From the NCBI GenBank assembly GCA_976551045.1, contig CDPCPM010000120.1, positions 3,348,001-3,412,000 of the forward strand: DNA of 64,000 nt, read 5' to 3'. Under the pieces are notes generated by a model. That model was not told the origin of the DNA. It saw only the letters and a list, made by a program, of their open reading frames with translations, and did not search any database. Of the stretch, positions 1 through 64,000 are shown one piece after another. Made by a program: the position numbers and the translations under genes. Source of the DNA: Glaucostegus cemiculus (taxonomy: Eukaryota). Every line of letters starts with the position of its first letter. Position 1 is the stretch's first letter.

Positions 1-479
1 TTCTCCCTTTTTGACTGTTGGCAAATCTGCTGTGTATTTCCAACATATTAATTTCAGATTTCCTGCCTTTTTAAAAAAATTCTCTTAACTTCTTTCTTTT
101 GTTTTATCTTCAGTGACTTCCAGCCAAATTGCATAACAATTGCCAGAGCTCTTTTTGCTTTTTTAATGAATTGCTAGCCTAATTTTTTTATGCATTGCTC
201 ACCAGCTTTCAACTACAACTGCTTTTACCAAAATCAGGTTGATAATGGGACATATCAAACGCAAATAAACTCCAGATACGGAGGGGTGCATTGAAATAGA
301 TACTGCACTGAAGGGTGGGGAATGCAAGGTTGCTCTTTGGAGATCAGAGGGAACTGGTGAAGAACAGGAGACTGGTTCTTTCTGTGAGAGGGCCATTGCA
401 GCCAGCCACTTCTCAGCAGAGCTTGTAGAGATCTCTGAATTGCCACCTCTGAATGCCTGCACTCTGCCTACTCTCATAG

Positions 480-715
480 GCTAAAGGAGAAGAAGACGAA
501 GATTCCTCTCCTTGAGCTGGGGTTTTGAGTGAACTTGCTATTGCAGAGTGAGATGTGGCACAGATCATCAGCCTGAAATGATCCTGGTGCAAGGAAAGAG
601 AGAGTGACTGACCCTGGCTTCCATAGGCAAAACAGTTCAGGCACCTGAGCCTGTGAGGACATAGGACATTACAGATCTCTGTGCAGGCAGTAAAAGCAGT
701 TATGTGTCAGCCCTT
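480..715 (-). mobile_element. PIF/Harbinger (HARBI1-like) transposase relic, N-terminal part, frameshifted
   Basis: Minus-strand frames give TEICNVL...TVLPMEARV...SVTLSFLAPGSFQADDLCHIS (ORF 474..662). This resembles the Harbinger pattern TEIC.LL...TALPVAVKVTVALNFFASGSFQ..GDLC.ISQ; the same segment occurs at 33.6-33.9 kb. Confidence 0.65.
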
Positions 716-2239
716 CTATTGTTTCAGGGGATAGCAGGTTAGCAAAAACAGGTTGCTGTGTGGGTGAATAAGAACAATTGTTTAAAACACCAGTGAGACT
801 GAAAATCTTAGTGCTGAAACAAAGTGCTGGAGCGAATGAATATCCCACTGAGAAATGAAAAGATTGTTGTCCTGATGGGTGTGAAAGTGCCCAGAAATGT
901 ACACAAGGTTGTTCTCCTTCAGTTTTACTCCATGTTCAACAGGACAGCACTTTTGCTTTTGTCTTTTGGGATTATATAATAAATTTCAAGCCCTTCTGTC
1001 TTCCAACATTTTTGATTATATTCTTGCCTTGTATTTGTCTTTGGTGAAATGGAACTTCTCTGATTTTTTTTCCTTGATGCCAACATCTCTTGTCCAGTCA
1101 CAGAGAAGCTTGTATTCTAATTACAATATTCTGACTAGGCTGCAGATCATATTAACATCAGTAATTGTTTGTGCCTGATGTAAGTGATTTCCTCCAGAGA
1201 GCCAAGCTCTATTTCAACATCAGATGGATCATTAACAACACATCCAACAGCTGTATGCATTGTCATATTGAAAAGGGGATGAAGTTCAATGAAAGGTGGT
1301 TGCAGGAAATGTACTGATTACACAGCTGAGCACTGTGAGTTGAGTGAAATGTCAAAAAGTTGGTGTTATGGAGCAAAATTGCTATTCAAGAACTGAATAG
1401 GTAGATGTTAACATGAGAGTCCATTAACTTGAGAGACATACCTCACCCATTTATGTGGAGACACTTGAAGGGTATCAGGCTACAACTTACTTTGCTACCA
1501 AGGCTGTAACTTAGGATTTTAATTTTTCAATGTCTATAACATTAAAGGCCCTAATAACGTATACATTTTCCTGTTGACTCAGATGTTCACAGGGCTTCAA
1601 GACTAGAGTTGGGGCAGATTTTAAAAAATGATATTTGGAGCCTGAGAGTGTATCAGGGTACACCAGCCTGTTCCCATTGGAAGAGGCCAGACTGTGCAGA
1701 GGAGATGGTCAACTGTGGTGGGAAGAAAAGGCCTATGGTGAGCCCCTCTTCCTAAACAGTGTCTCTCCCATGGAACAGCTGAGCAAATCCAAAAGTAAAG
1801 CTCCCTCGTGGATTCAGAATACAGATACCCTACTTTGTTGACAGCACCCCAGAATTATTCCTGAAAGGGAACTTAAGAGGAGAGAATATGTGTCAAGTGA
1901 TGGGTGTAGTTATAGATGTGGCTGATGTAAATCTAAAATATAATTCCTCCCTCATTAGCATTATTTTTGCTTCATAAACGAATCGTACTGAGGAATAAAG
2001 AAGCTATCCATCCAAAGAATCTGAAATCCATTTCACCTCAGAAGATGGCTTTGTCAATGGTGTTGACTTCGATGGTGGATGAGTCACCATGTCTCCAAGA
2101 TATCCTGCTTTACTTTTAATCTTTGGGGTTCCAGGAAAGGAATGTCTTTCCTAGTTCCATACCTGTTGTTTTGAAGCAGCAGCCACTTTGAGCACTGCAA
2201 ACTCACACAAACAACATGACTGACTACACTTACCACAAA

Positions 2240-2466
2240 AGAACTTCTCGCAGAAGGTGGCATATCTCTAGAATTCTCTACCGCAAAGGATTGGGGAGCT
2301 AGGTCACTGGGGATATTTCAAGAGTAAGTAAATACATTTAGGGAATCAATAGGGTTGAGACACAAAAGAGGAGATGAGGCTGATGCAGATCAGCCACGAT
2401 AATATTGAATGGTGGGGCAGGCTTGAGGGCTGAGTAGCCTATTCCTGCTCCCATTTTCTTATGTTA
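2240..2466 (+). mobile_element. CR1 LINE 3' end fragment
   Basis: End of ORF2-like sequence followed by the typical CR1 3' UTR gatcagccacgat...gaatggtggggcaggcttgagggctgagtagcctattcctgctcc...ttcttatgtt. Confidence 0.85.
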
Positions 2467-2474
2467 CTGCGTTT

Positions 2475-2550
2475 TTAAGTGGCTACAGAGCACTTTGTAA
2501 CATCCTGAAAGGGAGGTGAAAGATGTTAAATCGATTCAAGCCTTTCCTTT
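2475..2550 (+). mobile_element. Degenerate Deu-SINE/L2-type 3' tail
   Basis: ggctacagagcactttgtaacatcctga...gtgaaagatgttaaat...caagcctttc resembles the tail of the element at 43870-43940. Confidence 0.5.
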
Positions 2551-4477
2551 TTAATCATAGTGTAGAAATAAAAATGTTGAAAATAGCATTTAAGAAATAC
2601 TTCTTTTTATTCTGCTAAAACTTCTTGTGAAACTTTTTTAAAAATCTATCAGTAGTATAAGTTGTTATTACTTTTATTAAACCTCGTTTGCTTCATAGCA
2701 TAAAAAGGCCAAAACATAAAATCTGAAATTGTGCCAAAATAAAACAAAGAAGTTGTATCATATTGCACCCACTTAAATGTGAGCAAACATTTGCGCCATT
2801 TATTTCAACTGAATGCATTTAATACCGAGAGTGCACTAACACTTCTTACTGGAAACTATAGTTGTATGTGTATGAGTAGTATTGATTTCAACCTTTTGAC
2901 TGGTACAGAGCATAAAGCTACAAATACAAATTAAAGCTAAATTACAATTTACAATGAAAGCAAACATGCTAATCAAGATGCTTTGAAGGAAAACTGATGA
3001 GCTTCATTTTTCCAAATTTTGAGTACTGCCAGTCTTTACAGAATATTTTTTCCTGTTTTTAAAATTAGTACATTGTGTACGGTTAACTTCAAGCTCACTT
3101 CAACACCAGGGGTGCATGTTGAAGTGAAGACACATTTCATGAATGAATGTCTTGGGCACTGAGCTTCAAGTTCCAGAGGTCATATTTGGATTGGTTGCAC
3201 GTCTCTAAACTTTGCAAAATTTTCCACCCATTGATGAAGCTTTCTACCTGGAGGTGGAACTTTAAGAATTGAAGTTTACTGTTCTCTTTGACTGAATTTG
3301 TTTGCTGGCTTCTAGAGGATATTGTAATGACTTGTAAATAAAGAAGTGTCACCAACTTCCTTGAGGAACAGCCACCATTTTCTCATGTGACTGCTGCCAG
3401 GTTTGGGATTCCCACGTGTGTACTGACGCAATTGTAGATGTCCTTAGCTTGCTGACTCCTCTTTGGCAGCCAATTGCATTTCGATGTTTGACTCCTCACG
3501 ACGGAGCATGAAACAGTGCCATTATTGGGGAATTTGCATGTAGACTTGTATTAGGCTGGGTGTGGTGCAGTAACAGCATCTAACACCATTTTTTGCCCCA
3601 CAAATTCCTGTTTTACACCTCTTTTGAAATTTTTTTGCCGATACCTTTGTTTAAAGCTGCAATGGAACTTTCAGAAACAAAGTGGCAAGGATGGAAATTG
3701 CTTTGAGTGCTCCTTTCGTGCTACTCAATTTAGATCAGAAAACGATTTCACAAGGTGCAATAACACCTGAGGTAACGTGCCCTGAAATGTCAGTCAGAGC
3801 TCTGCATTCCTTCCTGAGGATATAGCAGGGGACGCCTCTGCTAATCCTGTTTCACTGATGTGGTATCACTGAACTATGTCATTCACTCCAGGCAGACATA
3901 CAACTAACATCTAGAAAGAATTGGGTTAGTTCTTTTAGGAGCTGTGAAAATTGTCATGTATCAAGCTTCCATGACAACAGACTTATTGAAGGACCTGCCT
4001 TAAATCTGCCATATCAACTGGTTTACTTTGCATAGCTGTAATAACACAATTGCCTTGGAATTGGATGAGACAAAATGCACTTGCCCCTGTATGCTCCCCA
4101 TAAACAGTGCATGAGAAGTCTTCTGTGAATGCTTTGATGCACTTGCACCCATTTCATTCCACAGCATCCCTCACAACAAGTGCACAGTAGAAAGTGCTGG
4201 AGGTGCTCAGCCTGTCAGGCAGCATCTGTGGAGGAAAACACCAGAGTCAATAACTTTCCATTTGAATGAGGGTAATGGAAAGGAAGAAAATCTGTAATGT
4301 CAGATGTGGAGCACAGAAGTTGCTGGAAAAATCGGTAAAAGAGAATGTGTGAATTTTTTTCCGCAGATCAGGCGGCATCTGTGGAGAAAGGAAATCTGAG
4401 TTAATGTTTACAGGTGGATGACACTGCATCAGAACTTGTCAATGACACAAACAGGAAAGGATAGTTTATTGAAATTG

Positions 4478-4577
4478 AGATAAGATAAAGATAAAGATAT
4501 CTTTATTAGTCACATATACATCAAAACACACAGTAAAGTGCATCCTTTGCACAGAGTGCTCTGGGGGCAGCCCACAA
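4478..4577 (-). mobile_element. 5'-truncated SINE (tail type B, same family as 31172-31444)
   Basis: gatatctttattagtcacatatacatcaaaacacacagt...ctgggggcagccc is the reverse complement of the 31370-31440 tail. Confidence 0.9.
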
Positions 4578-4636
4578 TGAGGTGCAAAGACTGGAATGTG
4601 CCCAGATAGAATAGGAGCTTCTGCTCCTTCAGGTTA

Positions 4637-4763
4637 CATAGAACATAGAATATTACATCGGCCCACAATGTTGTGCCTACATTTTATCCTGCTCCAATAT
4701 CTATCTAACCCTTCCCTCCCACATAGCCCTCCATTTCTCTCCCATTCATGCGGCCATCTAAGA
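4637..4763 (-). mobile_element. CR1 LINE 3' tip
   Basis: catagaacatagaa tail repeat, cggcccacaatgttgtgcc stem-loop remnant and CR1 3' UTR-like sequence. Confidence 0.8.
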
Positions 4764-5789
4764 GATATAACATTGTTATACAGTGTAGCAGATCAAAGTC
4801 AGCGTGGTCAGAGTGGGAGAGGAATGGAGGATAAAAGTGACAGGTAACTGGCTCAGGACCTCATGGACTGAACAAAAGTGTGATGCAAAGCTATCACCCC
4901 TCCTGTGCTTGGTTGCTCCAGTGTAGAGGAGACTACATCGTCTGCACCAAATGTAATATGCTGGATTGGAAAATGTACAAACAAATCACTGCTTCATTTA
5001 GAAGGACTGTTTCGGTCACTGATTAGTAGAAATGGAGAAGGTAAAAGGACATATGTGGCATTCCCTGCTGTGAGCAGAGGATTGCTTTGTATATTGCATT
5101 TTTATACATTACTGCCACTAAGCTTCTTTCTCCCGAGGACCTAAATGCTGCCTACTTCTGTTTTTTAACCTAACCTTACTTCAAAATATATGGTGGCAGT
5201 CTATTGCTTTTCTGCATGTGCCTCAAAATCTGCAAGGTTTGTTGCAGGGATTTTTGGGACCTTCCCCCTCCTCCTTTACTGAGGCTTTCACCAGGCTCCA
5301 CCTGGTGGATACAGGAGACGGCAGGAATGAAACGGATGGGAGGGTAATAGCTGAATAACTTGGGCCCTGCTCACTTTTAGATAGTCCGAGGTGGAGAACT
5401 GGTGATTGCTCTGGTAGATTATGGGTGATAGTGGGAGGAATGAAGTCAAAGTAGGAGGAGGAATGTATTGAGAACTAAGGACAGGGCAATGCAGCAGGTT
5501 CCTAGATATATACTGGTAATATTATTCAGGGAACCAACATAGTTTCAGTTGATCTTAATGGTACAATGAGTTTCCTGGAAGCTGATTTCTATCCCTAAAA
5601 CTCTACTAGACACTGCTCCTTTATCTCAATGCATGTTAATTTATCTATGAGATTGCCTGAATCCCAGATGGGCCTTTCTCTGGATTCCTACCGCATCCAC
5701 CAAATTTGTGATGGACATGTTTAATTTTACTTTAAGTCTTCTGTGAAACCATGAACCACCATCACATTGCTGAGGACCACTACCTTCAC

Positions 5790-6550
5790 TTCCACCGTGG
5801 GCAGCCCTGGCAAGGCCAACGTTGATTGCCCATTTCTATCTGTTCTTGAGAAGGTGACGGTGAGCTGCCTTTCTGAACTGCTGCAATCCTTCGGGGGAAG
5901 GTAGTCCCACAGTGCTGTTGGGCAGGAAGTTCATGGACTGAGACCCAATGATGACGAGGGAATGGCAATACACATCCAAATCAGCATGACGTGCAGGTTG
6001 GGGGGGTGGTGGGGGGGGGGGGTGACTCCCGCGGGTGATTCTGCTGCACCTGTGGCCCTTGTCCTTCCTAGTGGTAGAGGCTTTGGGTTTTGAAGGTGCT
6101 GTCGGAGTAGCTTGGGCAATTAACTGTGATGTGTTTTGTAGCTGGGAGTACTGCAGCCTCTGTGCACTCAGTGTGGAGGGAACGAACATTGAGGTGATGG
6201 ATAGAGTGCAAATCAAGTGGGTCACTTTAATCTGAATAGTGTTGAGTTCCTTGAAAGTTGTTGGAGCTACACTCAACCAGGCAAATGAAGAGTATTTCAT
6301 CAAGGTCCTGATTTGTGCTCTGTAGATGATGGAAAGGCTTTGGAGTCTGGACATGAGTCACTTACAGCAGATACTCAGCCTCTCAGTGACTCTTGTAGCC
6401 GCAGCTTTGGTCTAATTGAGTGTTTACGGGGATGTTGCTGCTGGGGTGTTCAGTGATAGACATGTCATTGAATACCATAGGTATGTTGTTAGTCATTCTC
6501 TTGTGGGTGATGATCATTACCTGGCACTTCTGTGGCACACAATGTACATT
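5790..6550 (-). mobile_element. CR1/L2-group LINE, ORF2 C-terminal part and 3' end (decayed)
   Basis: ORF 5836..6354 (LSIIYRAQIRTLMKYSSFAW...QSMNFLPNSTVGLPSPEGLQQFRKAAHRHLLK) and 6383..6610 (PQKCQVMIIT) are homologous to the 8930-10030 copy. Confidence 0.9.
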
Positions 6551-8509
6551 TTCTTTCTCCGTGTAACCGTCATGTAGAAGGATGGTTCTAGGCACCAGCA
6601 GCCATGCCAAAGAATTTTTGTAACAGCAAAGAAGCTCTCAAACTGAAGGACGTCTCATGTGCCTGACTCTAACTCAAGCCCACACACATCTCTGACTCAG
6701 AAGAGGATAAGATCGGATTTCATTTTGTCCAATACCCTGTCAGTACTCAGCTGTCTAGACTCACAAATGAAGTACTGACCACTCCAGCAATACATCAACC
6801 AACACTCATGAAACAATTACAGCAAGAATTAAACCCTTTAGGATAAGAGGGAAGAAGAAAATTGATTGTAAAAACATTTCAACTACCCACCTCTTCTTAA
6901 GTACTCTGCTGTGTGGTATTCAATTGGATTAGATTGGAAGTGGATGAGTTATACTGATGTAAGACTCAGGCATAGTTGGAAATCCTGCTGTTTACTGCAT
7001 TTGAACACTGTGAAGTTACTCTTTGCACATGCTATCTTCTTAATTTGAAAAATGTGGCCATCAGCCACCTAACTCAGCAGAAAGGTTGCTGGTGGACAAC
7101 ATAATAATGAGAAGCTCCAGAAAATGGATTTAGTGAAATAAAATTTAAAGGCAGTGCAGAAACTAATCACACAAGTAACTAGAAAATAAATAAAGGAAAG
7201 TAAGAATGAAGCTTGAAGTAAAGGCTCTGATACAGAAAACTCACAAAAGAACAGTGGAAATACGACTTTGGGAGTGTTTTGTCAAAAAATCAGACGCAGG
7301 TGAGATTATAATTATTAATGATTTAAAAATTACAAGAAAGTACAAAAAGGATGTAATCTGTGTAAAAGGTGGGCATGGGGCTTGTGAATAAAATGAATCC
7401 TAAAAGAGGAACCTTTTTCACGTAGAGGGTATTGGGCTGCTATTTCATCTGAGTTCACTGGCTGGGTCAACAAAGCCAACTTCATCCTCCTTGGACTGGT
7501 GAGCTATGATGAACCTTAGTTCCCTGGCAAGCACTTTGCTGAGCATAATGAGATCAAGTTTAGTACACAGCTTTGTTTTGATGATTTCTCAGTTGAATTC
7601 ACATGCCAGTTTAGTGTGATATTTAGTTAAGCCCCTCAGGGTGGTCAAATAAGATAACATTTCAGTGCATTTACACCCTGCCAAGTACACATTGTAATGA
7701 AATAAGATCAACTTTTACACAGACTTGCTTTCATTCCTTCAGTGAGCTTCTCTTCCATTTTATTGTCATAGTTATGCCAGATTCCATCTTAAGAATTCTC
7801 TGGAGGCAGAATAGACCAAATTCAGTTTGTGATTATTGAAATGAGTTTTAATCTATTTTTGATACATTTTTAAAATTTCTTCAGTTACTTTGGAGAATAT
7901 TTTCTATTTTTAAATTATCATTGAACTCTTGAGTTTGCTACCAAAGAGGCATGTTTGGAACAAAAACAATACTTTTGTTATACTTTTAAAAGAACATTGA
8001 CAACCTTACTAGACACTTTGTCCTTCCTGTTCACAATAACCTTGCTCTTTGGATTGCAATTGTTAGGAGACAAAACCAATTGGCTAACATATAAAACTGA
8101 AAAAAAAAACAAGAACAATTCTTTTTTAAGAAGAAGAAATTTGCCCTCTGTCTATTGAACTATGAATTGTACTCTGCTTCCATGATCAGTTTTCGCTTCC
8201 ACATTGACATGGGCTTACTCCCCTGGGCATTGTCTTAAAATGGCTCTGGTCTACTTTCCACTGGATGGTGGATGATCACTGCACTCCACTGCTAAGTCTA
8301 AACAAACTTAAAAGGTGTAACCAAAAACATATAGACATTCATGTACAGCAGTTTCCAACTGTATTGAAGTTCTTGCAAAGAAAAATCTGCCACAAAACAA
8401 TCTGATAATTGCAAATTCAACAAAATAAAAATAATGCCGGATAAATCCACCATTGAAAATCCAATTGTGACAGAAGATGAGAAAGCCAGTTATTTGTGTA
8501 AAGGCAATG

Positions 8510-8770
8510 TTGTAGCTGTTAAGTTACTGTTCTAGTCAAACAGAAGCCTGAGCTAACAGTACAGATATCTAAGTTCAAATCCCATAATGGCAGTTGTGGA
8601 ATTCAAATTCAGTTAATAATATGGGACTTTTTAAAGTCAAATTAGTTATTCATAATAAAGACCAGAAAACTTCTGGATTGTCGTAAAACCCTTCTGGTTC
8701 ATTAACGTGCTTCAAGGGAGAAAACTCAACATCCTTACCTGGTCTTATTGTTATGTGACTCCAGGTTAAA
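8510..8770 (+). mobile_element. Decayed tRNA-derived SINE
   Basis: B-box-like agttcaaatccc at about 8571, followed by ggaattcaaattc...gattgtcgtaaaacccttctggttcattaa...tccttacctggtct...atgtgactccag, which I recognise as a common chondrichthyan SINE body. Confidence 0.7.
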
Positions 8771-8929
8771 TGTGCTAAATGGGATAGACTTGGAAAGATC
8801 TGGCAGTGCAAGAGTGGACACCCATGAAGGCCTGTGGACAACCAGCAGCAGCACTTGCACTGTACACCACCACAATTTGTAACCTATTGGCCTGATATAT
8901 CAATGTACTGCTACTATTAGAGTAACTGA

Positions 8930-10030
8930 GAGTGACAACCCCTGACATCAAGGCAACCCTTGACAGAGTATGACATTATGGTGGACTCTGATATAACTGA
9001 AGTTAATGGGCATCAGTAGGAAAAAAAAACTCCAGCTGTCAGGGCCATATCTTGCACCAAGTAAAATGGGTATGATTGATGGAGGTTGATCATTCCTGCC
9101 CTAGGACATCACTTCAGGAGTTCTCACTGCAGTGTCCTTAACCCAACCATCTTCAGCTGCTTCATCAATGACCTTCTCCCGAACATAAGATTCAGTTCAA
9201 TTCCATTTCCTTAGCAAATTAAGCAGCCAATGCCTGCATGCAGCAAGACCAAGACAAAATTCAGGCATGGGCTGGCAAAAGGCAAGTAACATTCATGCCT
9301 CAAAAGTGCCAGGCAATGACCATCTCCAACAAGAGTGAGTGTGACCACTTTGCTTTGACATTCAGTTGCATTACTATCACCAAGTCCACCACCATTAACA
9401 TCCTGGGGGTCACCATTGAAGATAAATTCAATTGGCCCACCCATGTACAAACTGGCTAAAAGACAATTCAAGGCCTGGGACTCTTGCAGATCATGACTCA
9501 CCTTCTGATGCTCCAAAGTCTTTTCATCCTCTACACTCCCAAGTTAAGAGTACAATAGAATACTCTCCACTTGCCCAGATGAATCCACCTTGAAGGCTGC
9601 TCAGGAAGTTCGACAGGATCCAGGACAAAGCAGTCTGCTTGCTTGTTGCTTCATCCATCATGCAAAACACCAACTCCTTCGCTGCCGATACATAAAAATA
9701 TTCTAGCCTTGGCTACTCTGACAGCACCTCCCAAACCCAGGACTCGACCAGGAAGATGGACAAGAATACTGGGTACTTGGGAACATCACCATCTACTGGT
9801 TACTTTCCAAACTGCATGCCATTGCTGACTTGGAAATATTTCTTTGCTCCTTCTTTGTTCCTTCATCATCAGTGGGTCTAAATCCTGGAACTCCCTCCCC
9901 AGTAGCACTGTGGGAGTACCTTTAACAGAAGAACTGCAGCAGTTCAAAGCAGCAGCTCACCACCACCTTCTCAAGGGCAGATAGGGATGGCAATAAATAC
10001 TGGCCTGACCAAAGATCTCCCGATCCTGAA
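8930..10030 (+). mobile_element. CR1/L2-group LINE, RT domain to 3' end (decayed)
   Basis: Motifs DIKATLDRV, GV...SVLNPTIFSCFINDL and ORF 9238..9459 QQDQDKIQAWAGKRQVTFMPQKCQAMTISNK; 3' end ctcaagggcagatagggatggcaataaatactggcc. Confidence 0.9.
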
Positions 10031-10239
10031 AATCAAATGAAAAAAATATTCTGATCAGGTGTCACATGGACAGAGGACGAAGGGAGTACAGAAATTCACT
10101 GATCTATTCCGTAAGTATAATCAGGATGTCTTCTCAATTTTCAATTTGATTTGCATCAATGGACTTTGACTTCCAGCTTTTAATTCTCCAGGACGTATAT
10201 GGCCATGTAATGAAATCTGGTCTGTAAAGAAACATATTG

Positions 10240-10440
10240 TAGATTCAATCTGGGAGAGCCAAAAGATGTTTGGAAAGGAAGGGCAAAGATTTTGCATTGA
10301 ACAACTAATCATCAGGGCGTAGATGGCTATGCACCAAACACATGAAGTGGGCCTACTGCAGCTAAGTATAATGGTGACATGGACATGATGGGCCAAAGGG
10401 TCTGTGTCTAGAATCTATGAATCTATGACTCCATGGTTCT
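10240..10440 (+). mobile_element. CR1 LINE 3' end
   Basis: catggacatgatgggccaaagggtctgtgtct followed by an 8-nt-period tail ctatgaat/ctatgact. Confidence 0.8.
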
Positions 10441-10596
10441 ACTCCCGTCACTTTCTCTGCAAGATAATTCCCATGTCTGTGAGCAATTTAAAAAATATAT
10501 AAACCCCATATTGGGAAATTCAACATAATCAGCTGGAGGCACACTAAGGTTTTGGTGGGATTGTTAAACAGAGTTGTTATACAATATGTACAATTA

Positions 10597-11380
10597 CATG
10601 AGCATATGAGTTAGGAGCAGGAGCAGGCTGGAGGGGCTGAGTGGCCTACATCTGATCCTAATTTGTGTTTTCATATAAATCTGCTCTGCCATTCAACAAG
10701 TTCATGACTAATCTGACTGTAACCTCATCTCTGCATTCCCACCTAACCCCAGCAACCTTTCGTCCCTTGCAAATCAAGAATCTATCTCCAACATAAACAT
10801 TTTCTGAGACTCTGCTTCCAAAGATTCGCAACCCTACAAGAGAAGAAAATGTTGCTTCATCTCTCTCTTAAATAGGCAACTCCTTATTTTTAAGCAGTGC
10901 CTTAGTTTAAACTCTTCCACAACATGAAACATCCTTTCCACATCAACCCTGCCATGATGCCTCAGGATCTAATAACCCCTCTCATTGTTTTATACTCCAG
11001 TGGACACAGCCCTTTCTTCATAACACACCCATTCGACGTATCAATCCAGTTAACTTCCTTTGAACTGCCCCCAGTTTATTACTAGCCTTCCTTAATCAGG
11101 AGACCAATACTGTACACAGTATCCAGATGTGGTCTCACTAATATCCTATATAACCGAAGCATAAGCTCCCTGCTTTTGTATTTAATCCCCCTTGCAATGA
11201 ACAATAATATTCAGTTAGCTTTCCTAATTACTTTCTGTACTTGCAGACTAACCTTTTGTGTATCATGCATTAAAACGTCCAGAGCTCTCTATATCTCAGA
11301 GCTCTGCAAACTCTTATCAATTAGATACCTTTTTAAATGGACAATTTCATATTTTCCCACATTTTGTGAGACTAGCTTAT
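10597..11380 (-). mobile_element. CR1 LINE 3' portion
   Basis: Reverse-complement 3' UTR and ORF2 end (ggagaccaatactgtacacagtatccagatgtggtctcact corresponds to RPHL.YCVQ.WSP); co-linear with 45397-46550. Confidence 0.9.
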
Positions 11381-12944
11381 TCTGCCTATTCCACTGACAA
11401 TCATTGCAAAACCAGATTAAAGCTTCAGTGATGTTAGAGCTAAATAAAAATTAAAATGAATATAATTTCAGTCTATTCATAAACACATACTGTGATGCCA
11501 ACGTTTCATATATGCAAACACCATTCATGCTACATTTTTAGTTCAGAGTTGAACAATTTAAAGTTTATACACTTTGTATAGTCATGTGTAACAGGTCATA
11601 TACATGTTGTTACAGTTATGATAAAATATGAATGGAATATTTTTAGTTGTGGATGAATACTTCAGCTGAATTACTGTAGCTTGTGCAGATCAGGACCAAT
11701 AACTAATTAAAAATTTACACTGATATAGTCTTACTGCCTGTCCTCAACTTGTAGAAAGAAGTTGTTCCTGTGATATTGAACTATTGCAGATCATGTGAAA
11801 AAAGGATCCAGACTTATTGATGAATTCATTGATCCTTCTCCTACTTGTAGTCATTCGACTGAGCGTTGCATGATCAGAAGTAATTTGACCTTCAGTGTGA
11901 GCTAAACAAATAGCAGATGGTCAAGATTCAGCAGATCAGTTCTTTACTTTCTGTCGAGCCATTGCCACCATGTTGTGCCCTACTGAGTCTTTATCCTCTG
12001 TTTGTCATAGTGCCAGAATCCGAAGAGCAGCATTTGCCAAGCATTGATGTTTGGCCCACTTGGCACTTTGTTTTTTATCAAGACTGAACAAGAAGTATTT
12101 AGAAGTACTTTATACAGTTAAGAAAACCTGTTCATGGGAACTTGGAAGGAGTTCTTTTCATGCTGAGATTCAGTCTACTGATCATACACCTATTTCAATT
12201 ACTTGGTTTTAGAAGGTGCGGTATTCATTAAAAAATTGGCAAACTTTTCTTGTTTTCCAAACACTTCAAGTGTTGTAATTTGTTTTAAACCATGTCATTG
12301 CATCACAAAAAAAACATTAAATAGTTTGCACATATCCTTCCAGTAGAGTGGAGCACAATTGTTTTGAAATTTCTCTGTTCTCAGTGAATTAGACAAGTTT
12401 TGCTTTAAACTGTACTATTGGAGAACCATGTTTTATTTCTCTACCTTTACCAAGGCATTGTGGAGTGCTGGATATTAGTTGCTGTGGTTTCAGAGATAAA
12501 CCTAATTGGGCCTGGCACAGTATTTTGAAGCATTAATCCAGTGGGACGTGTAGCACAGGTCACCTACAGAAAATGTGACTGATCTTTATATGAATGTCTA
12601 TGCTGGAAGAGAGGAGAGTGAGTAACTGATTTTTTTTATTGTTTTGAAACAGACCCACTAGCTTATCAGCTGTGACCTGCCAAACTCAGTTTTCAAGTAG
12701 ACTTGAAATGAATGACCAGCATCCCACCTAAAACAGGTGAAAGTTTTTCTTTATTATATAAATGGGGATTCTAGACACTTGGTAGGGTAACGTTTATGGA
12801 CTTGTTCTTTCCCCATTGGTCTCTGGTATGGAGCAGACTCTTCACGATGCCATGGCAGTTTGCTCTAATGCAAATGACGTGGCCAGGATAAACAGGCAAT
12901 TCACAAAATCCTCCAGCTCACTGACTGACACTGTATGTTTCTTG

Positions 12945-13120
12945 TACACACACACAGACACACACGCGCACACACACACACACACAGAAACATAGACACA
13001 CATGTACACACAGACTTACACAATGACGCATAGACAGACACAGACGTGCTCAAACATACACAGATACAGACACAAACAGGAACACACAGACACAGAAACG
13101 CATGCACATACGTACACACA
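12945..13120. repeat. Imperfect (CA)n-rich microsatellite
   Basis: cacacacacagacacacacgcgcacacac... visible directly. Confidence 0.95.
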
Positions 13121-25665: not shown

Positions 25666-26524
25666 TTACTAAACTAACTTGCCTGAAATCACAAATAAAA
25701 ATAGAAAATTGGAAAACATTACAGGTTAATGGTGAAACTGATTTGAAACCTTGTTATATAACACTAAGATTATGTTTTGTGATTCCATTTGTGATAGACT
25801 TGTATTTTAGTGAATAAATAGGGGACTTTATCTACCAATATGGCACATAGAAAACTGTGCCTATGCATTGCACACTGAAGGCAATGAGCTAGCAATGAAT
25901 CACTTAATGGGATGTGCAAGATGCTATATAAATGAAAATTTGTTCTTGATTCAGAGTCGGAACCCAGAGGAAGGCTGATCCAAATGTATTGTTTATGTTT
26001 TACTGTCTGGTATTTTCTGCAAAGATCAATTGTTAACTTTCAGTGGCAGAGCTGAGACTGTTATCTGTTCAATTTCTTTGAGAAAGGACAGGGTAATGGG
26101 AAGTTCCAAACGTAAAATAAAGGGGAAAGTTAAAGATTGGATAAAAACAAAGAAACACTGTAAAATACACCATAAGTTCTCCTGTACTTCTCAGTGACCT
26201 TTAATGATATCTCAGGCAAAAAATTACACAATATGTTCTGCTATTAATTCTGTGCACAAAAAATGGAAATCCACCAATTCAAATTAGTATTTTTATACTC
26301 TGATTTGTTCATGTACAAAATTAAATGGGTGATTACCTACTTTTATTAAGGATTCGAATCCAATCTGACTCCAACTTGTTTAATGGTGCTTCGTATAAAA
26401 TTCTTGCAATTGTAACTTTGAAGTATAATTGTTACAATACATCATTGGCTTTTAAATATCACTAAAATATAAAATACCCCATTCTGAAGGTGCTATGAAT
26501 TGTTTTAAAATGATCTCTCACTAT

Positions 26525-26695
26525 TAATTGGTATTGAGATGATGGTAGTGCGCCATCCTCTTTAACATGTGCACTCCTTATTGTGAAGGTATTTCCATTA
26601 TGCTGTTCAGCACAGGGTTTTTGACCCAGTGACAATGAAGGTATGGTGAAGATAATGAATGACTTGGAGGGGGTCTTTCAGGCAGTAATGGTACA
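26525..26695 (-). mobile_element. Old fragment of the CR1/L2-group LINE 3' end
   Basis: gagatgatggtagtgcg...atgctgttc...tttgacccagtgacaatgaagg...gacttggagggg parallels 5845-6000. Confidence 0.6.
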
Positions 26696-28294
26696 TTAAA
26701 GAACAATAATTGTTCATATACTAATTTATGTAATATTAATAATGCCATGGGAAAATTTAAAAAATATATATAGTTGCAATGATACCATGAATATTTTAGT
26801 TGTTTAATATATGATTATGAAATGACATTTTCAACATTTCATTCAGAATAAAGCACATGGTAACTCTCTGAACATTCACTGTCAGGAAGCTGAGTGACAC
26901 AATGAAAACATAAATATATAATTAAATGGAAAAATACACAGGCACATCCTGTCTAACAGATCTAATTGCCTCCAAGTTTATGTTCACTTCAGATTTGCTT
27001 GTACTTGATTCAGTTTACCAAAATAATCTGATTAGGTATATGTTGCATGTTTATGAGTAGAAAGAACTGGCAACTTAGTGGGAAACAAAACAATTTTATT
27101 CATATGTTTTGAAATGGGGCAGTTTGACTTGTTTCAGGAAGTGGGAATTACATTTAATGGTACAGTTAATTTTGCATTCATAACAAAAGGTTTGCAACTC
27201 TTGAAAGTTGTCAGAGCTTCTTGCTTTGCTTCACCATGGGTCTTTGTTCCATTTGTAGCGTATCTATCACCAAAACTCAATTAAGCACAGCCTCCCTTTC
27301 CTCAGTTGAAATAAACTGTTTACTCCCATTTTTTCACTGTTTACTTCAAATGATGTAAAGAACCCAAATATGACCGTAACATAGGTGTCCAGGGAAATGC
27401 TGGAGGTCAAAAAATTTAACCCACAGAAGAAAAGCAGGTCTCTTTTTTGCAATAAGAGACTTTCTTTCTTTCACAACTAAATGGTTGCATTATAATGTTA
27501 TTTATACCTCACACAGTCTTCTAACAACTCTCCCATTCACACCAGAAGGAGTACATCCTCTTTGTCACTACGTATTGGATTTGTCCCTGGAGATTCACAT
27601 TAGTCTGTAGGTAGTTTTAAAGGATGAAACAGGATTAGATAAAGTTTATTGACTGAGATGGCAATCATAAAAAACAAGGCTGCTGAAAGTGCATTTCCTT
27701 CTTGTATTTCTGACAATCAAACCCCTCTTTGTTTCCATATTATCGCGTCTTTCTTGAAGGATTGCAACTGAGCTGACTCAAAGCTTTGCATAGTTCAGCT
27801 CTTTTGAAAACATTGGAAATTCTCCTCATGTAAAACCTTATGAAAGTTGTGTCATATTTACAATCGTGTGTGTTTCATAGTTCAATTTGACAAAGTACTG
27901 TTTGCAATAGTGATAAACATTGAAAATAGTGACTCTCATTGTGAGACAAGTTAAATTTCCTGAAACAAGGTAAACAGCACCATTAAAATAGTGACTCTGT
28001 TGTGATTGGCTCTTTGGTTGTGGGAAATAAATAAGCGAAGGACTATTGGAGGAAAAGATCATAAGAATATGAATGATGCTGCAGACTTGAACACAGGTTA
28101 GGACAAGTACAGGAAGTAGAAATATTCACTGGAGGTTTTCTGGGATGGCATCAATCTTTTTAGACCAGGTGACTCAAGAATTTCATCCTGTAGTTTTGGA
28201 GCCAGGCTTAACATATCCATAACCTCTATTCACCAAAAAAGATGTTTTGAAGGATGGTACTTCCACGGAGAATTACAAATTAAAAGAGAAGTGT

Positions 28295-29090
28295 GATCCA
28301 CACATGGCTAAAAAAATAAGGATGGAATTGAACTAAAGTAAGAGTCATATCGATGTTGCCAAAAATAAGGTGTGAGAAAGCACATTTCTAAAAGTCAGTA
28401 AAAAAAAGGATGAGTGAAAGCAAACTGGATCATTTAAATGATACAACAGAAGAAATTATGGTGAGATATAAAGCTTTTAACTTTTTTTATCTACCTTCAA
28501 ATGGAAGTCACAAATAACATACAATAAATAATGTGGAATCAAGGGTTCAGCGAGAGAGTGATACTTGGGGAATTGCTATTAGCAAAGAGAAACCACTGAA
28601 GAAATTAGTATGTCTAAAAGTTGACAAATCTCCTGGAACCAATGACTCACACCCTAGTACTGGCTGCCAGAATGGTGGTGAATTCCCTTGATTTAGAGAC
28701 CCTCCCAACAGACTGAAAGTTAGAGAATGTGACACCACTATTCAAGAGAGGTGAGAAAGAGAAATTAGAGAATTATAGACTAGTTGGACTGACATAACAC
28801 TTTAGGAATAAGCTGGAATCCATTATTAAGGTAGTGGAATGGGGTACTAGGAAAATCATTATTGGGGGTGGCCTTTTATATGAAGCACAGGAAGTTAAAA
28901 TGTAGATGCATACATCAAAAAATAAGAAAGGTAAATGGTATGTAGACCTTTATTGCAAGGGGGTCGAAGTACAAAAGTAAAGAAGGCTGGCTGCTACTGT
29001 GCAGGCATTTGTTGGAGACCACTTTGGAATGGCGGGGTGCTGTTTAGGTCTTCGTATATGTTTACGTTAAAGGTTCATGAGATTGATTCT
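28295..29090 (+). mobile_element. CR1 ORF2 internal fragments (decayed, deleted)
   Basis: LKVDKSPGTNDSHPSTG and NVTPLFKRGEKEKLENYRLVGLT motifs (CR1 RT N-terminal KSPGPD.LHPR / NVTPLFKKG...NYRPVSLT). Confidence 0.85.
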
Positions 29091-31171
29091 GCATTTTAAA
29101 ATACCAATCTTTCAGAAGCCTAATGCTCTCTACACAACAATTTTCTCAGAGCAACGGAGAGGAATAACTAGAATCTTCCACTTGCACTGGTGTCGTGGGT
29201 GAAAATTCTCTTGCATCATTATACAATTAGGACTAGTTATTTTCTGAAAACTTATGTTAGTAAAAAAATAAATAGAAGGAGTCTGCGCGCTTCTGGTAAA
29301 TGACTGCATTACAGATAAGGCAGTTATATCATAAATAGTTTCAAATGTACAAGGCAGCATCATCACAGATATTACATTGTGCAGCCTACAATGCCAGTTG
29401 CCACTTACTTGGCATGGATTACTGACCAGATGGTCCGTGCTTGCATTGCTTCTAACAGATGGGGAGGTGCTGTGTCTTCAGTGATCATATTGATGCATTG
29501 AAACAAAGGCAATCATTGGAGAATAGAGTAAAATAGTAAAAGACAATGCTTTTCTCCTAAACCAAAGTTTTACATGACATCTTAGGCATAAAAATGGTAA
29601 TATTTGGCTGTTTTGTAATGACCAAGTGGTATTGAAATATAGCCTCTTATTCCTGTCAGTTTATAACTTCACAAAAATATAAGCCGTAGAAGATACTTCA
29701 CATTCCTACCCATCCTTTTATCCTTATCAGAGAGAAAGAAAGGATTTTCTTTAAAATAAAACATCAACTCGGCACAAGTAATATTGACAGTTAGTTATGT
29801 GATTGTCTTCATAGTCTTCCCTCTTCCATTTCTGTTGGTCCTGTCTGTACGTTGCTATGCAGCCTACCATAGATTATTGCATTTGTAAACTCAAAAAGTG
29901 TTTGACAAAGTGTTTCACTAGAGGCTGCAGAAAGAAGTTATGAATGGTGGATTTAAGGGGAGATTGCTAGAAAGTGATTGACTGGATGATGGAATGTGAG
30001 TTTATGAGCACTTCTTGCATTGGGTACCAATCAATAATGCCACAGGGACAGGATTTTCAAACATCTGCTTTTTATGATATTATTAGTGATCTAAATGGAG
30101 AGCCAACAGACAGAACTTACAGGTTTGTTCTTTCTCCAACTTGTAAGGGACGGCATGACCAATTAGCAAAACTGAGCTCATCCAAATGTGTTTGAAGAAA
30201 CTATACCCAATCTATTAGTGGACTGATTAGAAGCTGGTGATAATGTACACTGAGAACCAAATCAATAGTCAGTCAGTCAAGACAGTAGGGTGGCATTATA
30301 TGCTTAAGCATCAGTGCACCAGGGTGCAGTGAACTTGGACATATTTTCTGTCTCCACACGACCAAGTTTCCATCTTAGCTGATTCAGAATGGCATCTGCT
30401 GGTTGAGAACTGCATTGGCAGAGAACCAGGGGAGCCACACATGTTTGGTGCAAGGTCCAAGAAAACAAAGGGAGGGATGGGAATAAAATAAAGGATGTTT
30501 AACAATATACCCATTTGTATAATGCAGAAGAAAGCTGATTCCACTGGTAATTTAGGCTTATTGAGGTTACTGTGTCTACACCTTTAATTGTTGGATCAGA
30601 ATGAGTTCTGGATTGGAGGGTAGTAGCCTTCTCTCCTTGCTGGCTGTTGGGTCTGCAGTGAAATATGTGGGCAGTGCTGATATGATTTTTTTTGTGGGCA
30701 CTAAGCCTCAGGTTCATACTATTGCAATGCTACCCTGGGTTGGCTTTGAACTTGCTGTCTCCTCCAGTGTTTTCTCAAGGGTGCCCAACATAGAAAATAT
30801 TATGTTGCATAACAGAGGTCAGAATGAAGCTCCATTGTCAGAGTAGACCTGCTGGAACATCACTGTGTACCTAATGCATATAGATGTGCAATCTGAGAGT
30901 ATTTCATTCCAACCCAGGTTATGGTGTTAGCCTGGGAGTAACAATACTTGCATCACTGAACTAGAAACCCTTGTGGAACTATCTGAAAGAACAGCAGGAA
31001 GTTACTGCAAATACTGGAAATCTGCAAAAATAATTGAGAATACTGGAAATGCTGTGATGAGGGAAGGTTTGTAAAAAGATGGAATCCAAGAGGACTGATG
31101 GTACATGGATAAAAAGGGCGGTAAGGGGGAATGTAGTGGAAGTAAGAGTGGCACCACCTAATATTGCACAT

Positions 31172-31444
31172 GGCGCAGTAGTGTAGCAGTTCGTGTAACG
31201 CTATTACAGTGCCAGTGACCCAGGTTCAATTCCTGCTGCTGCCTGTAAGGAGTTTGTATGTTCTCCCTGTGTCTGGTTTCCTCCCACATTCCAAAGACGT
31301 ACAGGTTAGGAAGTTCTGGGCATGCTATGTTGGTGCCGGAAGTGTGGCGACATGTGCGGGCTGCCCCCAGAAAACTCTACGCAAAAGATGTATTTCACTG
31401 TGTGTTTCGATGTACATGTGACTAATAAAGATATCTTATCTTAT
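31172..31444 (+). mobile_element. tRNA-derived V-SINE-type element (tail type B)
   Basis: Same head as the 16380 SINE (B box ggttcaattcc) but a different 3' half ending gatgtacatgtgactaataaagatatcttatctt. Confidence 0.95.
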
Positions 31445-31445
31445 A

Positions 31446-31865
31446 AAACATGATGATGCTGGAGGAACTCAGTAGGCCAGGCAGCATCTGTGGAGAAAAG
31501 CAGGCAGTCAATGTTTCAGGTCAGGGCTTTCTTCAGGACTGAACATAGGGAAAGGGGAAGCCTAATATATCAGAGGGAAAAGCAGAGCAGTGACAGGTTG
31601 AGAAAAGAGGGGAGGTGGGGTGTGTCCAAGGTGGTGATAGATAGATGCAGGTAAGAGCTAGTGATAGGCAGGTGCAGGGAAGGAGGGGAGAGCAGATCCA
31701 CCAGGTGATGGGTGAAAGGAGAGAGAGGAAAAAAGGGGGTAAAAAAAGAGAGAGGCTAGGAAAGGGAAGAAGAGAAGAAGCATGGTGGGGGGAAATGTGG
31801 GGAAGGGGGTGGGGATTTCTTAAAGTGGGAGAATTCAAAGTTCATGCCGTTAGGCTGCAAGGTTA
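31446..31865 (-). mobile_element. 5'-truncated Penelope-like element (endonuclease C-terminus, pyrimidine-rich UTR, terminal repeat)
   Basis: Minus strand TLQPNGMNFEFSHFK at about 31820-31863; terminal repeat tccacagatgctgcctggcctactgagttcctccagcatc. Confidence 0.92.
31505..31541 (-). ncRNA. Minimal type I hammerhead ribozyme motif (degenerate) in Penelope terminal repeat
   Basis: Minus strand reads cagtc CTGAAGA aagccctgacct GAAA CA TT gactg: both core boxes intact, perfect 5-bp stem I, weak stem II, and CA where CG would be expected. Confidence 0.75.
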
Positions 31866-33574
31866 GGCTACGCAAAGACGCTGATGAAAAATAAATACAA
31901 AAGGCAAGATTATTTTTAGATTTAAAAGCTTATTAGTGGAAATGGATCTACATTTTTTGGGAAAATATTGACCAAGTTTGAGCCTGAAACTTACCTTTTC
32001 CACGTCCACCACCTTCTGAAGCCAACCTAATCTAAATGATGAGACTTTTCCTGGGGCAAGGGCTAGTGCAATTCAGCAAGCCACAACGAGCCCTGCCCAC
32101 AAACGAGTGCAAAAATTGCAAACTGCCTGCTAAACTGCTCTCTCAGTCTTAGCCAATTGTCAAACTTGTCAAGGACTTTGAATGCTACTGATATGCAGAT
32201 CCATTCAAACACCAAGTGAACAATTTAGGAAAATGCAATATAATTTAAAACATTTTTTAAAAATTAGAATATTTAATCATTTTGAAACAATTCAATTAAA
32301 AACATTGAAGTACATTTAATTAATTCAAAAAATGTCTGCTTCCTAATACTCACAGTCTAATGACCTAATCACTCACAGCCCTTCCTCTGCATTAAAATGA
32401 AAGGATTTATTCTTCAATGAAGTCTAACCTGCCACAAGTCAGTGGGCAGATTCCTCAGTGGAAGTGCTGGGAAATTGCACATTCAGGCTCCCCAGCCCCT
32501 TGAGGAGTCCAACATCGGAGTGCAGTTGGCCAAATCCCAGTGAGGGGTAGACATGTGTAGAACTTCCATGCTCAGAAGGGAATCCTGAACAGTCTGACGC
32601 AGGATGGGGTGGGGCATGGAGGAAATCCCAACAGTTTTAACATGGCCTTTCCATGTTAGCCTTTCCAACCAAGCTCCAGCCCAATACACTGCAGCACCAC
32701 TTAACCATTTCAGATATCAACAAGCATTGGGTAATAAAAACAAGGCATCTGAGTTAATTTAAAAATGAGAATTGAGAAAAAACCTCTTGCAGGATAGGTT
32801 TGTGTGTGCATAAATTATCATTCAGTCTTGCATAATGCTGCTCAATTATTTTTTTGAATATTATATCAGGAAAAAAACTGAGATGTGTAAACCCAGGCCT
32901 TGGAAAGAGTTGTCCCAAAGCTGAAGAGAAAGTGTCGAAAATGTAGGTCGAAAGTGTTCTGACATTGGGCACTACATAGGATCTCATGGTGAAGTGTGAA
33001 TATGCAGTTCTCCAGCTCTAACACTGAGGAAGTGTCCCCTACGTCTGCTCCAGGCTAGGTTGTTCATTTCAATGGAGAGCAGAGGCTGTAAATTGTGTCC
33101 ACTTTTTGATCTCTTAGTGCTGGTGGGATATTTGATGCCTGACTTTCTGGCAGGACCTTCACTGGCACTAGAAGCAAGGTTCTACCATGAAATTCATCAC
33201 AATTATGTCAACAACACTGCAATGCCCATATTTTTGCCTTCCAGTGTAATTTTCAACATTACTGATCAGAAAAATGACAGTCCTTGTTTATTCACAGCAC
33301 AGCCAGTTTTTACTAGCACTGTTTCCCCTGAAACCACGCTACTTAAAGGGCCAATCACACTCAAACTGCATTCTTTGCCAGGCTGCTCCACAGCACTGCA
33401 GCCGGTCTGCTTATTCTATGCATAGCTCACACTTAAAACTACACTTCTACACTTCAAGCCTCAAAACTGACTTCCAATGAGTATTTGACTACACCCAACA
33501 TCATTGCTGGATGGCAAGCAAATTGAAACATCAACAGCCAGGAGACCACATGAGAGAATACATGGCAGCACACA

Positions 33575-33930
33575 TCACAGAAGACCTTATCCACCCAGGG
33601 TTTAGAGAGGGCCATAAATATATTTAAACATCAGTGTCCAAATCTTTACACAGGCTATTCTTCACCAAGACAGTCCTGAGTAGCATCCTGTGGTCTCAAA
33701 TCCAGGCTCACACACATGACTCGACTGGTCTCATAGCTAAGGTCACAGTCACTCTCAGCTTACAGGTCGTGCTGCTGATCTCTGCCACATCACACAGTTT
33801 GATGTTCACTGCACTGTGAGGGAGATCACACGAGCTCCACACTCAGAGGGAGAAGACCATCTCCTTTTCCTTAAGCCCAGAGGGCATAAAGATTTGCTGG
33901 CACTGCACATTCCCCAAAGTACAGCTATGA
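33575..33930 (+). mobile_element. PIF/Harbinger (HARBI1-like) transposase relic
   Basis: Successive frames RRPYPPRV*, LHRLFFTKTVLSSIL...AKVTVTLSL, AADLCHITQFDVHCTVREITRA and FPKVQ follow the order of Harbinger N-terminal motifs up to just before the catalytic GAIDxTH. Confidence 0.75.
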
Positions 33931-35819
33931 AGAGACCAAGCAGGCATAGCAGTATCACTCCAAGCTTCCCTCTGCCTGGTGGGTCAGACCGTAGCTTTGG
34001 GCTGGACTTCACCCAGGCAGACTTGCCTCCCCTCCTCTAACAGAAGTTCTGAGTCCTGAATATGAAACTGAAATATGAAACTGGCCATACATTCCCTCCT
34101 GTCTCTCCTACCCCTCCATCTACTGATCTCCATACAGCAACATTTTTGGCAAGTTGCAGCAGTTGTCCTTCTGCAACATATGTGCCATTTAAGGCCTGGA
34201 TCCCACAGTTGCAGCATGAAAATTGCAATCAAGGATTTTCAGGCATGTGCACTGAACCAGGAAAACTGCTCCAATAGCCAAATTCGACAATGCTTTTTAG
34301 TGATAGTCATGTTGGAAGATCTCCACCATGTTAGTGCTTTGGAAATTACTGTCAGTGCACTTGAAGGTCACAAATCAGACCAGGGATACTTTTAGGCTGA
34401 AGGTTGTAATCATCCTGCCCCAATCGAGACTTGTAAAGCAATTAGCTTTTCCCATGATCTTGTGAGCTGGATTACAATGAGCAAGACTGTTCTAAATTCT
34501 GCATCCGCACACTGGTGGCGACTGCTGATGATGGATTCATGACTTCTAAGGTATGATTAATAAAGCTGGAATTTGCCCATAAACTTATTTGACAGGAGCA
34601 ACCATGAGAATATTTTCCATTAGTTTAGTTTGTGATCATTAACCATACTTGCAAATGTTGATATACTGAAAGGTATTTAAAAATTCAGTGAAGGCACACG
34701 TGCATCCAGCCTGTGAAAGGTGTATTCTGGTGACTCAGGGACTGATAAATAATCAACATAAATCCTGCAAATCATCACAACATACATAGGTGTTAGTATA
34801 TTCTGTAAAGATGGAAGTGCAGAACTTTTAAGTAAAATTGTACACCCCAAAATCTTCAATCTGGCCAGGTTGTAATATTCATAACAAGAAGATAAATAAA
34901 ACACCTTAAAATTATTTTTTTTCTTTCAGTTTCATTAAACATCACATCATATTTGTAAAATTCAATCACTATGCAGGATTAGCAAATTGTTGAGGCTTTT
35001 GCAGAATAAAGTATAACTGAAGAAATATGTCATCTGTTCTGTCAGTATACTAAAAATGTATTGTGTAAATAATATACCCTTGCATAGAGCTATTCTAATC
35101 TTTGTCAAGTCAACAGAGGTCACAAGTCAGCTTTTGCAGAGTGAAATGAGCTCACAAATGCATGATTCCACATAAGACTTTGTTTATATCGGGCGATGAA
35201 AGGATGTTTGTAAGTAAATCAATGGTAATACTGACAAATACAGCATCTGAGAGCATTGGATCACTTATCACATTGATTTGCACTGCAACATAATATGAAG
35301 ACTATACACAGAAACTTTAGTAAGTCAGCCTACAAATTAACTCATTTGATATTGACCTTTCAATTCCAACCATATTATAAGTGCCTTGAATGATTAATGG
35401 AAAGAATTTTCAGCTAAGGCAGCATTTGTTTTGTTAAATGGTTTTCTTTACAAGTATATGTGTAAAATTGGCAAATACAATGGTGCAAGTCAGATCTTTA
35501 ACTCTTAAGTTTAAATCAATTGAAATGAATTCTTGCCTTGGTGCAATGCTGTTCAGTGATGTCGATTTCCTGGTCTGAGTTTGAGTTGGTAGAAAGGTTC
35601 CTTACAATGAGTCTGACTTGTGTTAGGATCTGAAGGCATTTAATATTAATGGGTAAAAAGTGAAAGTATAACTGATACCTTCATGTTGAGGAGCCCACAT
35701 TTTTGACAAAATATCAATAGATATTATGGAAAGAATTTGGGGAAAGGAAGGAAACCGGTACTAAGTAGGTCAAGTAGCATCTGTGGAGAGAAAAATACCT
35801 TTTTAGATGAAATATTTCA

Positions 35820-35990
35820 CTTGATTGACACCATCCAACACTATTTATTTATTCTCCCCACCACTGGCACACCATATCTGCAATGTGTATCCCCTGCAAA
35901 ACTCATTGAGCTTATCCTGACAGCACCTCCCAAACTCTACGGCCAAGAAAGACAAGGATAGCAGGCACATCAGAACACCAACACCTTTTT
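35820..35990 (+). mobile_element. CR1/L2-group LINE fragment
   Basis: cttgattgacacc...gacagcacctcccaaac...aagacaagg...gaacaccaacacc parallels 9635-9795. Confidence 0.7.
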
Positions 35991-36679
35991 CAGATAACCT
36001 TGGATGCTGGTCCTTCCTTTAAAATGTTTCTTTCTTCTCGGTATTTCTTTACGTCTCTCAGGAAGAGGCACAGAAATATAAAGATCTCCCATTGATTTAA
36101 CAAAACGTGTTCATATGTTATACATCTCCTGTTATTATACAACAATATGCTTTCAACTTCTCATGAAGAATGATATTCACAGTCTTTTTATAGCATTATA
36201 AGCATGCCTGGTGATGGGACATATTAAGTTAGTACATTCTTCCTACAAATACTTTCTGATATATTACTGCCTGATATCAGAGATCCAATTTTTGTTCCTT
36301 TTAACATTGTTAAAAAATAATTTGCAAAAAATGCAAAACATATTTCTGTAACATTTACAAAATCAAGTGAAGGAAAGCTGCTTTCATTTGGTTTGAATGT
36401 TTCAGCTGGAATTTGAACATGATACCCTTTACTTGTACATTTGCAAGTTCTGACACTGGATATTTGTAATAATGTACTTTAGCATGATAAATGTTAAATT
36501 TTTTCTGTCAGATCTGGCTGGACCACAGTAAGCATTGCTGTCATAAGCTTTTAATTCTAAGATCATCCTTTTCTGTAAAAGTAACAATCAGTTTTGTTTC
36601 TTCACAGCAAATCAAGTTCTTGACTATCTCTTCTTTCTTCCATCCTGACTTCCAGTTAGAAACAGGGGGAGCTCATGGG

Positions 36680-36982
36680 TCTTCTGCAACCTTAATCTGT
36701 CTGAGATGTTTGCACTCCTCCAGTTCTGGCCTTTTGGTAATTGATCCATCATAGGTGGCTATGCCTCCAGCTGCTCAAGCCTTCAACTTTGAAACTGCCT
36801 TCTTAAACCATTCACTCCTGTTAAAATGCTCCTTAAAACCACGTTGACCAAGTTTATGACTGTCTGTCCTTACATCTCATAATGTGGTTGAATTTCAAGT
36901 TTTCTTTGGTAATGAACTAGTAAAGCATTTTGGAATGCTTTGCAGTGTTAGAAGTACGATTATAAGTAGAAGCTGTTTTGTT
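36680..36982 (+). mobile_element. L2-type LINE 3' end (old)
   Basis: gcactcctccagttctggcc...ggtggctatgcctccagctgc...ctccttaaaacc...gtaaagcattttgg...tataagtagaagctgttttgtt. Confidence 0.75.
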
Positions 36983-37704
36983 CCTATGCATCATAACAAA
37001 TGCCACTTGATGTATACAATGTTCTTTGCTGTTCACCCTGAGGTATTCTAGAATTCTTTGTGTGACATCTATTGTTTTTGATGGAAGATTACATTTTCTC
37101 CAACAAGTATTTAAAATAAGCTGGTTAGTTTGTATTAAAAGTTCAAAAATTATGACTGAACTCAAAATCCCTGATAATACTTAATAAGCTCTCTGGAATT
37201 ATGGCAAATTAGCTTTATCAGATGTCTTATCCTTTCACATCATTAAATTGCAAAATATAGAGCGGCAATACAATCCTATTTATTTACGAAAAGCTTTCAA
37301 CATCTTTTATATTCAGGATGTACAGACTGGAGAACTCTGAATGTTGGAAATATGGCAGACCAGCTGTCTACTTCACTTGGGTTCCATATGTCTTTATACT
37401 TGCAATAATCTGCATTGAGGGTTTTATTACACATGACATTTGGAGAATGATTCCTTTGAATATATCATATTCATACATTTTTATTTGAAACATAACCTCA
37501 GCCCGTGTTTAAAAATGCATTGTTTTCTTTAAATAGTTTTTGTTGTAAATGATATTTCTGATTATTGTTGTATTTAAGTTCATGCTGATAAGCTGTAAAT
37601 GAATCATTATGTATCATAAAACATCACAAACTGGCATGTTGAAATCAATGTGACATGTTTATATGATTGGTGCTTTATACCTCTGCAAATGCAATCAACA
37701 TATT

Positions 37705-38520
37705 CAGAATCAGAATCAGAATCAGTTTTTATTGTCACAACCATATACATACATAGTATGCATAGGAGCGAGATACCGTCCTCCTCAGGTGCTCGTCCCA
37801 TTAAATAACAACCAACAGAGACACACAGACACACTTAACAGAGTAAACATTAAAAAACATTAAACATTAAAAACTACGGAAGTTAAAATTAAATTAATAC
37901 GCAGATTAAATTATAAATGGCCGGTAAATAAATAAATAGTTATTAAAGTGAACGGGCTGGTGGCGGGCATTTAAAGTGCTGGTGCATTTCTGTGCACCTA
38001 GCATCTCTTAGTGTTAATAAGGAAGATGGAGGGATGAGAGAGTTTGCAGTTCTGATGGCTTGCGGAAAGAAGCTATTGTTCAGCCTGGTCGTTCTTGCCC
38101 TGATACACTTAAGCCTCCTCCCTGATGGCAAAATTGTAAAGAGGTGATGGGAGGGGTGAGAAGGGTCCGCCATTATGCTTTTGGTCTTCCTCACACAACG
38201 GTCTTTGTATATGTCTGCGAGGGATGGAAGCGAGACACCTATGATCCTCTCCGCAGCCCTAACTATCCTCTGGAGGCACTTCCGCCCAGCAGCTGAGCAG
38301 CTTCCAAACCAAACAGTGATACATTGGGTTAGGATGCTCTCAATGGTCCCTCTATAGAAGGTTTTCATGACGGAGGGATGGGAGTTCGCTTTCCTCAGTC
38401 TCCGCAGGAAGTAGAGGCGTTTCTGAGCTTTCTTCGTGAGGGCCATAATGTTAGTGGACCAGGTCAGGTCGTCGGTGATGTGTACCCCCAGGAACTTGGT
38501 GCTGCGTACTTGTTCCACAG
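37705..38520 (-). mobile_element. Young 5'-truncated Rex1/Babar-type LINE
   Basis: Uninterrupted 191-aa frame 37943..38518 (KFLGVHITDDLTWS...KAQKRLYFLRRLRK...FYRGTIESILT.CITVWFG...DPSHPSHHLF.ILPSGRR...SFFPQAIR), 3' UTR, aataaa and (attctg)n tail. Confidence 0.95.
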
Positions 38521-38801
38521 CAGAATTTTAAACAAATTCCTACTCATACCTAGTAATACACAAACTTTTCATCTGGGAATGTTAAAAATAAATAGATAAA
38601 ATTAAAATAAATGATTATAAATAATTTCAGCATGAATCATACATATTCTGTTTTTGTAAGTATGGGCTCCAGCTACAAGACTGTTTATCAAGATCTACAA
38701 AATGTGGTCTCACAGAAAAATTCCCTCATCTTATTACTTGTTCATCTTTTCCTTTTAGTTAAATAGCATGACAAAAAAATTATGTGACATAAGAACAAAA
38801 A

Positions 38802-39053
38802 GCACTATAGCGTAGCGGTTAGCACGACGCTGTTACAGTGCCAGCGACCGGGGTTCGATTCCTATCGCTGACCATAAGGAGTTTGTACGTTCTCCCGTGT
38901 TTGCGTGGGTTTTCTCCAGGTGCTCCGGTTTCCTGCCACATTCTAAAAGACGTATGGGTAGGTTAATTTGGGGGTTTAAAACGGGCGGCGCGGACTCGTT
39001 GGGCCGAAAGGGCCTGTTACCACGCTGTAAATAAAATTTAAAAAATTTATTTA
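38802..39053 (+). mobile_element. Young V-SINE-type element (tail type A)
   Basis: Near-identical to 16380-16636, including the B box ggttcgattcc and the gggccgaaagggcctg tail. Confidence 0.95.

Positions 39054-64000: not shown

Follow-up and report, generated by a model that had tools for sequence, protein, structure and literature searches.

The window, that is, the whole 64-kb stretch of DNA analysed here, holds four sites at which minimal hammerhead ribozymes had been predicted, and all four are remnants of a single family of repeats, namely the 3' terminal repeat (pseudo-LTR, pLTR) of Penelope-like elements. The members of this family in the window are listed below; relative positions (-358, +65 and so on) are counted from the predicted cut site.

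31445..31864, minus strand: copy 1, the 5'-truncated 3' end of a subfamily-A Penelope-like element, 88.6% identical to the subfamily majority over -358..+65
31505..31541, minus strand: minimal type I hammerhead of copy 1, predicted cut between 31510 and 31509
4363..4436, minus strand: copy 2, subfamily-B-like terminus (profile E=5.2e-5 and alignment)
47989..48095, minus strand: copy 3, subfamily-B-like terminus without tail (profile E=2.6e-3 and alignment)
48575..48686, plus strand: copy 4, subfamily-B-like terminus with tail (profile E=1.2e-5 and alignment)
4186..4265, minus strand: decayed terminus 153 nt from copy 2, hammerhead unrecognisable (profile E=1.3e-12; repeat family D5)
48322..48389, minus strand: subfamily-B terminus fragment with tail, between copies 3 and 4 (profile E=6.9e-3; repeats D8 and I24)
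17347..17490, minus strand: decayed terminus with tail, hammerhead core lost (profile E=5.4e-10)
35758..35830, minus strand: decayed terminus remnant (profile E=1.9e-6)
42030..42147, plus strand: heavily decayed terminus remnant, a weak match (profile E=0.022)
24602..25665, plus strand: decayed Penelope-like body, N-terminal region into the reverse transcriptase (RT), hammerhead deleted (tblastn and comparison with element L059)

The four hammerhead stretches lie exactly where the original prediction placed them, at 31505-31541, 4399-4436 and 48057-48095 on the minus strand and at 48575-48611 on the plus strand, and on their downstream side all of them adjoin one common conserved segment. A profile was built solely from sequence downstream of the hammerhead, and since it matches each of the four (E=1.7e-19 for 31505, 5.2e-5 for 4399, 2.6e-3 for 48057 and 1.2e-5 for 48575) they are true family members; the same profile had no hits in a reversed 600-kb sample. 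The layout that the copies were said to share, CTGANGA followed by GAAA and TH, is found at 31510-31536 on the minus strand, whereas the cores of the other three copies are altered, so that both core boxes are kept in one copy of the four. A loose version of the core pattern is barely above chance in the window: it has 18 matches there, overlaps included, shuffled sequence gives 7.2 on average, and a count of 18 was reached in 2 of 100 shuffles. A strict descriptor that asks for both core boxes, at least 3 bp of helix I and at least 4 bp of helix II has no match within the 64 kb.

The terminus of copy 1 comprises the last ~20 codons of the GIY-YIG endonuclease, a pyrimidine-rich 3' UTR, the hammerhead and the downstream segment, and the tail is absent. 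It is 79.8% identical to the 3' end of element L315 and shows 92-94% identity to its 29 best other copies in the genome. Its hammerhead has both boxes intact, a helix II of ~2 bp, and has lost the ACGU palindrome of helix III. By alignment, copy 2 carries A9C, a T inserted in GAAA and a broken helix II; copy 3 carries G12A and a 2-nt insertion near helix III; and copy 4 carries A13G with stem I out of register. Copies 3 and 4 are divergent in orientation and 480 nt apart. The expectation that the copies are mutated and possibly inactive was thus correct, because all four are damaged and none passes the strict descriptor, and from their sequences they are likely to be unable to cut. The folding energy of none of the four is better than that of its own shuffles (z from -0.05 to -1.31). 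Since the intact relatives L155 and L034 likewise have no z-score beyond -1.3, the folding energy of a single copy does not discriminate. An Rfam scan of the window gave no hammerhead family at E<=5, a scan in which minimal hammerheads may score below the models.

Six further remnants in the window are found by the downstream profile at E<=0.022, plus a partial hit at the first bases of the window, and about ten remnants per 64 kb is the ordinary density for this genome. The body at 24602-25665 matches the query P0001 in tblastn (E=5e-29 and 5e-26) and is 72.5% identical to L059 over 1 kb. Its RT motif DVQSL is joined straight to the post-hammerhead segment, which is read as an internal deletion of ~2 kb that removed the remaining RT, the endonuclease and the hammerhead. 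Other repeats lie among these remnants. A young repeat is present in three pieces that are 83-96% alike (37727-38527 on the minus strand, 40656-40849 and 60479-61060); its 193-aa ORF matches the Pfam family ALKBH8_N (E=5e-17), and it is likely the 3' end of a LINE. A second abundant repeat, SINE-like and 76-95% alike among copies, occurs at 16385-16625, 38802-39042, 31172-31437, 63548-63836 and 4490-4576, and one of its copies abuts the 3' end of hammerhead copy 1. A tandem array of an 18-19-nt near-palindromic unit at 17079-17283 lies beside the terminus at 17347-17490. The four hammerhead copies are themselves ordinary transposon debris of little importance.

The family is large. A pattern for the intact minimal hammerhead, with positions 4, 7, 9 and 17 left free, has 1,856 exact matches genome-wide, mostly canonical among the first 100 listed, and the agtt/aact pattern of subfamily B has 27; the reversed control gave 0 for both. 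Sixty stretches of 10 kb (600 kb), taken at round coordinates of large contigs, contain 97 profile hits at 77 sites, with 3 passing the strict descriptor, and extrapolation from the 77 sites gives about 3.7e5 sites in the 2.85-Gb assembly. For the masters of this family the prediction of Penelope-like termini with a minimal type I hammerhead is borne out in core, helices and palindrome. The core C3-U4-G5-A6-N7-G8-A9 and G12-A13-A14-A15.1..U16.1-H17 is present, helix II has 4-5 bp, helix I has 3-5 bp and there is no loop III. The ACGT palindrome at 15.2-16.2 and an extra A at 9/10.1 are the majority state in subfamily A, and both were fixed in the genome-wide patterns for subfamilies A and B. 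At least two subfamilies seeded the window, as had been proposed: 31505 belongs to the young subfamily A, and 4399, 48057 and 48575 align with the agtt/aact subfamily B. Five subfamily-A copies (L217, L232, L239, L251 and L272) have deletions of 10-13 nt between the two short direct repeats of the hammerhead, by which the first core box is lost.

The ORF of L315 matches a 654-aa bamboo-shark protein with an RVT_1 domain (E=4e-43), the single protein hit, from which the genome is probably that of a shark or ray, and a genome search with this protein gave 71 scored matches from 46,172 candidates. The full pLTR-body-pLTR architecture was seen in one decayed element found by this protein search, L329, in which direct terminal repeats at 488-1117 and 3549-4209, 77% alike, flank an RT/GIY-YIG body and each carry one hammerhead, 3.1 kb apart. 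The body matches the bamboo-shark protein and, as read in translation, has a CX4CX2C linker, also found in relatives of L329, and a GIY-YIG domain with the motif YIGET. When 20 long subfamily-A copies were extended, none was full length. In 5 decayed ORFs there was no Pfam domain; among 3 other ORFs Pfam gave a weak RVT_1 in one and GIY-YIG in none. According to the accessible part of PMC8557442, a CX2-5CxxC linker between RT and endonuclease marks Neptune and Nematis, and the elements appear to be of the Neptune type, a label that rests on the linker motif, which is also present in Nematis. A body of RT and C-terminal GIY-YIG endonuclease, flanking pseudo-LTRs with hammerheads, and an inverted partner with a tail at one end are all found, as in EN+ Penelope-like elements. 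In L329 (1020-1700) a pyrimidine tract is followed by an ATG ~20 nt past the cut site; this ATG is in frame with the conserved N-terminal region 600 nt onward, with stops between, and it may be the start of the ORF or a splice acceptor.

The stems of the four copies had been described as covarying, with stem I cagtc/gactg in one copy and agtt/aact in others. At the level of the family this difference is real, and it amounts to one base pair. We parsed 130 copies from 248 hits in a sample for which the hammerhead was not a selection criterion and which is enriched for subfamily-A neighbours. Pair 2.1:1.1 is C-G in 65, T-A in 19, C-A in 23, T-G in 2 and something else in 21 (Fisher P=7e-8, a value that counts copies and not events, the copies not being independent). 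The exchange of C-G for U-A at this pair is compensatory, and it is a single change that was fixed once between subfamilies, and none of the remaining pairs of stem I shows compensation in the 130 copies. In subfamily A the 2.4:1.4 pair is mostly an A.C mismatch, positions 1.4/1.5 being CG in 24, CA in 20, TG in 5 and AA in 1 of 50 copies. Because subfamily A usually has a mismatch here, the perfect 5-bp stem I of 31505 reads as a CpG transition and is probably an accident of CpG decay. The decay at 1.4/1.5 is itself lopsided (CA 20 against TG 5 of 50), which possibly marks a hidden sub-subfamily. Covariation in helix II had been suggested by copy 48575 and was rejected, as double changes at 10.3:11.3 are in no excess over independent decay. 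In a hand count of the first 100 listed of 139 double changes, A-T was seen 48 times against 48.8 expected and C-G once against 1.4 expected under independence.

The inserted copies decay neutrally. In a set of 50 motif-spanning subfamily-A copies, retrieved with a downstream anchor, non-CpG substitutions affect 23 of 473 core positions (4.9%) and 217 of 3888 flank positions (5.6%, P=0.59), and no selection on the hammerhead core was detected in these copies. This bears on the idea that one or more of the window copies are working ribozymes retained by the host. In favour of it, copy 31505 has the two core boxes intact and a stem I of 5 bp. Against it, this copy has a damaged helix II and palindrome, and its stem is accounted for by the CpG decay described above. 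Both boxes are also kept in 18 of the 50 ordinary copies (with the palindrome too in 8), cores decay at the rate of the flanks and the other three window copies have broken cores. We regard host retention as highly improbable.

A position 4 other than U has 140 exact matches genome-wide, and among the first 100 listed it is A in 80, C in 17 and G in 3; a position 9 other than A has 88, with C in 80, T in 5 and G in 3. Since transversions exceed transitions at both core positions and each variant carries its own linked flank diagnostics, U4A and A9C are traits of subfamilies that were widely amplified. Among the 130 copies, unselected for the hammerhead, U4A is found in 20 and A9C in 32, and canonical U4 and A9 in 97 and 88, respectively; in a purely random sample C9 is seen in 8 of 27 readable cores. 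The A9C subfamily mostly lacks the 2.4-1.4 pair of stem I, and an alternative reading of A9C is the insertion of a C between G8 and A9. Most changes in the hammerhead core cost much activity and some natural variants still cut, as stated in the accessible text of PMC3088659; the natural variants named there are U4C, A6C, C3U/G8A and insertions, and U4A and A9C were not found among those named in that text.

How the copies were inserted can be read from their ends. A 40-nt downstream anchor has 1,894 exact matches, and the end sample is made up of 94 of the first 100 of these listed, in contig order; ends are boundaries of gapped BLAST alignments. Most insertions are truncated on the 5' side, their 3' ends are at one or the other of two fixed points, and they often form inverted pairs with a one-sided tail. 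The 3' ends fall at +62..+74 in 45 copies, at +101..+108 in 40 and between in 9. In inverted pairs a tail of ~35 nt is present on exactly one member in 27 of 31, a count in which a few pairs were seen from both sides and both members enter the set of 5' ends; in L329 and L336 the tail continues into the body. Hammerhead stem I starts at -33, and 17 of the 5' ends lie at -34..-26 compared with 5 in the 72 nt upstream (-106..-35; binomial P=9e-13). The remaining 5' ends are 14 within the rest of the hammerhead, 8 downstream and 50 farther upstream. None of the 94 is within 2 nt of the predicted cut site; a stricter boundary method, which mistook internal deletions for ends, put one there. In three copies the end is at -3, and cut RNA may on rare occasions have been used. 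The same 5' edge appears in four sets selected by the hammerhead, in which 10 of 30, 15 of 24, 18 of 25 and 15 of 27 copies share no upstream sequence, the figure for the older B set possibly being inflated by divergence.

The sequence at the 5' edge is TCAGTC, which resembles an initiator motif; as a pyrimidine tract followed by CAG it also looks like a splice acceptor. There is precedent for both readings, since Penelope has an internal initiator-type promoter within its pLTR (PMC2377424, accessible part) and an intron with its end at helix I is known from D. virilis (PMC4209133, accessible part). Because no upstream exon sequence common to the short copies was seen, splicing is the lesser option as the source of the pile-up of 5' ends. 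A stall of the RT at the hammerhead structure would be expected on its 3' side, so an RNA boundary would fit the 5' pile-up better. Several short copies abut an inverted partner, and fold-back template switching could add to the pile-up. Raw RNA reads from three runs of another organism, most of them with 82-95% identity to L155, map to both strands of the repeat and have no position where many molecules begin or end, in fragment libraries of a kind that cannot show a start or a cut.

The most likely explanation, in which we have considerable confidence, is that the sites are neutrally decaying Neptune-type pseudo-LTRs whose masters had a minimal hammerhead, that the copies themselves probably do not cut, and that they were probably inserted by the following route. 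Reverse transcription would start inside the element's own RNA, ~68 or 102 nt downstream of the point at which the hammerhead would cut. A start at the 3' repeat would produce a long truncated copy, and a start at the 5' repeat a copy of ~100-135 nt that ends at an RNA boundary at the 5' edge of the hammerhead; this boundary would likely be where transcription starts, with a splice junction as the other option. Uncut RNA would likely serve as the template. The hammerhead of the masters would be weak and assisted by a dimer or by protein, and two copies could pair through its ACGU palindrome in helix III.

The short pieces had also been suggested to include retrozyme-like units. In that explanation they would be an independent non-autonomous, retrozyme- or SINE-like family with units of ~100-135 nt transcribed from the hammerhead 5' edge and mobilised by the Penelope protein. 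Thirty-nine of the 94 anchored copies do start at or inside the hammerhead, 15 of these being without an inverted partner at >=84% identity, and tandem non-LTR retrozymes derived from the pLTRs of Penelope-like elements, including one chondrichthyan case, are described in the accessible part of a preprint (10.64898/2026.07.22.740005). Short and long copies, however, do not differ in subfamily sequence or in their two 3' ends, and 24 of the 39 short copies adjoin an inverted partner. Whereas retrozymes are by definition tandem hammerhead units, no tandem hammerhead arrays are present among the 94 anchored copies or in the window; one short local duplication, L147, was seen. The suggestion is therefore not supported for these pieces, whose 3' ends are of two discrete kinds and which lie inverted with a single tail, as ordinary Penelope insertions do, and an independent family is quite improbable.

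A proposal of 2014 bears on the masters themselves: the 5' and 3' repeats would form a dimer in which their hammerheads cut, and this cleavage or a circularisation would be required for transposition. In keeping with this, subfamilies A and B both retain the core, the extra A that follows A9, G10.1-C11.1 and the palindrome at 15.2-16.2, one pair in stem I is compensatory, L329 carries its two hammerheads 3.1 kb apart, and dimers of the Schistosoma motif have low but detectable cleavage (PMC4209133, accessible part). The 5' ends nevertheless avoid the cut site, U4A and A9C reached 20 and 32 of 130 copies, the latter mostly without the 2.4-1.4 pair, and in the accessible text of PMC11167929 dead mutants of the anole Poseidon insert normally in vitro. 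We consider required cleavage to be unlikely. Since the 5' ends avoid the cut site and the U4A and A9C subfamilies were amplified, both of which fit the in vitro data, hammerhead cleavage is probably not required for the insertion and spread of the element. The motif may not be wholly idle: the canonical core is kept across most subfamilies and one stem I pair is compensatory, which argues that something selected for the hammerhead fold in the masters.

Returning to the insertion route preferred here, a more specific form of it can be offered tentatively, as a possibility we would rate somewhat below even. The RNA of shark and ray Neptune elements would start at the 5' stem of the hammerhead, uncut transcripts with a hammerhead at both ends would be copied by the RT from both repeats, giving inverted insertions of a long and a short copy, and the fold would be a protein-binding or dimerising signal and not a cutter. 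If this is true, it would explain how the U4A and A9C subfamilies could spread to tens of thousands of copies, and the genome would then provide in vivo evidence that Penelope elements can transpose without hammerhead catalysis. The function of the Penelope hammerhead is called unclear in the accessible part of PMC8557442, and the present family is a large natural record on its role: the ends that avoid the cut site and the amplified core mutants agree with one in vitro study, and U4A and A9C provide specific variants.

This family is a further case of the Penelope hammerheads already described in the literature. For hammerhead motifs of this sort in sharks and rays, a literature search that covered few subscription journals found nothing beyond one preprint, which sampled one chondrichthyan for retrozymes; on truncation, the cleavage site or dispensability in Penelope-like elements, none of the papers listed went beyond PMC11167929. 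With animal non-LTR retrozymes, going by the accessible parts of PMC7229834 and of the preprint (10.64898/2026.07.22.740005), the family has in common the type I hammerhead, short non-coding units and pLTR ancestry; in retrozymes the units are arrayed in tandem and each has a hammerhead, whereas the copies here are dispersed, solo or inverted, and decayed. Also comparable are the minimal type I hammerheads (min-HHR) with low dimer activity in the pLTRs of metazoan Penelope-like elements. Their description by Cervera and De la Pena in 2014 (PMC4209133, accessible text) shares with ours the lack of a helix III loop, the palindromic 15.2-16.2, the extra nucleotide at 9/10.1, G10.1-C11.1 and a helix I of 4-5 bp, as well as several subfamilies per genome, mostly solo copies and, in full elements, a tandem pair separated by ~3 kb. 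Also reported there are pairs on opposite strands at a distance of 100-700 bp, and 48057 and 48575 form such a pair. The differences are that helix II has 4-5 bp here and 7-8 bp in Schistosoma, that our extrapolated ~3.7e5 remnants compare with 2,000-9,000 descriptor hits, which is a stricter count, and that subfamily-wide U4A and A9C cores, present here, were not found named in that text.

The anole Poseidon (PAc, Anolis carolinensis) is likewise among the closest known systems. In the accessible text of PMC11167929 (Frangieh et al. 2024), the tail is set by two internal sites at which RT begins, and the hammerhead cuts only with protein. The family here differs from Poseidon in its CX4CX2C linker of the Neptune/Nematis type, which Penelope and Poseidon do not have, and in the pile-up of 5' ends at the hammerhead 5' edge, not found described for Poseidon in that text. 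The two have in common a hammerhead at the pLTR-ORF junction, no ends at the cut site, two fixed 3' ends ~35 nt apart and a tail that corresponds to the beginning of the following unit.
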